Shown here one piece after another: positions 1 through 64,000 of a stretch of DNA of 64,000 nucleotides. Every line of letters starts with the position of its first letter. Position 1 is the stretch's first letter. This DNA is from Dehalococcoidia bacterium (lineage in GTDB: Bacteria; Chloroflexota; Dehalococcoidia; SM23-28-2): positions 82,480-146,479 of the forward strand of contig JAUWYP010000002.1 of assembly GCA_030615765.1 (NCBI GenBank), read 5' to 3'. The notes below the pieces were generated by a model. That model made no database searches, was not told the DNA's origin, and saw only the letters and a list, made by a program, of their open reading frames with translations. The position numbers were made by a program, and so were the translations under genes.

Positions 1-705
1 GACGGGTGGGAGGTACAACTGGTTGACCGCACCGTCACGCTCGCCACCAAGGACGCCCCTATTGTCCACAACAACATGAACTTCGCCGAGCGGATCCTCG
101 ACATCATCAGTGACCCCAACATCGCCTTCCTCCTCCTCAGCCTGGGGTCGATAGCCCTCTTCTTCGCAATCATCAACCCGGACCAGATCTTCCCCGGGGT
201 CTTCGGGGTCATCGCCCTCATCATGGCCTTCTTCTCCCTCAGCGTACTTCCCTTCAACTGGGCAGGGCTCATCCTCATCTTCCTGGCCTTCGCCCTGTTC
301 GCCGCCGAGATCTTCGTGACCAGTGGCGGCATATTAGGCATCGGCGGCGTAGTGGCTCTCGTTCTGGGTGGCTTGTTGCTAACCTGGGGCAACCCGCCTG
401 AATTTCAGGTATCGAAGTGGCTGGTCATCAGCATGGCGGGGGCGGCAGGCGCCTTCTTCCTGTTTGTGGTAACATCAATTATTCGCATCCGCCGCCAGCC
501 AGCGGTGACGGGCCTTACCACCCTCATCGGTCGCCGCGCTGTAGCTCGCTCGCCCCTTGACCCCGATGGTATGGTGTTCGTTGATGGCGAATATTGGTCG
601 GCCACCGTAGAGGAGGGCAGCGTGGAGGAAGGCGAGGAGGTAGTGGTTACGGCAATCGAAGGCCTTAAGCTGATGGTAAGGAAACAGGAAAGGAGCAGGC
701 GATGA
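1..705 (+). CDS. NfeD-family membrane protein, C-terminal part (5' end lies outside the window)
   Basis: Frame 1 is open from base 1, so the ATG at 76 is probably internal. Several hydrophobic helices are followed by a soluble C-terminal domain (DGMVFVDGEYWSATVEEG..VVVTAIEGLKL), as in NfeD. Its TGA overlaps the ATG of the downstream stomatin gene (ATGA at 702-705), the classic NfeD-stomatin pairing. Confidence 0.8.
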   Translation, partial: DGWEVQLVDRTVTLATKDAPIVHNNMNFAERILDIISDPNIAFLLLSLGSIALFFAIINPDQIFPGVFGVIALIMAFFSLSVLPFNWAGLILIFLAFALFAAEIFVTSGGILGIGGVVALVLGGLLLTWGNPPEFQVSKWLVISMAGAAGAFFLFVVTSIIRIRRQPAVTGLTTLIGRRAVARSPLDPDGMVFVDGEYWSATVEEGSVEEGEEVVVTAIEGLKLMVRKQERSRR

Positions 706-1505
706 CTACTAGCCAGCCGACGGAAGGCACCCGGTTAGCCAGGATCCTCATCCGGTTGGGATGGCTCCTGGTTCTCCCCTTCTTTTTCGTGGCCGTGAAG
801 ATCCTGAGGGAATACGAACGGGGGGTCATCTTCCGCCTGGGCCGCCTGGTGGACACTCGCGGGCCGGGCCTCTTCCTGATCATCCCCTTCGTAGAGAGTA
901 TGCAGAAGATCGACCTCCGTGTCATCACCCTGGACGTACCCAGCCAGGAGATCATCACCCGCGACAACGTGACGGTTAAGGTCGATGCGGTGATCTACTT
1001 CCGCATCGTGAACCCTGAGGACGCAGTGGTGAAGATAGAGAACTGGTTCCGGGCCACCGCCCTCATCGCCCAGACCACCCTCCGCAGCACCATCGGCCAG
1101 TCGGAGCTGGACGAGCTTCTGGCCCAACGCGACGAGATCAACCAGCGCCTCCAAGTCTCCATCGATGAGGCCACCGAGCCCTGGGGGATCAAGGTGAGCA
1201 TGGTGGAGATAAGGGATGTCCTCCTGGCGCCGGAGATGGTGCGCACCATCGCCCGCCAGGCAGAGGCCGAGCGGGAGCGGCGGGCCAAGATCATTCACGC
1301 CGAGGGCGAGTTTCAGGCCGCCGAGCGCCTGGCCGAGGCCGGCCGCATCATTGCCGCCTCGCCGGGCACTCTGCAGCTCCGCTACCTGCAGACCCTAACG
1401 GAGATCACCACCGAGCGCACCAGCATGCTGATCTTCCCCATTCCCATCGACCTGATTCAGGCGCTTACGGGCAGGGCCGCCGCTTCTTCAGGCGAGCAAC
1501 CCTAG
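702..1505 (+). CDS. SPFH/band-7 (stomatin/prohibitin-like) membrane protein
   Basis: N-terminal TM segment followed by REYERGVIFRLGR...ITRDNVTVKVDAVIYFRIV...AEAERERRAKIIHAEGE, typical of the SPFH domain plus coiled coil. Confidence 0.9.
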   Translation: MTTSQPTEGTRLARILIRLGWLLVLPFFFVAVKILREYERGVIFRLGRLVDTRGPGLFLIIPFVESMQKIDLRVITLDVPSQEIITRDNVTVKVDAVIYFRIVNPEDAVVKIENWFRATALIAQTTLRSTIGQSELDELLAQRDEINQRLQVSIDEATEPWGIKVSMVEIRDVLLAPEMVRTIARQAEAERERRAKIIHAEGEFQAAERLAEAGRIIAASPGTLQLRYLQTLTEITTERTSMLIFPIPIDLIQALTGRAAASSGEQP

Positions 1506-1556
1506 GCCCGAGGAAAAAAGCGCCTGGGGAAGACAAACGGCGCGGGAGACTCTGGC

Positions 1557-2333
1557 CTAGCTTCGCAGGGTCACGTCGCCGGCAGCGATGGTCACGTGGC
1601 TGCCGTCGGCCCGGCGCAGGATGAGGCTGCCATCGCTATCCACATCCTCGGCCAACCCCTCTTCCAGTTGTTCGCCGAAGCGTACCTGCACCTGTTTGCC
1701 GAGCATACCCAGGCGAGCGCGCCACTCCTCATGGATCGGCTCGCCCGCCTGAGCGGCCAGATAGAGCGCCTCGAACTCGTTGAGGATGCCCGCCGCCAGG
1801 GCCTCTCGCGACACCTCTCGCCCCAGCTCCGTCATGACGCTGGTGGCTAAGGGAGCCGTTTCAGGGTAGGCAACCATATCGGCGTTGACGTTCACGCCGA
1901 TGCCCACCAGGGCATAGCTCACGCCCTCGCCCACCAGCTCCGACTCGCTGAGAATGCCGGCGATTTTCCGGCCGGCCACCAGCACATCGTTCGGCCACTT
2001 CAGGCTCGTCTCCAGGCCTGCCACGCGCTCGATGCCGCGGGCCACTGCCAGGCCAGCGATGATCACCAGCGCCTTCAGATGCTCGGCCGGCGGGCGGAGG
2101 ACGGCGGTGAGGTAGATGCCGCCCCCTGGCGAGACCCAGGAGCGTTCCAGACGACCCCGGCCCGCTGTCTGGCGACCCGCGAGGACCACTGTTCCCTCAG
2201 CCGCTCCCGCCTGGGCCAGCTCGCGCGCCAGGTCCTGGGTGGAACCGAGCGCCGCTCGATACTCCAGGCGACGCCCGACGAAGCTGGTCGTGAGGCCTTC
2301 CCTGAGAGCCCTAGCGGAAAATCTGGCGGTCAT
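1557..2333 (-). CDS. birA: biotin--[acetyl-CoA-carboxylase] ligase
   Basis: Contains the GRGRLERSWVSPGGGIYLT biotin-binding loop and KWPNDVL. The track ORF opens at a TTG (2360). I place the start at the ATG at 2333 because the T-tract of an upstream terminator reaches about 2355. Confidence 0.85.
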   Translation of the reverse strand: MTARFSARALREGLTTSFVGRRLEYRAALGSTQDLARELAQAGAAEGTVVLAGRQTAGRGRLERSWVSPGGGIYLTAVLRPPAEHLKALVIIAGLAVARGIERVAGLETSLKWPNDVLVAGRKIAGILSESELVGEGVSYALVGIGVNVNADMVAYPETAPLATSVMTELGREVSREALAAGILNEFEALYLAAQAGEPIHEEWRARLGMLGKQVQVRFGEQLEEGLAEDVDSDGSLILRRADGSHVTIAAGDVTLRS

Positions 2334-2354
2334 GGCAAGGGAAGGATATACCGC

Positions 2355-2391
2355 CCCCAAACAAAAAGCCAGCCCGCCGTAGCGGGCTGGC
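2355..2391 (-). terminator. Rho-independent terminator (minus strand)
   Basis: 10-bp stem gccagcccgc / gcgggctggc (2368-2377 and 2382-2391) with a 4-nt loop. On the minus strand it is followed by TTTTTGTTTG. Confidence 0.7.
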
Positions 2392-2412
2392 TTTCGCGCT
2401 AGGCCCCAGGGC

Positions 2413-2487
2413 CTAGCCCGCCATCACCTCCAAGGAATGTCGGTGCGGGTGGACAGGCCTGAGGCCCTCGCTACGATTATCGTCCAT
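2413..2487 (-). CDS. candidate 24-aa small ORF (MDDNRSEGLRPVHPHRHSLEVMAG)
   Basis: Below the track cutoff. GGAAAGGAGG lies 8 nt upstream of the ATG. The ORF sits between the murE stop and the terminator. I recognise no homology. Confidence 0.25.
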   Translation of the reverse strand: MDDNRSEGLRPVHPHRHSLEVMAG

Positions 2488-2574
2488 CCACATCACCTCC
2501 TTTCCTACAACCAATGGTAACAGCTTTCCAGGCAGGAGGTCAATCGGTCGCCGTCATTGGCCGAAGCCAGTAGG

Positions 2575-4089
2575 CTAGGAACCCATCTCCCGCAGGAGCT
2601 CCCCTGCCACCCGGCACTCGTCCCAGGGGATGACCGTATCGCCGACGGTGATGGACTGCTCGTGCCCCTTGCCAGCCAGGAGCACAATGTCCCCCTCGAC
2701 GGCCATGGCCAGAGCGTGGGCGATGGCCTCCCGCCGCTCGGGGATACGGACGAAGTGATGCCCTTCGTGTCGGCCGGCTTTCTCCACGCCCTGGGCCATC
2801 TCCGCCAGGATGGCCTGAGGGTCCTCCTGGAAGGGGTTGTCGTTGGTGAGGACGGCGAAGTCGGCCAGCTCGCCCGCGGCCAGCCCCATGCCCAGGCGGC
2901 GGGGCTTCTCCCTCTCGCCGATGCAGCCGAAGACGACGATGAGCTGTCCCTGGCATCGCTCGCGCAGGAACGCCAGGACGCGCCGCAGGGCCTCGGGCGC
3001 ATGGGCGAAGTCCACCACCACCGTGAACGGCTGCCCTTCGTCGATACGCTCCAGGCGGCCCGGCACACCGGGGAAAGACCCCAGAGCATCCTTCACGGCA
3101 GCCAGCGACATGCCCTGGGAGAGCGCTACCGCCGCCGCCGCCAGGCTGTTGTGAACGTTGAACAGGCCGGGAAGACCAACCGACACTTCCAGTTCGTTCC
3201 CCTCCGCCCGCAGACGAAAGCGAGAGCCCCACTCAGTGGGAGAGATATCGGTCGCCTGAAGGTCCGCCGCCTTCTGCACGCCGTAGGTCACGATTCGAGC
3301 CTGGGTGAGACCGGCGAAGTGGGCGGCGGCGGGCTCGTCCGCGTTGAGCACGGCCATCTTGTCCACCCCTTTGTCGACCGCCCGGTCGAGCATGGCGAAC
3401 AGGCGACCCTTGGCCGCCAGGTACTCCTCTCGCGAGCGGTGAAAGTCGAGGTGATCGGCAGTGACGTTGGTCATCACCGCCACATCGTACTCGCAGCCGT
3501 CCAGGCGGTGCAGGGCCAGGCCGTGGGAGCTCGATTCCAGGATGGCGTAGTCGACCCCAGCGTCCGCCATGTCCGCCATGAGAGCCTGCACCTGAGGCGC
3601 CTCGGGCGTGGTGAAGCGATACTCATTGGCGGAGAGGCGATCGCCCACCTTGCAATGAACGGTGCTCAACAGGCCGGTGCGATGGCCCGCTGCCTCCAGG
3701 AGGGCGCTGATAAGATGAATGGTGGTGGTCTTGCCGTCCGTCCCGGTGACGCCGATGACCCGCAGTCGCCTTCCCGGATGGCCGTGGAAGGCGGCCGCCA
3801 GGGTAGCCAGCGCCCGGCGGCTGTCGGGCACCACGATGGCGGCCAGCCGGCCTCCCTCGACGGTAGCCTGCCACTTCGCCCGCCGGTCGGCCTGAACGAC
3901 TACCCCGACGGCGCCGCCAGCCAGTGCCTCGCGTATGTAGTCGTGCCCGTCGACCCGAAAGCCGGGCACGGCCACAAACAAGGCACCCGGCCCAACCCGG
4001 CGAGAATCATGGCAGACCGCCGATATGGGGACATCGGCGCCAAGGATTTCCTTTTCGTCTAGTTCGTCAGCTAAGTGATGCAGATGCAT
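2575..4089 (-). CDS. murE: UDP-N-acetylmuramoyl-L-alanyl-D-glutamate--2,6-diaminopimelate ligase
   Basis: GVTGTDGKTTT P-loop, SSHGLALHR, and DNP-type motif TNDNPFQEDP. The length of 504 aa fits. Confidence 0.9.
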   Translation of the reverse strand: MHLHHLADELDEKEILGADVPISAVCHDSRRVGPGALFVAVPGFRVDGHDYIREALAGGAVGVVVQADRRAKWQATVEGGRLAAIVVPDSRRALATLAAAFHGHPGRRLRVIGVTGTDGKTTTIHLISALLEAAGHRTGLLSTVHCKVGDRLSANEYRFTTPEAPQVQALMADMADAGVDYAILESSSHGLALHRLDGCEYDVAVMTNVTADHLDFHRSREEYLAAKGRLFAMLDRAVDKGVDKMAVLNADEPAAAHFAGLTQARIVTYGVQKAADLQATDISPTEWGSRFRLRAEGNELEVSVGLPGLFNVHNSLAAAAVALSQGMSLAAVKDALGSFPGVPGRLERIDEGQPFTVVVDFAHAPEALRRVLAFLRERCQGQLIVVFGCIGEREKPRRLGMGLAAGELADFAVLTNDNPFQEDPQAILAEMAQGVEKAGRHEGHHFVRIPERREAIAHALAMAVEGDIVLLAGKGHEQSITVGDTVIPWDECRVAGELLREMGS

Positions 4090-4127
4090 GAGAAAGAAAG
4101 AGACCCAAAGGCCCCACCGCCCCGCCT

Positions 4128-4652
4128 CTAGCGCAGCATCAGCCAGTACCTGACGCCATCCAGTTCCTGAAACCCCAGCCGCTCGTACAGACGGCGGGCG
4201 CGGACGTTATCCCGCCGCGTGCCAAGCTCCACCCGAACGCAGCCGCTCTTGCGCGCGTTGTTCAGTGCCTCGCGCATCAATTCGGTGCCTATGCCCTGAC
4301 CGCGGTACTGCTCCAAGACGAAGACGTCATCGAGATAGGCGAAGCATCCTGCCGCCTGAGTGGTGGGCGCAATAGCCAGCGATACCATGCCGCACAGCTC
4401 GTCCCCTACGACGGCGAAGAACAGCTTGAAGGGCGAGGGCGCTACAGCGTCGTCGAACAATGTGATCAGGCGGCGCTCGGGCGGCCTATCCTCGCCCAGT
4501 TCCTGATACAGGGCCTCGACCAGGACGAGGAAGCCCTGCCAATCTTCGGCAACCGCCGGCCGAACCTCCACCCGCGGCTCCGCCCTTTTTGCCAACCGTC
4601 TGCCAAACATATTGCTTACCCACGATCTGCTGCCCTCGCGGACGCCGGGCAT
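4128..4652 (-). CDS. GNAT-family N-acetyltransferase
   Basis: Acetyl-CoA binding motif QYRGQGIGTELMREAL. The start is ambiguous, and the ATG at 4610 (MFGRRL) is an alternative. Confidence 0.75.
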   Translation of the reverse strand: MPGVREGSRSWVSNMFGRRLAKRAEPRVEVRPAVAEDWQGFLVLVEALYQELGEDRPPERRLITLFDDAVAPSPFKLFFAVVGDELCGMVSLAIAPTTQAAGCFAYLDDVFVLEQYRGQGIGTELMREALNNARKSGCVRVELGTRRDNVRARRLYERLGFQELDGVRYWLMLR

Positions 4653-4667
4653 GGCGTCGGCGCGGCC

Positions 4668-6344
4668 CTAGGTAGCGGCAGCCATTATGGCGCTGGTCAT
4701 CGCCGCGCCGCCTATGGTGGCCGGCGAGACGACGTCGGGGTCGACAAGGACGTTCAGGCAGGCGGGCTTTCCGCTCTTGAAGGCCCGCTCCAGGGCCGGC
4801 GCGATGTCTGCCGGTTTCTCCACCAGCTCGCCGTATGCTCCCAGGCCCTCGGCCGCCTTCTCGTAGTGTACCAGACCGAGATCGGTGGCCACCGCCTGTC
4901 CCTTGCCGCGGCTCATCTCCTGCCCGTGCTTGCACATGCCCCAGGCCTTGTCGTTGAACACCACCACCACAATGGGCAGGTTGTGCTTGGCGGCGGTATG
5001 GAACTCGGCCAGGTTGAGCCCCACCGACCCGTCGCCGGTGGTCACCAGCACAGGCTTATCTGGATGGGCCAGCTTGGCGGCCATGCCGAAGCTGAGGCCA
5101 ACCCCCAGGCAGCCCAGATAGCCGTGCGATAGCCAGTGCCCCGGCCTCTTGACGACGGCGGCGCTGCTCATCCAGTCCCACGCTTCGCCTCCGTCGGCCA
5201 CGATGATGGCATCGTCGGGCAGAAAGCGAGCAACTTCGGTCGCCAGCCGGAAGGGATGGATCGGCGGCTCGGTGGACGCCAGGCCAGCGGCGAACGCTTG
5301 TGAGCGCCCCTGGCGAGTCCTGCCGAGAACCTCCAGCCAGGCATCGCGCTGAGGCCAGGGGTGCTGGCGGGCGTGGTTCAGCAGCTGACGGAGCACCTCG
5401 CGACAGTCGCCCACGATGCCCAACTGGACGTCGCGATTGCGGCCGATCTCCTCGCCCTCGATGTCCACCTGGATCACCTTGGCATCGGCCGGAATCAGCG
5501 AGAGGTAGCGGCCGCCGGTGAACAGCCCCAGGCGAGCACCCAAGACGAGCACGACATCGGGACGCCCGGCGGCCAGGGGCACGAAGTCGCCGAACCCCAG
5601 GGGCGTATCCTCGGGCACGCACCCTCTGGCCTTGCTATTGGTCAGCACCGGAATCTGGGTCAGCTCGGCGAACTCCCTTAGCTCGGCCGCCGCCTGGGCG
5701 AACCATACGCCTCCTCCGGCCAGGATGACCGGCCGCTCGGCCTGCTCCAGCAGCTCGACGGTCCTGGCGATGGCTTCGGGCTGAGCCGCCGGCGGCGCCT
5801 TGGGCCGGTACTCCTCGGGGAAGAACACCTTCTCCTCCTCCACCTGGGCTTTCATCACATCATCAGGGATATCCAGGAACACCGGTCCCGGACGCCCCGT
5901 CGTGGCCTGGCGCAGGGCCATCGCCGTGAACTCCGCGATGCGCTGGGGACGAGGAACGGTATAGGCCCACTTGGTGATGGGCCTCATCATCTCCACCTGG
6001 GGCAGCGACTGCTGGGCAACAGTCTCGTCCTCCACCAGGGCGCTGCGCCCGGCGATGACCAGCATGGGAATGGCGTCTACGTAGGCGTTGGCCACGGCCG
6101 TGACCACGTCGGTGACACCCGGACCGGAGGTGACCGCGGCTACTGCGGGACGGCCCGTCACCCGCGCCCAGCCATCGGCCATGTGCCCCGCCGCCTGCTC
6201 GTGGCGGGTGTCGATGATGCGGAAACCGCGGCCGGCGGCAGCGCGGAGGATCAGGTCCACGTCGCCAGGGAGGGTGAATATCTCCCGGATGCCCTCTCGC
6301 TCCAGGATGCGGGCCACCATTTCGCCTCCGTCAATCTTGGCCAT
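4668..6344 (-). CDS. thiamine-pyrophosphate-dependent enzyme (acetolactate-synthase large-subunit-like)
   Basis: N-terminal TRHEQAAGHMADGWARVTGRPAVAAVTSGPGVTDVVTAVANAY and C-terminal TPP motif GDGSVGLN...NDKAWG. GGGGGAGGA lies upstream of the ATG. Confidence 0.85.
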   Translation of the reverse strand: MAKIDGGEMVARILEREGIREIFTLPGDVDLILRAAAGRGFRIIDTRHEQAAGHMADGWARVTGRPAVAAVTSGPGVTDVVTAVANAYVDAIPMLVIAGRSALVEDETVAQQSLPQVEMMRPITKWAYTVPRPQRIAEFTAMALRQATTGRPGPVFLDIPDDVMKAQVEEEKVFFPEEYRPKAPPAAQPEAIARTVELLEQAERPVILAGGGVWFAQAAAELREFAELTQIPVLTNSKARGCVPEDTPLGFGDFVPLAAGRPDVVLVLGARLGLFTGGRYLSLIPADAKVIQVDIEGEEIGRNRDVQLGIVGDCREVLRQLLNHARQHPWPQRDAWLEVLGRTRQGRSQAFAAGLASTEPPIHPFRLATEVARFLPDDAIIVADGGEAWDWMSSAAVVKRPGHWLSHGYLGCLGVGLSFGMAAKLAHPDKPVLVTTGDGSVGLNLAEFHTAAKHNLPIVVVVFNDKAWGMCKHGQEMSRGKGQAVATDLGLVHYEKAAEGLGAYGELVEKPADIAPALERAFKSGKPACLNVLVDPDVVSPATIGGAAMTSAIMAAAT

Positions 6345-6465
6345 CTCTGTCCTCCCCCTAGCGTCGCTTTCTAATCATCGCTGGCTTGTTAAGGATGCGG
6401 CAGGCATTATACAATGCCTCTCACTGGCTGCCAATCGGAGGGCGATTCCAGGAGGAGGCGGACCG

Positions 6466-7479
6466 TTGAAGGCGCTGGTGTACCGCGGCCAACAGGGGAT
6501 GGTGGTGGAGGAGGTGGACGACCCCGAACCTGCCGCGGACGAGGTGCTAATGAAGGTTCGCTACTGCGGCATCTGCGGTAGCGATGTCCATCTCTTCGCC
6601 ATGGGGGTCTTCTTCCTCGGCACTACTCCCGGCCACGAGGTGTCAGCCGAGGTGCTCAGCCCCGGCGCCGATGTCAGCGGCTGGCAGCCCGGCGATCCGG
6701 TGGTGGTAAAGCACAGGAACTGCGGCCAGTGCGAGTACTGCCTCGCCGGCCGGCCTGAGCTCTGCCTCCAGCCCGAAGGTTTCGGCAGGGGCATCCGGCG
6801 GGGAGCCTTCGCCGAGCTGCTGGTCTCTCACCACAGCACCCTCCTGCGGGTGCCGCCGGGCCTCGACCTGGCCCACGCCGCCCTCGCCGAGCCGCTGGCC
6901 GTCGCCGTGCACGCCGTGGACGTATCGGGGATCGAGGCCGGCCAGGCGGCCGTGGTCACCGGAGCGGGGCCCATCGGCCTGCTTATCACCGACGTGCTCA
7001 GGGCCCGTGGCGTGCAGCCGATCATCGTCAGCGAACCCGTTGAGCCCCGTCGAAAACTGGCCGCCAAGCTGAGGCCTGACCACGTGGTCGACCCCAGCGC
7101 CGCCAGCCTGGCCGACCTGGTGCGGGCCGAGACCGGCCTAGGCGTGCACGTCGTGTTCGAGTGCACGGGCGTGCCGGAGGCCGCCAACGCCGCCCTGGGT
7201 CTCCTGCGCCCCGCCGGCACGATGCTGGTGGTGGGCCACAGCGAGAAGTCGTACACCCTGTCCAGCCTCATGGTGATGGCGCGCGAGCTACGCATCGAGG
7301 GCGTCTTCGGCGGCGGCGGCCGCTTCCCCGCTGCCCTCGATCTGCTGGCCGCCGGCAAGGTGCACTGCCAGGACATCATCACGCGCATCGCCCCCCTGGC
7401 GGAGACGGAGGCCTGCCTGCGCGAGCTGAACGACGCCCCCAGCGAGGGCAAGGTGCTCATCGACCCCTGGGCTGCGTAG
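6466..7479 (+). CDS. zinc-dependent alcohol dehydrogenase (MDR family)
   Basis: CGICGSDVH catalytic Zn motif, CGQCEYCLAGRPELC structural Zn site, and GAGPIGL Rossmann motif. The start is set at the TTG at 6466, preceded by GGAGGAGG. The longer track ORF (from 6088) overlaps the opposite-strand TPP gene. Confidence 0.85.
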   Translation: MKALVYRGQQGMVVEEVDDPEPAADEVLMKVRYCGICGSDVHLFAMGVFFLGTTPGHEVSAEVLSPGADVSGWQPGDPVVVKHRNCGQCEYCLAGRPELCLQPEGFGRGIRRGAFAELLVSHHSTLLRVPPGLDLAHAALAEPLAVAVHAVDVSGIEAGQAAVVTGAGPIGLLITDVLRARGVQPIIVSEPVEPRRKLAAKLRPDHVVDPSAASLADLVRAETGLGVHVVFECTGVPEAANAALGLLRPAGTMLVVGHSEKSYTLSSLMVMARELRIEGVFGGGGRFPAALDLLAAGKVHCQDIITRIAPLAETEACLRELNDAPSEGKVLIDPWAA

Positions 7480-7528
7480 CAGGCGAGGAGAGGGACAGCG
7501 GCCGTGACGGGCGCGCAGGTCAGTCAGT

Positions 7529-7795
7529 CTACCTTGTCTCCGAGCAGATGCACTCGAGGGTTGGAGCGTCGCGCCAGCCCACCAGCTCGTCGATGCTCGC
7601 TTGGGGCTGCCCCGCTGCGCCGACGCCTATCACCGTCTCGATACTGCCGGTGATCCTAAGGTTCCCGCTGTCATCGAGGGGAAGGTTGGTGACCTCCGTT
7701 TGCACCGGGTAGGTGAAAGCCAAGAGGGAAAGGCCGGCAGCTACGACGGCCCCCGCGAGTGCGCCAAGGAGTGCGGCGATGCCAAGTCTTATCAT
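7529..7795 (-). CDS. small hypothetical membrane-anchored/secreted protein (88 aa)
   Basis: Internal ATG at 7795 with GGAGGT 6 nt upstream. The N-terminus is hydrophobic (MIRLGIAALLGALAGAVVAAGLSLLAF). No family recognised. Confidence 0.5.
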   Translation of the reverse strand: MIRLGIAALLGALAGAVVAAGLSLLAFTYPVQTEVTNLPLDDSGNLRITGSIETVIGVGAAGQPQASIDELVGWRDAPTLECICSETR

Positions 7796-8031
7796 ATTGC
7801 TACCTCCAGCTGGATTCACACGGATTCTACCAGACCACCTTGGCGTAGCATACGCGCCCGCCGCGGCAAGAGAAGCACGGCCCTGGCTTTGAGGTAGCAA
7901 GACCCCTTCCGTGTCTCCCCACGCTAAGCAGCCACCCACTCGTACTGGTGATCGAGCCCAGCCAGTACCGATCGAGCGACGATGCGGCCAGCCGCTGACG
8001 AACCGGATATCGCCATCGAGCTTGCCCGCTA

Positions 8032-8059
8032 TTGACATCCTGATTGGTTGGGGTAGAAT
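8032..8059 (+). promoter_or_regulatory. sigma-70-like promoter for the DUF11-repeat gene
   Basis: TTGACA (8032-8037), a 16-nt spacer, then TAGAAT (8054-8059), about 60 nt upstream of the ATG at 8119. Confidence 0.5.
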
Positions 8060-8118
8060 CTGAGCGATCGCATGTTCGATTTCTCCCTTTCGGCTTTGAG
8101 TGATAGGAGGGTAGGATC

Positions 8119-9882
8119 ATGAAACGATTGCTATTCCGTCGGGGTGCCGTGCTGGCCCTGGCCCTGGCAGTTCTAGTGGCGACGGCGATGGCCCTATGGC
8201 TGGGCGTTTTCGGCCAGGAGCGGGCCGCGGCCTCGCCAGGTGTGGACCTCGTCATCACTAAGACGGCTTCACCCACGGAGGCCACGCCCGTAGCGGCAGG
8301 CGACACCATTACCTACACCCTGACGGCCACGAATGAGGGCGCTACGACCGCCAGCAACGCGGTCATCCGGGACTACCTAGGGAGCGGACTGACCTTTGTC
8401 TCCGTAGCGTCAGACACGGGGGTTACCTGTGAGGACCCAGTCACGCCGGCGGACGGCATTGACTGCACGGTGGCCAGCCTCGCAACTGACGCGAGCGCGA
8501 CGGTGACTATCGTCGCGACAGTGAGCGCGACCTCCGGCTTCGTCTACAACGGCGCCTACGTGGACCCGGATAACACCGAACCCGGCGAGGACAACGAAGA
8601 CGCCGACGACCCCGACCTCGACTGCACCGCGGCTACAGGGAGCGACGTAGGTGAAGGCAGTGACGCGGGGGATCCGACCGAGGACGACAACTACGACTGC
8701 ACCCGCCACGGCATGGTCGACCTGACCATCACCAAGGCCACCTCCCCCTCCGAAGGGACGGCGGTAGCCCTGGGGTCGGACATCGTCTACACTCTCACCG
8801 CCAGCAACGATGCCGCGGCTACGGGCACCGCCACCAACGTGGTCATCCGCGACTACATAGGGGACGGCCTCACCTTCGTCTCGGCGACGCCGGGCTCAGG
8901 GGTTACGTGCACCGACACCATGCCCCCGATCGACTGCACAGTCGCCAGCCTCGCCCCCGGGCAGAGCGGCGCGGTGGCCATCCTTGTGACGGTGGCGGCC
9001 ACCAGCGGCACGGTGTATAACGGCGCCAGGGTGGACCCGAATGACGTCATCAGCGAGGACAACGAGGACGCCGATGACCCTGCCCTCGCCTGTGCCGCGG
9101 TCGGGGAAGGCGCTGCTGGGGCCGCTGAGCCCGACAACTACGACTGCACCCGTCACACCGTGACTCTGCTGCCGGACCTGACCATCACCAAGACGGCCTC
9201 GCCCTCGGAAACCACAACAGTGGATACCGGCGACGCCATCACCTACACGTTGACGGTCAGCAACAGCGGCACGGGCACGGCCACCAACGTGCCTATCCGC
9301 GACTACATAGGGGACGGTCTCACCTTCGTCCTGGCGACGCCGGGCACGGGGGTCACCTGCGCCGACACCACGCCGTCCGAGATCAACTGCACGGCGACCA
9401 GCATCGCCTCCGGCGAAAGCCGGACGGTGACCATCGATGTGAGCGTGTCGGCCACCAGCGGCGCGGTGCTGAACGGCGCCAGGGTCGACCCCTTGGATGC
9501 CATCACCGAGACAAACGAGGACGCTAACGATCCCACCCGCGATTGTGGCGAACTGGGTGAGGGAACCGACGCCGGGAATGCGACGGAGGCCGACAACTAC
9601 GACTGCACCAGCCACACGCTGACGGCAGTCACGCCGACGCCCACTCCGGGCGAGCTCCTTAACTGCCCGTTCTCGGGCAAGTGGGCGATGTCGGTGTGGG
9701 ACGGCCCCAGCGGGACGGCCACTGCTGACGCCCTGGCTACCTGCACAGGCGTTACCATAGATGCCGCCTACTCGCTTGACCGCACCACCAACGTTTGGTA
9801 CCGCTACTTCCCGGGGCGCTCAGACATCAACAACCTGCTGACCCTCAACGACATGCAGGCGATCATCGTCCTCGGACGCTAG
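8119..9882 (+). CDS. secreted DUF11-type (conserved repeat domain) protein with three tandem modules plus a distinct C-terminal domain
   Basis: Signal-like N-terminus. The pattern DL.ITKTASP....G..ITYTLT..N.G...A.NV.IRDY.G.GLTFV occurs three times. AGGAGGG RBS upstream of the ATG. Confidence 0.8.
   Translation: MKRLLFRRGAVLALALAVLVATAMALWLGVFGQERAAASPGVDLVITKTASPTEATPVAAGDTITYTLTATNEGATTASNAVIRDYLGSGLTFVSVASDTGVTCEDPVTPADGIDCTVASLATDASATVTIVATVSATSGFVYNGAYVDPDNTEPGEDNEDADDPDLDCTAATGSDVGEGSDAGDPTEDDNYDCTRHGMVDLTITKATSPSEGTAVALGSDIVYTLTASNDAAATGTATNVVIRDYIGDGLTFVSATPGSGVTCTDTMPPIDCTVASLAPGQSGAVAILVTVAATSGTVYNGARVDPNDVISEDNEDADDPALACAAVGEGAAGAAEPDNYDCTRHTVTLLPDLTITKTASPSETTTVDTGDAITYTLTVSNSGTGTATNVPIRDYIGDGLTFVLATPGTGVTCADTTPSEINCTATSIASGESRTVTIDVSVSATSGAVLNGARVDPLDAITETNEDANDPTRDCGELGEGTDAGNATEADNYDCTSHTLTAVTPTPTPGELLNCPFSGKWAMSVWDGPSGTATADALATCTGVTIDAAYSLDRTTNVWYRYFPGRSDINNLLTLNDMQAIIVLGR
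8242..9621 (+). repeat. three in-frame tandem coding repeats (~150-158 codons each: 8242-8715, 8716-9171, 9172-9621)
   Basis: Repeat boundaries were located by aligning the translated modules. Each ends in an acidic linker, EDNEDADDP..C....GEG.....DNYDCT.H. Confidence 0.85.
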
Positions 9883-9914
9883 GAGCCGCGCCAAGCCACT
9901 AGGGATGCCTGAGC

Positions 9915-9943
9915 CGGGGGAGGGTGGAGCCTCCACCCTCCCC
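9915..9943 (+). terminator. stem-loop terminator after the DUF11 gene
   Basis: 13-bp stem gggggagggtgga / tccaccctccccc with a 3-nt loop, followed by tttgcc. The T-tract is weak. Confidence 0.55.
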
Positions 9944-10066
9944 CTTTGCCTATCGCGTCCCTGGGGGATTGTGCTATCATCCCTTGCTTGGCCCATCGGC
10001 TCTACCTACTGGCAGGCAGAGCCACAAATGAAGGGCTGGCAAGGACAAGGGCCGCCCTTACGTCCG

Positions 10067-10085
10067 CCCCATCGCCACCACGAAC
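10067..10085. repeat. direct repeat copy 1 (ccccatcgccaccacgaac)
   Basis: 19-nt exact match to 10492-10510. Imperfect similarity continues for about 25 nt more (..gcgttggcc..agcagc). Confidence 0.8.
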
Positions 10086-10124
10086 CACCCGGTGGCGTTG
10101 GCCAGCAGCAGGACGGCTGGGGAC

Positions 10125-10403
10125 TCACCAAGGCCGCAACGAGCGACCCCAATTCCGCACGATATCTTCGAAGATCGCCGTGGCCTGATTCGCTGACTTT
10201 TTGCCTCTTTTCAGCTCATACACCCGCCACTCCAGGTACCAGTATTCCCCTAGAGGATCTATCCAAGTGCATGTTACAGCCCAAAGATGCTCGCCAAGAT
10301 AGGTTGATCGCCAATCGTGAAGGTCTATCAGAGGGAAGTCCTGGCAAGACGCCCAGAGCTCCACCTGTACTCTCTCGATTGCGTCCGCCTCGGTATAGCC
10401 CAT
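10125..10403 (-). CDS. hypothetical Trp-rich protein (92 aa)
   Basis: ORF in a locally lower-GC stretch with coding-like codon use. No recognisable motif. It is bracketed by the 19-nt direct repeats. Confidence 0.4.
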   Translation of the reverse strand: MGYTEADAIERVQVELWASCQDFPLIDLHDWRSTYLGEHLWAVTCTWIDPLGEYWYLEWRVYELKRGKKSANQATAIFEDIVRNWGRSLRPW

Positions 10404-10491
10404 CTCCGCACAACTCGTGGGACAACTGGCGATAGCGGCCCCATCCTACCCGCAAGCGCGACGGTTAGCAAGGGAACACCCCTCACAACCA

Positions 10492-10510
10492 CCCCATCGC
10501 CACCACGAAC
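10492..10510. repeat. direct repeat copy 2 (ccccatcgccaccacgaac)
   Basis: Exact 19-nt match to 10067-10085, 425 bp away. Confidence 0.8.
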
Positions 10511-10552
10511 TACGGACGACGACGTTGGCCGCCAGCAGCGAACTCGCCCCCC

Positions 10553-10594
10553 TGCCAAAACAGAGGCCCCGGAGGCCGGTTCAGCCCCGGGGCC
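10553..10594 (-). terminator. Rho-independent terminator of the glycosyltransferase gene
   Basis: 8-bp GC stem ggccccgg / ccggggcc (10565-10572 and 10587-10594). On the minus strand it is followed by tctgttttgg. Confidence 0.6.
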
Positions 10595-10622
10595 CAGATG
10601 GCATCTAGCGCGAGGTATGCTG

Positions 10623-11930
10623 TCACTCTTGTGAAACCAGCAGAGAGGCGGCCGTAACCGTGGTGCCGGATGCGGACGGAGCCGGAATCCCCACCGCTGG
10701 AGCCAGGTTTGCCAGCAGCTGCAGCTCATCGGCCAGCAGGCGAGTGATGAGAAAGCGCTGGCGCACCCTCTCCCGACCGGCCAGCCCCCGTTTCCGGGCC
10801 TCCTCGCGATTATTCAGCAGGAACAGCACCCGCTCGGCGCACTCCTCGGTGTCGTCCACCAGGAAGCCTCCCACGTCGTTCTCCATCTGCAGGGGGATGC
10901 CGCCCGACCGATTGGCCACCACCGGCGTCCCCTTCCACATCGTCTCCGAGACCACCAGGCCGAAGCCCTCCCGGATCGACTTCTGAATCACCACGTCGGA
11001 CGAAGTCTGGAAAGCGCACACCTCCATGTCCCCCACGCCGATCAAGTTCGTCAGCACGTGGATGTCATCGTCGCCCCGCGTCTCGGCGACGATCTCGGAA
11101 TACATCTCCCACACCTCAGGGTCATCTGAGGCCATGGAACTGAGCAGGGCTAGCTGGAGACCTGGCACCTCCTCTCGCACCATGCGGTACACCTCGATCA
11201 CGCCGAGAGGGTCCTTCCACGGGTCGAAGCGGGATACCTGGGTCACCAGGGGCCGGCGGGGGTCTATGCCCCTCCAGGCCCGAATCTCCTGACATATCCC
11301 CTCTGAAAGCCCCACATTCTTGGGGCTCAGGGGATCGATGGCCGGGGTCATCGTAACCACCCGCTGGTGCTCCAGCCCTGGCGGCACAAAAGCATCCATG
11401 GTGAATACCAGGGCGTCATACTCGGCCACGAACGGCAAGATGAACTCCAGGACGGCCTCATTCGGTTCGGAGGTATCGATGTGACAGCGCCAGATCCACC
11501 TGGCCCCGTTTGGCCCCCGGAAGTGCCGGATGCCGGCGGGCTGAGGGTCATGCACGATGATAAAATCGTACTCCTCGTCCAGAAGCTGGGCGTTCCGAGT
11601 ATTGTACGCCTGGTACGTTTCGCGAGCGGCCCGCGTTAGCTTGTAGGGTGCACCTTGGAGCGCATTGTGAAAGGCCTTGGTGACGTTGAAGAACTCCGGG
11701 CGGGCTGAGATGAGCTTCCAGTCGGCCTGAATGCCCAGGCCACGGTACAGAGGCACAATCGACCTCAGCAGCTCGGAGACCCCGCCACCGTAGGTGGTGG
11801 CGTTGATGTGGGCTATGCGGGCGCCCCTGAGAGGCGCCGCCAGCTCTCTTATCTTCTCCACACCCTCCTCGCCGATGATGTGAGTGTAGGCACTCAGCGG
11901 CCTTGGTCCGACGTCTACGTGATCCAGCAT
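10623..11930 (-). CDS. GT4-family glycosyltransferase, trehalose-synthase (TreT)-like
   Basis: N-terminal INATTYGGGVSELLRS and C-terminal GT-B motif SIREGFGLVVSETMWKGTPVVA. The TreT-like assignment is from memory of that family's N-terminal region. Confidence 0.7.
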   Translation of the reverse strand: MLDHVDVGPRPLSAYTHIIGEEGVEKIRELAAPLRGARIAHINATTYGGGVSELLRSIVPLYRGLGIQADWKLISARPEFFNVTKAFHNALQGAPYKLTRAARETYQAYNTRNAQLLDEEYDFIIVHDPQPAGIRHFRGPNGARWIWRCHIDTSEPNEAVLEFILPFVAEYDALVFTMDAFVPPGLEHQRVVTMTPAIDPLSPKNVGLSEGICQEIRAWRGIDPRRPLVTQVSRFDPWKDPLGVIEVYRMVREEVPGLQLALLSSMASDDPEVWEMYSEIVAETRGDDDIHVLTNLIGVGDMEVCAFQTSSDVVIQKSIREGFGLVVSETMWKGTPVVANRSGGIPLQMENDVGGFLVDDTEECAERVLFLLNNREEARKRGLAGRERVRQRFLITRLLADELQLLANLAPAVGIPAPSASGTTVTAASLLVSQE

Positions 11931-12342
11931 AGTGCCCCCTCTTGTCCTTCTCGACCCTTCCTATCGTGCCGAAACAGCCCGCGGCCGATACCGCTTACGC
12001 TCTTGCCAGCCGCCAGACATGCCGGTGCCGATAGTAGTCGCCGAGCTAACCGCAGCGCGTCCGTTCTCACCCCTTGCGCTAGCGGGGTTCGACAAATGGA
12101 TCAGGAGAGGCGTGTCACCCTGATGCAGGCATCAGGGCCCCGCTTCCTTTGCTGAATAGGACGCGGTTCGCCCGCAATTGTTACAGTGATGTGCGGGCGC
12201 TGGCTATCTAATGCGGACGGGCACTGCCTAGCTGCAAGTGGATACTGGAGATGGGAGTATCCCTACAAAGCTGGGTAGAGTTCCATTCGAAGGGGAATCT
12301 GCCAACCGTTGGCGCAGCAACATGGCCATGGCAAGAGCGGCG

Positions 12343-12717
12343 GCCCAGCAGGCCTGTAAGCCGAGTTCTGTGCCTCCCCGCCCTAGGCGGGGAGCGGTGA
12401 CCATCAATCTAGGATGGCGGTTGCCCGCCACCTCCAGCGGCCAACCCGAGGACAGGCCGGGCGTCCTTGTGTCCTCCTATTTGGCCTTGCTCCGCGTGGG
12501 GTTTGCCCAGCCGACCGGTCATCCGGCCGCTGGTGAGCTCTTACCTCACCATTTCACCCTTACCCCGACATCTCACGAGTCGGGGCGGTGTGTTTCTGTG
12601 GCACTTTCCGTCGGGTTGCCCCGCCTGGGCGTTACCCAGCACGCTGCCCGGTGGAGCTCGGACTTTCCTCACCCCGGCACCTTACATGCCAGGGCGCGAT
12701 CACCCAGCCTACTGGGC
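12343..12717 (-). ncRNA. rnpB: RNase P RNA, bacterial type A
   Basis: The minus strand contains GAGGAAAGTCCGAGCTCCACC (P4 5' strand, CR-I) and ACAGAACTCGGCTTACAGGCC (P4 3' strand). P1 pairs GGCCCAGTAGGC with GCCTGCTGGGCC. A promoter places the TSS at about 12717. Confidence 0.9.
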
Positions 12718-12723
12718 CAACTC

Positions 12724-12752
12724 TATTGTAAAGCAGGACGGCTCGCCTGCCA
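12724..12752 (-). promoter_or_regulatory. sigma-70-like promoter of rnpB
   Basis: On the minus strand: TTGGCA, a 17-nt spacer, TACAAT, then 6 nt to the G that starts helix P1. Confidence 0.6.
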
Positions 12753-12754
12753 AG

Positions 12755-13174
12755 CTAGACGCCCGACCGGTCCAGGGCCTGGTTGGCTAGCTTGTCGGCC
12801 AGGGCATTGTCTGCGCGGGGGATGGCGACCGCCCTGAAGGAAGCGAAGCGCCAGCGCAGGTCTTTCATGCGGGCGAACAGGCGCTTCAGGCCAGGGTTGC
12901 GCACCTTGTACCGACTGTCTAGTTGGCGCACGACCAACTCGGAGTCCATCCGCAGCTCGACATCGCGCGCCCCCAGGGCTAGAGCCGCCTCCAGCCCAGC
13001 GATAGCCGCCCGGTATTCAGCCACGTTGTTGGTGGCTTGACCGATAGGCTCAGAGATACGGTGGCGCTCCCTATTCTTATCGTCAAAAATGACCACCCCA
13101 ATAGCCGCTGGCCCGGGGTTCCCCCGCGAGGCGCCATCGGCATAGACCACCCAGCACCCTTCGGCCGTGACCAC
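12755..13174 (-). CDS. rnhA: ribonuclease HI-family protein
   Basis: YADGASRGNPGPAAIG...TNNVAEYRAAIAGLE...DSELVVRQL...ADKLAN contains the DEDD-type RNase H residues. GTG start, with an AAGGAG RBS that overlaps the stop codon of the upstream gene. Confidence 0.85.
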   Translation of the reverse strand: MVTAEGCWVVYADGASRGNPGPAAIGVVIFDDKNRERHRISEPIGQATNNVAEYRAAIAGLEAALALGARDVELRMDSELVVRQLDSRYKVRNPGLKRLFARMKDLRWRFASFRAVAIPRADNALADKLANQALDRSGV

Positions 13175-13179
13175 GCTCC

Positions 13180-14586
13180 TTACAGACGCAGAAAGACGCG
13201 GATGCTATCGTCCCACACCACCACCCGCTCCAGCAGCTCCCCCAACAACGCCTGCTGCTCGAGTGGGGCGAGGCGATCCCATTCATCCCTCAGACGAGCT
13301 AGGGCCCGCTCCTTCTGCTGCTGCCTCTCAGCCGCCGACGCTTGCTGCCTGACGAACCGCTGCGCCTCTGCCAGGCTATCCTCCAGCGACAGGCCCTCCG
13401 CCGCGACGGCCACGCTAAGAGACCGCATTCGCTCGACACTGAGACGACCGCGGGCCGCCTCATTCATGTACCCTTCCAGACGCTTGTCCAGGCGGCGCAG
13501 GCGACCTCGCAGACGACGACAGCGCGCCTCCGCCTCTTGTAACACCGCTGCATCATCACCCGCCTTGGGGACGGCCACCACCGCTAACGACTTCTCCCCC
13601 AGAAGGGCCTCGCGCATCTCTTCTTCCAACCGCGCTGCCCGTCGGGTGTGGTAGTCGCACAGGCTGCGGTTGGTGCGCGACTCGCACTGATAGTAGCGGT
13701 ACTCCGCCCACTTCTCGGAGCCATCGCGACGGCGCCAGTGCTGACGGCGGCTCACACCGATCATCTTATTGCCGCAGTATCCGCAATAGGCCAGGCCCGA
13801 TAGTAGAAAGAGCGAGGTCCGCCGCTTGGCCCTCTCCTGGCGATGAGAGCTCAGGCGCTCCTGCACCCGCCGAAAGTCATCGCGGGAGATAAGAGCAGGA
13901 TGGCTGGCAGGAACGCGTACCCCGAATCGACTATAGGTACCCAGGTAGGTGCGATTGCGCAGGATATCGCGGACGGTCACCATGCTCCACAGGCCGTTGC
14001 GGTGGGTGCGCATCCCCTCCTCGTTGAGGCAGCGAGCGATGCGGCGGATGCCCAGACCGTCCCGCAGATAGAGGCGAAAGATGTAGCGCACAACCGAGGC
14101 TTCCCCAGGCACTATCTCCAGACGCCGACGTGGGCCCACTCGATAGCCGAAAGGCGGCCGCCCAAGGACCTCACCTTTTACGGCCTTGCGCCTCATGGCC
14201 GCCTGCACCTTCTGCCCCAGCCGCTCGTCCTTCTTTTCCGCCCAGCGAGAAAGCAGGGTGGAACCGGGGTCGGCGCCGTCCTCCAGGCACATCACCTTCA
14301 CGCCCAGGCTAGCCAGCTGGAAGTAACGCCTGGCCGCCTCCCACAGATCGCTCCCCAGGCTCGCCAGCGAGGGGATCACGACCATAGTGAATCCACGGTC
14401 GGGGCGCTGCTTGAGAAAATCGACGAGCTGGCGATAGCCAGCGCAGTCATCACCAGCGGCAGCCGCATCCAGGAAGGTAGCCGCCGCTTCATACCCATTC
14501 TGACGGCAGAAATCCAGGAAGGCGCGGCTCTGCTCAGCCAGTGGCTGGCTGCCGTCCGTCTCCCGGAAGTACCCTACCGCCTTCAC
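13180..14586 (-). CDS. large serine recombinase homologue with a degenerate catalytic domain
   Basis: Recombinase domain (PPFGYRV...VVRYIFRLYL..GLGIRRIARCLNEEG..T..G.W....V..ILRNRTYLG), zinc ribbon (CGYCGNKM...YYQCESR) and C-terminal coiled coil are present. The N-terminal resolvase motifs read YFRETDGSQ (expected Y.RVST..Q) and SLASLGSD (expected .DRL.R.). Confidence 0.8.
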   Translation of the reverse strand: MKAVGYFRETDGSQPLAEQSRAFLDFCRQNGYEAAATFLDAAAAGDDCAGYRQLVDFLKQRPDRGFTMVVIPSLASLGSDLWEAARRYFQLASLGVKVMCLEDGADPGSTLLSRWAEKKDERLGQKVQAAMRRKAVKGEVLGRPPFGYRVGPRRRLEIVPGEASVVRYIFRLYLRDGLGIRRIARCLNEEGMRTHRNGLWSMVTVRDILRNRTYLGTYSRFGVRVPASHPALISRDDFRRVQERLSSHRQERAKRRTSLFLLSGLAYCGYCGNKMIGVSRRQHWRRRDGSEKWAEYRYYQCESRTNRSLCDYHTRRAARLEEEMREALLGEKSLAVVAVPKAGDDAAVLQEAEARCRRLRGRLRRLDKRLEGYMNEAARGRLSVERMRSLSVAVAAEGLSLEDSLAEAQRFVRQQASAAERQQQKERALARLRDEWDRLAPLEQQALLGELLERVVVWDDSIRVFLRL

Positions 14587-14589
14587 AGC

Positions 14590-15306
14590 TCAGCTCACAT
14601 ACAGAATGCGCTCGCAGCTAACGCACTGCACCACGTCCAGGCCGGAGCGAGCCTTTTGCAATACGGTCATGGGCAGGCTGATGCGGCACCCCCCGCACAT
14701 GCCTCGCTCCACCTTGACCACTGCCTTCCCCTGGCGCCTCTGCCACAAGTTGTCATAGAGGGCCAGCACCTTCGCTTCTACCAGGCTTGACTGCCGCCCT
14801 CGCCTCTCCTCCAGCCCGGCCAGCTCGCCTTCCAGCCTTTCCTTCTCGCTGGCCAACTCCTTCTGCTCCTGCCGCCACCTCCCCTCCACCTCGGCCAGGG
14901 ATTCCTCCGCCTCTCGTAGGGCCGCTTGTCTCTCTTCCACGCGGACCATGATATCCAGAAGCTCATCCTCTCGCCGCCGCAACTGGCCCTTCAGGATGTT
15001 CGCCTCGTCCTGTACGCTCGCTAGCTCCTTAGGATTGCGCACCGAGCCCCCGTACAGCTTACCCTCCACGTCTGAGAGGCGTGAGCGAAGATCATCCACC
15101 TTCCACTCCTGGTCTCGCTGCTGCCTGCTGACGCCTTCAAGGGCATCCCGCGCCTCTTCGACTGCCTGGCGGCCAGCGATGAGCTCCTCGCTCTCCCCCA
15201 GTTGCTCCTCCACCGTCGCCAGGGAGGCCCTGGCGGCCTCGATAGCCGAATCGATCTCCTGAAGAGTGTAAAGGTCGGCCGCTATCGTCATTGTCAGTGA
15301 GGGCAT
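14590..15306 (-). CDS. DUF164/COG1579-type coiled-coil zinc-ribbon protein
   Basis: Long coiled coil followed by a C4 ribbon, CGGCRISLP....VVQCVSCERILY. Its stop is 3 nt from the next start. Confidence 0.8.
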   Translation of the reverse strand: MPSLTMTIAADLYTLQEIDSAIEAARASLATVEEQLGESEELIAGRQAVEEARDALEGVSRQQRDQEWKVDDLRSRLSDVEGKLYGGSVRNPKELASVQDEANILKGQLRRREDELLDIMVRVEERQAALREAEESLAEVEGRWRQEQKELASEKERLEGELAGLEERRGRQSSLVEAKVLALYDNLWQRRQGKAVVKVERGMCGGCRISLPMTVLQKARSGLDVVQCVSCERILYVS

Positions 15307-15432
15307 GGAGCTACCGAATCAAGCAAGGGGTAGACAATGCTCGCGGCAGGATTATAGACTTAGAGAGAGGCCCCTGACAAGGCGACAGCCAATCTGGTGC
15401 AGCATTCGACCGCATTTTGGGGACAGATTTTT

Positions 15433-15972
15433 ATGCAATTTGTCATAGGTCAGCAGTTGCGCGAGCCCGTGGGCAGCGTCACCCATTACGAGATTAGCGA
15501 GAGCAAACCCCTACCCCAGGGAGAAGACTCCCTGAGCGAGCTGACGGGTAGCGTCGACCTCATGCGGACGGACAAGGGGATTCTGGTCTCCGTCGCCCTT
15601 CACTGCATCATCGCCGGCAGGTGCAGCCGCTGCCTGACCGACATATCCTATCCCCTTACCCTTTCTTTCCAAGAGGAGTATGTGCCTACGGTGGACGCCT
15701 CCACCGGCGAGTCTCTGCCTTCGCCCCCTGACCCCGACGCCTTCCTCATCGACAGTCACCAGGTGCTCGACCTGACGGAGGCGGTGCGGCAGTATCGGCT
15801 AGTGGCCGAGCCCATGAAACCCCTTTGCAAGCCCGATTGCCTTGGCCTCTGCCCTCATTGCGGTTATAATCTTAACCAGGGCCCTTGCGGCTGCCCCAGC
15901 CAGGAGACCGATGCCCGCTGGGCACCTCTGGCAGAGTTGGCCGTGAAAACCGAGCAGGAACAGGAGTCTTAG
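15433..15972 (+). CDS. yceD: YceD/DUF177 family protein
   Basis: RCLTD...EPMKPLCKPDCLGLCPHCGYNLNQGPCGC, located immediately upstream of rpmF. The start is either the ATG at 15433 or the GTG at 15397. Confidence 0.8.
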   Translation: MQFVIGQQLREPVGSVTHYEISESKPLPQGEDSLSELTGSVDLMRTDKGILVSVALHCIIAGRCSRCLTDISYPLTLSFQEEYVPTVDASTGESLPSPPDPDAFLIDSHQVLDLTEAVRQYRLVAEPMKPLCKPDCLGLCPHCGYNLNQGPCGCPSQETDARWAPLAELAVKTEQEQES

Positions 15973-15973
15973 C

Positions 15974-16180
15974 GTGCCACCACTACCCAAGAAGAAGTAT
16001 CCCAAAGCGCGACAACGACAGCGCCGCAGCCATATCATCCTCAACCTGCCCCATCTGGTGCCCTGCCCCCAGTGCCACAGCCTGCGCCTGCCTCATCGGG
16101 CCTGCCCCGTCTGTGGCACCTACAAGGGACGAACGGTGCTGAAGGTAGAGGAGCCGCACCGCCTGCCTGGCCAGCGCTAG
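15974..16180 (+). CDS. rpmF: 50S ribosomal protein L32
   Basis: PKKKYPKARQRQRRSH...CPQCHSLRLPHRACPVCGTYKGR. GTG start. Confidence 0.9.
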   Translation: MPPLPKKKYPKARQRQRRSHIILNLPHLVPCPQCHSLRLPHRACPVCGTYKGRTVLKVEEPHRLPGQR

Positions 16181-16252
16181 CCTTTCCCGCCTTCATCGCT
16201 TTTTTGCTATACTTCGCCTGTCCTGTCCGCCGACCAGCAGGCAGAACCTGGA

Positions 16253-17239
16253 GTGCTAGCGATGGTGTCTCGTCCCTGTCCGGAGGAGGGCGAAATCGGC
16301 GCTCAAGCCTGGGTCTTCCCTGGCCAGGGCTCGCAGCAGATAGGAATGGGCCTCGACCTGTACGAGACCTTTCCCGCAGCTCGCCGCGTCTTCCAGGAGG
16401 CCGACGAAGAACTCGGCCTCCCTCTCAGCCGTCTCTGCTTTGAGGGACCCGAGGACACCCTCCGCCAGACGATCAATGCCCAGCCAGCGATCATGACCGT
16501 CAGCCTGGCCTGCCTTCAGGCCGCCCTGGAAGAGGGCTGCCTCCAGGAACCCCCAGCGGCCTTCATGGCTGGCCACAGCCTGGGCGAGTACACTGCCCTG
16601 GTGGCCACCGGAGCCCTGGGCTTCCGCGACGGCCTGCGCCTGGTGCGAGAGCGCGGCCGCCTGATGCAGCAGGCAGGCGAGAGAGTCCCCGGAGGCATGG
16701 CGGCGATCATCGGCCTGCCGGAAGACAAAGTGACCGAACTGTGCTACCAGACGCGGGCCGAGGTCTGCAACCTGAACTCGCCTGGGCAAGCGGTCATCGG
16801 CGGCACCCTCGAGGCGGTGGACCGGGCGATAGGAGAGGCCAGGGCCCGCGGTGCCCGCCAGGCCATTCGTCTGAACGTCAGCGGCGCCTTCCACTCCTCG
16901 CTCATGGGGCCAGCCGCCGAGGGCATGGCCGAGGCCGTCGCCCGCACGCCCTTCGCCGATGCCCAGGCGCCCATCGTCGCCAACAGCACCGCCCAACCGA
17001 TAACCAGCGCCGAGGCCATTAGACGAGAGCTCTTGGAGCAGTTCCGCCGGCCCGTCCTCTGGCAGCGCTCGGTGGAGTACATGATCGAAAACGGCGTCAC
17101 CACCTTCGTGGAGATAGGGCCGGGACGCGTCCTCACCGCCCTCATTCGCCGCATCGATGGCAACGCCAATACGAAGAACATCGGCGATGTCCCCTCCATT
17201 CGCAGGGAGGCTGAATGTGGTGATCGATCTGACGAATAG
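16253..17239 (+). CDS. fabD: malonyl CoA-ACP transacylase
   Basis: FPGQGSQ and GHSLGEY motifs. The start is ambiguous (GTG at 16253 or ATG at 16262). Confidence 0.9.
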   Translation: MLAMVSRPCPEEGEIGAQAWVFPGQGSQQIGMGLDLYETFPAARRVFQEADEELGLPLSRLCFEGPEDTLRQTINAQPAIMTVSLACLQAALEEGCLQEPPAAFMAGHSLGEYTALVATGALGFRDGLRLVRERGRLMQQAGERVPGGMAAIIGLPEDKVTELCYQTRAEVCNLNSPGQAVIGGTLEAVDRAIGEARARGARQAIRLNVSGAFHSSLMGPAAEGMAEAVARTPFADAQAPIVANSTAQPITSAEAIRRELLEQFRRPVLWQRSVEYMIENGVTTFVEIGPGRVLTALIRRIDGNANTKNIGDVPSIRREAECGDRSDE

Positions 17240-17966
17240 AGTGGCCCTGGTGACCGGCGCTTCCCGCGGCATCGGGCGGGCAGTGGCCCTCAAGCTGGCG
17301 GAGCGCGGGGCCAAGATAGTGATAAACTACAACCAGAGCGCCGCCGAGGCAGAAAAGGTGGCCGAAGAGATCCGCAGCCAGGGTGGCCAATGCCTGACGG
17401 TGCAGGGCGATGTCACGCTGGCTGCCGATGTGGAGCGAGTCTTCCAGGCCGCCCAGCAAGAGTTCGACAGGGTCGACATATTGGTAAACAACGCCGGCAT
17501 CAATCGCGATACGCTGATACTGCGTATGTCTGAGAAGGACTGGGACGAGGTTCTGAGCACCGACCTGCGGGGAGCCTTCCTCTGCACCAAGGCCGCTCTG
17601 CGCTCCATGATGCGCCAGCGGTGGGGCCGGATCATCAACATCAGCAGCCTGGCCGGGCTTCTGGGCAATGCCGGCCAGGCCAACTACTCGGCGGCCAAGG
17701 CCGGCCTCATCGGCCTGACCAAGGCCGTGGCCCGCGAGATGGGCTCGCGCGGCATCACCGTGAACGCCCTGGCCCCCGGCTTTATCGAGACGGACATGAC
17801 CAAGGACCTCCCGCAATCGCTGAAGGAGGAGGCCCTCCAGCGCATCGTCCTGGGACGCCCAGGGAAGCCCGAGGATGTGGCCGGGGCGGTAGCCTTTCTA
17901 GCCTCCGATGAGGCATCCTACATCACGGGACAGGTGCTGGCCGTGGACGGCGGCCTGGGAATGTAG
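17217..17966 (+). CDS. fabG: 3-oxoacyl-ACP reductase
   Basis: TGASRGIGRAVA, NNAGI and YSAAKAGL motifs. The GTG at 17217 has GGGAGG 6 nt upstream. The longer track ORF would overlap fabD by 83 nt. Confidence 0.9.
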   Translation: MVIDLTNRVALVTGASRGIGRAVALKLAERGAKIVINYNQSAAEAEKVAEEIRSQGGQCLTVQGDVTLAADVERVFQAAQQEFDRVDILVNNAGINRDTLILRMSEKDWDEVLSTDLRGAFLCTKAALRSMMRQRWGRIINISSLAGLLGNAGQANYSAAKAGLIGLTKAVAREMGSRGITVNALAPGFIETDMTKDLPQSLKEEALQRIVLGRPGKPEDVAGAVAFLASDEASYITGQVLAVDGGLGM

Positions 17967-17969
17967 CCC

Positions 17970-18380
17970 ATGGCAGGTAAGAGACGCAAGGCACGCATCA
18001 TCGCCCTCAAAGCCCTCTATGAGTTGGACAGCGTGGACCACGAGCCGCGGGAGATCCTCTCGCGGCTTCTGGAGGAGAACCCGGTCCCTGCCGATGTGGC
18101 TGCCTTCGTCCAGGAGCTAGTGTCGGGCGTGCTAGACCACCGAGAGGAGATCGACGAGGTAATTCGTCAGAAGGCGCCGGCCTGGCCCCTGGAGCAGGTA
18201 GCAGTCATCGACCGCAACATCCTCAGGCTTGCCATCTATGAGATCTTGATTGATAATAGGGTGCCAGTGCGGGCTGCCATTAATGAGGCGGTGGAGCTAG
18301 CCAAATCCTTCGGCGGAGAAAGCTCCCCCAAGTTTGTCAACGGCGTCTTGGGCTCGGTGAGCATCATGACGACTAATTAG
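17970..18380 (+). CDS. nusB: transcription antitermination factor NusB
   Basis: RKARIIALKALYELD...AINEAVELAKSFGGESSPKFVNGVLG. Confidence 0.9.
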   Translation: MAGKRRKARIIALKALYELDSVDHEPREILSRLLEENPVPADVAAFVQELVSGVLDHREEIDEVIRQKAPAWPLEQVAVIDRNILRLAIYEILIDNRVPVRAAINEAVELAKSFGGESSPKFVNGVLGSVSIMTTN

Positions 18381-18403
18381 AGGGCAGCACCAGGAGGTGA
18401 GTC

Positions 18404-18673
18404 GTGGCCACCGTCTTCGAAAGAGTGCGAAAAATCATCGCCGAACAGCTGGGCGTCGACGAGGCCGACATAACCCCCAAGACTTCCTTTGTCGAAGACC
18501 TCAACGCCGACTCCTTGGACCTAGTGGAGCTCATCATGTCCCTGGAGGAGGAGTTCGGCGAGGGGGGCAAAGGCTTCGAGATTTCTGACGAGGACGCCGA
18601 GAAGATCGTCGCCGTGCAGGATGCCGTGAACTACATCCTGGAGCACGGCATCGCTGAGGACGAGCCCGACTGA
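18404..18673 (+). CDS. acpP: acyl carrier protein
   Basis: [21 protein letters not shown] phosphopantetheine-attachment motif. AGGAGG RBS and GTG start. Confidence 0.9.
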
Positions 18674-18712
18674 GGCCAGCCAGAGCGAACTAGACTGCCC
18701 TCAGTCTACCCC

Positions 18713-18744
18713 AGGAGCCAGAGGCCGTGCCTGGCTCCTTTTTT
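18713..18744 (+). terminator. Rho-independent terminator after acpP
   Basis: 9-bp stem aggagccag / ctggctcct followed by TTTTTT. Confidence 0.8.
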
Positions 18745-18798
18745 CGGGTATAATGATCATTAGCGTTCGATTTTTTCACCCGTAGCGGCGGCAAGAGC

Positions 18799-19173
18799 AT
18801 GAACTTTTTCGGCATTGGCCTGCCCGAGATCATCCTCATCATGGTGCTGGCTCTCATCGTAGTCGGCCCCCAGCGTCTGCCCGAGCTGGCCGGCCAGCTC
18901 GCCCGCCTTGTGCGCCAGGCCCGGCGTTACGCTGGCCAGGTCACCAGCCAGCTCAAGTACGAGCTGGGCGACCTCACCCAGGAGTACGACGCCCTGCGCC
19001 AGGAGGTGCAGCAGCTTCGGGATGAGTTGCGCCAGCAGGCCAAGCCCCTTCAGAAGGAGCTAGACGCGGCCAGAACCGACCTCAAGGCAGCCAAAGAGTC
19101 CGTAGAGAAGGCTACCGCCGGGGAAGAGCAGCCCCAGGAGACGACCAAGCCCCCCGCCGAAGGGGAAAGCTAG
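18799..19173 (+). CDS. twin-arginine translocase TatA/TatB-family subunit
   Basis: GLPEIILIMVLALIVVGPQRLPEL followed by an amphipathic, charged tail. Confidence 0.8.
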   Translation: MNFFGIGLPEIILIMVLALIVVGPQRLPELAGQLARLVRQARRYAGQVTSQLKYELGDLTQEYDALRQEVQQLRDELRQQAKPLQKELDAARTDLKAAKESVEKATAGEEQPQETTKPPAEGES

Positions 19174-19276
19174 CACCCCCTGAGCCCGCCCCTTCACCTC
19201 AACCATGAGCACGCGACCCACTACCGCCGAGGAGCCCTCCAGAGAGCCCGAAGACGAGGCCAAGGAGGGCAAGTAT

Positions 19277-19999
19277 ATGACGATAATGGAGCACCTCGGC
19301 GAGCTCCGCTACCGCCTCATCGTCTCGGCCCTTTCCGTCGTTGCCACCACTGGCGCCTCCATCTACTTCGCCGGCCGCATGCTCAACTTCCTCAAGGAGC
19401 CCGCCGAGGACCGCAGCGACGCGTTCTTCCTGATATTCACCGAACCTATGGAGGGCCTGGTTGCCCACTTCCGTATCGCCCTCATGGCCGGCATCACCTT
19501 TGCCATGCCCATGCTCATCTACCAGACGCTCATGTTCGTCACCCCAGCCCTGACCAGCAAGGAGAAGCGCTGGGTGTACGCCATCGTCTTCGCTGCCACC
19601 CTGGCCTTCGCCGCGGGGGTGGCCTTCGCCTTCTTCGTCGCCCTGCCGCCGGCTCTTGGCTTCCTCCTCAACTACCCCGAAGACGTCGCCGAGCCCCATA
19701 TCAAGATCGGCAGCTACGTCGACTTCGTGACCCGCCTCCTCCTCTGGACGGGCATCGTCTTCGAGACGCCCCTCCTGCTCATGGGCCTGGCCCGCCTCGG
19801 TGTAGTCACCTCCCGCCAGCTTCTGCGTTTCTGGCGGTACGCCATCGTGGGGGCCTTCATCGTGGCGGCCATCGTCACCCCCAGCATCGACCCCGTCACC
19901 CAGTCGCTCGTGGCCGGGCCGATCATCGTCCTCTACGGCGCCGGCGTTCTCCTCGCCCGCCTGGTAGAGCCGCGGCGGGGGCTAGCCGAGCGCATTTGA
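19277..19999 (+). CDS. tatC: twin-arginine translocase subunit TatC
   Basis: MTIMEHLGELRYRLI plus six hydrophobic segments. The start is set at the ATG at 19277, preceded by AAGGAGGG. The track ORF opens at 19205 without an RBS. Confidence 0.9.
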   Translation: MTIMEHLGELRYRLIVSALSVVATTGASIYFAGRMLNFLKEPAEDRSDAFFLIFTEPMEGLVAHFRIALMAGITFAMPMLIYQTLMFVTPALTSKEKRWVYAIVFAATLAFAAGVAFAFFVALPPALGFLLNYPEDVAEPHIKIGSYVDFVTRLLLWTGIVFETPLLLMGLARLGVVTSRQLLRFWRYAIVGAFIVAAIVTPSIDPVTQSLVAGPIIVLYGAGVLLARLVEPRRGLAERI

Positions 20000-20110
20000 C
20001 GGCCTTGCCCCTTCGTGCTAATATCCATTCGAAAGGTTGTTCTTGACCGCCCCTGCTAGGGTGCGGCAATTCTATATTTGGGCAGTGCTTTACCGTTTAC
20101 GGCTTAGAAA

Positions 20111-20710
20111 ATGTCCGCTCTCACAGAGCTCTACGACAAGATAGCCATCTGCCCCGACTGCGACCTGAGCCGCAGCCGCAATCGCGCTGTCCCCGGCGAG
20201 GGGCCAGAGGACGCCGAGATCATCTTCGTGGGGGAGGCGCCGGGCTTCTACGAGGACCAACAGGGCTGCCCCTTCGTCGGCCCCGCCGGTCGCCTCCTGG
20301 AAGACCTGCTGAGCCCCATTGGTCTTCGCCGCGACCAGGTCTACATTGCCAACGTCATCAAGTGCCGCCCGCCCGAGAATCGCGACCCCCTGCCCAAAGA
20401 GATCGAGGCCTGTCGCAAGTGGCTGGAGCGCCAGATCGAGCTGATCAAACCCAAGGTTGTTGTGCCCCTGGGGCGCTTCTCCCTGGCCTGGTTCTTCCCC
20501 AATGAGTCCATCGGCCGGATGCACGGCCATGCCCGCTGCCGCGATGGCATCTACTATCTGCCCATGTACCACCCTGCGGCCGCCCTGCACGCCGCCAATA
20601 TGCGCCGAGCCATAGAGGAAGATTTCCAGAAGCTGCCGGCTGTCCTGGAGGAGGCCCGCAAGGGGCCCAAGGAAGAGATGCTGGAGCCCCAACAGATGCG
20701 CCTGTTCTAG
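20111..20710 (+). CDS. family-4 uracil-DNA glycosylase (4Fe-4S type)
   Basis: CPDCDL...FVGEAPG...PFVGPAG..L...ANVIKCRPP.NRDP. Confidence 0.85.
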   Translation: MSALTELYDKIAICPDCDLSRSRNRAVPGEGPEDAEIIFVGEAPGFYEDQQGCPFVGPAGRLLEDLLSPIGLRRDQVYIANVIKCRPPENRDPLPKEIEACRKWLERQIELIKPKVVVPLGRFSLAWFFPNESIGRMHGHARCRDGIYYLPMYHPAAALHAANMRRAIEEDFQKLPAVLEEARKGPKEEMLEPQQMRLF

Positions 20711-20721
20711 TTTGCTGAGCC

Positions 20722-22374
20722 ATGGCTAGAGACAAACTGCGGATAATCCCTCTCGGTGGCCTGGGGGAGATCGGCAAGAACATGATGGTGCTGGAGCTCC
20801 CCCAGGACATGATCATCATCGACGCCGGCCTCATGTTCCCCGAGGAGGAGATGCTGGGGGTCGACCTGGTGATCCCCGACATCTCCTACGTCCGCGAGCG
20901 GAAGAAGAAGCTGCGGGCCATCATCATCACCCACGGCCACGAGGACCACACGGGTGGCCTGCCTTATGTCCTGCGCGAGCTACGAGCGCCCATCTACTGC
21001 ACCAGGCTGACCCGCGGCCTCATATCGGTCAAGCTCAAGGAGCACAAGCTGCTCAAGGAGGCCGACCTGCGGACCGTGAGCCCCGGCGACAAGATCCGCC
21101 TGGGGGCCTTCCAGGTGGAGTTCGTGCGGGTCACTCATAGCATCCCCGACTCCTGCGGCCTGGCCATCCGCACACCCGTAGGCACCATAGTCCACAGCGG
21201 CGACTTCAAGCTGGACCACACGCCGGTGATGGGCGAGCCCACCGACTTGCCTCGCTGGGCCCAGCTAGGCCAGGAGGGCGTCCTCCTGCTCCTATCCGAC
21301 TCCACCTACGCCGAGAGCCCTGGCTACACCCCCTCGGAGCAAGTGGTGGGCGAGGCCCTGGACCGCATCATGGCCACCGCACCGGGACGGGTCATCGTGG
21401 CCACCTTCGCCTCCCTCATCTCGCGCGCGCAGCAGGTCATCGACGCTGCCTACCGCAACGGCCGCCGCGTGTTCGTCACCGGCCGCAGCATGGTCGACAA
21501 CGTGCAGATGGCTCTGGAGCTAGGCTACCTCAGCGCACCCGAGAATGTGCTGACCCCCATCGACCAGCTTTCCCGTATGCGGCCCCAGAAAGTTGCCATC
21601 ATCACCACCGGCTCCCAGGGGGAGCCCACCTCTGCCCTGGTGCGCATGGCCAGCCGCGACCACCGCCAGATCAAGATCATCCCCGGCGATACGGTGGTCA
21701 TCTCGGCCAGCCCCATCCCAGGCAACGAGATGCTCATCAACCGTACCATCGACAACCTCGGTCGCCTGGGTGCCGAGATCCTGTATACCCGCATCGCCGA
21801 CGTTCACGTACACGGGCACGCCGCCCAGGAAGAACTGAAGATGCTCCTGAGCCTCGTGAACCCTCGCTACTTTGTTCCCATCCACGGCGAGTACCGCCAC
21901 CTCCTGACCCACGCCCGCCTGGCCCAGGCCATGGGCCTAGCCCAGGACAATACCTTCATCCTGGAGGACGGCGACATCCTGGAGTTGGACGGGAAGGGCA
22001 GCAGGGTGGTCGGTCGGGTGGCGGCCGACCACGTCTACGTAGACGGCCTAGCCGTGGGGGTGAATCAGGTGGTGCTCCGCGACCGCCGCCGCCTGGCTAG
22101 CGATGGCATCATCGTGGTCATCCTGACGGTGGACAAGCACAGCGGCCATCTGATAGGCGAGCCCGACGTAGTGGCCAAGGGATTCATGGACACGGACGAG
22201 GCCGAGGAGATACTGGACAAGGCGCGAAGACAAGTGATGCGGTCCCTGAAAAGGGCCGACCATCACTCTGACTGGGCCGAAGTGAACGCCCGAGTCAGAG
22301 ACGCGCTGGCCCAGTACTTCTATCACGAGACGCGCCGGCGGCCGATGATCCTGCCGCTAACAGTGGAGGTGTAG
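20722..22374 (+). CDS. rnj: ribonuclease J
   Basis: Metallo-beta-lactamase motif ITHGHEDHTGG, beta-CASP region and C-terminal domain. 550 aa. Confidence 0.9.
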   Translation: MARDKLRIIPLGGLGEIGKNMMVLELPQDMIIIDAGLMFPEEEMLGVDLVIPDISYVRERKKKLRAIIITHGHEDHTGGLPYVLRELRAPIYCTRLTRGLISVKLKEHKLLKEADLRTVSPGDKIRLGAFQVEFVRVTHSIPDSCGLAIRTPVGTIVHSGDFKLDHTPVMGEPTDLPRWAQLGQEGVLLLLSDSTYAESPGYTPSEQVVGEALDRIMATAPGRVIVATFASLISRAQQVIDAAYRNGRRVFVTGRSMVDNVQMALELGYLSAPENVLTPIDQLSRMRPQKVAIITTGSQGEPTSALVRMASRDHRQIKIIPGDTVVISASPIPGNEMLINRTIDNLGRLGAEILYTRIADVHVHGHAAQEELKMLLSLVNPRYFVPIHGEYRHLLTHARLAQAMGLAQDNTFILEDGDILELDGKGSRVVGRVAADHVYVDGLAVGVNQVVLRDRRRLASDGIIVVILTVDKHSGHLIGEPDVVAKGFMDTDEAEEILDKARRQVMRSLKRADHHSDWAEVNARVRDALAQYFYHETRRRPMILPLTVEV

Positions 22375-22381
22375 GGAAGGC

Positions 22382-24727
22382 ATGGCCAGAGCAAGGGCGA
22401 AACGCCCCACCTACCGCCGCTCGGGAGCGGCCCCTCGCCGCGCCGCGGCCTACCCGCGCCTGACCCACAGGCCGAATCTCAGCCTCTGGCTGATCGCCGC
22501 CGCTGTCGTCTTCGTCCTCATCCTCATTCCTTTCGTGGGCCCCACCATCGGCGAGGCCATCCTGAACTTCCGCGATGCCCTGGTGAGCCTGCTGGGGCTG
22601 GCCGTACTCCTGCTGGTGATTGGCCTAGTAGTCAACGGTGGGCTGGCCTTGGGCCGCCACTTCACCCTATCGCGTATCTTCTGGCGCCGCTGGGTGGGCA
22701 GCCTCCTCCTGGGCATCACCGTCTGCGGGATCATGGCCCTCTTCCGGCCCGACTGGTCGATCGGCGGTACCTCCCTGGCGGAGGTCACCGCCGGCGGCGA
22801 CCTTGGCCACGTCCTCATGGGCAGCCCCAGCGGCATCCTCATCTGGCTGGGCCTTACCTTCCTGGGAATCGTTATGCTCTGGCCGCGCCAGGTCACCTGG
22901 CTAATACAGCATCTCCCCGACCTTTGGCGAGCGCTGGTGCAGATGCGTCTGCCGGATGAGGTCGCGACCGGCCTGCGATCGTTGGGCTCGATTTTCTTGC
23001 CCAGAGCGGAGCCCAGCCGCTCAGAACCCTTCCCGGCCCTGCCCGAAGGGTGGGACGAAGAGCCGGCTGCCTCGACGCCAGAGGCCGTCGTCCAGGGGGA
23101 GCTTCCTCTCCAGGAGGCACCCGCCCAAGAGGCAGCGGAGGCTGTCTCCCCCAGCGGGCCAGCGGCTGTCGCTGCCGCGCCGCCTGTGACCGGGCGGCCG
23201 GCCGCCCACGGCTGGGAGCTGCCCCTTCTGGATATCCTTCAGCCAACGCCAGAGATCGATGTCAAGCAGACAGACAACACGGCGCGGGCCCAGCTCATCG
23301 AGGAAACCCTGGCCAGCTTCGGCGTCGACGCCCGCGTCATCCAGATAAACCAGGGTCCCGCCATCACTCAGTTCGGCATAGAGCCCGGTTGGGAGGTGAA
23401 GACCCGCACGGTCATCGAGCGGGACAACCGCGGGCGGCCGGTCTACGACAAGGATGGCAACCCCAAGCACAAGACGGAAGTCGTCTCCCGCACACGGGTG
23501 CGCGTAAGCCAGATCACCTCTCTGGCTAACGACATGTCCCTGGCCCTGGCTGCCCCCTCCATCCGCATCGAGGCACCGGTACCCGGCAAGCCGGTGGTGG
23601 GCATCGAGGTGCCCAACAGCACGCCCTCCCTGGTGACCCTGCGCAGCGTCATTGAGAGCACGGCCTTCCAGCGCATCGCCGCTCGCTCCAAGCTGGCCCT
23701 GGCCCTGGGCAAGGGGGTGTCCGGCGAGACCGTGGCCGCCGACCTGAGCCGCATGCCCCACCTCCTCATCGCTGGGGCCACCGGCAGCGGTAAGAGCGTC
23801 TGCATCAACTCCATCATCGCCTGCCTGCTGATGCACAACACAGCCGAGGACATGCGCTTCGTCATCATCGACCCCAAGCGGGTGGAGTTGGCCGCCTTTG
23901 CACCCATCCCCCACCTGGCCTTCTCACGCATCGTGGTGGATCCGGAAGATGTAGTAAGCACCCTCCAGGCTGTCATCCACGAGATGGAAAGCCGCTATCG
24001 CCGCTTTGCTGCGGTGGGTGTGCGCAACATCGAGGGCTACAATCGCAGCCCGCGAGCCGTCCATAAGATGCCCTACTGGGTGGTGATCATCGACGAGCTA
24101 GCCGACCTGATGATCGCCGCCCCCTACCACGTGGAGCGCCAGATCTGCCGCCTGGCCCAGCTGTCCCGGGCCACCGGCATCCACCTCATCATCGCCACTC
24201 AGCGGCCGTCGGTGGACGTGGTCACCGGCCTCATCAAGGCCAACTTCCCCACCCGCATCGCCTTCGCCGTCAGCTCTCAGGTGGACTCCCGCACCATCCT
24301 GGACGGGGCAGGCGCCGAGAAGCTGCTGGGCCGCGGCGATATGCTCTTCATGCCCACCGACGCCTCCAAGCCGAAGCGCCTCCAGGGCTGCTACGTGTCC
24401 GACCAGGAGATCGAGCGCATCGTGCGCTTCTGGACGGACGACCGCTTCCGCCACATACGGCCGGAGGTGGCCGACCACCTCCTTCAGGAGGTGAAGGGGA
24501 TAGCAGATGTGGAGGAGGAGGCAGACCCCCTGCTGGAGCAGGCGCGAGAGCTAGCCCAGGAGCACACCCGCATCTCGACGTCCCTCCTGCAGCGGCGACT
24601 GCACGTCGGCTATCCGCGGGCGGCCCGCCTCATCGACCAGCTCGAGGCGGAGAAAGTCATCGATACCGCCGAAGGGGGCCAATCGCGGCGGGTACTGAAC
24701 CCCCAAGAGGAAGAGCCGCTGATCTGA
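22382..24727 (+). CDS. ftsK: DNA translocase FtsK/SpoIIIE
   Basis: N-terminal TM segments, a Pro/Ala-rich linker, GATGSGKSVCIN Walker A, ATQRPSVDV, and a C-terminal winged-helix gamma domain (LLQRRLHVGYPRAARLIDQLE). Confidence 0.9.
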   Translation: MARARAKRPTYRRSGAAPRRAAAYPRLTHRPNLSLWLIAAAVVFVLILIPFVGPTIGEAILNFRDALVSLLGLAVLLLVIGLVVNGGLALGRHFTLSRIFWRRWVGSLLLGITVCGIMALFRPDWSIGGTSLAEVTAGGDLGHVLMGSPSGILIWLGLTFLGIVMLWPRQVTWLIQHLPDLWRALVQMRLPDEVATGLRSLGSIFLPRAEPSRSEPFPALPEGWDEEPAASTPEAVVQGELPLQEAPAQEAAEAVSPSGPAAVAAAPPVTGRPAAHGWELPLLDILQPTPEIDVKQTDNTARAQLIEETLASFGVDARVIQINQGPAITQFGIEPGWEVKTRTVIERDNRGRPVYDKDGNPKHKTEVVSRTRVRVSQITSLANDMSLALAAPSIRIEAPVPGKPVVGIEVPNSTPSLVTLRSVIESTAFQRIAARSKLALALGKGVSGETVAADLSRMPHLLIAGATGSGKSVCINSIIACLLMHNTAEDMRFVIIDPKRVELAAFAPIPHLAFSRIVVDPEDVVSTLQAVIHEMESRYRRFAAVGVRNIEGYNRSPRAVHKMPYWVVIIDELADLMIAAPYHVERQICRLAQLSRATGIHLIIATQRPSVDVVTGLIKANFPTRIAFAVSSQVDSRTILDGAGAEKLLGRGDMLFMPTDASKPKRLQGCYVSDQEIERIVRFWTDDRFRHIRPEVADHLLQEVKGIADVEEEADPLLEQARELAQEHTRISTSLLQRRLHVGYPRAARLIDQLEAEKVIDTAEGGQSRRVLNPQEEEPLI

Positions 24728-24776
24728 TCGGCGCCCATTCCGGCAATGGGCCCATCGAGACCGACGGCCGCGCCGC

Positions 24777-26273
24777 TTATACCTTCTCTCCCAGGAGCCG
24801 ATGGGCTTTGAGGTAGGTCTCGACGTTCGTCAACTGCCCGAGCAGACTGGTGGCCTTCCGCCCCAGCTCGGAGTGCAGCCAACCTCTGGGGATCACGCCG
24901 TTGCGCACCACTCTACGATAGGTGTGCAGTTTCACTCCCATCGAGGTCTTTCCGTACAGGTCGGCAAACAATTCGTAGAATCGCCGCAAAGGCAGCCGTG
25001 GCCTTGGATATGTCACGTGTAGGAAGTCAAGGAGGGAGTGAGGAATGTCGGTCGCCTGCACTTGCCCTCTGCCAATCAATTTGTTGGTCAACACCGTCCC
25101 CGGAAGAGGCGTAAGCACAGTGAACTGGGGGAAAGCAATTTCACACTTGTTGACAAATTCCATCAGATCGTAGAAATCGCCTTCCTCCCACTCAGGGTTG
25201 ACGACAAAGCAGCCCCAGGCTTCCACCCCATGCTGGCGCATGGTTTGCAAAGCCTGAACAGCGTGACCAACCGTAGTCTGCTTGTGATGCAGTTCTCTGA
25301 CTTCCTCATCCTTGTGGGACTCAATGCCAAGAAGCAACACTTTCAGGCCAGCTTTCGCCCACGGCTCTACGAGCTCCGGCCGGCGAGCGATGTCGCTGGT
25401 GCGCACCTGCGCCCAGTATTTCCAGCCACTGCCCTTCCAGCCAACCCGATTGCGCTCGTTGATGCGGGCAGCAATCTCCAGCGAGCGGCCGGCGTCGGCC
25501 CAGAATTCGTCATCGACAAAGGCGACAACCTCGATTCCGTCTGGCAGCCTCTCCAGTTCGGCGACTACGCGAGCCGGGCTCTTCTTACGATATCGACGCC
25601 GATTGAACACCCAGACCGAACAGAAATCGCAGTCGTGCGGGCAGCCGCGAGTAGTCTCGACGCCGGCAACGGCTCCCAGAACGTTCAAGTAGTAGTCCGC
25701 CTGATAGCGAGTGACCAGACTCCAATCGAGGAAGGGAAGAGTGTCCAGGTCATCAACTTGCGGCCTGTCTGGCGTGACCACGTTGTGCTCACCTTTTCTG
25801 AAGGCGATTCCGGGAATAGCGTCGAACGGGCCACCACGAGCGACTGCCCCCACCAGCTCCGGGAAGGTGATTTCCCCCTCCCCGCGAACGGCGAAGTCGA
25901 TAGATGCTTCGTCCAGCACATCATCCAGGGCCATGGTAGCGTGATACCCGCCCCAGACGATCGGTACGTCGGGGAGCACCTTCTTTGCTCGACGAGCCAG
26001 CATCTTAGCTGCCTCTGCTTCGGCAGTATAGGCTGTCAAGCCAATCAAGCCGGGAGCAAACTCCAGCAGCTCCTCCTCAAAGGCGCTGTCCTTCTCCAGA
26101 CGCATATCAAGAATCCGGCACTCATGGTCAGCTACGGACGCGGCCACCGTCACAAGCTCCATCGGAGGCGTCCTGGCCAGCGACGTGAAGCCAACCGAGA
26201 AATCGGATATGTCGGGCTTGACGAACAGTATCTTCACTCTTCCCCCAATTCTCAATGGGATATCATACGGCAA
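24777..26273 (-). CDS. B12-binding-domain radical SAM protein (class B)
   Basis: N-terminal B12-binding-like domain followed by ETTRGCPHDCDFCSV (CxxxCxxC). Locally lower GC (28/60 in the line at 25141-25200). Confidence 0.85.
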   Translation of the reverse strand: MPYDIPLRIGGRVKILFVKPDISDFSVGFTSLARTPPMELVTVAASVADHECRILDMRLEKDSAFEEELLEFAPGLIGLTAYTAEAEAAKMLARRAKKVLPDVPIVWGGYHATMALDDVLDEASIDFAVRGEGEITFPELVGAVARGGPFDAIPGIAFRKGEHNVVTPDRPQVDDLDTLPFLDWSLVTRYQADYYLNVLGAVAGVETTRGCPHDCDFCSVWVFNRRRYRKKSPARVVAELERLPDGIEVVAFVDDEFWADAGRSLEIAARINERNRVGWKGSGWKYWAQVRTSDIARRPELVEPWAKAGLKVLLLGIESHKDEEVRELHHKQTTVGHAVQALQTMRQHGVEAWGCFVVNPEWEEGDFYDLMEFVNKCEIAFPQFTVLTPLPGTVLTNKLIGRGQVQATDIPHSLLDFLHVTYPRPRLPLRRFYELFADLYGKTSMGVKLHTYRRVVRNGVIPRGWLHSELGRKATSLLGQLTNVETYLKAHRLLGEKV

Positions 26274-26285
26274 ATAGCGCTCACA

Positions 26286-28304
26286 CTACCAGCCGCGGCG
26301 GCGCATGATCGATAGCTCTTTCAGCCCTTCTTCGTCGCCCACCAGCTCCCGCCGCAGGTCGACGATCTGGTCACGCAGGAGGGCCGCCCGCTCGAACTCC
26401 AGGTTCTGAGCCGCCTTCTTCATCTGCGACTCCAGGTCCTTGATCAGGCGAGCGATCTCGTCCTTGGGGATGGGGCCGGTGCGATATACGGCCCGTTCCT
26501 CGGCCACCTTGCGCACCCGGTCGGTGAGGTCACGGATGGCCTTGCGGATGCCCTCCGGCTGGATGCCGTGCTCCTGGTTGTAGCTCATCTGGATACGCCG
26601 CCGCCGATTGGTCTCCCCGATGGCCTTGCGCATCGACTCGGTCATGGTATCGGCGTACATCATGACCCGGCCGTCCACGTGGCGGGCGGCCCTCCCCATG
26701 GTCTGGATCAGCGACCACTCGGAGCGCAGGTAGCCCTCCTTGTCGGCGTCCAGGATGGCCACCAGGCTCACCTCCGGCAGGTCCAGGCCCTCCCGCAGCA
26801 GGTTGATGCCCACCACTACGTCGTAGACCCCCAGGCGCAGGTCACGCAAGATCTCCACCCTGCCCAGGGTGTCGATCTCCGAGTGCAGGTAGTGGGTCTT
26901 GACCCCCATCTCCGCCAGGTAGTCCGCCAGGTCCTCGGCCATCTTCTTGGTGAGGGTGGTGACCAGGACTCGCTCGCCCCTCTCCACCCGCTGGCGGACC
27001 TGCTCGATGAGGTCGTCCACCTGGCCCTTCGTGGGCTTCACCTCGATCGAGGGATCGAGAAGGCCGGTGGGGCGGATGATCTGCTCCACTACCTGCTCGC
27101 TGTGCTCGTACTCGTAGGGGCCGGGGGTAGCCGAGACGAAGACCACCTGGTTGATGTGGCGGTCGAACTCGGAGAAGTTCAGGGGGCGATTGTCCAGGGC
27201 CGAGGGCAGGCGGAAGCCGTAGTCCACCAGCGTCTGCTTGCGGGAGATGTCGCCGTGGTACATGCCGCGAATCTGGGGTATGCCCATGTGCGACTCGTCG
27301 ATGAACATGAGAAGGTCGTCGGGGAAGTAGTCAAGGAGGGTCCAGGGCGTGCTCCCCGGCGGCCGTCGCGCCAGGTGGCGGGAGTAGTTCTCGATGCCAG
27401 AGCAGTAGCCCTGCTCCCGCAGGCACTCCATGTCGTAGCGGGTGCGCTCCCACAGGCGCTGGGCCTCCAGCAGCTTATCCTGGGCCTTGAACCACTCCAC
27501 CCGCTCCTCCAGCTCCGTCTGGATGTCCTCGATGGCCGCCTCCAGCTTGTCCTGAGATGTAACAAAATGCTTGGCGGGATACACGTCGATGCGCTCCAGC
27601 TCGCCCAGGATCTCGCCGGTGAGGGGGTCGAGCTGGGAGATGCGCTCCACCTCGTCGCCCCAGAAGTCGACCCGCACCGCCAGCTCCTCGTACGATGGCA
27701 TGATGGTGAGGCTATCGCCCCGCAGACGGAAGCGGCCGCGCAGGAGGTTCATGTCATTGCGCTCGTACTGCATGTCGACCAGCTTGCGCAGGCTGCGCTG
27801 GCGATTGCTGGCCTCGCCCTTCTTGAAGGTGAGGACGAAGTTGTAGTACTCGGAGGGCTCACCTAAACCGTAAATGCACGACACCGAGGCCACGATGACC
27901 ACATCCCGCCGCTCGAAGAGAGCGCGGGTAGCAGCGTGACGCAGCTTGTCGATCTCCTCGTTGATGTCGGCGTCCTTGGCGATGTAGGTGTCGGTGCGGG
28001 GGATGTAGGCCTCGGGCTGGTAGTAGTCGTAGTAGCTGACGAAGTACTCGACGGCGTTCTGGGGGAAGAACTCGCGGAACTCGCTGTAGAGCTGGGCGGC
28101 CAGCGTCTTGTTGGGCGAGAGGACGAGCGCGGGGCGATTGCAGCGAGCCATAGCGCTGGCCATGGTGAAGGTCTTGCCGCTGCCGGTCACCCCCAGCAGC
28201 GTCTGAACGCGATAGCCCTTCTCCAGGCCGTCGACGAGCTTCTCGATGGCCTGGGGCTGGTCGCCCGTGGGCGCAAAGTCAGAGACGAGACGAAATTCAG
28301 GCAT
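26286..28304 (-). CDS. uvrB: excinuclease ABC subunit B
   Basis: [12 protein letters not shown], helicase motifs and a C-terminal UVR domain ([13 protein letters not shown]). Confidence 0.95.
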
Positions 28305-28356
28305 GGCTACGTAATCATTGTATCATTCGCGAGGATTACGATTGGCCGGCCAACCC

Positions 28357-28992
28357 TCAACCCTTCTGCATCCGCTCGAAGACGGCCCTTATCACTTCCT
28401 CCACCGACCCCAGGGCCTGCTCCCGGGTGATGTCCTCCACCAGGGTGCTCGCCTCCCTGTGGCTGAAGCCAAGCCCCACCATGCCCGCCACGGCGTCTCG
28501 CCTGACCTGCTCCGAGGTCAGCGCTGCCGCCGCCGCAGGCATCTCCGCGAAGCCCTCGTCGCGCAGCAGCGCGAAGGGCGTGACCTTGCCCCGCAGGCGG
28601 GCGACGATCGTCTCGGCGGTCCTGGCGCCGATGCCCGGCAGCCGACGAAGGGAGGCGGTGTCCCCCTCCTCGATCCAGCACGCTATCGTCGATACGGAGA
28701 AGACGAGAGCCTTCAGGGCCCTCGTCGCACCCACATCCGGCACCTCGATGAACCTCTTGAAGAACTCCCTCTCCACCGGTCGTTTGAAGCCCACGAGCTT
28801 GGGGATAGGCTGCCGCTCCGCCGCGTAGTAGAAGGTGTCCAGCTCGATCTCCCCGTCCAGCTCGGCGTCCTCGAAGGCGCGCCAGACGAACATCGGCAGG
28901 AAGACCTCGTAGCAGACCCCGTTCACCTCCACCTCGAGGCTCATCTCCTCGTCGTTCTTCTTGCGCAGTATCCCGTGCAGGTGCGAGATCAT
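28357..28992 (-). CDS. ruvA: Holliday junction branch migration complex subunit RuvA
   Basis: MISHLHGIL....VEVNGVCYEV OB-fold start, HhH region (LPGIGARTAETIV) and C-terminal domain III. Confidence 0.85.
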   Translation of the reverse strand: MISHLHGILRKKNDEEMSLEVEVNGVCYEVFLPMFVWRAFEDAELDGEIELDTFYYAAERQPIPKLVGFKRPVEREFFKRFIEVPDVGATRALKALVFSVSTIACWIEEGDTASLRRLPGIGARTAETIVARLRGKVTPFALLRDEGFAEMPAAAAALTSEQVRRDAVAGMVGLGFSHREASTLVEDITREQALGSVEEVIRAVFERMQKG

Positions 28993-29079
28993 CTCACTCT
29001 GTCCCTACCGACATCGATCCGCCAGGAGCTGCCGTCCCGCCGTTGCGGGACGCGCGCGGCCTGACGGGGGGGGCAGCGC

Positions 29080-30222
29080 TCACGGCTGATCATCCGGCTC
29101 CGGCCTGTCTTCCGGCTTCTCGCCGGAAGCCTGCCGCACCACCTCGATCGTCTCGAGCGCACGCCGCTCTCGATCTGAGCGACTGCCTATGTGGAACCTC
29201 TCGAAAGCAGCAATCATCTCGCGCGGGTCGCCTTTCTCTGCCAGCACGACGGGCCAAAGGTGGAACAGAGAGATTCCCCGTCGGAGCGTTTCGTATTCGC
29301 CCCTTGCCACGAGATGTTGCCATCGGCGCACAACGACGTTCTCTCTTCCGACCAAGGCAGTGCTTAGATCCTCGATTGTCTCTATCCCCACATAACGCAA
29401 GTACTCAGCCAAACTGTCCACGAAATGCTCCTCTGGCTGTTTCAGCTCGGCGCCAGTCCACTCCGCTAGCTGCGCGTCGACTCGCCGCACGACGTCGTCT
29501 TCGGCGATGAACGCGGCCAGTGAGACCTTGTCCAGCAGCACCTCGCTTGGCTTCTCTGCTATGTCCCTCTTGACTTCTGACGCGTAGGCTGCAAGCTCGT
29601 CGCGGATCACCATGAACTGCTCGTCGCCCGTCTCCAACAGGCCTGCTAGACGCGAGAACCGCCGTCGTATCGCCCTTGGTATGCCTTGCGGGGCCTTGTA
29701 CCCCAAGTCGTGCTCGATTTCGGCCCAGGCGTGCTGCAGAATCGAGCGAACCTGAACCTCACAGGCGTACCCGCTGTAGGGCGCGTATTCGCGCAGGCGG
29801 GTGCGTTCCGCTGGGAGAGTACAAACGTAGTGAAGAGATAGGTAACCAAAGCGATCCGGATCGAGGGCTTTTCTCTTGTCGATTGACTGGTCAGCTATAA
29901 TACTGAACTCCCGCTCTATTATTGTCCCTATAGCGTCTACGTCATCGCCGAAATACGTGATGATCCGTATGCCCGCCAGATCCGTCACCTCACCGAGCGC
30001 CTCACACTGTCTTTCTTCTCTAGCGAGCTTCCCTTTCAGACTGTCCACAGTCTTGGCTCGACACGTAACGGAATGCACGCGAACCCCCTCAATGGCCAGA
30101 AGCTGCTCCACCAGATCTTTGCACCTTGTCGCAAACTGCGCGTAGATCGGCAGCTTGTCGCGATACTCCGCGACCATGCCTTCCACCCGGTCCTTACGCC
30201 GCTCTCCCGCTCGCTTAGCCAT
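29080..30222 (-). CDS. RelA/SpoT-domain (alarmone-synthetase-fold nucleotidyltransferase) protein with a ~180-aa C-terminal extension
   Basis: All synthetase-fold motifs are present: CRAKTVDSLKGKL, DLAGIRIITY, FGYLSLHYV, EVQVRSILQHAWAEIEHDLGYK. Lower GC than its neighbours (26/60 in the line at 29881-29940). Confidence 0.85.
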   Translation of the reverse strand: MAKRAGERRKDRVEGMVAEYRDKLPIYAQFATRCKDLVEQLLAIEGVRVHSVTCRAKTVDSLKGKLAREERQCEALGEVTDLAGIRIITYFGDDVDAIGTIIEREFSIIADQSIDKRKALDPDRFGYLSLHYVCTLPAERTRLREYAPYSGYACEVQVRSILQHAWAEIEHDLGYKAPQGIPRAIRRRFSRLAGLLETGDEQFMVIRDELAAYASEVKRDIAEKPSEVLLDKVSLAAFIAEDDVVRRVDAQLAEWTGAELKQPEEHFVDSLAEYLRYVGIETIEDLSTALVGRENVVVRRWQHLVARGEYETLRRGISLFHLWPVVLAEKGDPREMIAAFERFHIGSRSDRERRALETIEVVRQASGEKPEDRPEPDDQP

Positions 30223-30259
30223 CGACCTTCACCCCCGGTTCAGATGTCTCCCAGACATT

Positions 30260-30778
30260 CTACCCCAATTGGGCCTGCCGCCGCTGGTAGCAGTGGCAGA
30301 GCGCGACGGCCAGGGCGTCGGCGGCGTCCGCTGGCTCGGGTGCCTCGTCCAGGCCCAGGAGAAGGCGCACCATCTCCTGCACCTGCACCTTCTGGCTGCC
30401 GCCGTAGCTGGTGACGAACTGCTTGACCTGGGCCGGCTGGTACTGGAACACCGGCAGGCCGGCCTGGGCCGCCGCCAGCAGGACCACCGCCCGCGCCTCG
30501 CCGATGGCCACCGCCGCCCGCACGTTGCCGACCAGAAAGTCCTCCACCGCCACCTCGGCCGGCTGCCAGTCGGCGATCACCCCGGCGATGCCATCGTAGA
30601 TCTGGCGCAGGCGCTCGGGCAGAGGCCGCCGCTTCTGTATGCTCAGCACCCCGTAGGCCACCGCCTGCGGTCGATCCCCGCTCAGCAGGACGAGGCCGTA
30701 GCCGGTGGTGGACAGGCCCGGGTCGATGCCCAGGATCAATAGCCCAGAAGGCAATGGCCTAGGGAGAAGGGTGACCAC
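30260..30778 (-). CDS. ruvC: crossover junction endodeoxyribonuclease RuvC
   Basis: ILGIDPGLSTTGYG. The start is ambiguous, since an internal TTG would give MILGIDPG. Confidence 0.9.
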   Translation of the reverse strand: MVTLLPRPLPSGLLILGIDPGLSTTGYGLVLLSGDRPQAVAYGVLSIQKRRPLPERLRQIYDGIAGVIADWQPAEVAVEDFLVGNVRAAVAIGEARAVVLLAAAQAGLPVFQYQPAQVKQFVTSYGGSQKVQVQEMVRLLLGLDEAPEPADAADALAVALCHCYQRRQAQLG

Positions 30779-30799
30779 AGTGATGACGAAAAAGGCCGT

Positions 30800-31555
30800 T
30801 CATGAGCGGCCAGCGTACTCCACCAGCACCTCGTCAGGGAAGTCGGCGTTGGAGTACACCCGCTGAACGTCGTCCAGCTCTTCGAGGGTGTCCAGCAGCT
30901 TCAGCACCTGCCCCGCCTGCTTGTCATCGAGGCTGATAGTGCTCTTAGGGATCATGGACAGCTCAGCCGAGGCCACGGGCACCTCCATCTCCTCCAGCGT
31001 CCTTCGCACCCTCTCCAGACCCCCCGGGGCAGTGTGCACCTCGACCCGCTTGTCCTCGATCTCGACGTCCTCGGCGCCGGCATCGATGGCCATCAGGGCG
31101 ATCTCTTCGGGGTCCCTATCGGACGCCTCGATGAGGATCAGGCCCTTGCTATCGAACTGCCAGGCCACGCAGCCGCTCTCCCCCAGGCTGCCGCCGCCGC
31201 GGGAAAATGTGGTGCGCAGGCTGGCTACGGCCCGATTGCGGTTGTCGGCGAGGACGTCCACCATGATGGCTACGCCGCCCGGGCCGTAGCCCTCGAAGGT
31301 GCCATCGATGAGCTGGCCGCCCTCGAGCTGGCCGGTGCCCCGCTTGATCGCCCGCTCGACGGTGTCGGCGGGCATGTTGTTCTCGCGCCCCTTGAGCAGG
31401 GCCAGGCGCAGGCGAGGGTTCATCTCGGGGTCGCCGCCGCCCTCGCGGGCGGCCACCATGATCTCGCGGCCGAGCTTGGTGAAGATCTGGCCGCGCTTGG
31501 CGTCGGTGGCGCCCTTCTGGCGCTTGACCTGGGACCAGTGCGAGTGGCCTCCCAT
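30800..31555 (-). CDS. yebC: YebC/PmpR-family DNA-binding regulator
   Basis: MGGHSHWSQVKRQKGATDAKRGQIFTKL. Confidence 0.9.
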   Translation of the reverse strand: MGGHSHWSQVKRQKGATDAKRGQIFTKLGREIMVAAREGGGDPEMNPRLRLALLKGRENNMPADTVERAIKRGTGQLEGGQLIDGTFEGYGPGGVAIMVDVLADNRNRAVASLRTTFSRGGGSLGESGCVAWQFDSKGLILIEASDRDPEEIALMAIDAGAEDVEIEDKRVEVHTAPGGLERVRRTLEEMEVPVASAELSMIPKSTISLDDKQAGQVLKLLDTLEELDDVQRVYSNADFPDEVLVEYAGRS

Positions 31556-31639
31556 GCTGGGCCTCCCTAGTGTCGCTTGTCGCCGCCCTATTCTAGCATC
31601 GAGGCGGGAAGGCGGTCAAAAAGGGAGACGGTTGGTTAG

Positions 31640-32134
31640 ATGACACACCCTGAAGGTTGCGTATATGCTGCCATGACTGTCTTTGACAACGGAATGGCTC
31701 AAGGAGATAATAGACTCGTGATGAATGTGACTCTGGCTGTCCTTGCCGACTACGCTAATACATCCAAAGAGGGCAAGCTAAACATATTAGGTGTTTTCAG
31801 CGAGATAAATCCTCCGGTTCTGCCGTGGAACCTCCCTCAGATGTATGTAGTAGTATCAATGGAGGCGGAGCCTTCTGAAGCTGGTATTGAGATGCCGTTC
31901 AGTACTCTCCTATGGGATGGAGATGGGAAGGAAATCCTAAGCATCGAACAGAAGATCATCGTTCCACAGCCGAGCCGCCCAGGGGCACACACCATGATTA
32001 ACAACATCATTGCATTGGCGGGTGTCCCATTTAACAAACCAGGGGAATACGCATTCTATATCCGAGTCGCAGGGGAGCAAAAGCGACAGATCGCATTCCG
32101 TGTACATGAGCCAGCAAAAGGACCAGCCACATGA
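31640..32134 (+). CDS. hypothetical beta-rich protein (recalls an uncharacterised ~130-aa DUF family)
   Basis: Core MNVTLAVLADYANTSKEGKLNILGVF...GEYAFYIRVAGEQ. Several possible starts (31640, 31673, 31694, 31721). About 45% GC. Its stop overlaps the next ATG (ATGA at 32131-32134). Confidence 0.6.
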   Translation: MTHPEGCVYAAMTVFDNGMAQGDNRLVMNVTLAVLADYANTSKEGKLNILGVFSEINPPVLPWNLPQMYVVVSMEAEPSEAGIEMPFSTLLWDGDGKEILSIEQKIIVPQPSRPGAHTMINNIIALAGVPFNKPGEYAFYIRVAGEQKRQIAFRVHEPAKGPAT

Positions 32135-32367
32135 TTCCAGTTATTATCGAGCGGGAGTACCGAGGCCCATACCTGGGCGGTTCACAGCTGTATCAATCAC
32201 CTGCCCAGCCTGTGCAGGTTGACCCAGGGATCACAACAAGGGACGAAACTGTGACCATGATTCGCCATTATGAACGACCACCACAAGCGGTACTGACGGA
32301 AGCCGAGGCACCTGCGCTGGCGAAGATTTGGGACAATGGCAGCGATGCGATTTTCGATACCATGTGA
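32131..32367 (+). CDS. small protein, putative antitoxin partner of the downstream MazF-like gene
   Basis: AAGGA lies about 9 nt upstream of the ATG. Its position is immediately 5' of, and overlapping, a PemK/MazF-like gene. The antitoxin role is inferred from position only. Confidence 0.4.
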   Translation: MIPVIIEREYRGPYLGGSQLYQSPAQPVQVDPGITTRDETVTMIRHYERPPQAVLTEAEAPALAKIWDNGSDAIFDTM

Positions 32368-32692
32368 TCCAGGCGATGTTGTCCTTGTGAACTTTCAATT
32401 TACCGACAGGCCCCAGGTAAAGAAGCGCCCCGCCGTCGTACTAAGCGTACCGCAATACCAGCAATCACGGTCAGATGCAGTGATGGTTGCCCTCACAACT
32501 GGATTAGGTCGCAATTATTTTGGCGATTGTCCGATTCAGGAGTGGCAAGCGGCAGGTCTACCCAAGCCCAGCGTTGCTAAAGGCGTTATTCAGACCATCT
32601 CTCAAGACACGGTTGACCGAAGGCTGGGCGTATTGACCTCTGATGACTTCAGCCGTGTTCAGGGCAGCGTTAAGGAAATACTTGGCCTTTGA
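32336..32692 (+). CDS. PemK/MazF-family toxin-like protein
   Basis: PGDVVLVNFQFTD....KKRPAVVLS......SDAVMVALTT........D..I..W..AGLPKPSVAKGVIQTI....V.RRLG.L matches the MazF/PemK SH3-like fold pattern. The start is 32336 or 32345. Confidence 0.75.
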   Translation: MAAMRFSIPCDPGDVVLVNFQFTDRPQVKKRPAVVLSVPQYQQSRSDAVMVALTTGLGRNYFGDCPIQEWQAAGLPKPSVAKGVIQTISQDTVDRRLGVLTSDDFSRVQGSVKEILGL

Positions 32693-32761
32693 TGAATAAG
32701 GACAAGAGACAACGCCACGAAGATACGACGCTATCACGTTAAGCGCCACCTCCATCGCCCC

Positions 32762-33601
32762 CTAGCCCGCCACCGTCACGTTATCGATTAGCCGCGTTCC
32801 GCCGATGCGCACCGCCAGCGACACCAGCGCCGCCCTGTCGACGGTCTCCAGCTCGGCCAGGGTCTCGCCGTCGGCCACGCTGACGTACTCCACCCTCGCC
32901 AGCGGCTCGGAGGCGAGAACGTCCCGCATCTCCCCACGGATGACCTCCGCCCGCCGCTCGCCGCCATCGAAGATCTCTCGCGCGCGGCAGAGGGACCGCC
33001 AGAGGACGCTGGCCGCTCGCCGCTCCTCGGGCGAGAGGTAGGCGTTGCGGCTGCTCATGGCCAGGCCGTCGGGCTCCCGCACTGTGGGCACGGCCACGAC
33101 CTCCACGCCCATGTTCAGGTCGGCCACCATCCTGCGGAGGACGGCCAGTTGCTGGCCGTCCTTCTGGCCGAAGTAGGCCCGCTGCGCCTGCACGACGTTG
33201 AACAGCTTGGCCACCACCGTGGTCACCCCCCGGAGATGCCCGGGCCGAGAGGCCCCCTCCAGCCGGCCGGTGAGCGATTCGCCCACCTCCACCCAGGCGT
33301 CGAAGCCCTGAGGGTACATCTCCTCCACGCCGGGCATGAAGACGGTGTCTGTCCCCTCCTGCTCCAGCAGGCGCAGGTCACGCTCGGGGTCGCGAGGGTA
33401 GCGCTGGTAGTCCTCTTGAGGGCCGAACTGGGTGGGGTTGACGAAAATGGTGACCACCAGGTGCTGGTTGTCGGCGCGGGCGCGGCGCACCAGCGACAGG
33501 TGCCCTTCGTGGAGGTAGCCCATGGTCGGGACGAGACCGACGCTGCCGGTCATCTGGGCGCGCAGGCGGCGCATCTCCGCCACTGTGGTCACGACTTGCA
33601 T
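32762..33601 (-). CDS. panC: pantoate--beta-alanine ligase
   Basis: PTMGYLHEGHLSLV and VTIFVNPTQF. Confidence 0.9.
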   Translation of the reverse strand: MQVVTTVAEMRRLRAQMTGSVGLVPTMGYLHEGHLSLVRRARADNQHLVVTIFVNPTQFGPQEDYQRYPRDPERDLRLLEQEGTDTVFMPGVEEMYPQGFDAWVEVGESLTGRLEGASRPGHLRGVTTVVAKLFNVVQAQRAYFGQKDGQQLAVLRRMVADLNMGVEVVAVPTVREPDGLAMSSRNAYLSPEERRAASVLWRSLCRAREIFDGGERRAEVIRGEMRDVLASEPLARVEYVSVADGETLAELETVDRAALVSLAVRIGGTRLIDNVTVAG

Positions 33602-33616
33602 GTTGACCGAATGTCA

Positions 33617-33652
33617 GCCGCATCCCCACTGGCCGGCGAGCGGGGATGCGGC
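33617..33652 (-). other. intercistronic 11-bp GC-rich hairpin between panB and panC
   Basis: gccgcatcccc / ggggatgcggc with a 14-nt loop. No T-tract follows on either strand. Confidence 0.5.
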
Positions 33653-33677
33653 GAAAGCTAATCGAAGCTGCTCTCGT

Positions 33678-34517
33678 CTAGACTAGGTGGGTCAAATCGG
33701 AGAGGGCCGCCTCGTCCATAATGAAGCTCTCCTTCTCGGTGGGGAATCGGCCCTCTGCCACCTCGGCCATATACTCTCGAGCGGCTCGGCCGACGTCTTC
33801 CGCCAACTGAGCGTACTGTTTGGCGTGCTTGGGCACGAAATCGGGGTAGAGCCCGAGCATATCGTGGAGCACCTGTACCTGGCCATCACAGTGGGGCCCC
33901 GCGCCGATGCCGATTGTGGGTATGCTCACCCGCTCGGTGATGAGCTCGGCCAGGGCGACGGGAATCGTCTCCAGGACGATGGCATAGGCGCCCGCCTCCT
34001 CCAGCGCCTGGGCGTCGTTGAGGAGCTTGACGGCGGCCGCCGGCGTCTTGCCCTGCACCTTGTATCCGCCGAATTGGTGCAGAGACTGGGGCGTCAGGCC
34101 AATGTGGCCCATCACCGGAATGCCCGCCTCCACCAGGCGGCGCACGGTTTCGGCGACTGTCTTGCCGCCCTCCAGCTTGACGGACTGCGCGCCTGCCTCC
34201 TGCATCAGGCGACCGGCATTGCGCAGGGCATCCTCGGGCCCCACCTGATAGCTCATGAAGGGCATGTCAGCCACCACGTGCGCTCGCTGGCTGCCGCGCA
34301 CCACCGCCTTGGTATGGTGGATCATGTCGGCCATGGTCACCGGCAGGGTGGAGTCGTAGCCCAGGACGACCATGCCCAGGCTATCGCCCACCAAGATGAT
34401 CGGCACGCCCGCCTCGTCCAGGATCCTGGCGGTCGGATAGTCGTAGGCGGTGAGCATGGCGATCTTCTCGCCCCGCTTCTTCATCGCCTTGAGGTTGTGG
34501 ATGGATACGCGCTTCAT
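33678..34517 (-). CDS. panB: 3-methyl-2-oxobutanoate hydroxymethyltransferase
   Basis: [18 protein letters not shown] and VKLEGG motifs. The start is set at the ATG at 34517 (MKRVSI), with GGGAGGG upstream. Confidence 0.9.
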
Positions 34518-34527
34518 GTCGCCCTCC

Positions 34528-34914
34528 CTACGCCACCGCTTCCTGGCGCTCGACAGCGGCACCACCCACGCTCACGATCTTGTTCTCCTCATCGACGTAG
34601 ATCAGCTTGGGCAGGAAGCGCGGCGCCTCCTCCTCGCTGACCGACCCATAGGCCAGGACGATCACCAGATCACCCTTGTCGACAAGGTGAGCAGCGGCGC
34701 CGTTGATTACCACCTCGCCGCTACCCCGCTCACCCTCAATGACGTAGGTCTCCAGCCGAGCGCCGTTGGTTATGTCGAGCACGTGCACCAGCTCAAAGGG
34801 CAGGAGATCCGCCGCCTCTATAAGGATCGGATCCAGGGTAAGGCTGCCTTCGTAGTCGAGATCGGCCCCCGTGACGTGGGCTCGATGAATCTTGCTCTTG
34901 AGCATGGTCCTCAT
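34528..34914 (-). CDS. panD: aspartate 1-decarboxylase
   Basis: [28 protein letters not shown], including the G-S self-processing site. The start is set at the ATG at 34914. Confidence 0.9.
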
Positions 34915-34944
34915 GTCGGTCCCCCCATCTGCTGGCTCGCCTGG

Positions 34945-34981
34945 CACAAGAAAAGCCCTCTCGGACTGCGACCGAGAGGGC
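34945..34981 (-). terminator. leader terminator (attenuator) about 30 nt upstream of panD
   Basis: 10-bp stem gccctctcgg / ccgagagggc (34955-34964 and 34972-34981). On the minus strand it is followed by CTTTTCTTG. An upstream near-copy of its 3' arm (35012-21) could form an antiterminator. Confidence 0.6.
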
Positions 34982-35114
34982 TTCGCAAATAGCCACTCCC
35001 CGACTCTATGTGCCGTCTCGGTCGGTTGCCCGATCCAAGCGATCTCTGGCTTCCCGGATATGGACGGCGCTTGTCGCGCCTTAGCTTACCGCCTCATGGG
35101 TCGGTAGCAATCAT

Positions 35115-35143
35115 AATATACACAGTTGACGGCCGAATGGCAA
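35115..35143 (-). promoter_or_regulatory. sigma-70-like promoter of the panDBC leader
   Basis: On the minus strand: TTGCCA, a 17-nt spacer, then TATATT. Confidence 0.5.
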
Positions 35144-35279
35144 TAGCCCTTGACCGAATATCTGAAACCCGATTCAATAGAACCACAGCCTTCAAACCGC
35201 TGCAAGAGCGCTCAACGTCTCTCGCTCCCGATTGCGTATTCCTACGTCCTCACTTGGGCGCCAACGCTTACGAGTTAGA

Positions 35280-36152
35280 ATGACCGCTCGCTCTCTTGGG
35301 GTACTTCTGCTTCTGGGCTCCGTCTGGGGAGCCTCCTTCCTATTTATCAAGGTAGTGGTGGAGGAGACCTCGCCGCTGGCCCTGGTGCAGGGACGAATCA
35401 CCTTTGGCGCCCTGGCCGTCGTCGCCGTCATGGCCTTCGACCGTCGTCGATCAATCCGGACGTCCCCCCGCCTATGGGCAAAGGTAGCGGGCCTGGCCGT
35501 GCTGAGCAACATCGTGCCCTTCCTTCTCATATCCTGGGGCGAGATCCACATCGACAGCGGCACCGCATCCGTCCTCAACTCCACGATGCCGCTGTTCACA
35601 GCCCTCTTTGCCAGCCTCGTCCTGGTGGACGAGCGGTTGACCTGGCTCCGGCTCTCCGGCCTCCTCCTGGGCCTTCTGGGAGTGGCCGTCCTCACCGGCG
35701 GCGACATCATAGATGTCACCGATTCCAGCGTTCTGGGGCAGATGGCCGTGGTGGGCGCCGCAGCCTGCTATGGCGCCGGCGCTGTCTATGCCCGGATACT
35801 CCTCCACTCCGAAGATCCCCTCAACCTATCCAGGCTTCAACTAGTGATTGGAGCCCTCATCCTGGCGCCAGCCCTCTTCGCCGTAGACGGAGTCCCCAAC
35901 TACAACCTTAGCCTAGAGGCTTGGCTGTCTCTCATCACTCTGGGTGTATTGGGCACCGGCCTGGCCTACATCGCCTTCTTGTGGCTACTGACTACGGAAG
36001 GCAGCGTCAGAACCTCTTTGGTAACCTATGTCATCCCCATCACGGGGCTGATCCTCGGTTGGGCCGTCTTGGATGAGTCGGTCGGCATCAACAGCATTGT
36101 CGGGTGCGGCCTGATCATCCTAGGGGTAACGACCGTTATACAGCGCCGTTGA
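35280..36152 (+). CDS. EamA/DMT-family transporter
   Basis: About ten hydrophobic segments and two EamA-like halves. The start is at the ATG at 35280. Confidence 0.8.
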   Translation: MTARSLGVLLLLGSVWGASFLFIKVVVEETSPLALVQGRITFGALAVVAVMAFDRRRSIRTSPRLWAKVAGLAVLSNIVPFLLISWGEIHIDSGTASVLNSTMPLFTALFASLVLVDERLTWLRLSGLLLGLLGVAVLTGGDIIDVTDSSVLGQMAVVGAAACYGAGAVYARILLHSEDPLNLSRLQLVIGALILAPALFAVDGVPNYNLSLEAWLSLITLGVLGTGLAYIAFLWLLTTEGSVRTSLVTYVIPITGLILGWAVLDESVGINSIVGCGLIILGVTTVIQRR

Positions 36153-36194
36153 ACCCCTCTCTCACCCGCTGCCGGCCGCCGGAGGCACCTCCAG

Positions 36195-37166
36195 TTAGCG
36201 CTGCCACTCTCCCGAAGAAGGCACGTCCGCCAGCCCTCGCGCCTCCGCCACCGCCCGCACGATGGCTCGCTCCACCGCCCGGGCGGTCAGCGCGCCCAGA
36301 GTAATGAGATCGACAGGACCTTCTGCTGCCCCTGTGGCCAGCGAGAAGAAAACGTCGCCGTCCACAGGCGTGTGAGCGGGGCGAATGGTCCGCGCGAGGC
36401 CAGCGTGGGCCATCACCGCCAGGCGATAGGCCTGCTCCCTGCTCAGGCGGGCGTTGGTGGCCACCACGCCGATGGTGCTGTTGGTGAAGCCACCAGACAG
36501 CGCCGAGGCAGGCCGCCGCCGCAGGATGTCCAGGGTGCTCAGGAAGCCACCCTTCTCGTCGCGCGGGCCGGCCAGGATGCGGCCGCTATCGGGGTCAACG
36601 ACCTCGCCGAAGCAGTTCACCGCCACCAGCGCCCCGACGACGACGTCGTCCGCCACCCGTTCGGCGACGGTGCCGATGCCGCCCTTGAGCGCTCGCTCCA
36701 TGCCCAGGGCCTTGCCCACAGTGGCGCCGCTGCCCGCGCCCACGCTCCCCTGGGAGATTCGACCGCCCTTGGCTGCCCGGCAGGCGGCGTAGCCAGCGGC
36801 GGCATCGGGGCGCACGTCTGAGCGGCCGACAGACAGGTCGTAGAGGACGGCCCCCACCACGATGGGCACCAGCCCGCCGGGGGTGGGGAAGCCAACGCCC
36901 TCCTCCTCCAGGTAGCGCATCACCCCCGCAGCGGCATCCAGCCCGAAGGCGCTGCCGCCGCTGAGGAGGACAGCGTGGACGCGCTCCACCAGATTGCCGG
37001 GGCGCAGGAGGTCGGTCTCGCGGGTGCCGGGGGCGCCGCCCCGCACGTCGACGGCGGCGACGGCGCCCACCTCGCAGAGAACGACGGTACAGCCGGTGGC
37101 CGCCCGCCGATCAGTCCAGTGGCCGACTCGCAGGCCGGAGATGGCGGTAAGCGCATCAAGGGGCAA
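36195..37166 (-). CDS. peptidase S58 (DmpA / P1 aminopeptidase) family protein
   Basis: GLRVGHWTD...GCTVVL, GAGSGATVGK, NSTIGVVATNA and HTPVDGDVFFSLATG. Confidence 0.8.
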   Translation of the reverse strand: MPLDALTAISGLRVGHWTDRRAATGCTVVLCEVGAVAAVDVRGGAPGTRETDLLRPGNLVERVHAVLLSGGSAFGLDAAAGVMRYLEEEGVGFPTPGGLVPIVVGAVLYDLSVGRSDVRPDAAAGYAACRAAKGGRISQGSVGAGSGATVGKALGMERALKGGIGTVAERVADDVVVGALVAVNCFGEVVDPDSGRILAGPRDEKGGFLSTLDILRRRPASALSGGFTNSTIGVVATNARLSREQAYRLAVMAHAGLARTIRPAHTPVDGDVFFSLATGAAEGPVDLITLGALTARAVERAIVRAVAEARGLADVPSSGEWQR

Positions 37167-37187
37167 CTTCTTCCTACCCTCGCGCTC

Positions 37188-37763
37188 CTACTGCTCCCCG
37201 CCAAAGTACCTCATGATGGGCCGAGTCTCCGACCGCCGGAGGACCTCCACAAACCCCACCTTGCGGAACGCGGACACTACACCGGTATAGCCAGAGTAGC
37301 CAGTCAGGGTCTTCGTCGGCTCGATGGGGTACCCTTCGACAATCTTGCCGCCCTGCTCCTTCGCGTAAGCAACGGCCGCCTTCAGCAATGGCACCATAAG
37401 CCCCCGGCGCCTGAACTGCTCTGCAACGAAAAAGCAAACGACTGACCAGACAGGCTCATCGTCTACTCGCTTCAGGATTCGAGAGCGCTCCAGGGCGGGA
37501 TATGTCTCTCTTGGCCCGACCGAGCACCAAGCGATCGGCTCGCCATAAGCGTAGGCGAGAAGACCCGGGACTTGGCCCGACTCAACTATTGCTCTTAGAG
37601 ATCCCTTGTTCTTTTGACCCGCCTCCCGTGCGAACCGGGATCGGGTCAGCCTCCAATACATACACCAGCAGCCATCGCAGGCCCCGGCCTCCCCGAACAG
37701 CTCTTCAAGATCGCGCCACCGTTCGGGGGTTACCGGATGAAACGCCAAATCCTCCAGTGTCAT
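37188..37763 (-). CDS. GNAT-family N-acetyltransferase
   Basis: FFVAEQFRRRGLMVPLLKAAVAYAKEQG acetyl-CoA-binding motif. Confidence 0.75.
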   Translation of the reverse strand: MTLEDLAFHPVTPERWRDLEELFGEAGACDGCWCMYWRLTRSRFAREAGQKNKGSLRAIVESGQVPGLLAYAYGEPIAWCSVGPRETYPALERSRILKRVDDEPVWSVVCFFVAEQFRRRGLMVPLLKAAVAYAKEQGGKIVEGYPIEPTKTLTGYSGYTGVVSAFRKVGFVEVLRRSETRPIMRYFGGEQ

Positions 37764-37837
37764 CCGTCCTCCCTGTCGGACGCGCCGAAGGCGCCTTCAG
37801 CCAAGCGCACATAAACGTGGCGCTGGTCGGCCTACCG

Positions 37838-39079
37838 CTAGCCCTCGCGCTCCCAGGCTACGGACATGCCCATGCCGCTGCCGATGCACAGTGTCGTCAG
37901 GCCCCAGCGGGCACCACGCCGCTCCATCTCGTAGCCCAGGGTGCCTACCATGCGGCCGCCGGTGGCCCCCAGGGGGTGACCCAGAGCGACGGCGCCGCCG
38001 TTGACATTCAGCCGCTCATCCCACTCGCTCGTGCCCAGCCCGCGCATCACCGCCACGACCTGGCAGGCGAATGCTTCATTCAGCTCGATGAGATCGAACT
38101 GGTCCAGCGACATGCCGGTGCGTTGGAGCAGCTTCTGGGTGGCGGGCAGCGGGCCGATGCCCATGACCTCGGGGTCGACACCGATGGTGGCGGCAGCGCG
38201 GAAGGTAAGCAGCGGCTTGTAGCCCAGCTCCTTGGCCTTCTCCTTGGACATCAACAGCACCAGGGTGGCGCCATCGGTGCGAGGGCAGGAGTTACCCGCC
38301 GTCACCGTGCCGTCAGCCGTGTAGACCGCCTTCAGAGTGGCCAGCTTCTCCAGGCTGCTCCCGCGGCGGGGGTTCTGGTCCTTGTCTATGGTCTCGGTGC
38401 GGCCATCGAGGTACTCGATGGTGATGGGGACGATCTCCCGGTCGAATTTGCCCGCGTCCTGAGCAGCCACCGCTCTCTCCTGGCTCGCCTGGGCGAACTT
38501 GTCGGCGTCCTCGCGGGAGACCTTATAGACCTCGACCAGCTTCTCCGCCGTCTGCCCCATGTTCATGATCCAGGGCGCCTTCTTGTTGAACCACTGGGGC
38601 AACAGCTTGGCCTGCTTATCCGGGTACATCTGCCAGCTTTCCCGCTTCATGAACTCCATCATGACCTGGGGATTGTCTATAGTGAGGGCATCGCCCCCGG
38701 GCGGTATGGGCCCTATGCGGTCCATAGTCTCCACGCCACCGGCCAGGACAATGTCCGACATGCCGCACATGATGGCGTGAGCCCCCATCACTATCCCCTG
38801 GAGAGCAGACGCACACTGCTTGTTTATGTCGGTGGCGGAGATGGTGTCGGGAAAGTCCGCCTCGAACAAGTAAGTGCGAGCGCGGAGCAGCACGCCCGCC
38901 AAGCCCACCGAGCCCATGCTGAACTCGTCTATCAGGTTCGGGTCCAGCTTGTTCCGCTCGACGATGGCTTTCAGCAGGGGCACCACCAGGTCCACGTGGG
39001 TGATATCCTTCAAGACCCCTCTGGCTCCTGCCCTTGCGAAAGGCGTGCGCACGGCGTCAACAACAACGGCCTCTGTCAT
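37838..39079 (-). CDS. thiolase (acetyl-CoA C-acyl/acetyltransferase family)
   Basis: NKQCASALQ active-site Cys, NVNGGAVALGHPLGATG, and CIGSGMG C-terminal Cys. Confidence 0.85.
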   Translation of the reverse strand: MTEAVVVDAVRTPFARAGARGVLKDITHVDLVVPLLKAIVERNKLDPNLIDEFSMGSVGLAGVLLRARTYLFEADFPDTISATDINKQCASALQGIVMGAHAIMCGMSDIVLAGGVETMDRIGPIPPGGDALTIDNPQVMMEFMKRESWQMYPDKQAKLLPQWFNKKAPWIMNMGQTAEKLVEVYKVSREDADKFAQASQERAVAAQDAGKFDREIVPITIEYLDGRTETIDKDQNPRRGSSLEKLATLKAVYTADGTVTAGNSCPRTDGATLVLLMSKEKAKELGYKPLLTFRAAATIGVDPEVMGIGPLPATQKLLQRTGMSLDQFDLIELNEAFACQVVAVMRGLGTSEWDERLNVNGGAVALGHPLGATGGRMVGTLGYEMERRGARWGLTTLCIGSGMGMSVAWEREG

Positions 39080-39114
39080 CCTCTTCCTCCTTTCAGCGGC
39101 CTACGACGCTTGAT

Positions 39115-39930
39115 TTACCGTTGACAGCGCGGGCAGAAGTGAGTGCTCCGCCCGCTCACTTTGATACGCTCTATGGGCGTGCCGCAGTTGTAGCAGGGCT
39201 TGCCGGTACGCCGATAGACCTTCACGTGCCACTGGTGCTGGCCTTCCCGGCCGTCGGCATCCACATAGTCGCGGAAGCTGCTGCCGCGATGGTCCATCGC
39301 CTCCAGCAGCACCTCCCCGATAGCCTTGCTCAACCGTCTCAACTCGTCGCGGGCCAGGCTCTTGCCCGGCCGGCGAGGGTGGATGCCACCCACAAACAGC
39401 GCTTCTTCCGAGTAGATGTTGCCCAGGCCAGCCAGCGCCTCCTGATCCATCAGAACCGCCTTGATGGTAGCCGATCTGCCATCTATGAGCGAGCGCAGGC
39501 CCTGCCAGGTCAGGCCCTCCAGCGCATCGGGCCCCAGCTTGCCCACGATCGGCTCCGGTTCCTCCACCAGCCACATACTGCCCAGCTTGCGCAGGTCAGT
39601 GTAGCGCAGTTCGCTGCTATCATCCAGTGAAAAGGAAATCCGGAGATAGGCATCGTCTGCCGCATCCTTGCAGCGATGGAGGAGGGCCCCCGTCATGCGT
39701 AGGTGAATGACGAGGTAGCGCCCGTCGGAGAGATGAAAGAGCAGATACTTGCCCCGACGGGACACATCCTCGATGCGCCGCCCGGGCAGGGCACGGGCAA
39801 ACTCGGCTGGCGATGGCCACCGAACGATACGCTCCGCCCCCGGCAATACGCGGACCCCGGTGAAGCTGTGCCCCACCACCCGCGACAGGAGATCGCGGCG
39901 TATGGTTTCCACTTCGGGCAGCTCGGGCAC
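39115..39930 (-). CDS. mutM: formamidopyrimidine-DNA glycosylase
   Basis: The GTG start gives (M)PELPEVETIRRDL with the catalytic N-terminal Pro. C-terminal zinc finger CYNCGTPIERIKVSGRSTHFCPRCQ. Confidence 0.9.
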   Translation of the reverse strand: MPELPEVETIRRDLLSRVVGHSFTGVRVLPGAERIVRWPSPAEFARALPGRRIEDVSRRGKYLLFHLSDGRYLVIHLRMTGALLHRCKDAADDAYLRISFSLDDSSELRYTDLRKLGSMWLVEEPEPIVGKLGPDALEGLTWQGLRSLIDGRSATIKAVLMDQEALAGLGNIYSEEALFVGGIHPRRPGKSLARDELRRLSKAIGEVLLEAMDHRGSSFRDYVDADGREGQHQWHVKVYRRTGKPCYNCGTPIERIKVSGRSTHFCPRCQR

Positions 39931-40004
39931 CTCTGCCCCCTCTGAACAGTGCGGCCGGGGCCAGGCCTCAAGGGGCAACGAGCACGGGCTCAGACCGGGG
40001 CAGG

Positions 40005-40199
40005 CTAGTCCTCTTCTTCCTCGACGGCGATCCCGAGCTTAACCACCCGAGCATCCCCACCTTCGAGGCCCCAGGCCTCGGCGTCCCGTTTGGCCTCGTC
40101 CCAGGTCTCGTCCAGCCACTTGAGGAGCTCCCGGAGATCGGACAGGCTTGTGATCTCGGGTATGTTGCCTTTGGCAACGTAGCCACTTAGCTTGATCAT
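40005..40199 (-). CDS. small acidic hypothetical protein (64 aa)
   Basis: AAGGAGG lies 5 nt upstream of the ATG. No family recognised. Confidence 0.45.
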   Translation of the reverse strand: MIKLSGYVAKGNIPEITSLSDLRELLKWLDETWDEAKRDAEAWGLEGGDARVVKLGIAVEEEED

Positions 40200-40360
40200 T
40201 CCATTTCCTCCTTAGCCCGCGACAGTTGGCAACAAGTATAACCCGCCAGGGTGGTTGTTGATCAACCTTGTGTGGCCCCGGGCCTTCAAGCAGCGGCCCT
40301 GGGCGCGTCGGGGCGAGCCGCGGGCCGTGGGACTAACTACGCCCGCCGGCGCCGAGCCCC

Positions 40361-43138
40361 CTACTCCATCTCCCCCCAGTTCTCACCCACCTTGATGTCC
40401 ACCTTCAGGGGAACCTTCATCCGCCTCTGGCGGAGAGGCATGATATCCAGCACCAGCTCCCGCACAGCGTCGACCTCCTTGGCCGGACACTCGAAGATCA
40501 GCTCGTCGTGCACCTGGAGGATCATCCGGCTGACCAGACGGCGGGCCTGCATCTCAGCGTCGATGCGGTTCATGGCGATCTTGATGATATCGGCGGCGGT
40601 GCCCTGCACCGGCATGTTTATCGCCGCCCGCTCGGCAGCCTGACGGACGTTAACGTTGGGGGAGTTGATCTCAGGGATGTAGCGACGGCGACCCAGAAGC
40701 GTCTCAGCATAGCCCCGCTCCCGCGTCCGCTGCACCGTCCCCTCGCTGTACTTGCGGATGCCTGGGTACTTGGCGAAGTAGGTCTTGATGAACTCCGCCG
40801 CCTCCTGCCGCGAGATGCCCTCCCGCTGGGACAGGCCGAACTCGGTGAGGCCATAGAGCACGCCGAAGTTGAACACCTTGGCCCGCCGCCGCATCTCCGG
40901 CGTCACCTCGGATAGGGACACGCCGAACACCTGCGAGGCGGTGGCGGCGTGAATGTCCTCGTCCCGTTCGAAGGCGCCGACCAGCGCCGGGTCCTCGGTG
41001 ATGTGGGCCATGATCCGCAGCTCGATCTGGGAGTAGTCGGCCGAGAGAAGCAGGGGGTCGGGCCCGATGTCACCGGCCACGAAGGCCCGCCGCACCTGAC
41101 CGCCCAGCTCCGTGCGCACGGGGACGTTCTGGAGGTTGGGGTTGCTGGAGGAGAGACGGCCGGTGGCGGTCGCCGTCTGGTTGAAGTCGGTGTGGACACG
41201 GCCTGTGCGGGGGTTGATGAGGCCGGGCAGGGCATCGACGTAGGTGGACCTGAGCTTGGTGAGCTCTCGGTATTCGTGGATCTGGTCGATGATCGGGTGG
41301 AGCCCTCGCAGGCCCTCCAGCGACTGGGCGTCGGTGGAGTAGCCCAGCTTGGTCTTGCGCGTCTTGGGCAGGCCGAACTGCTCGAAGAGCACCTGGCTGA
41401 GCTGCTGGGGCGAGCCGATGTTGAAACGATGGCCCACCTGCCCGCAGATCTCGTCCTCGACCCTGACGATCTCGTCGGCCAGAACCTGGGACATCTCCCG
41501 CAGCACGCTCACGTCCAGGGCCACGCCCGCCATCTCCATGCGGGCCAGCACCGGCACCAGGGGCATCTCCACCTCCACGAACAGCGACCAGAGGTCCTGC
41601 TGGCGCAACTCCTCCTCCATCAGCGAACGCAGGCGGCCGGTCATGTCGGCATCGGCGCAGGCATAGCGGCCGGCCATCTCCACGTCCACGTCGGCCATGG
41701 AGATCTGCTTAGCCCCCTTGCCGATAAGGTCGCTGATAGGGGTCATCTCGATGCCCAGGCGCTTGGAGGCCAGCCATTTGAGGGAGAGAGCGCCCTCGCC
41801 GCGGCGGTAGCTGCCGCCGCTGCCCTCGCCCAGCAGATAGGCGGCGATCATCGTGTCGAAGGTCAGGTTGCGGGTCCAGATGCCCTCGCCGGCCATGACC
41901 ACCATGTCGTACTTGCCGTTGTGGGCCACCTTCTCGATGCCTTCGTCCTCGAACAGAGGCCCCAGCCGCCGCAGCACCGTCTCCAACGGAAGCTGATCGG
42001 CGGCCAGACGGTGGCCGACGGGGATGTAGTAGGCCTGGCCCAGCCCCAAGGCGATGGCGATGCCCACCAGCCGCGCCCGCATGGCGTCGATGTCGGTGGT
42101 CTCCGTGTCGAAGGTAAACGACCTCTGGGCCTCGATACGCCGCGCCAGGGCTTCCAGCTCCTCCTCTGTCTGCACCAGGCGATAGTCCACCTCAGCGGCG
42201 GCTTCTTCCACCGCCGGCGCTGGCCCCGCCTCCTCCACCGCTGCCGGCTCCAGGTCGGGCAGGCGGGGAATCAAGCTGCGAAACTCCAGCTCGCGGAAGA
42301 GGTCGAGTACTTTATCGCGGCCGTACCGCTCGAAGCGGCAGGCCTCCAGATCGAGGGTGACGGGGGCGTCGGTGACGATGGTGGCCAGGGCCTTGCTCTT
42401 CAGGGCCTGCTCGCGATAGGTGCGCAGGGCCTCCCGCAGCCGCTCCGGCTCCACCTCGTCGATGTGCTCCAGCACACCCTCCACGCCGCCGTACTGCTGG
42501 ATCAGCTTGACAGCCGTCTTGTCGCCCACGCCGGGCACGCCGGGAATGTTGTCGGAAGGGTCGCCCTTGAGGCCCTTGAGGTCGGTCATCTGCTGAGGCC
42601 GCACGCCGTAGCGCTGGTGCACGTCCTCGGCGTCTTCGTATATCACCGTGTCCCGCTGGTAGGGGCGAAACATGAAGAGATGGACGCCCGGCTGCACCAG
42701 CTGGGCGATGTCGCTGTCCAGGGATACCAGATAGGTCTCGATGCCCTGCTCCGCTGCCTGGCGGGCCAGGGTACCCAGCACGTCATCAGCCTCGAAGCCC
42801 TCCAGCTCGTAGATGGGGATACCGAACGTTTCGATGACCTCACGACAGCGGCCGATCTGAGCCCTCAGGTCCTCGGGCATCTCGGCGCGGTGAGCCTTGT
42901 AGGTGGGCTCCTGCTCGTGGCGGAAGGTGACCCTGCCCTTGTCCAGAGCCACCGCCAGATGGGTGGGCTTCAACTCCTGGAGGACAGAGAGCAGCGTGTT
43001 AGCGAAGCCATAGGCAGCTGTCACCACCTCGCCCGTCTTGCGCACGGTGAGAGGCTCCTTCACAGCGTGATAGGCGCGGTGGATGATGCCGTGGCCGTCT
43101 AGAAGGACCAGCAGAGGCTTATCGCGCTTCTCGCTCAC
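40361..43138 (-). CDS. polA: DNA polymerase I
   Basis: 5' nuclease region (LLVLLDGHGIIHRAYHA), 3'-5' exonuclease-like region, and polymerase motifs DYSQIELRIMAH, RRRAKVFNFGVLYG and QVHDELIFE. I prefer the GTG at 43138, and the ATG at 43195 is an alternative. Confidence 0.95.
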   Translation of the reverse strand: MSEKRDKPLLVLLDGHGIIHRAYHAVKEPLTVRKTGEVVTAAYGFANTLLSVLQELKPTHLAVALDKGRVTFRHEQEPTYKAHRAEMPEDLRAQIGRCREVIETFGIPIYELEGFEADDVLGTLARQAAEQGIETYLVSLDSDIAQLVQPGVHLFMFRPYQRDTVIYEDAEDVHQRYGVRPQQMTDLKGLKGDPSDNIPGVPGVGDKTAVKLIQQYGGVEGVLEHIDEVEPERLREALRTYREQALKSKALATIVTDAPVTLDLEACRFERYGRDKVLDLFRELEFRSLIPRLPDLEPAAVEEAGPAPAVEEAAAEVDYRLVQTEEELEALARRIEAQRSFTFDTETTDIDAMRARLVGIAIALGLGQAYYIPVGHRLAADQLPLETVLRRLGPLFEDEGIEKVAHNGKYDMVVMAGEGIWTRNLTFDTMIAAYLLGEGSGGSYRRGEGALSLKWLASKRLGIEMTPISDLIGKGAKQISMADVDVEMAGRYACADADMTGRLRSLMEEELRQQDLWSLFVEVEMPLVPVLARMEMAGVALDVSVLREMSQVLADEIVRVEDEICGQVGHRFNIGSPQQLSQVLFEQFGLPKTRKTKLGYSTDAQSLEGLRGLHPIIDQIHEYRELTKLRSTYVDALPGLINPRTGRVHTDFNQTATATGRLSSSNPNLQNVPVRTELGGQVRRAFVAGDIGPDPLLLSADYSQIELRIMAHITEDPALVGAFERDEDIHAATASQVFGVSLSEVTPEMRRRAKVFNFGVLYGLTEFGLSQREGISRQEAAEFIKTYFAKYPGIRKYSEGTVQRTRERGYAETLLGRRRYIPEINSPNVNVRQAAERAAINMPVQGTAADIIKIAMNRIDAEMQARRLVSRMILQVHDELIFECPAKEVDAVRELVLDIMPLRQRRMKVPLKVDIKVGENWGEME

Positions 43139-43234
43139 AAACGGATTATAGCACCGGCGGTCTCGCGCCACACCGTGCCCCGAAGGGTGCGGCATTCCCC
43201 CGCGAGGCCCCGCCGTCCGCTGCGCCTGCCTTCT

Positions 43235-43264
43235 GTTGACTTGCCGAAAAGGCAGGGCTTATGA
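43235..43264 (+). promoter_or_regulatory. sigma-70-like promoter of the E1 alpha/beta-led cluster
   Basis: TTGACT, an 18-nt spacer, then TATGAT, about 27 nt upstream of the ATG at 43291. Confidence 0.45.
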
Positions 43265-43290
43265 TTCCCCTGCCCAGCAAGGAGGAAGCT

Positions 43291-44253
43291 ATGGACATCC
43301 CCAGGGAAAAGCTCATCGAGATGTACGAGCGCATGGTGACCATTCGCCGCTTCGAGGAGGGGGCGGCCGGCCTGATGCGCGACGCCCGCATCAAGGGCTT
43401 CATCCACCTCTACGCCGGCGAGGAAGCGGTGGCAGTAGGGGCCTGCTTCGTTGTCGGCAAGGAGGACTACATTGCCAGCACCCACCGTGGTCACGGCCAC
43501 CTCATCGCCAAAGGGGGCGACCCCAAGAACATGTATGCCGAGCTCTTCGGCGCCCAGGACGGCTACTGCCACGGCAAGGGAGGCTCCATGCACATCGCCG
43601 ATCTAGACCTGGGCATCCTGGGAGCCAACGGCATTGTCGGCGCCGGCCCGCCGATCGCCGTGGGGGCTGCCTTCGCCGCCCAGTACAAGGGCGAGCGAGG
43701 GGTCTCCCTCTGCTTCTTCGGCGACGGCGCCACCAACCAGGGCACCATCCACGAGGCGATGAACATGGCCGCCGTCCTCAAGCTGCCCGTGGTCTTCATC
43801 TGCGAAAACAACCTCTACGGCGAGTACACCCGCCAGGACCGCCACCAGACCGTCAAGGACATCGCCGAGCGGGCCAAGGCCTACGCCATGCCCGGCGTCA
43901 CTGTGGACGGCATGGACGTGCTCGCCGTGCATGAGGCGATCGGCGAGGCGGTGGAGCGAGCCCGCCGCGGCGAGGGGCCATCCCTCGTCGAGTGCAAGAC
44001 CTACCGCTACTTCGACCACCAGGGGGTGGGCGACGGCACCGCCGACCGACCAGCCGAGGAGATCGAGGATTGGCGGGCAAAGGACGCCATCGTGCGCTTC
44101 CGCCGCCATCTTATCCAGACGGAGGCCCTCACCGAGGCAGAAGCCGAGGACATCGACCGGCGGGTGGCCACCCGCATCGAGGAGGCCATCGCCTTCGCCG
44201 CGGCCAGCCCCCTGCCGACAGAGGATGAGCTTCTGACCGACGTGTACGCCTGA
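43291..44253 (+). CDS. 2-oxoacid (pyruvate/acetoin-type) dehydrogenase E1 component, alpha subunit
   Basis: YAGEEAVAVG, HRGHGH, and TPP motif GDGATNQG....NN. AAGGAGG RBS before the ATG at 43291. Confidence 0.85.
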   Translation: MDIPREKLIEMYERMVTIRRFEEGAAGLMRDARIKGFIHLYAGEEAVAVGACFVVGKEDYIASTHRGHGHLIAKGGDPKNMYAELFGAQDGYCHGKGGSMHIADLDLGILGANGIVGAGPPIAVGAAFAAQYKGERGVSLCFFGDGATNQGTIHEAMNMAAVLKLPVVFICENNLYGEYTRQDRHQTVKDIAERAKAYAMPGVTVDGMDVLAVHEAIGEAVERARRGEGPSLVECKTYRYFDHQGVGDGTADRPAEEIEDWRAKDAIVRFRRHLIQTEALTEAEAEDIDRRVATRIEEAIAFAAASPLPTEDELLTDVYA

Positions 44254-44272
44254 GAGCACGAGGAGCAAGACT

Positions 44273-45253
44273 ATGCGCCAGATTATCTATCTCATGGCCC
44301 TCAACGAAGCCCTCCAGCAGGAGATGGAACGCGACCCCACCGTCTTCGTCACCGGCGAGGACGTGGGCCAGCATCCGCCCATGGGCGTCACCCTGGGCCT
44401 GCTTCAGAAGTTCGGCCCCCAGCGAGTGGTCGACACCCCCATCTCCGAGTCGGCCATCCTCGGCCTGGCCGTAGGAGCGGCCGCCGCCGGCCTGCGGCCG
44501 GTGGTGGAGATTATGTTCATCGACTTCCTGTTCGTGGCCTTCGATCAGGTCATCAATCAGATGGCCAAGATGCGCTACATGTTTGGCGGCAAGGCCAAGC
44601 TGCCCATCGTGGTGCGCTGCCCCTGCGGCGGCGGCTTCCAAATGGCCGCCCAGCACTCCCAGAGCCTGGAGGCCATGCTCTGTCACATCCCCGGCCTCAA
44701 GGTGGTCATGCCGGCCACCGCCTACGACGCCAAGGGGCTCCTCACTGCCGCCATCCGCGACGACAACCCCGTCTTCTGCCTCGAGCACAAGAAGTGCTAC
44801 ACCCTCCCCGGCGACGTGCCCCAGGAACAGTACGAAGTGCCTCTGGGCGTCGCCGAGGTCAAGCGGCCCGGGAGCGACGTCACCATCGTCGCAACGTCCT
44901 ACATGGTGCATGAGGCCCTGCAAGCTGCCGAAGAGCTGGCCGGGCGAGGCATCGAGGCGGAGGTGATAGACCCCCGCACACTGCTGCCCCTGGACATGGA
45001 CACTATCCTCAACTCGGTGCGCAAGACGCATCGAGTGGTGATCGCGCACGAGGCGGTGAAGTTCTGTGGTATCGGAGGAGAGATCGTCGCCCAGATCGCC
45101 GAGACGGCCTTCGATGCCCTGGAAGCCCCTCCCCTGCGGGTCGCTGCCCCCTTCTGCCCTGTCCCCTTCAGCGCCCCGCTGGAGGAGGCCTACTTGCCCA
45201 ACGCCCAGGACATCTTCGATGCCGTATCGTCGGTGACGCCGGCAAAGACCTGA
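44273..45253 (+). CDS. 2-oxoacid dehydrogenase E1 component, beta subunit
   Basis: Transketolase-like pyrimidine-binding and C-terminal domains (VVDTPISESAILGLAVGAA...). GAGGAG RBS. Confidence 0.9.
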   Translation: MRQIIYLMALNEALQQEMERDPTVFVTGEDVGQHPPMGVTLGLLQKFGPQRVVDTPISESAILGLAVGAAAAGLRPVVEIMFIDFLFVAFDQVINQMAKMRYMFGGKAKLPIVVRCPCGGGFQMAAQHSQSLEAMLCHIPGLKVVMPATAYDAKGLLTAAIRDDNPVFCLEHKKCYTLPGDVPQEQYEVPLGVAEVKRPGSDVTIVATSYMVHEALQAAEELAGRGIEAEVIDPRTLLPLDMDTILNSVRKTHRVVIAHEAVKFCGIGGEIVAQIAETAFDALEAPPLRVAAPFCPVPFSAPLEEAYLPNAQDIFDAVSSVTPAKT

Positions 45254-45432
45254 TCGTGCCCGGCGGTCTTGTTCAAGAGAGCTCGCCTCCTGCTCTGGCT
45301 GGCTCTCCTCTGTCTGCCTGCGTCATCCCCCACTCGGCTAAAGGTGGTGGGGAATCGGCTTTGAACAGAGCCACTTCACCAGCTATAATGTTCGCGATTC
45401 AGCCCTCGCGAGCGCAGCCACAGGAGGAACCC

Positions 45433-46731
45433 ATGGCAGACCCCGCCGACACTCCCCTTGCCCTTGATGACATCCGCGTCCTCGACCTGGCGGGCGAGCC
45501 GGGCATGTACTGCGGCAAGCTGCTGGCCGAGCTGGGGGCGGACGTCGTCAAGGTCGAGCCGCCGGGCGGCGACCCGGCGCGTCGCATCGGCCCCTTCTTC
45601 CACGACCAGGTCGACCCCAATAAGAGCCTCTACTTCTTCGGCCTCAACTCCAGCAAGCGCTCCATAACGCTGAACATCGCCACCGCCGATGGCCAGGCTC
45701 TGCTCAAGCGCCTGGTACCCACAGCCGACGTGGTGGTGGAGACCTTCCCGCCGGGCTACTTGGACAGCATCGGCCTGGGCTATACGGACCTCTGCCGCAC
45801 CAAACCCGACATCATCGTCTGCTCCATCAGCGGCTTCGGCCAGTGGGGAACGCACAGCCACTACCAGGCGCCGGACATCGTGGCCACTGCCATGAGCGGC
45901 ATGATGTACCTCGCCGGCTTCCCGGACATCGCTCCCAGCTACCCCTACGGCAATCAGTCACACTACTGCGGCTCCATCCAGGCCACCGCCGGCATCCTCA
46001 TGGCTCTCCTGCATCGGGACGCCACCGGCGAGGGTCAGCAGGTGGAGATCTCCAGGCAGGAGGCGCTCTCCATCAACCAGGAGACAGCCATGCAGTACTG
46101 GGACATCCGCCGCGAGCTCCGTCGGCGGATGGGCGCCGAAAGGCGGATGCCCGGCATAGGCGTGTACGAGTGCAAGGACGGTCACATCATGATGATAGTG
46201 GGCCTGCCTGGCTTTGGCGCCCCCTGGCCTACCCTCATCCAATGGATGGCCGACGAGGGCAAAGCGGAGGACCTTCAGGAGGAGGGATGGCAAAGCGTCC
46301 TCCGCGAGATCAATATGCAGCTCCTAACCCAGCTCGCTGGGCCCGACGCAGACCCCGAGCTGGTGGCCACCTGGAAGGACCGCCTCGCCCACATAGAGGA
46401 GGTTCTGCTCGAGTTCCTCCTTGGACACACCAAGGGGGAGCTATACGAGGAAGGGCAAGCGCGAGGCCTTCTGATCGCTCCTGTCAACAACCCCAAGGAC
46501 ATCGTGGAGAATGCCCAGCTAAACTATCGCCGCTGGTTCACCCCCGTCGAGCACCCCGAATTGGGAACCACTGTCACCTACCCCGGCCCGCCCTATCACC
46601 CGAGCGAGACACCCTGGCACATCCAGCGACGGGCGCCGCAGGTGGGCGAGCACAATGAGGAAGTATACTGCGGCGAGCTGGGCCTATCCAAAGAGCAACT
46701 GACCGCTCTCAGCGGCGCCGGCGTCATCTGA
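45433..46731 (+). CDS. family III (CaiB/BaiF) CoA-transferase
   Basis: IRVLDLAGEPGMYCGKLLAELGADVVKVEPPGGD and the C-terminal family signature GEHNEEVYCGELGLSKEQLTALSGAGVI. AGGAGGA RBS before the ATG at 45433. Confidence 0.85.
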   Translation: MADPADTPLALDDIRVLDLAGEPGMYCGKLLAELGADVVKVEPPGGDPARRIGPFFHDQVDPNKSLYFFGLNSSKRSITLNIATADGQALLKRLVPTADVVVETFPPGYLDSIGLGYTDLCRTKPDIIVCSISGFGQWGTHSHYQAPDIVATAMSGMMYLAGFPDIAPSYPYGNQSHYCGSIQATAGILMALLHRDATGEGQQVEISRQEALSINQETAMQYWDIRRELRRRMGAERRMPGIGVYECKDGHIMMIVGLPGFGAPWPTLIQWMADEGKAEDLQEEGWQSVLREINMQLLTQLAGPDADPELVATWKDRLAHIEEVLLEFLLGHTKGELYEEGQARGLLIAPVNNPKDIVENAQLNYRRWFTPVEHPELGTTVTYPGPPYHPSETPWHIQRRAPQVGEHNEEVYCGELGLSKEQLTALSGAGVI

Positions 46732-46751
46732 GGCGGAAGGAGGTCAGCCCC

Positions 46752-47873
46752 ATGCAGGCCAATAAGCCACCCCTGGAAGGCATCCGAGTGGCCGACTTCT
46801 CCTGGTTCGCAGCCGGGCCCGTCTACACCGCGATACTGGCTAACCACGGCGCCCAGGTCATCCGTATAGAATCGCAGTCGCGCATCGATGGCCTGCGCGT
46901 GCTTCACCCCCAGCCCGAGGGCAAGTATGGCTGGAACACGAGCGGCTGGTACAACAACTGCAACCCCAGCAAGCTCTCCTTTACGGTGAGCATGAGGCAC
47001 CCCAAGGCGCTCGACGTCGTTCTGCGCCTCATCGCCAGGAGCGACATCGTCGCCGAGAACTACACGCCGGGCACCCTGGAGAAGTGGGGCCTCACCTACG
47101 AAAAGATGCAGGAGCTGAAGCCAGATATCATCTTTGTGCGGGAGCCCATGCAGGGCAGCGATGGCCCGCACGCTCACTACGCCGGCTTTGGCGCCATGAT
47201 TGCGCCCCTGGCCGGTATCAATTACCTCACCGGCCCCCCTGATCGTCGGCCTGTGGGAATGGGCACTCAGTACACTGACTACGTGATCAACCCTGGCCAT
47301 GCCGTCATCGCCACCCTGGCCGCCCTGCACTACCGCAACCGCACAGGCAAGGGACAGCTTATCGAGCTGGCCCAATTGGAATCCTCCGTTTCCATCCTTG
47401 GAACAGCCCTTATGGACTATGCCGTCAACGGCCGCGTTCAGACCAGCCAGGGCAACCGTCTCCCCCACGCTGCTCCTCACGGCGCTTTCCCCTGCCAGGG
47501 CGAAGACCGCTGGTGCGTCATCGCCGTCTTCAGCGACGACCAGTGGCGGGCCCTCTGTCGGGCAATGGCCGACCCCCAGTGGTGCCACGAGGAGCGATTC
47601 GCCACCCTTCAGGCCCGCAAGCAGAACGAGGACGAGCTCGACCGACTGGTCGAGGGCTGGACCAGCACCAGGACAGCCGAGGATGTGATGAAGGCTCTCC
47701 AGACGGCGGGCGTGGCCGCCGGCGTTGTCCAGAACGCCCGGGATGTGCTGGAGAACGACCCCCACCTCAAGGAGCGCGGCTACTACGTCTACCTCGATCA
47801 CCCCGAGGCCGGCCGCACCGCCTACGACGGCCCCGGCTTCCGCCTGTCCAAAACACCGGGCAAGCTCCAGTAG
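46752..47873 (+). CDS. family III (CaiB/BaiF) CoA-transferase, ended by an in-frame TAG before the conserved C-terminus
   Basis: IRVADFSWFAAGPVYTAILANHGAQVIRIES. After the TAG at 47871 the same frame continues for 34 codons, PAPCLGEHTERVCKDVLQMDDEEIAQLVIEGVLF, to the TAG at 47976. Confidence 0.8.
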   Translation: MQANKPPLEGIRVADFSWFAAGPVYTAILANHGAQVIRIESQSRIDGLRVLHPQPEGKYGWNTSGWYNNCNPSKLSFTVSMRHPKALDVVLRLIARSDIVAENYTPGTLEKWGLTYEKMQELKPDIIFVREPMQGSDGPHAHYAGFGAMIAPLAGINYLTGPPDRRPVGMGTQYTDYVINPGHAVIATLAALHYRNRTGKGQLIELAQLESSVSILGTALMDYAVNGRVQTSQGNRLPHAAPHGAFPCQGEDRWCVIAVFSDDQWRALCRAMADPQWCHEERFATLQARKQNEDELDRLVEGWTSTRTAEDVMKALQTAGVAAGVVQNARDVLENDPHLKERGYYVYLDHPEAGRTAYDGPGFRLSKTPGKLQ

Positions 47874-48015
47874 CCGGCACCCTGCCTAGGGGAGCACACA
47901 GAGCGGGTGTGCAAGGATGTCCTCCAGATGGACGACGAGGAGATAGCCCAACTGGTGATAGAGGGCGTGCTGTTCTAGCCCAAGCCGTCTGGTTGTCTTA
48001 CGAGGGAGATATACC

Positions 48016-49659
48016 ATGGCCCTTGTTGATGGCGGCGATTTGGTGGCCCGATGCCTCAGGCAGGAAGGGGTGGATGTCATCTTCACCCTCTGCGGCGGCC
48101 ACGTCCAGGCCATCTACGACGCCTGCATCGATGAGAACATCAAGGTGATCGACGTCCGCCACGAGCAGGCGGCCGGCCACGCCGCCGAGGGCTGGTCGCG
48201 GGCCACCCGCAAGTGCGGCGTGGCGGTGGTCACCGCCGGCCCCGGCGTCACCGACGTGGTCACCGCCGTCGCCAACGCCTATCAGAACCGCAGCCCCATG
48301 CTGGTCATCGGCGGCCGCAGCCCCCTGATCGAATTCGAGAAGGGCGCCCTCCAGGAGATGGACCAGGTGGAGTTCCTGCGACCCCTGACCAAGTGGGCCC
48401 GCTGCCTGTACGACACCGCACGCATCCCCGAGTACATGGCCATAGCCTTCCGCCACGCCCTTAGCGGCCGCTACGGCCCCGTCTTCCTGGAGATGCCCGC
48501 GGACATACTCTTTTCGCGGGTGGAGGAGAACGAGGTCACCTTCCCCTCCAGCTACCGGCCCCAGGGACGCGTCCAGGCCGACGCCAGCATCGTCCGCCAG
48601 GCGGCCCAGCTCCTGGCCTCAGCCGAGCAGCCGTTGGTCATGGCCGGCAGCCTCGTCTACTGGTCGGACGCCCACGATGCCTTGCGTCAGCTCATCGAAA
48701 GGATCCAGTCGCCCGTCTACCTGAACGCCATGGCGCGCGGCTCCGTCCGGCAGGATCACCCCCTGTTCTTCTCCCGCACCCGTCGCGGTGCCCTGGCCCG
48801 CGCCGACGTCATCCTCATCATCGGCACCCCCCTGGACTTCCGCCTGGCCTATGGCAAGCGATTCAACCCTCAGGCCAAGATCATCCAGGTGGACATCGAC
48901 CCCACGGAGCTCGGCCGTAATCGCGACATCGACGTGTGCGTCGAGGGCGATGCCGGCGCCGTCCTGGAGCAACTGCTCGCCGAGCTGGGCGACGGTAGGC
49001 CCGACCACGGTAGCTGGCTGAAGACCCTGCGCGAGGAGGAGGAGAAGACCCTGGCCACCCGCCAGGAGTTCCTTAACTCCGATGCCGTCCCCATCCACCC
49101 TCTGCGCCTGTGCAAGGAGATGGCCGAGTTCGTGGACGAGAACACCATCGTCATCGGCGATGGCGGCGACATCGTCAACCTCGCCGCCCAGGTGCTGCCC
49201 ATCAACTACCCTGGCCAGTGGTACGACCCCGGCCCCATGGGGACGCTGGGCGTTGGCACCGGCTTCGCCATGGCGGTGAAAACGGCCCTCCCCGAGAAGA
49301 AGGTCCTGATGGTCAACGGCGACGGCACCTTCGGCCTCAATGGCTTCGAATTCGACACCTTCGTCCGCTTCGACCTGCCCATAGTCTCCGTCGTGGGCAA
49401 CGACCGCCAGTGGGGCCAGATCGCCGTCGGCCAGCGGATGATGTACGGCCGCGACCGGGCCATCGCCACCCTCCTAGGGGATAGCGCCCGCTACGACAAG
49501 GTGGTGGAAGGCCTGGGCGGCCACGGGGAGTTCGTGGAGCGGCCCCAGGACATCCGGCCGGCCATCGAGCGGGCCTTCGCCTCGGGCAAGCCGGCCTGCG
49601 TCAATGTCATCACCGACCCCGATCCAGCGGGCATCCGCGGCGGCTACCAGTTCATGTAA
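48016..49659 (+). CDS. TPP-dependent enzyme, oxalyl-CoA decarboxylase / 2-hydroxyacyl-CoA lyase-like
   Basis: VRHEQAAGHAAEGWSRATRKCGVAVVTAGPGVTDVVTAVANAY and GDGTFGLNGFEFDT...VVGNDRQWG. The subfamily assignment leans on the adjacency to CoA-transferases. Confidence 0.75.
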   Translation: MALVDGGDLVARCLRQEGVDVIFTLCGGHVQAIYDACIDENIKVIDVRHEQAAGHAAEGWSRATRKCGVAVVTAGPGVTDVVTAVANAYQNRSPMLVIGGRSPLIEFEKGALQEMDQVEFLRPLTKWARCLYDTARIPEYMAIAFRHALSGRYGPVFLEMPADILFSRVEENEVTFPSSYRPQGRVQADASIVRQAAQLLASAEQPLVMAGSLVYWSDAHDALRQLIERIQSPVYLNAMARGSVRQDHPLFFSRTRRGALARADVILIIGTPLDFRLAYGKRFNPQAKIIQVDIDPTELGRNRDIDVCVEGDAGAVLEQLLAELGDGRPDHGSWLKTLREEEEKTLATRQEFLNSDAVPIHPLRLCKEMAEFVDENTIVIGDGGDIVNLAAQVLPINYPGQWYDPGPMGTLGVGTGFAMAVKTALPEKKVLMVNGDGTFGLNGFEFDTFVRFDLPIVSVVGNDRQWGQIAVGQRMMYGRDRAIATLLGDSARYDKVVEGLGGHGEFVERPQDIRPAIERAFASGKPACVNVITDPDPAGIRGGYQFM

Positions 49660-49795
49660 TGAACGCCCTGCCCTTGCATCTGCCCCCGCGTGTGGCTCGG
49701 GCCAACCTGGACGCTAGCCACGGAAATACAGTAACATCCCCCTTGGCATTAAGCCTGTTGAGCAGAGGTAAAGGCAGCAGTAGTGGAGAGGCAGT

Positions 49796-50548
49796 ATGGA
49801 TGTACAAGACAAGGTGGCCGTGGTCACCGGCGCCAGCCGCGGTATCGGTAAGGCAATAGCCGTCGCGCTAGCCGCTGCCGGCGCCGACGTCGTCTGCACC
49901 GCCCGCTCCAGTGAGGCCAGCCCATCCAAGCTTCCCGGCACCATCGACCAGACCGCCCGCGAGGTCGAGGCCCTGGGCCGTCGTGCCCTGGCCATCCCCA
50001 TGAACCTCGCCAAGGACGAAGAGGTAGAGGCGATGGCCCGCCGCACCCTGGCGGAGTTCGGGCGGATAGACATTCTGGTGAACAACGCCGCCGTCAGCGC
50101 TCCCGGCTCCTTCCTGGACGTTCCGCTGAAGCACTGGGACCTGGTGATGAACGTTAACGTGCGGGGCATCTACCTCTGCATCAGGGCCTTTCTGCCCACG
50201 ATGATGGATCAGCGCAGCGGCTGCATCATCAACATCTCCTCCTACGCCTCCCAGGCGGAGGGAAACTGGGGCCTGGCCTACTCCGTGTCCAAGGCAGCCC
50301 TGGAGAGGCTGACCACCGGCCTGGCCGCCGAGGTGCAGCCCTACAACATCGCCGTCAACGCCCTTCAGATCGAGCGCTTCGTGGCTAGTGAGGGTTTTGT
50401 ATACCTTACCCCCAGCGCCGATCACTCCACCTGGGACAAGCCGGAAGTGGTGGGCGAGGCCACCCTCTGGCTGATCAGCCGCGACCCCACCTACAGCGGC
50501 CACGTGGTTACCCTAGGCGACATCGAGCACCAGCGGGCTCAGGCCTGA
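49796..50548 (+). CDS. short-chain dehydrogenase/reductase
   Basis: TGASRGIGKAIA, NNAA and YSVSKAAL motifs. Confidence 0.85.
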   Translation: MDVQDKVAVVTGASRGIGKAIAVALAAAGADVVCTARSSEASPSKLPGTIDQTAREVEALGRRALAIPMNLAKDEEVEAMARRTLAEFGRIDILVNNAAVSAPGSFLDVPLKHWDLVMNVNVRGIYLCIRAFLPTMMDQRSGCIINISSYASQAEGNWGLAYSVSKAALERLTTGLAAEVQPYNIAVNALQIERFVASEGFVYLTPSADHSTWDKPEVVGEATLWLISRDPTYSGHVVTLGDIEHQRAQA

Positions 50549-50617
50549 GAGCGCCGAGCGCCTGTCAGCCGCGCAAACCGACCACCGTTAGCAATCGGCC
50601 ACTCAGCTTGGGGGGCG

Positions 50618-51028
50618 TCAAGCTGATCCAGCGCTCCTGGGGGCGTGCTCCTTCACGTAGGCCACGATGTCCGCCAGCTTCGCGCCCGGCCGAAAGATCT
50701 CCCTCACGCCCATGGCCTTCAGCTTGGGAATGTCCCTCCTGGGGATGATGCCTCCCACCACCACCTGAACGTGCTCCAATCCCCGCTCCTTCAGCCGCTC
50801 CATCAGCAGGGAAATCATAAGACGCGGCTCGCGGTCCATGATGCGGTAGCCGACATAGTCCACGTCTTCCTGGGCCGCCGCCTCCACGATGCCTGACGGC
50901 TGCTGGAAGCCGCCCAGGATCACCTCGATGCCGGCCTCCCGCAGCGCTCTCGCGACCACGTAGTAGCCAGTGGTGTGACCGGGGGAGTCGGCCACCAGCA
51001 GAAAGCGGATCTTCCTTTCCTCTGTCAT
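50618..51028 (-). CDS. acyl-CoA mutase small subunit (B12-binding domain)
   Basis: Aligns with the mutase B12-binding domain (..VVARALREAGIEVI..G..Q.P..IV..A.QEDVD.VG......VVGGIIP..DIP.LK..GV.EIF.PG). Confidence 0.8.
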   Translation of the reverse strand: MTEERKIRFLLVADSPGHTTGYYVVARALREAGIEVILGGFQQPSGIVEAAAQEDVDYVGYRIMDREPRLMISLLMERLKERGLEHVQVVVGGIIPRRDIPKLKAMGVREIFRPGAKLADIVAYVKEHAPRSAGSA

Positions 51029-51151
51029 GACTCCTTCCAGAGGATCGTAGCTGCAGGGCTTCAGCCCTGCCCGGGGAGCCGGACCAGACCTGCAGGTCTG
51101 CGGCCACGCTCGGACTACTTCATGAACACGGATGCTACCCTAATCTTAGCC

Positions 51152-52837
51152 TCAATACAGGAAGCTCAAGTAGAAGCCGTGGCGCTTCTCCAGCTCATCC
51201 ATGCCGTACACTGCCGCCAGTAGCTCGACGATCTCGCCGATGCTCAGATAGGCCTGCACCGCCTCCATCATCGGCTCGACGATATTCTCCCTGGCCTTAT
51301 AGGCCTCCACCAGCCGCTTCTTGGCCGCCTCCGCCTTCGGAGCGTCGCGTTCCCGCTTCACCTTCTCCAGGCGAGCGATCTGCTTGTCCCGCCAGGTGGT
51401 GTCGTACTCGAAGACCTGGCTGATGTCCAGCCCCAATGCCTTCTCCTCTTCTTCATCCATCACGTAGCAGTTGACCCCTACCACCGCCCTTTCGCCGCTA
51501 TCGATGGCCTGCTGGCGGCGGTAGCCCGCCTGGTGCGCCTCTTCCCATATGTAGGCCCAGGCCTTCTCCCCATCCATCGCCTCCAGGTGGGCCAGGAGCT
51601 TTCCCGCCTCATCCTCCAGCTGGCTGGTCAGGGCCTCGATGCAGTAGGAGCCTCCCAGAGGGTCGACAACGGCGGCCGCGTCCGTCTCCTGGAGGATGAT
51701 CTGCTGAGTGCGGAGAGAGAGGATGGCCGCCGCCTCGGTGGGGATGGCGAGCACTTCATCAAAAGAGTTGACCGACATGGACTGAGCGCCGCCAAGCACG
51801 GCGGCCAGCGCGTGGACCGTGGAGCGAATGATATTCTGCAGCGGCTGCTGGGCGGTGAGGCTGATGGCCGAGGTCTGGACGTGAAAGCGCATCAGCCAGG
51901 AGCGCGGGTCTTTGGCTCCGAACCGCTCGCGCATCAGGCGGGCCCACATGCGCCGCGCCGCCCGATACTTGGCCACCTCCTCCAGGAACTCATCCTCGGC
52001 GCTCAGGAAGAACGTCACGCGAGGGGCTACGACGTCGATGTCGATCCCTCGGGCCAGAGCTGCCTTCGTTGTGCACACTCCCCCGTAGATAGCCATGGCG
52101 ATCTCCTGCACCGAGGAGATGCCCTGCTCACGGATGTCGCGAGCGGATACGCTGGTGTGATTCCAGCGAGGCAGGTGGCGGCAGCAGTACTCGACCACAT
52201 CCACGCCGTGGTTGCCCCGCAGTTCCGGCCCTTCACCGCCCGGCAAGACCACGTTCTGAATGGTGCCCCGCAGGTTGGCGAAGGGGATGCCCCGCCGCCG
52301 CACCTCTGAGAGGATCATGGCGAAGATCGCCACCGACTCGCCGATCTGGTTGATCGTGATCTGCTCCATATCGATGCCCTGGAACAGGGTCTCGATGTCG
52401 TACAGGGTATCGATCCAGACGCCGCCGCGACCCAGAATCCCCAGCGACCGCTCATCGCTGGATTCATAGGGAGCATAGCCCATGCCGCACACGCTGAAGC
52501 CCGTCTGGCCCTGCTCGAACAGGTAGCGCAGCCTCTCATTGGTCTCCTCGGCCGTGCCCAGCCCCACCACCTGCCGCCGCGCCCATTCCTTGGTGCGATA
52601 GCCCAAGGGCCTCACCCCGCGGGTCAGGGGGTAGCCGCCGGGAAAGCCCAGGTCGCGCAGGTAGTCGGTGCCGGCGACGTCCAGCGGTGTGTAGAGGGGC
52701 TTGAGGGGCAGGCCGAAGGTCGTCCGTCTCTCAGGCACCTGAGGGTAGCGGCTCAAGAACTGGGCAGCCAGCCTCTCGTACTCCTCCTGTGCCCTCTCGA
52801 TCTCTCGAAGCTTCTCCTCCTCAGACATACAGCTCAC
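51152..52837 (-). CDS. methylmalonyl-CoA-mutase-family large (catalytic) subunit, divergent
   Basis: PGGYPLTRG, RQVVGLGTAEETNERLRYL, TIQN, EVAKYRAARRMWA, HVQTS, and QSMSVNSFDEVLAIPT. Confidence 0.8.
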   Translation of the reverse strand: MSCMSEEEKLREIERAQEEYERLAAQFLSRYPQVPERRTTFGLPLKPLYTPLDVAGTDYLRDLGFPGGYPLTRGVRPLGYRTKEWARRQVVGLGTAEETNERLRYLFEQGQTGFSVCGMGYAPYESSDERSLGILGRGGVWIDTLYDIETLFQGIDMEQITINQIGESVAIFAMILSEVRRRGIPFANLRGTIQNVVLPGGEGPELRGNHGVDVVEYCCRHLPRWNHTSVSARDIREQGISSVQEIAMAIYGGVCTTKAALARGIDIDVVAPRVTFFLSAEDEFLEEVAKYRAARRMWARLMRERFGAKDPRSWLMRFHVQTSAISLTAQQPLQNIIRSTVHALAAVLGGAQSMSVNSFDEVLAIPTEAAAILSLRTQQIILQETDAAAVVDPLGGSYCIEALTSQLEDEAGKLLAHLEAMDGEKAWAYIWEEAHQAGYRRQQAIDSGERAVVGVNCYVMDEEEEKALGLDISQVFEYDTTWRDKQIARLEKVKRERDAPKAEAAKKRLVEAYKARENIVEPMMEAVQAYLSIGEIVELLAAVYGMDELEKRHGFYLSFLY

Positions 52838-52945
52838 CTCTCCGCAACCGAAGCCTGTCCGGCCTCGCCATTATAATAGACCTGACCGTCCAAGCTGTGG
52901 CTCTCTCCTGGATCTCCTGGGGTCGGGGCTTGCAGCCATAAGAAT

Positions 52946-52974
52946 CCCACGGTCCGCCAGAACGGAGCCGTGGG
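52946..52974 (-). terminator. stem-loop after the acyltransferase gene
   Basis: cccacgg..ccgtggg stem with an inner tccg/cgga extension. On the minus strand it is followed by attcttat. The T-tract is weak. Confidence 0.4.
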
Positions 52975-53007
52975 CTCAGAACCTAAGATGCCGCCCGCGC
53001 TTCGCCC

Positions 53008-53928
53008 CTACTCCTCGCCCGGCCACATGTCGCGGAAGACGTACCACTGGTCGGGGTAGCGCCGAACAAAGCGCTCGAAGATGTCCACCAGTTGCTGAGT
53101 CAGGTCGCGAATGTCCTCCTCAGCATCCTTTGTCCTGTCGGAGAGAATGGGAGGGCTACCGTAGGCGATGAAGCGATTGCCGGGCCGCCGCACCGCCACC
53201 CCGAACACAATAGGAGCACCGCTGATGCGAGCCAGGCGGGCCGGGCCAGCGGGAAAGTAGGTGGGGTGACCCAAGAAGTTCACCGGCACGCCACCGTTGT
53301 CCCGATAGCCCACGTCCACTATCAGGGCCACCATCTCCTCCCGACGGAGTGCCCGCAGTAGCTGCAGACCGGTTCCAGCCGTCGGCAGCAGCGACACCCC
53401 CATCTTCGCCCGGCAGGTCACGATCCAGTCCATCATAATCTTAGGCCGCAACTGCTCCATGACGGAGGTAATGCGAAAGCCCCTCGCCAAAACCAGAGAG
53501 CTACCCACTTCGATGCTACCCATGTGGGCGCTGGCGAAGATGACCCCTTTGCCGTACCGCAGCGCCTCGTCGAAGTGCTCGTCGCCCCGGATGGTCACCC
53601 GCTGGAACTGCCCCCTCGACCAGCCCTGCACATGCAAGAGCTCGACGATGTACTTACCAAAGTTGCGGAAGGAGCTGCGGGCCAGGCGCCGAACCCTTTC
53701 GTCATCGGGCGAGCAGTCGAGCATGCGGGCATAGTTTCGCAAAGCGCCCTCTCGCTTGCTGGTCCAAAGCCAGTAGAACAGGTCGGCGATGGGCAGGGAG
53801 ACATGGTAGGCCAGGCTCAGAGGCACCACCTTGGCCAGAGCCACGTTCGCCGGGTACAGCCATGACTCCACCATCCCATGGTGCCTATCTTGGGACAATG
53901 CTACCCCCTCTTCGATGTTGGCTGCCAT
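53008..53928 (-). CDS. LpxL/HtrB/PatA-type lipid acyltransferase (LPLAT superfamily)
   Basis: About 300 aa with an N-terminal hydrophobic segment and the family's layout (..FASAHMGSIE....V..LP..GG....). Called by overall resemblance. Confidence 0.7.
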   Translation of the reverse strand: MAANIEEGVALSQDRHHGMVESWLYPANVALAKVVPLSLAYHVSLPIADLFYWLWTSKREGALRNYARMLDCSPDDERVRRLARSSFRNFGKYIVELLHVQGWSRGQFQRVTIRGDEHFDEALRYGKGVIFASAHMGSIEVGSSLVLARGFRITSVMEQLRPKIMMDWIVTCRAKMGVSLLPTAGTGLQLLRALRREEMVALIVDVGYRDNGGVPVNFLGHPTYFPAGPARLARISGAPIVFGVAVRRPGNRFIAYGSPPILSDRTKDAEEDIRDLTQQLVDIFERFVRRYPDQWYVFRDMWPGEE

Positions 53929-53993
53929 CTTCGCTCCAGCGCCTCCCTAAGCAAACGACCAATCGTCCTCGCCAACGCCACAGTGTTCTGCGA

Positions 53994-54440
53994 TCAGGGT
54001 CGTCGCTCTGCGTATATCTCCTCCAGCTCCCGCACTTTCTCTTTGGGCAGTCGCATGAACAATCCATACGACTCCGCCATCAGCCTTCCTTCCTCGCTAC
54101 GGATCTCCCCCCGCACTTCCAACCAGCGGCCGCGGTTGCGTATGACCTCTCCCGAGACCGTCGCCTTTTGATGCAGCGGCAGCGGCTGGCGGAACTTCAC
54201 CTCCATCTTGCCGGTCATCGCCCACACGCCGACCCCATACATCGCCCAGCCCATGGCCTCGTCCAGAGCGGCAGACGTCACGCCGCCATGCATAAGGCCA
54301 GGATATCCCTGATGCTTACCCTGGGGCAGGAAATCGGCCACCGCCTTGTCTCCCTCGAAACGAAACTCCAGCTTTAGACCGGCGGGATTGAGGTCGCCGC
54401 AACCGAAGCAATACCGTCTGGCAGCGATTCCCCCTGGCAT
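53994..54440 (-). CDS. PaaI-type hotdog-fold thioesterase
   Basis: CFGCG..NP.GL...F......V.......H.G.PG..HGG..SA.LDEAMG. Confidence 0.75.
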   Translation of the reverse strand: MPGGIAARRYCFGCGDLNPAGLKLEFRFEGDKAVADFLPQGKHQGYPGLMHGGVTSAALDEAMGWAMYGVGVWAMTGKMEVKFRQPLPLHQKATVSGEVIRNRGRWLEVRGEIRSEEGRLMAESYGLFMRLPKEKVRELEEIYAERRP

Positions 54441-54443
54441 GTC

Positions 54444-55682
54444 CTACTCCTCGCAGGCTCTGAAAACGGCCACCGAGTTCTGTCCGCCAAAACCGAAGCC
54501 GTTGGCCATAGCCGCCCGCACCGGCGCCCGGCGGGCCACGTTGGGCACGTAGTCCAGGTCGCACTGGGGGTCCGGCGTCTCCAGATTGATGGTCGGTGGG
54601 ATGATGCCATCGCGGATGGCCAGCACGCAGGCGATGGACGAAATGGCCCCCGCGGCGCCCATCAGGTGCCCCACCATGGACTTGGGCGAACTGATCGGCA
54701 CCCTGTAGGCGTGCTCCCCGAACACCTTCTTGATACTCAGGGTCTCCGAAACGTCGTTGAGGGGTGTGCCCGTGCCGTGGGCGCAGATGTAGTCGATGTC
54801 TTCAGGGCCCAGGCCAGCCGACTTGAGAGCGCGGCTCATAGCCAGAGTTGCCCCATAGCCGTTGGGATCGGGCATGGTTACGTGATAGGCGTCGGCAGTC
54901 AGGCTCCCCCCCAATACCTCCGCGTAGATCGGCGCACCCCGCCGCCTGGCATCCTCGTACCGCTCCAGGATCATCACCCCCCCTCCCTCGCCGGCAACGA
55001 AGCCATCGCGGTGGAGATCGAAGGGGCGGCAGGCCTTCTCGGGCTCGCCGTTGCGGGTGGACAGAGCTCTCATGTTGCAGAGGGCAGCGAAGACCACGGG
55101 AATGAGGGCCGACTCCGAACTGCCAGCGATTACCGCCGTCGCCTCGCCCAGGTCGATGAGGCGCTTAGCCTCCACGAGCGCATAGATGCCACTGGCGCAG
55201 GCCTCGATAGACGTAATGACCGGCCCGCGGATGCCCCATAACATCGATACCTGACAGGAGGCCATGTTGGGGATCAGGGCGGGTATCAGCAGGGGGCTCA
55301 CGCGCTTGGGCCCCTTGGTGAGGAAGACCCTTTCTCCCTCTGTCACGTCGGGCATGCCACCGCCGCCGGTGTTCATCACCACACCCACCGAGTCACGGTT
55401 GTGCTCGTCGATGGTGAGGCCGGCGTCGGCGATGGCCATCTTGGTGGCGGCCACGGCGAACTGGGCGAAGCGTGAGGTGCGGCGAGCAGCCTTAGCGTCC
55501 ATATACTGAGCAGGCTCGAAGCCCTTCACCTCGCCGGCGATGCGACAGGCGAAGGGGCTGGCGTCGAAGGCAGTGACCGGCGCCACGCCAGAGACGCCGT
55601 GGGTCAGGTTGTGCCAGAACTCCTCCACCGTAAGCCCATTGGGGCTTATCACTCCGATGCCAGTGACCACTACTCGGCTCAC
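54444..55682 (-). CDS. fabF: beta-ketoacyl-ACP synthase II
   Basis: RVVVTGIG, active-site ACASG, HGTGTP and GHLMGAAG. The GTG start overlaps the upstream stop (GTGA). Confidence 0.9.
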   Translation of the reverse strand: MSRVVVTGIGVISPNGLTVEEFWHNLTHGVSGVAPVTAFDASPFACRIAGEVKGFEPAQYMDAKAARRTSRFAQFAVAATKMAIADAGLTIDEHNRDSVGVVMNTGGGGMPDVTEGERVFLTKGPKRVSPLLIPALIPNMASCQVSMLWGIRGPVITSIEACASGIYALVEAKRLIDLGEATAVIAGSSESALIPVVFAALCNMRALSTRNGEPEKACRPFDLHRDGFVAGEGGGVMILERYEDARRRGAPIYAEVLGGSLTADAYHVTMPDPNGYGATLAMSRALKSAGLGPEDIDYICAHGTGTPLNDVSETLSIKKVFGEHAYRVPISSPKSMVGHLMGAAGAISSIACVLAIRDGIIPPTINLETPDPQCDLDYVPNVARRAPVRAAMANGFGFGGQNSVAVFRACEE

Positions 55683-56104
55683 AGCTTCACCTCCGCTTGA
55701 CCAGCAACAAGAACCTCGCCCTGCTGGTTCAGACACTGGACGTCACACCATAGGCGGCGTCGCTCCTGCCCCTCTTGCACTCGCTGGACATGGCCGCCGA
55801 CAGTGACCGTCTCCTCCGACCGGGCTGCCCCCTTGAAGCGTATCTTCAGCCGCCCGCCAGCGAGCCAGGCTCGGCCGAAGGCGGCTGTCAGCATCTCCGA
55901 CAGGTAGGCCAGCAGAAGCATGCCGTGAGCGATAGTCCCACCGAAGGGAGTCTGGGCGGCAAAGGCTGGGTCCACATGGATGGGGTTGAAGTCGCCGCTG
56001 GCCCGAGCGTAGCGGTCGATCTTCTCCTGGCTAAGCGTCTTAGCCAGGGAAGGCAACTCTGCCCCCACCACCCAGCGCTCCTTGCCTATTGCTTCCTGGC
56101 TCAC
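55679..56104 (-). CDS. MaoC-like (R-specific) dehydratase, hotdog fold
   Basis: YARASGDFNPIHVD....A..TPFGGTIAHGM. The GTG start overlaps the upstream TGA (GTGA at 56101-56104). Confidence 0.8.
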   Translation of the reverse strand: MSQEAIGKERWVVGAELPSLAKTLSQEKIDRYARASGDFNPIHVDPAFAAQTPFGGTIAHGMLLLAYLSEMLTAAFGRAWLAGGRLKIRFKGAARSEETVTVGGHVQRVQEGQERRRLWCDVQCLNQQGEVLVAGQAEVKL

Positions 56105-56508
56105 CGTGGCACCATCACCGTCAACCGACCCGCCAACACCGCCTGGCCGGACTCGTCCGCGCCCTCTATCTCGACGACCAGGACCCACCACCCGCCTCGC
56201 TGCGAACGATGGCCCAGCCGGGCACGGCAGGCGATCCGCTCGCCCACCTCCACCGGCCGCAGGAACTCGAACTCCTGCGAGGCGTGAATAGCGCCCGCCG
56301 GCAGCACCGTCTCCTCCATCAGCGACCGCAGGGCCAGAGCAGCCACCGCCATGGGTGGTACCCAGGCCTTCCCTTCCGCCTGGGCCAGGCGGGGCAGCGC
56401 TTCGTCCTCCACCGCCTCCACGTAGCCGGCCACAGCCACGTCGTCCAGAACGAAGGACACAGCTGAAAACTGCTCGCCCTTCTCCAGCGCTTCGATGGCC
56501 TTGTTCAC
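56101..56508 (-). CDS. MaoC-N / HadA-like hotdog-fold partner subunit
   Basis: 135-aa hotdog-sized protein directly coupled to the MaoC gene. It resembles the non-catalytic partner of heterodimeric dehydratases. Confidence 0.65.
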   Translation of the reverse strand: MNKAIEALEKGEQFSAVSFVLDDVAVAGYVEAVEDEALPRLAQAEGKAWVPPMAVAALALRSLMEETVLPAGAIHASQEFEFLRPVEVGERIACRARLGHRSQRGGWWVLVVEIEGADESGQAVLAGRLTVMVPR

Positions 56509-56908
56509 ACTCTAGGTTCCTCTTCCGCTTGACGCAAGGCTCCCGATATGAATCGCACAAAAAGGGCAAACTGTCAATGGCATAGCGCGCCTTATCCTAT
56601 TTTCCCTTCGCGCCTGCCACGAAGCAACTGATATCGATGATCCGCCGCTCGTGGGTGCCCTCGCCTATCTTCACTCCACCCTCGCTGTGCACCTCCACGG
56701 CAAACACACAGCGGCCATTCACCTGCCGATTCCGCCTTAGTATAAGGCATGGCCAGCCGCCAGTCACAGCATCGGCGCTAGGGCAAACGCCCTCCTCCCC
56801 TGGGTATTGCATGCCGCCTGGTGGTATAATTTGCTCAGCATTTTCGAATTGTTCCCATAGAAGCGGCCAATAGGTCTGCTGGCGTCAAGCACGTTTGGGG
56901 GCAGGACT

Positions 56909-57823
56909 GTGGACTTCGGACAGTTGGAAGCTTTCGTTCAGGTGGCGGCCCGCCACAGCTTCAGCCGCGCGGCCGAGGCGCTTCAGCTCACCCAGCCCTC
57001 TATCACCGCTCGCATTCAGTCCCTGGAGCGAGTCCTGGGGGAGGAGCTGTTCGAGCGCAGCGGTCGCGGCGTCCGCCTGACCGACGCCGGCACCATCTTC
57101 CTTCCCTACGCCGAACGCATGCTCCAGATGCTCCGGGAAGCTAAGGAAGGCGTAGAGGAGGTGCGCGGCGTCCAGGCGGGCAGACTGCGCCTGGGCTCGG
57201 CCCTTACCATCAGCACCTACGTCCTGCCTCGCATCCTGCGCACCTTCCACTCCCGCTACCCCGGCGTGGAGGTGATAGTGCACACCGGCCGGTCGGAGCA
57301 GGTGCTGAATATGCTGCTCGGCGACGAGGTGCAGGTGGGGCTGGTGCGCTCTCTCATGCACCCCGATGTGGAGACCGTCGACCTCTACGACGACGAGGTG
57401 ATCCTGGTGGCCAACCCCGATCACCCCTTCGCCGCCAGCCGTCAGGCCACCATCGAGGAGGTGGGCAGCCAGCCGGTCATCCTCGCCGACCGCGGCTCCA
57501 GCTACTACGGCCTCATCCACGACTTGTTCCGCCAGGCGGGGGTTGTGCCCAACGTGGCCATGGAGATGGACAGCATGGAGGCCACCAAGCGCATGGTGGA
57601 GGAGGGGATAGGGATTGCCCTCCTGCCCAGGGTATGCCTGGAGCGTGAGTTGAAGCAGGGCCTCCTGGCAGAGGTGGCCATCTCCAACGCGCCGGCCATC
57701 AGCCGTCAGATCGCCTTCGTCTACCGCAAGAGCCGCAAACAGGGCCGCACCGTCCAGGCCTTCCTAGAGGTCCTCCGCTCCATCTACGGGCTGGAGCTAC
57801 CCGCCGCCTCAACGAGCGGATAG
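56909..57823 (+). CDS. LysR-family transcriptional regulator
   Basis: HTH FSRAAEALQLTQPSITARIQSLE plus a LysR substrate-binding domain. GTG start. An extended -10 (TGGTATAAT) lies at about 56823-56831. Confidence 0.9.
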   Translation: MDFGQLEAFVQVAARHSFSRAAEALQLTQPSITARIQSLERVLGEELFERSGRGVRLTDAGTIFLPYAERMLQMLREAKEGVEEVRGVQAGRLRLGSALTISTYVLPRILRTFHSRYPGVEVIVHTGRSEQVLNMLLGDEVQVGLVRSLMHPDVETVDLYDDEVILVANPDHPFAASRQATIEEVGSQPVILADRGSSYYGLIHDLFRQAGVVPNVAMEMDSMEATKRMVEEGIGIALLPRVCLERELKQGLLAEVAISNAPAISRQIAFVYRKSRKQGRTVQAFLEVLRSIYGLELPAASTSG

Positions 57824-57831
57824 GAGGCCTG

Positions 57832-58701
57832 CTAACTCACCGCCGCCGCTATCGCCTTGAGGCGATCCACGTTCTCCTTGTCCGGCCCCTCGGGCTTCTT
57901 GCCCTCCGTGGGGAAGCCGGGCACCTCCAGCAGGAAGGGCAGATCGCAGAAGGCGGGGTGGGCCATGATCACCTCGAACCCCGCGCGGCCGATGTGGCCC
58001 TCGCCGACGTTCTCGTGGCGGTCGACGCCACCCCCCAGGGGACACTTGGAGTCGTTGGCATGGATAGCCACCAGATGGGCCAGCCCCACCTCACGCTCGA
58101 ATTCGTCCACGGTCGCCGCCAGCCCGTCCGCCGTCGCCACGTCATAGCCGGCGGAGAAGGCATGCTGGGTGTCGAAGCAGACCTTCAGGCGCGGGCTGGC
58201 CACCTCCTTCATGATCGCCGCCAGCTCGCCGAGCTTGCGCCCAACGCTGTCGCCCATGCCGGCGCTGTTCTCCAGAATGAGCCAGGTATCTTCAGGCGTC
58301 TCGGCCAGCACGCGGCGAACCGAATCCACGATCTGGCCGAACACATTTTCATATTCATAGCCCACCCCCCGATGGCTGCCGATGTGGAAGATGACCCCCT
58401 TGGCTCCAATAGCCGAACTGAGCACCATATCGGCGATGAGGGCGTCCTGGGACTTGACCAGATTCTCGGGATTGCTGGTGGCCAGGTTCACCAGGTAGAC
58501 GCCGTGGATGAAGATTGGCCAGATGTCGGCCGCCGCTGCCTGCGCTCGAAAGGCTTCGGCCTCCTGCGAAGAATAGGCCCTTCTCCGCCAGGTCTGAGGA
58601 GGGGCCCCGAAGATCTGGATGGTCTCCGCCCCCATGGCCTGGGCCCGCTCGATGCCCTTCTCCAGCCCCCCGGCTGTGGAAACGTGAGCGCCGATCCTCA
58701 T
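57832..58701 (-). CDS. nfo: deoxyribonuclease (endonuclease) IV
   Basis: MRIGAHVS..GG, and the metal ligands of the AP-endonuclease-2 TIM barrel (HGVYLVNL, HIGSH, ENSAG, CFDTQH, IHANDS). The start is at 58701 with GGGGGAGGGG upstream. Confidence 0.9.
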   Translation of the reverse strand: MRIGAHVSTAGGLEKGIERAQAMGAETIQIFGAPPQTWRRRAYSSQEAEAFRAQAAAADIWPIFIHGVYLVNLATSNPENLVKSQDALIADMVLSSAIGAKGVIFHIGSHRGVGYEYENVFGQIVDSVRRVLAETPEDTWLILENSAGMGDSVGRKLGELAAIMKEVASPRLKVCFDTQHAFSAGYDVATADGLAATVDEFEREVGLAHLVAIHANDSKCPLGGGVDRHENVGEGHIGRAGFEVIMAHPAFCDLPFLLEVPGFPTEGKKPEGPDKENVDRLKAIAAAVS

Positions 58702-58738
58702 CCTTTGCCCCTCCCCCACCTGATAGCAGGGCAGTCTC

Positions 58739-60202
58739 CTACGGATAGAACAGCCGCTGCGCTTCCTTCCTCAGATCGGCGCGAAAGTCCGGGTGGGCGA
58801 TGGCGATCAGTTCCTCGGCTCGCTGGCGGTGGTTCTTGCCCATGAGGCGAGCCACGCCATACTCGCTGATCACAATGTCGGCGAAGTAGCGGGGTATGGT
58901 GATAAGGGAGCCCTCTTCCTGCTGGGGAACGACGCGAGAGACGCTGCCACCCAGAGCCGTGGACGGCAAGAGCGTGATGGCCCGTCCACCCTTGGACAGC
59001 AGCGCCCCAATGTGAGTCTCCGGCTGACCACCGGTGCCGTTGATCATCCGCCCCCCAAACACGCTCTCGGAATTGATCTGGCCAGTAAGGTCCACTGACA
59101 GCGCGTTGTTTATGGCGTGGTAGTTGTCATTTTGAGCGACGACCCTGATGTCCAGCAGGTACTCGGGGTCATACAGCTCGAAGGCGGGGTTGTCTTCGAT
59201 GATCGCCAGGTCCTCACCGGTGGAGCCGGACCAGGCCACCGCCACCGCTTTCCCCTTATGAATGGTCTTGCGCTTGCCGTTGATGACTCCAGCCGCCACC
59301 AGCTTGGCCAGGTCCGGCGCCGCCATCTCCGTGTGCAGACCCAGGTCCACCTTGTTGTCGAAAGCGCCCGCCTTGACCATAAGCGCGCTCGGCTCGCCTA
59401 TCCCTATCTGGATGGTAGCGCCATCGGGCACCAACTCATTCAGGTAGCCGGCGATAGCCTTGACGAAGTCGGGAGGCTCCATGAGGCCCAGGTAGCGACG
59501 CAGGACGTCGGGCTCCACGAAGGCGATAAGGGGCCCTACGGGAGCCAAGCGGTTGAAGTCTCCTGCCAACTCAAGGATGCTCATCATGTCGGCCTGGCGC
59601 TCCGGCGGCAGGGGAGACAGCCACTCCTCCACCATCTCGCGAGTGACGGGGGTATCCGGCAGCTCCACGATGTGGTCCAGCTCCGAGACGTGAACGAAGC
59701 ACTTGCCGCACATCCTGGGCAGCAGGGGATCCACCTCGGCAATGACCGTCCTGGCCCGCCGCACGTAGCTGCCCTTGTTCCAGTAGTGAGGGCCAAAGGT
59801 GCAGTAGCCGCGCTCATCGGGAGGCGTGACGCCCACCAACAACACGTCTATCTCCCCTCCCTCCAGTCGCCCCTCGTCCAGGGCCTTGAAGCCGAGGGAG
59901 AAGGTGCTCGGCAGGTAGGTGCCGCGGCGGTCGTCGGTGACGTGGCGGGCGAAGTCGCCAATAAACACCTCGAACTCGATGTTGAACACGTCCTGCCAGC
60001 CCGGCTGGAGCCAGCCGGGGTCGACGGCGGGAGCGGCCAGCCGCAGCTCGATGCGGCCCAGTTCCTGGTGGCGGCGAGCGAGGGCGGCAGGCAGGATCCT
60101 GGGCGTGCCAAACGGCACCACCACCCTATCGCCTTCTCTCACCGCCTTCACCGCCTCGTCCTCTGACCCCAGCTTGCGCTGATACTCGTCGCGCCAGTCC
60201 AT
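58739..60202 (-). CDS. acetyl-CoA hydrolase/transferase-family protein (4-hydroxybutyrate CoA-transferase-like)
   Basis: N- and C-terminal CoA-transferase halves, with GGQ.ETH-like region GTGGQPETHIGA. Confidence 0.8.
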   Translation of the reverse strand: MDWRDEYQRKLGSEDEAVKAVREGDRVVVPFGTPRILPAALARRHQELGRIELRLAAPAVDPGWLQPGWQDVFNIEFEVFIGDFARHVTDDRRGTYLPSTFSLGFKALDEGRLEGGEIDVLLVGVTPPDERGYCTFGPHYWNKGSYVRRARTVIAEVDPLLPRMCGKCFVHVSELDHIVELPDTPVTREMVEEWLSPLPPERQADMMSILELAGDFNRLAPVGPLIAFVEPDVLRRYLGLMEPPDFVKAIAGYLNELVPDGATIQIGIGEPSALMVKAGAFDNKVDLGLHTEMAAPDLAKLVAAGVINGKRKTIHKGKAVAVAWSGSTGEDLAIIEDNPAFELYDPEYLLDIRVVAQNDNYHAINNALSVDLTGQINSESVFGGRMINGTGGQPETHIGALLSKGGRAITLLPSTALGGSVSRVVPQQEEGSLITIPRYFADIVISEYGVARLMGKNHRQRAEELIAIAHPDFRADLRKEAQRLFYP

Positions 60203-60316
60203 CCTAATCCTCCCGAGCAGTCCAAACTGCTACCGCTGACAGCGGCTCCTATTATATCCGCTAAGCGCGCTGTGCCAAGGCCCTCCTTCTAGACCCCCTA
60301 ACGAGGCCATTGTAGA

Positions 60317-60772
60317 ATGATGGTGTCCAGTCAAGCTTTCGGTACACAAACGGCCATGTCGGACAGGTTGCAGCAGGAGATCGAAGACATCCTCGGCAAG
60401 TACAAGAGGTTCCCCCTGAGAGAGCCCCTCTGGCGACGCATCCGCCGCAGGTTGTCCCGCTGGCTCAGCAGCGTGGGTCGGTGGTGGGCCTCCCATCTGC
60501 CGCGCATCACCGTAGGCCGCGTGATGCTGGTGGGCGTGGCCTTGATCATAGCGGCCTACTTTGGCTTCGGCGGCAAATCGATCACCCAGATGGTGCTGGT
60601 CGCCGGCCTAGTCCTCTTCGTGGCGGCGTTCATCTTCGCGCTACGCCGCCGCCCCCGTTACGTACAGAAACGTTGGCGCGGCCGGACGATAGAACTCGAT
60701 GAGCCGGGTCTGGGCGCGCGCCTGCGCTCGTGGTGGGATCGCTGGCGCTCACGGGGGCGAACCCATCGCTAG
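60317..60772 (+). CDS. hypothetical membrane protein (Arg/Trp-rich with two TM segments)
   Basis: VMLVGVALIIAAYFGF and MVLVAGLVLFVAAFIFAL. No family recognised. An alternative start is the ATG at 60356. Confidence 0.5.
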   Translation: MMVSSQAFGTQTAMSDRLQQEIEDILGKYKRFPLREPLWRRIRRRLSRWLSSVGRWWASHLPRITVGRVMLVGVALIIAAYFGFGGKSITQMVLVAGLVLFVAAFIFALRRRPRYVQKRWRGRTIELDEPGLGARLRSWWDRWRSRGRTHR

Positions 60773-62114
60773 CCATTCCTTCTCCAACCCCTTGATCCCT
60801 CCCAGGTTCATTCCCCCTCTATCCTGTCTCACATTCCTCTGTGCCTTAATCCTTAGCTGCCTCGCCCTGACGGCCTGCCAAGGCACAAAGCCACCCGCCG
60901 AGCCCTCTCCGACTGTCAGCCCTACCGCCACCCTCAGCCCCACCGTCACCTCCTCCCCGTGGCCCGTCGCCTCCCAGGTCGACGGCGACCGGGCCTACCG
61001 TCATGTGCTGGTCCTGGCCGAGGACATCGGCTCACGCCCAGCGGGCAGCGGCGCCGAGCGCCAGGCGGCCCAATACATCTCCCAGCAGCTCATCACCTAC
61101 GGCTATCGGACACAGGTGCAGGAATTCACGTTTGAATATTATGTCGAGGAGGCCCCCTCCCTGGAGGTAGTGGAGCCCACACCTCTCTCGCTGAACCCCG
61201 CCGCCCTTCGCCTGAGCGCCGGTGGAGAGGTGACGGCGGAGGTGGTGCTGGCAGGCCTGGGGAGGCCGCACGATTTCCCGCCCGAGGGGTTGAAGAGCCG
61301 TATCGCCCTCATCGAAAGAGGAGAACTGTCCTTTTCGGACAAGGTGACCAACGCCACTGCCGCCGGCGCAGCGGCGGTGGTTATCTACAACAACGTCGAG
61401 GGCCCCCTCCGCGGCGACCTCCAGGAGGAGAGCTCCATACCGGCGCTTTCTCTATCGCAAGCCGAGGGCCGCCAGCTACAGGCCATGCTGGAGGAGGGCC
61501 CCCTGACAGTGCACCTGTCCGCAAAGCTGGCCCAGGAGACCGGGATGTCCCAGAACGTCATCGGCCGCTCGCCCCAGGACGATTGCCGAGTCGTTGTGGG
61601 CGCCCACTACGACTCGGTGGCGGCGGGGCCGGGAGCCAACGACAACGCCTCGGGCAGCGCCACCCTCCTGGAGATAGCCCGCGTGCTCGAACTGGGAGGC
61701 CAGCAGGAAGGGGTGTGCTTTGTGGCCTTTGGCGCCGAGGAGCCAGGGCTGTTCGGCAGCCGCCACTTCGTCACTACCCTCACCTCCCAAGGCCAGCCCA
61801 GCCCGCAGGCGATGGTCAATCTGGACATGGTGGGAGTCGGCGCCGAGTGGCAGCTCATGGGCTCGCCCGCCCTGGTAGAGAAGATCGACCAAGGGGCGGC
61901 GGCGTTGGGGCTGGACCCGCTGCCGACCGAACCTCGCCTCAACACCGACCACCTCAGCTTCATGGCGGCAGACATCCCGGCCGTCCTCATTCATCGCTTC
62001 GAAGATCCCCGCTACCACACGGAATTCGACCGAGCCGAGTTCGTCGAGCCACAGCTCTTGGAGGAGGCAGCGAAGCTGACCCTCCTGGCGCTGGCCGCAC
62101 TGACAAGCCCCTGA
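60699..62114 (+). CDS. M28-family aminopeptidase with PA domain, probable lipoprotein
   Basis: Lipobox LALTAC, VVGAHYDSV, GANDNASGSA, and FGAEEPGLFGSRHF. The start is uncertain, and the TTG at 60792 would avoid the overlap with the upstream gene. Confidence 0.8.
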   Translation: MSRVWARACARGGIAGAHGGEPIASHSFSNPLIPPRFIPPLSCLTFLCALILSCLALTACQGTKPPAEPSPTVSPTATLSPTVTSSPWPVASQVDGDRAYRHVLVLAEDIGSRPAGSGAERQAAQYISQQLITYGYRTQVQEFTFEYYVEEAPSLEVVEPTPLSLNPAALRLSAGGEVTAEVVLAGLGRPHDFPPEGLKSRIALIERGELSFSDKVTNATAAGAAAVVIYNNVEGPLRGDLQEESSIPALSLSQAEGRQLQAMLEEGPLTVHLSAKLAQETGMSQNVIGRSPQDDCRVVVGAHYDSVAAGPGANDNASGSATLLEIARVLELGGQQEGVCFVAFGAEEPGLFGSRHFVTTLTSQGQPSPQAMVNLDMVGVGAEWQLMGSPALVEKIDQGAAALGLDPLPTEPRLNTDHLSFMAADIPAVLIHRFEDPRYHTEFDRAEFVEPQLLEEAAKLTLLALAALTSP

Positions 62115-62157
62115 GGCATATCGCAAATGATCTCTCAGGACTCCCCGGATCAACTGC

Positions 62158-62186
62158 TTGCCGCCGGCCAGCCGTTATTGTAATAT
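62158..62186 (+). promoter_or_regulatory. sigma-70-like promoter of the LysM gene
   Basis: TTGCCG, a 17-nt spacer, then TAATAT. Confidence 0.4.
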
Positions 62187-62231
62187 GCCTCTGAAACGCT
62201 TGGTCAGGCAGTGCCAGCGGGAGGAAGGACG

Positions 62232-62792
62232 ATGGTTTTTGGAAGGCTTCTTTTGCCAACGCTCTGCGTAGCCGTCATCGTCCTGGCGCTAGCTTGTGGC
62301 GAGGAGGAGGCGGGAGGCCCTGACAGCGCCCAGGGTCTCACCGACCCTAGCACCGTTGCCACGTCAACGCCCTGGGCAACGCCTCCACCTGTAGTCTACG
62401 TCGAGGGGGGCGTGGGCCCTGTGGGGCCAGGCGGCGGAACGTACACCGTTCAGGCAGGGGACACCCTCTACGACATCGCCCAGCACTTCGGGGTGAGCGT
62501 GGAAGAGCTCATGGAGGTCAACGACATCACCGATCCCACCAGCCTGTCCGTAGGGCAAAACCTGGTCATCCCCGGCCAGGGGCCAGAGGACGCCGCAACC
62601 CCAGAAGGCCAGCCTGCCACTGCCACACCCAGCGCCGAGGGGGTCTACATCGTTCAGGAAGGCGACTATCCGGGCTCTATCGCCGAGCAGTTTGGTATCA
62701 CGGCTGAAGAGTTGATGGAGGCCAACGGTATTACCGATCCCGCCAGCCTTATAGTGGGACAGGAGCTCATAATACCCACGCCCACGCCCTAG
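62232..62792 (+). CDS. LysM-domain lipoprotein (two LysM repeats)
   Basis: Lipobox LALAC. The LysM domains are YTVQAGDTLYDIAQHFGVSVEELMEVNDI and YIVQEGDYPGSIAEQFGITAEELMEANGI. GGGAGGAAGG RBS before the ATG at 62232. Confidence 0.85.
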   Translation: MVFGRLLLPTLCVAVIVLALACGEEEAGGPDSAQGLTDPSTVATSTPWATPPPVVYVEGGVGPVGPGGGTYTVQAGDTLYDIAQHFGVSVEELMEVNDITDPTSLSVGQNLVIPGQGPEDAATPEGQPATATPSAEGVYIVQEGDYPGSIAEQFGITAEELMEANGITDPASLIVGQELIIPTPTP

Positions 62793-62903
62793 GGTTGATG
62801 GAATACATAGGCAGTGCCAAGCCGAACCCTCTTGCGCTATATGGGGAGGCCTGCTAGCATCAAAAATCGCATAAAGATTGCGCATTTCTCCTGAGAACCA
62901 AAG

Positions 62904-64000
62904 GTGGTCGAAGACAAGCTCACGGAACTAGGCAAGCTGAAGGAAGAGGCCAAGCTGGGCGGCGGCAAGGAACGTATCGAAGCCCAGCACGATCGCGGCA
63001 AGCTCACAGCGCGAGAGCGCCTCAGCCTTCTCCTGGACGAAGGCAGCTTCGAAGAGCTCGATGCCCTGGTCATCCATCGAGGCACTGAATTTGGCATTGA
63101 GAAGCAGCGCTTCTACGGCGACGCCGTAGTCACCGGCTACGGCAAGATCGATGGCCGCGTTGTTCTGGTCTTCGCCCAGGACTTCACCGTCGTCGGCGGC
63201 TCCCTGTCGGAGGCGGTGGCCGAAAAGATCGTCAAGGTCATGAACCTAGCCATGAAGGTGGGCGTCCCCATTATCGGCATCGACGACTCAGGAGGTGCTC
63301 GCATCCAGGAGGGGGTAGCCAGCCTCAAGGGCTACGGCGACATCTTCCTGCGCAACGTTCTAGCCTCGGGGGTTATACCCCAGATCTCGGTGATCATGGG
63401 GCCCTGCGCTGGCGGCGCCGTCTACTCCCCTGCCATCACCGACTTCGTCTTCATGACAGAGGACACCAGCCAGATGTACATCACCGGCCCCGATGTCGTC
63501 CGCGCCGTCACCGGCGAAGAGGTGACCCACCAGGAGCTAGGCGGCGCCAAGCCCCACGCCGAACAGAGCGGCGTCTGCCACTTCGCCGTCGCTGGCGAGG
63601 AGGCCTGCCTGAGCGAAGTGCGGCGGTTGCTCTCCTTCCTCCCTCTCAACAACATGGAGGACCCACCGTGCCTGGAGCCCGAAGACGACCCCGCGCGGAC
63701 GGCTGACGACATGTTGGACATCGTGCCGGCTGACCCCTCCCAGTCCTACGACATACACGAGGTCATCTACCGCATCATCGACAACGGCGACTTCATGGAG
63801 GTGCACTCCTCCTGGGCGCAGAGCATCACCGTCGGCTTTGCCCGCATGAACGGCTGGCCAGTGGGTATCGTGGCCAACAATCCCGAAGTGCTGGCGGGCG
63901 TGCTGGACATCCAGTCCTCCCGCAAGGGTGCCCGCTTTGTCCGCTTCTGCGATGCCTTTAACATCCCCATCGTCACCCTGACCGACATCCCCGGCTACCT
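62904..64000 (+). CDS. acyl-CoA carboxylase carboxyltransferase (propionyl-CoA carboxylase beta / methylmalonyl-CoA carboxyltransferase), 3' end outside the window
   Basis: Not in the track because no stop lies inside the window. My own translation from the GTG at 62904 gives RGKLTARERL, VFAQDFTVVGGSLSE, MGPCAGGAVYSPA and PVGIVANNP. Confidence 0.9.
   Translation, partial: MVEDKLTELGKLKEEAKLGGGKERIEAQHDRGKLTARERLSLLLDEGSFEELDALVIHRGTEFGIEKQRFYGDAVVTGYGKIDGRVVLVFAQDFTVVGGSLSEAVAEKIVKVMNLAMKVGVPIIGIDDSGGARIQEGVASLKGYGDIFLRNVLASGVIPQISVIMGPCAGGAVYSPAITDFVFMTEDTSQMYITGPDVVRAVTGEEVTHQELGGAKPHAEQSGVCHFAVAGEEACLSEVRRLLSFLPLNNMEDPPCLEPEDDPARTADDMLDIVPADPSQSYDIHEVIYRIIDNGDFMEVHSSWAQSITVGFARMNGWPVGIVANNPEVLAGVLDIQSSRKGARFVRFCDAFNIPIVTLTDIPGY

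What the first reader, a model, noticed from the sequence alone, without database searches (positions are those of the whole stretch)
13180..14586. Large-serine-recombinase homologue with substituted catalytic residues, translationally coupled inside a DUF164 / RNase H operon next to rnpB
Seen in the sequence: the 468-aa protein keeps the recombinase domain, the zinc-ribbon (CGYCGNKM ... YYQCESR) and the coiled coil of large serine recombinases. Where the resolvase domain normally reads Y-x-R-V-S-T-x-x-Q it reads YFRETDGSQ, so Thr sits in place of the nucleophilic Ser. Where it normally reads D-R-L-x-R it reads ASLGS, so the Asp and both Arg are lost in my by-eye alignment to Bxb1 and phiC31-type integrases. 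The gene starts 3 nt after the DUF164 stop. It ends 5 nt before the RNase H GTG, whose AAGGAG RBS overlaps its own TAA. I saw no att-like repeats or phage/ICE cargo on either side. Established knowledge, from memory: a COG1579/DUF164 zinc-ribbon gene directly followed by an RNase H-domain gene is a conserved pair in Actinobacteria, for example the M. tuberculosis Rv2229c-Rv2228c arrangement. Inference: this looks like a domesticated, probably non-recombinogenic DNA-binding derivative inserted into a conserved nucleic-acid-processing operon, not a mobile-element integrase.
Basis: partly seen in the sequence, partly recalled or inferred. Interest (0 to 1): 0.6.

Follow-up and report, generated by a model that had tools for sequence, protein, structure and literature searches.

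The report
Dead serine integrase kept as host gene
This gene encodes a full-length relative of phage "large serine integrases" that has lost its DNA-cutting residues. About half of the sampled Dehalococcoidia species keep it as a single-copy, selected chromosomal gene, placed between a zinc-ribbon factor gene and RNase H next to the RNase P RNA gene, so a mobile-element enzyme appears to have been reused as a non-cutting, probably DNA-binding, host protein.

Summary
Window 13180-14586 (minus strand) encodes a 468-aa protein with Resolvase, Recombinase and zinc-ribbon domains plus a coiled coil.

**Catalytic residues.** Profile-profile and pairwise alignments put Thr10 at the Ser nucleophile. 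C48, A75, S76 and S79 sit at the gamma-delta R45, D67, R68 and R71 positions. These columns vary across the family, and no member has the full constellation.

**Distribution.** It is not a mobile-element integrase. One orthologue occurs in 75 of 151 sampled genomes of the class, and none was found in about 270 genomes of other Chloroflexota classes. About 170 clusters at 50% identity exist.

**Synteny.**
- DUF164/CT398 gene directly upstream: 74 of 76 loci
- RNase H directly downstream: 65 of 76
- rnpB downstream: 60 of 65

Class members that lack the gene have DUF164-RNase H-rnpB contiguous.

**Selection.** dN/dS is 0.12-0.24 in every domain. Conservation has moved from the catalytic domain to the basic DNA-binding domains.

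**Reading.** This is most likely a domesticated, non-cutting DNA-binding factor that works with the DUF164 protein, which has been predicted to bind RNA polymerase. No target site or contact was found.

This scan has reported the same family before on other genomes, and I found no paper on it.

The parts
15351..15380 (-). Promoter-like site TTGTCA-18-TATAAT upstream of the DUF164 gene. The extended -10 sequence AAGTCTATAATCCTG occurs once in the genome.
   Evidence: 11 of 12 matches; the extended element recurs within 2 mismatches in 39 of 77 orthologous loci, and CTATAATC in most.
14590..15306 (-). DUF164/COG1579 (CT398/CdsZ/FlgZ-like) gene: coiled-coil hairpin plus C4 zinc ribbon, 238 aa.
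   Evidence: CT398_CC 43.8 bits, Zn_ribbon_9 28.7 bits; the four Cys are invariant in 22 orthologues.
13180..14586 (-). Catalytically degenerate large-serine-recombinase homologue, 468 aa, GTG start 3 nt after the DUF164 stop.
14257..14586 (-). Resolvase-fold N-terminal domain (residues 1-110). It is acidic, confidently folded and lacks the catalytic constellation.
   Evidence: pLDDT about 80-90. TP901-1 catalytic domain 3bvp, TMt 0.71; dN/dS 0.10-0.31.
14557..14559 (-). Codon of Thr10, at the position of the Ser nucleophile.
   Evidence: The column reads T9 G7 D5 A5 S5 R4 and others in 56 orthologues.
14350..14364 (-). A75-S76-L77-G78-S79 in place of the D-R-L-x-R motif.
   Evidence: The columns vary.
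13849..14103 (-). Recombinase domain (Pfam 162-246), the most conserved and most basic part of the protein.
   Evidence: mean conservation 0.74, pI 11.65.
13612..13806 (-). Recombinase zinc beta-ribbon (Pfam 261-325) with C268, C271, C301 and C310.
   Evidence: (invariant Cys).
13267..13596 (-). Coiled-coil motif (about residues 331-440), followed by the C-terminal strand.
   Evidence: helices 345-378 and 384-438; aligns to SprA and the A118 integrase through the C-terminus.
12755..13174 (-). RNase HI-type gene, 139 aa, GTG start 5 nt after the recombinase-like stop. Its AAGGAG overlaps that stop.
12725..12753 (-). Promoter-like site TTGGCA-17-TACAAT for rnpB, directly after the RNase H stop codon.
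   Evidence: a -10 box about 7 nt before rnpB in most orthologous loci.
12341..12715 (-). RNase P RNA gene (rnpB, bacterial class A).
   Evidence: 300.1 bits, full length.

Best explanation
The gene is a domesticated, catalytically inactive descendant of a large serine recombinase. An ancestor of part of the class Dehalococcoidia acquired an integrase gene between the DUF164 (CT398/FlgZ-type zinc-ribbon) gene and the RNase H gene of an older DUF164-RNase H-rnpB cluster. The Ser nucleophile and the Arg/Asp catalytic residues were then lost, and the gene has since been inherited vertically as a single-copy host gene. What has been kept, and is now most strongly conserved, is the DNA-recognition apparatus of an integrase: the end of helix E and its linker, the Recombinase domain and the zinc ribbon. 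A still-folded N-terminal domain and the coiled coil are also retained. I infer that the protein binds a conserved att-like DNA site as a dimer without cutting it. It is made in fixed proportion with the DUF164 protein through translational coupling from one promoter. It probably works with that protein, which has been predicted to bind RNA polymerase beta', as a site-specific DNA-binding or tethering factor. Shown: loss of the catalytic residues, domain architecture and fold, clade-wide synteny, purifying selection, absence of mobile-element features. Inferred: DNA binding, dimerisation, partnership with DUF164, any link to transcription.
For: Architecture and fold. Pfam finds Resolvase, Recombinase and Zn_ribbon_recom. 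The family profile aligns to SprA and the A118 integrase over residues 117-466. The AlphaFold2 model (mean pLDDT 73.8) is best matched by full-length SprA, Bxb1, PhiC31 and A118 integrases at E 1e-17 to 1e-11.

Dead chemistry. hhalign against intact LSRs of the same class and BLASTP against intact P0259 place T10, C48, A75, S76 and S79 at the Ser, Arg, Asp, Arg and Arg positions. In 56 orthologues and 102 full-length representatives these columns vary, and no family member has the full set.

Host gene. One orthologue occurs in 75 of 151 class genomes, clearly separated in score from intact paralogues. Many near-complete genomes carry it as their only LSR-like gene. No orthologue was found in the Chloroflexota genomes sampled outside the class. 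270 species contigs hold a relative, and the 80 best kept are all Chloroflexota-type MAGs bar one likely misbinned contig.

Synteny. DUF164 lies upstream in 74 of 76 loci, RNase H downstream in 65 of 76, and rnpB downstream in 60 of 65. The gap to DUF164 is mostly -1 to 13 nt in the 20 nearest orthologous loci and 2-167 nt in more distant ones. The 'empty site' DUF164-RNase H-rnpB is seen in G014 and G055, and DUF164-RNase H in G098.

Selection. dN/dS is 0.12-0.24 overall and under 0.31 in every domain. Pairwise distances track those of DUF164 (r 0.90) and RNase H (r 0.80), and the protein evolves more slowly than DUF164.

Shift of constraint. Family conservation is NTD 0.55, Recombinase domain 0.74 and zinc ribbon 0.71. 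The last two are basic, with pI 11.65 and 9.5. Intact LSRs of similar divergence show the reverse pattern.

Single origin. On a FastTree tree the degenerate sequences lie on one side of a branch with SH-like support 98.

DUF164 and RNA polymerase. An AF3-based prediction for ML1638 and CT398 is reported in bioRxiv 10.64898/2026.07.15.738315.
Against: No DNA target was found. There is no conserved palindrome near the operon, and the only conserved non-coding element is the promoter -10 region, which may be plain phylogenetic footprint. DNA binding, dimerisation and contact with DUF164 are untested. In one genus (L045-L048) the orthologue has a much-degenerated N-terminus and no DUF164 gene directly upstream, so the pairing is not absolute. 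Five of 56 orthologues do carry Ser at the nucleophile position, and three keep D-R-L-G-R, though never together. About half of the class does without the gene.
Confidence: 0.6

Rival explanations
1. The protein binds RNA or RNA:DNA hybrids rather than duplex DNA. It would act with RNase H and/or the RNase P RNA encoded next to it, for example in R-loop handling or in RNase P RNA biogenesis or regulation.
For: RNase H lies directly downstream in 65 of 76 loci, and rnpB within about 0.5-1.7 kb on the same strand in 60 of 65. The protein is very basic, with pI 10.0 overall. COG1579 is annotated as a predicted nucleic-acid-binding protein (PMC8469502).
Against: The DUF164-RNase H-rnpB linkage predates the gene and exists without it, so the neighbourhood may only reflect where the gene landed. 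The Recombinase domain and zinc ribbon are known only as duplex-DNA readers (4kis, 9dxd and others). rnpB has its own promoter.
Confidence: 0.15
2. It is a non-catalytic partner or decoy for intact serine recombinases. It could be a regulatory subunit, or a dominant-negative that blocks integration of invading elements by occupying att sites or forming dead heteromers.
For: The N-terminal domain, helix E and coiled coil, which are the oligomerisation surfaces of LSRs, are retained and under purifying selection. Many Dehalococcoidia genomes carry several intact LSRs, and G000 carries one.
Against: Many near-complete genomes have the orthologue as their only LSR-like hit. Examples are G062, G105, G015, G036 and G067, at 97-100% completeness, each with one match at E <= 1e-3. 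The near-invariant DNA-binding domains point to one fixed target rather than an arms race. Fixed synteny and coupling to DUF164 are unexplained by this reading.
Confidence: 0.07
3. It is still an active recombinase, using Thr10 or another residue as nucleophile, or acting on a specialised chromosomal site.
For: Thr carries a hydroxyl. Y6 and R8 are mostly retained, and a few members keep Ser at position 10 or keep D-R-L-G-R.
Against: The nucleophile column has at least 16 different residues, including Gly, Asp, Ala and Arg. The R45, D67, R68 and R71 equivalents are also variable, and no sequence combines them. No inverted or direct repeats bound a segment here.
Confidence: 0.04
4. It is a decaying integrase pseudogene left by an old prophage or ICE.
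For: The catalytic motifs are degenerate. One genome (G006) has the gene in three frames.
Against: The reading frame is intact in about 170 clusters at 50% identity. dN/dS is 0.12-0.24. The gene is slower-evolving than its DUF164 neighbour. Coupling is tight in the close loci: the gap to DUF164 is mostly -1 to 13 nt in the 20 nearest orthologous loci and 2-167 nt in more distant ones.
Confidence: 0.01

Closest known systems
Large serine recombinases / serine integrases (SPbeta SprA 9dxd/9y66, Listeria A118/LI integrase 4kis, Bxb1 9iu2, PhiC31 9rah, TP901-1 3bvp)
   Same: The domain order and fold are the same from end to end: resolvase-fold N-terminal domain, helix E, Recombinase domain, Cys4 zinc ribbon, an inserted coiled coil and a C-terminal strand. 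The nearest intact relative seen, P0259, aligns over 474 columns at 29% identity.
   Different: The Ser nucleophile is absent and the R45, D67, R68 and R71 equivalents are lost. There are no att sites, cargo or mobility. The gene is single-copy and vertically inherited in a housekeeping operon. Conservation is highest in the DNA-binding domains instead of the catalytic domain.
XisF / SpoIVCA-type chromosomal developmental LSRs (NCBIfam NF041201 is the best NCBIfam hit)
   Same: These are also host-encoded LSRs at chromosomal loci. The match covers residues 46-457.
   Different: The score is 75.5 bits against a cut-off of 375. Those enzymes are catalytically active and excise a defined element, whereas this one lacks the chemistry and has no element.
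DUF164/COG1579 proteins (H. pylori FlgZ/HP0958, C. trachomatis CT398/CdsZ, M. smegmatis MSMEG_4306, M. leprae ML1638): the partner gene, not this protein
   Same: The upstream gene has the CT398 coiled-coil hairpin and the C4 zinc ribbon. Its linkage to RNase H and rnpB is described in other phyla (PMC3372290).
   Different: I know of no other lineage in which a recombinase-derived gene sits between DUF164 and RNase H. RNA polymerase binding by DUF164 proteins is itself only a prediction.
Domesticated transposases and recombinases in general (e.g. ciliate PiggyMac partners, PMC6143343)
   Same: A mobile-element enzyme has been fixed as a host gene, and non-catalytic copies are kept for their binding or assembly roles.
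   Different: Those cases are eukaryotic and of the DDE type. My library searches found no paper that describes a conserved, catalytically dead serine recombinase as a bacterial core gene.

Membership tests
Large serine recombinase (serine integrase) | Resolvase-fold N-terminal domain recognised by PF00239 | tested here: met
   36.7 bits against a cut-off of 23.3, covering 1-144 of 145 profile positions. The fold matches 3bvp (TMt 0.71) and 3guv (TMt 0.65).
Large serine recombinase (serine integrase) | Recombinase domain plus Cys4 zinc beta-ribbon plus inserted coiled coil | tested here: met
   PF07508 at 76.4 bits and PF13408 at 45.4 bits. C268, C271, C301 and C310 are invariant. Helices 345-438 are modelled and align to SprA and A118 through residue 466.
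Large serine recombinase (serine integrase) | Catalytic Ser nucleophile in the Y-x-R-V-S motif | tested here: not met
   Thr10 occupies that position. The column is hypervariable in 56 orthologues and 102 representatives. Intact paralogues of the same class read YARVSS.
Large serine recombinase (serine integrase) | Arg/Asp constellation (gamma-delta R8, R45, D67, R68, R71) | tested here: not met
   R8 is kept. C48, A75, S76 and S79 replace the other four. These columns vary across the family.
Large serine recombinase (serine integrase) | Association with att sites and a mobile or excisable element | tested here: not met
   There are no flanking repeats, tRNA or cargo, and GC content is uniform. 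The slot is fixed in 74 of 76 species loci.
Large serine recombinase (serine integrase) | DNA cleavage and strand-exchange activity | not testable with these tools
   This needs biochemistry.
XisF equivalog (NF041201) | Score over the curated cut-off | tested here: not met
   75.5 bits against 375.
Dehalococcoidia dead-LSR family (defined here and in earlier reports of this scan) | Orthologue-level similarity, degenerate catalytic motifs, and the slot directly after DUF164 | tested here: met
   The protein is 58-91% identical to more than 100 clusters. The signature peptides A[VI]KGE[VA]LGR and YRYYQCES are present. It sits 3 nt after DUF164.
DUF164/CT398 family (upstream gene) | CT398 coiled-coil hairpin and C4 zinc ribbon | tested here: met
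   PF24481 scores 43.8 bits against a cut-off of 27. PF02591 scores 28.7 against 29.1, just under the cut-off. The four Cys are invariant in 22 orthologues.

The most novel reading that the evidence does not exclude
A phage-type serine integrase has been converted into a core, non-cutting DNA-site reader that works as one unit with the DUF164 zinc-ribbon protein on RNA polymerase. It could tether or position the polymerase at conserved sites. Alternatively it could bridge two DNA sites through its retained coiled coil without cleavage. Either way it would be a lineage-specific component of the transcription or nucleoid machinery of Dehalococcoidia, and the first functional handle on the widespread DUF164 family.
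Probability: 0.3. Interest if true: 0.8.

Novelty: new variant of a known kind. Interest (0 to 1): 0.62.

Why it matters
Serine integrases are known as mobile-element enzymes and as genome-engineering tools. A version that has been catalytically dead since before the family diversified, yet is kept under selection as a core gene in hundreds of uncultured species, would show that the LSR DNA-recognition scaffold can be reused for a non-recombination role in bacteria. Its fixed, translationally coupled pairing with a DUF164/CT398-type protein gives a concrete, testable partner for a widespread family whose function is still unclear. It also offers a natural binding-only LSR for studying att-site recognition and coiled-coil synapsis apart from catalysis.

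Tried and rejected
- **Complex prediction.** The predicted complex of the dead LSR with the DUF164 protein, each supplied as an alignment, gave no verdict (score 0.01, mark 0.32). This is evidence neither for nor against binding.
- **Binding-site search.**
  - Inverted repeats across 11900-15500 were only short and inside coding sequence.
  - Footprinting of the DUF164 upstream region in 77 loci found only the promoter. The extended -10 sequence AAGTCTATAATCCTG occurs once in the genome. Genomes without the gene have only a plain TATAAT-type box there. I therefore read the element as a conserved promoter, not as a demonstrated operator.
  - The region upstream of rnpB in 69 loci shows only a -10 box.
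- **att-like direct repeats.** Only short imperfect matches turned up between coiled-coil-coding stretches. The LSR coiled coil and DUF164 are not homologous (E 0.39).
- **Fused DUF164-LSR forms.** None was found among proteins of 820-2340 aa (weak evidence), and none among the 150 listed representatives, whose maximum length is 498 aa.
- **Expression.** RNA-labelled runs hold only small shares of the stretch, mostly rnpB. One metatranscriptome (X4) has contigs of about 92%-identical relatives over 13459-14245 and across the DUF164/LSR junction at 14465-14659. Contigs in an RNA library do not prove transcription, so this is a weak hint only.
- **Literature.** Searches for a described dead or domesticated serine recombinase found nothing relevant.
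Full report
**Observation**

The window's minus strand carries four tightly packed genes.
- A 238-aa DUF164/CT398-type gene lies at 15306-14590.
- The 468-aa gene in question lies at 14586-13180 and has a GTG start.
- A 139-aa RNase HI-type gene lies at 13174-12755.
- rnpB lies at 12715-12341.

The spacers are 3 nt and 5 nt, and the RNase H AAGGAG overlaps the preceding TAA.

Pfam finds three domains in the 468-aa protein: Resolvase (3-139, weak but full-length), Recombinase (162-246) and the recombinase zinc ribbon (261-325). The neighbours match CT398_CC with Zn_ribbon_9, and RVT_3 with RNase_H.

A sigma-70-like promoter (TTGTCA-18-TATAAT) precedes the DUF164 gene. A second one (TTGGCA-17-TACAAT) sits between the RNase H stop and rnpB. 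The flanking genes are housekeeping: yceD, fabD, fabG and nusB diverge on one side, and a trehalose synthase lies on the other. I found no tRNA, no att-like repeat and no GC anomaly.

**Catalytic residues**

1. hhalign of a 36-sequence family alignment against 13 intact LSRs from genomes of the same class, which read Y-A-R-V-S-S and (D/S)-R-x-x-R, gave a global alignment at probability 100%. It pairs Y6 with Y, R8 with R and E9 with V. T10 falls at the Ser nucleophile, and C48, A75, S76 and S79 at the R45-, D67-, R68- and R71-equivalent positions.
2. The family HMM aligned to the 3guv resolvase-family structure pairs the family's L-A-S-L-G-x segment with L-S-R-F-A-R.
3. BLASTP against P0259, an intact LSR of nearly the same length (YYRVSTDRQ, FLDRFGRN), aligns end to end at E 2e-41 with the same pairings.

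Across 56 orthologues the nucleophile column reads T9, G7, D5, A5, S5, R4 and ten further residue types, and the Asp/Arg columns are equally mixed. The same holds in 102 full-length representatives of the whole family. A few members keep Ser at position 10 and a few keep D-R-L-G-R, but never together. The only sequences in the list with the full set (P0259, P0263, and P0269 once its mis-called start is allowed for) fall with the intact LSRs on a tree. The catalytic apparatus was therefore lost early and is not under selection.

**What is retained**

The AlphaFold2 model has mean pLDDT 73.8, with the N-terminal domain at about 80-90. Its best matches in the PDB are full-length serine integrases: SprA, Bxb1, PhiC31 and A118. 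The N-terminal domain on its own matches the TP901-1 catalytic domain. The four zinc-ribbon cysteines are invariant.

Conservation by domain is as follows:

| Region | Mean conservation | pI |
|---|---|---|
| N-terminal domain | 0.55 | 4.65 |
| End of helix E and linker | 0.67 | 11.0 |
| Recombinase domain | 0.74 | 11.65 |
| Zinc ribbon | 0.71 | 9.5 |
| Coiled coil | 0.47 | 10.1 |

Intact LSRs of the same class at similar overall divergence show the opposite pattern: the catalytic domain and helix E score about 0.65-0.84 and the Recombinase domain about 0.53-0.65. Selection has moved from the chemistry to the DNA-reading parts.

**Distribution and inheritance**

- A database search returned more than 1500 relatives. 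The top 120 are all full-length or nearly so, 58-91% identical, and labelled Dehalococcoidia or Chloroflexota where named.
- In 151 genomes sampled from the class, 75 have exactly one orthologue at E <= 1e-35. One of these (G006) has the gene split over three frames. Intact LSR paralogues score only 1e-20 to 1e-30, so the two groups separate cleanly.
- Many near-complete genomes have the orthologue as their only LSR-like gene.
- In a phylum-wide sample of 301 genomes the only matches at that level were members of the same class.
- A scan of one genome per species found 270 contigs with a relative. The best 80 are all Dehalococcoidia or Chloroflexota-type MAGs, apart from a 5-kb low-coverage contig binned as Acidobacteriota, which I take to be misbinned.
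- An exhaustive search of 1.84 billion representatives gave 168 clusters at E <= 1e-30, against 27,073 for the LSR superfamily as a whole.
- The ESM Atlas neighbours are Chloroflexota clusters in which only 53-75% of members still trigger the Resolvase model.

**Synteny**

In the 80 species loci, the counts among loci with enough flanking sequence are as follows:

| Neighbour | Loci |
|---|---|
| DUF164 gene directly upstream, same strand | 74 of 76 |
| RNase H gene directly downstream | 65 of 76 |
| rnpB further downstream, same strand | 60 of 65 |

In the class sample the DUF164 gene was upstream in 20 of 20 close loci and 14 of 20 distant loci. The gap from the DUF164 stop to the start is mostly -1 to 13 nt in the 20 closer loci and 2-167 nt in more distant ones.

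Class members without the gene were also examined. G014 and G055 have DUF164, RNase H and rnpB contiguous, and G098 has DUF164 followed directly by RNase H. In G013, rnpB directly follows DUF164. The same linkage of DUF164 with RNase H and with the RNase P RNA gene is drawn for other phyla by Pereira et al. 2011 (PMC3372290).

**Selection**

- Nei-Gojobori dN/dS against twelve relatives is 0.12-0.24 overall, and 0.10-0.31 for the dead N-terminal domain alone.
- Pairwise distances among 68 loci correlate with those of DUF164 (r 0.90) and of RNase H (r 0.80). The protein diverges less (mean 0.40) than DUF164 (0.51). Related genomes are not independent, so I attach no p-value to these figures.
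- On a FastTree tree the degenerate sequences form one side of a branch with SH-like support 98 against the intact ones. This is consistent with a single domestication.

**Mechanism**

The following points are shown: a complete integrase scaffold without its chemistry, fixed in the chromosome, co-located and apparently translationally coupled with DUF164, and under purifying selection that is strongest on the DNA-binding modules.

The following points are inferred. The protein probably binds a conserved att-like duplex site as a dimer and does not cut it. It probably acts together with the DUF164 protein. A 2026 preprint predicts, by AlphaFold3, that DUF164 proteins (ML1638, CT398) lie across RNA polymerase beta'. 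If that holds, the pair could link a DNA site to the polymerase. The retained coiled coil might also bridge sites.

I could not find the site, and the complex prediction gave no verdict.

The rivals are an RNA or hybrid-binding role tied to RNase H or rnpB, a decoy or regulatory subunit for intact LSRs, residual activity, and decay. They are weighed in their own sections. The last two are poorly compatible with the column variability and with the selection data.

**Relation to earlier work**

This scan has already reported the same family on other genomes (e1-1443175, e1-5283636, e1-5217098, e1-2252350, e1-1460474, e1-2173091, e1-1206198, e1-5330633, e1-961233). My tests were run on this window and on my own samples, and they agree with those reports, with one difference. 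One note says the gene is conserved 'across the phylum', whereas in my samples it is confined to one class.

I found no paper that describes this family. It fails the defining catalytic and mobility features of serine integrases, so I file it as an LSR-derived, non-catalytic variant rather than as an integrase.

Noticed in passing
window 15347-15361 (minus): The extended -10 element AAGTCTATAATCCTG of the DUF164 operon promoter occurs only once in the 2.08-Mb genome. It recurs within 2 mismatches in 39 of 77 orthologous loci at a fixed distance of about 65-80 nt from the start codon. Genomes without the dead LSR show only a plain TATAAT-type box. It could be an operator or just a conserved strong promoter.
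   Followed up: partly
L001 (G000:C5:10850-14290), ORF 1435-2874 +: The same genome holds one intact large serine recombinase (YLRISDD, WKIDRLTRR; PF00239 at 120 bits) on another contig, presumably from a mobile element. Its context was not examined.
   Followed up: no
L045-L048 (genus g11: G131, G075, G096, G049): In one genus the orthologue aligns only from about residue 87, so its N-terminal domain is heavily degenerated. No DUF164 gene lies directly upstream, and the gene is followed by an unknown 200-aa ORF and then rplU and rpmA. This suggests the N-terminal domain and the DUF164 linkage are dispensable in some lineages.
   Followed up: partly
L052 (G006:C1:1952954-1962392): The orthologue is split over three reading frames (query 1-96, 108-320, 317-467) in a single-contig genome of 81% completeness. 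This is either a real pseudogene or indel errors in a long-read assembly.
   Followed up: no
L065 (JAIVWR010000093.1): A 5.3-kb contig at 0.31x coverage, binned as Acidobacteriota, carries a 91%-identical copy with the same RNase H-rnpB context. It is most likely a misbinned Dehalococcoidia contig.
   Followed up: no
L012, L014, L019 (G126, G089, G143): Some orthologues still read V-D-R-L-G-R (D67, R68 and R71 equivalents intact) while having Asp or Ala at the nucleophile position. The catalytic residues were therefore lost stepwise and in different orders in different lineages.
   Followed up: partly
window 8119-9882 (+): A 587-aa protein with three DUF11 repeats and a CARDB domain (surface or adhesin-like) lies a few kb from the operon.
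   Followed up: no
window 12404-12715 in RNA runs X1, X4, X6, X10: rnpB-like contigs are extremely abundant in sediment metatranscriptomes, with summed word depth above one million in X6. This reflects conserved RNase P RNA from many organisms.
   Followed up: no
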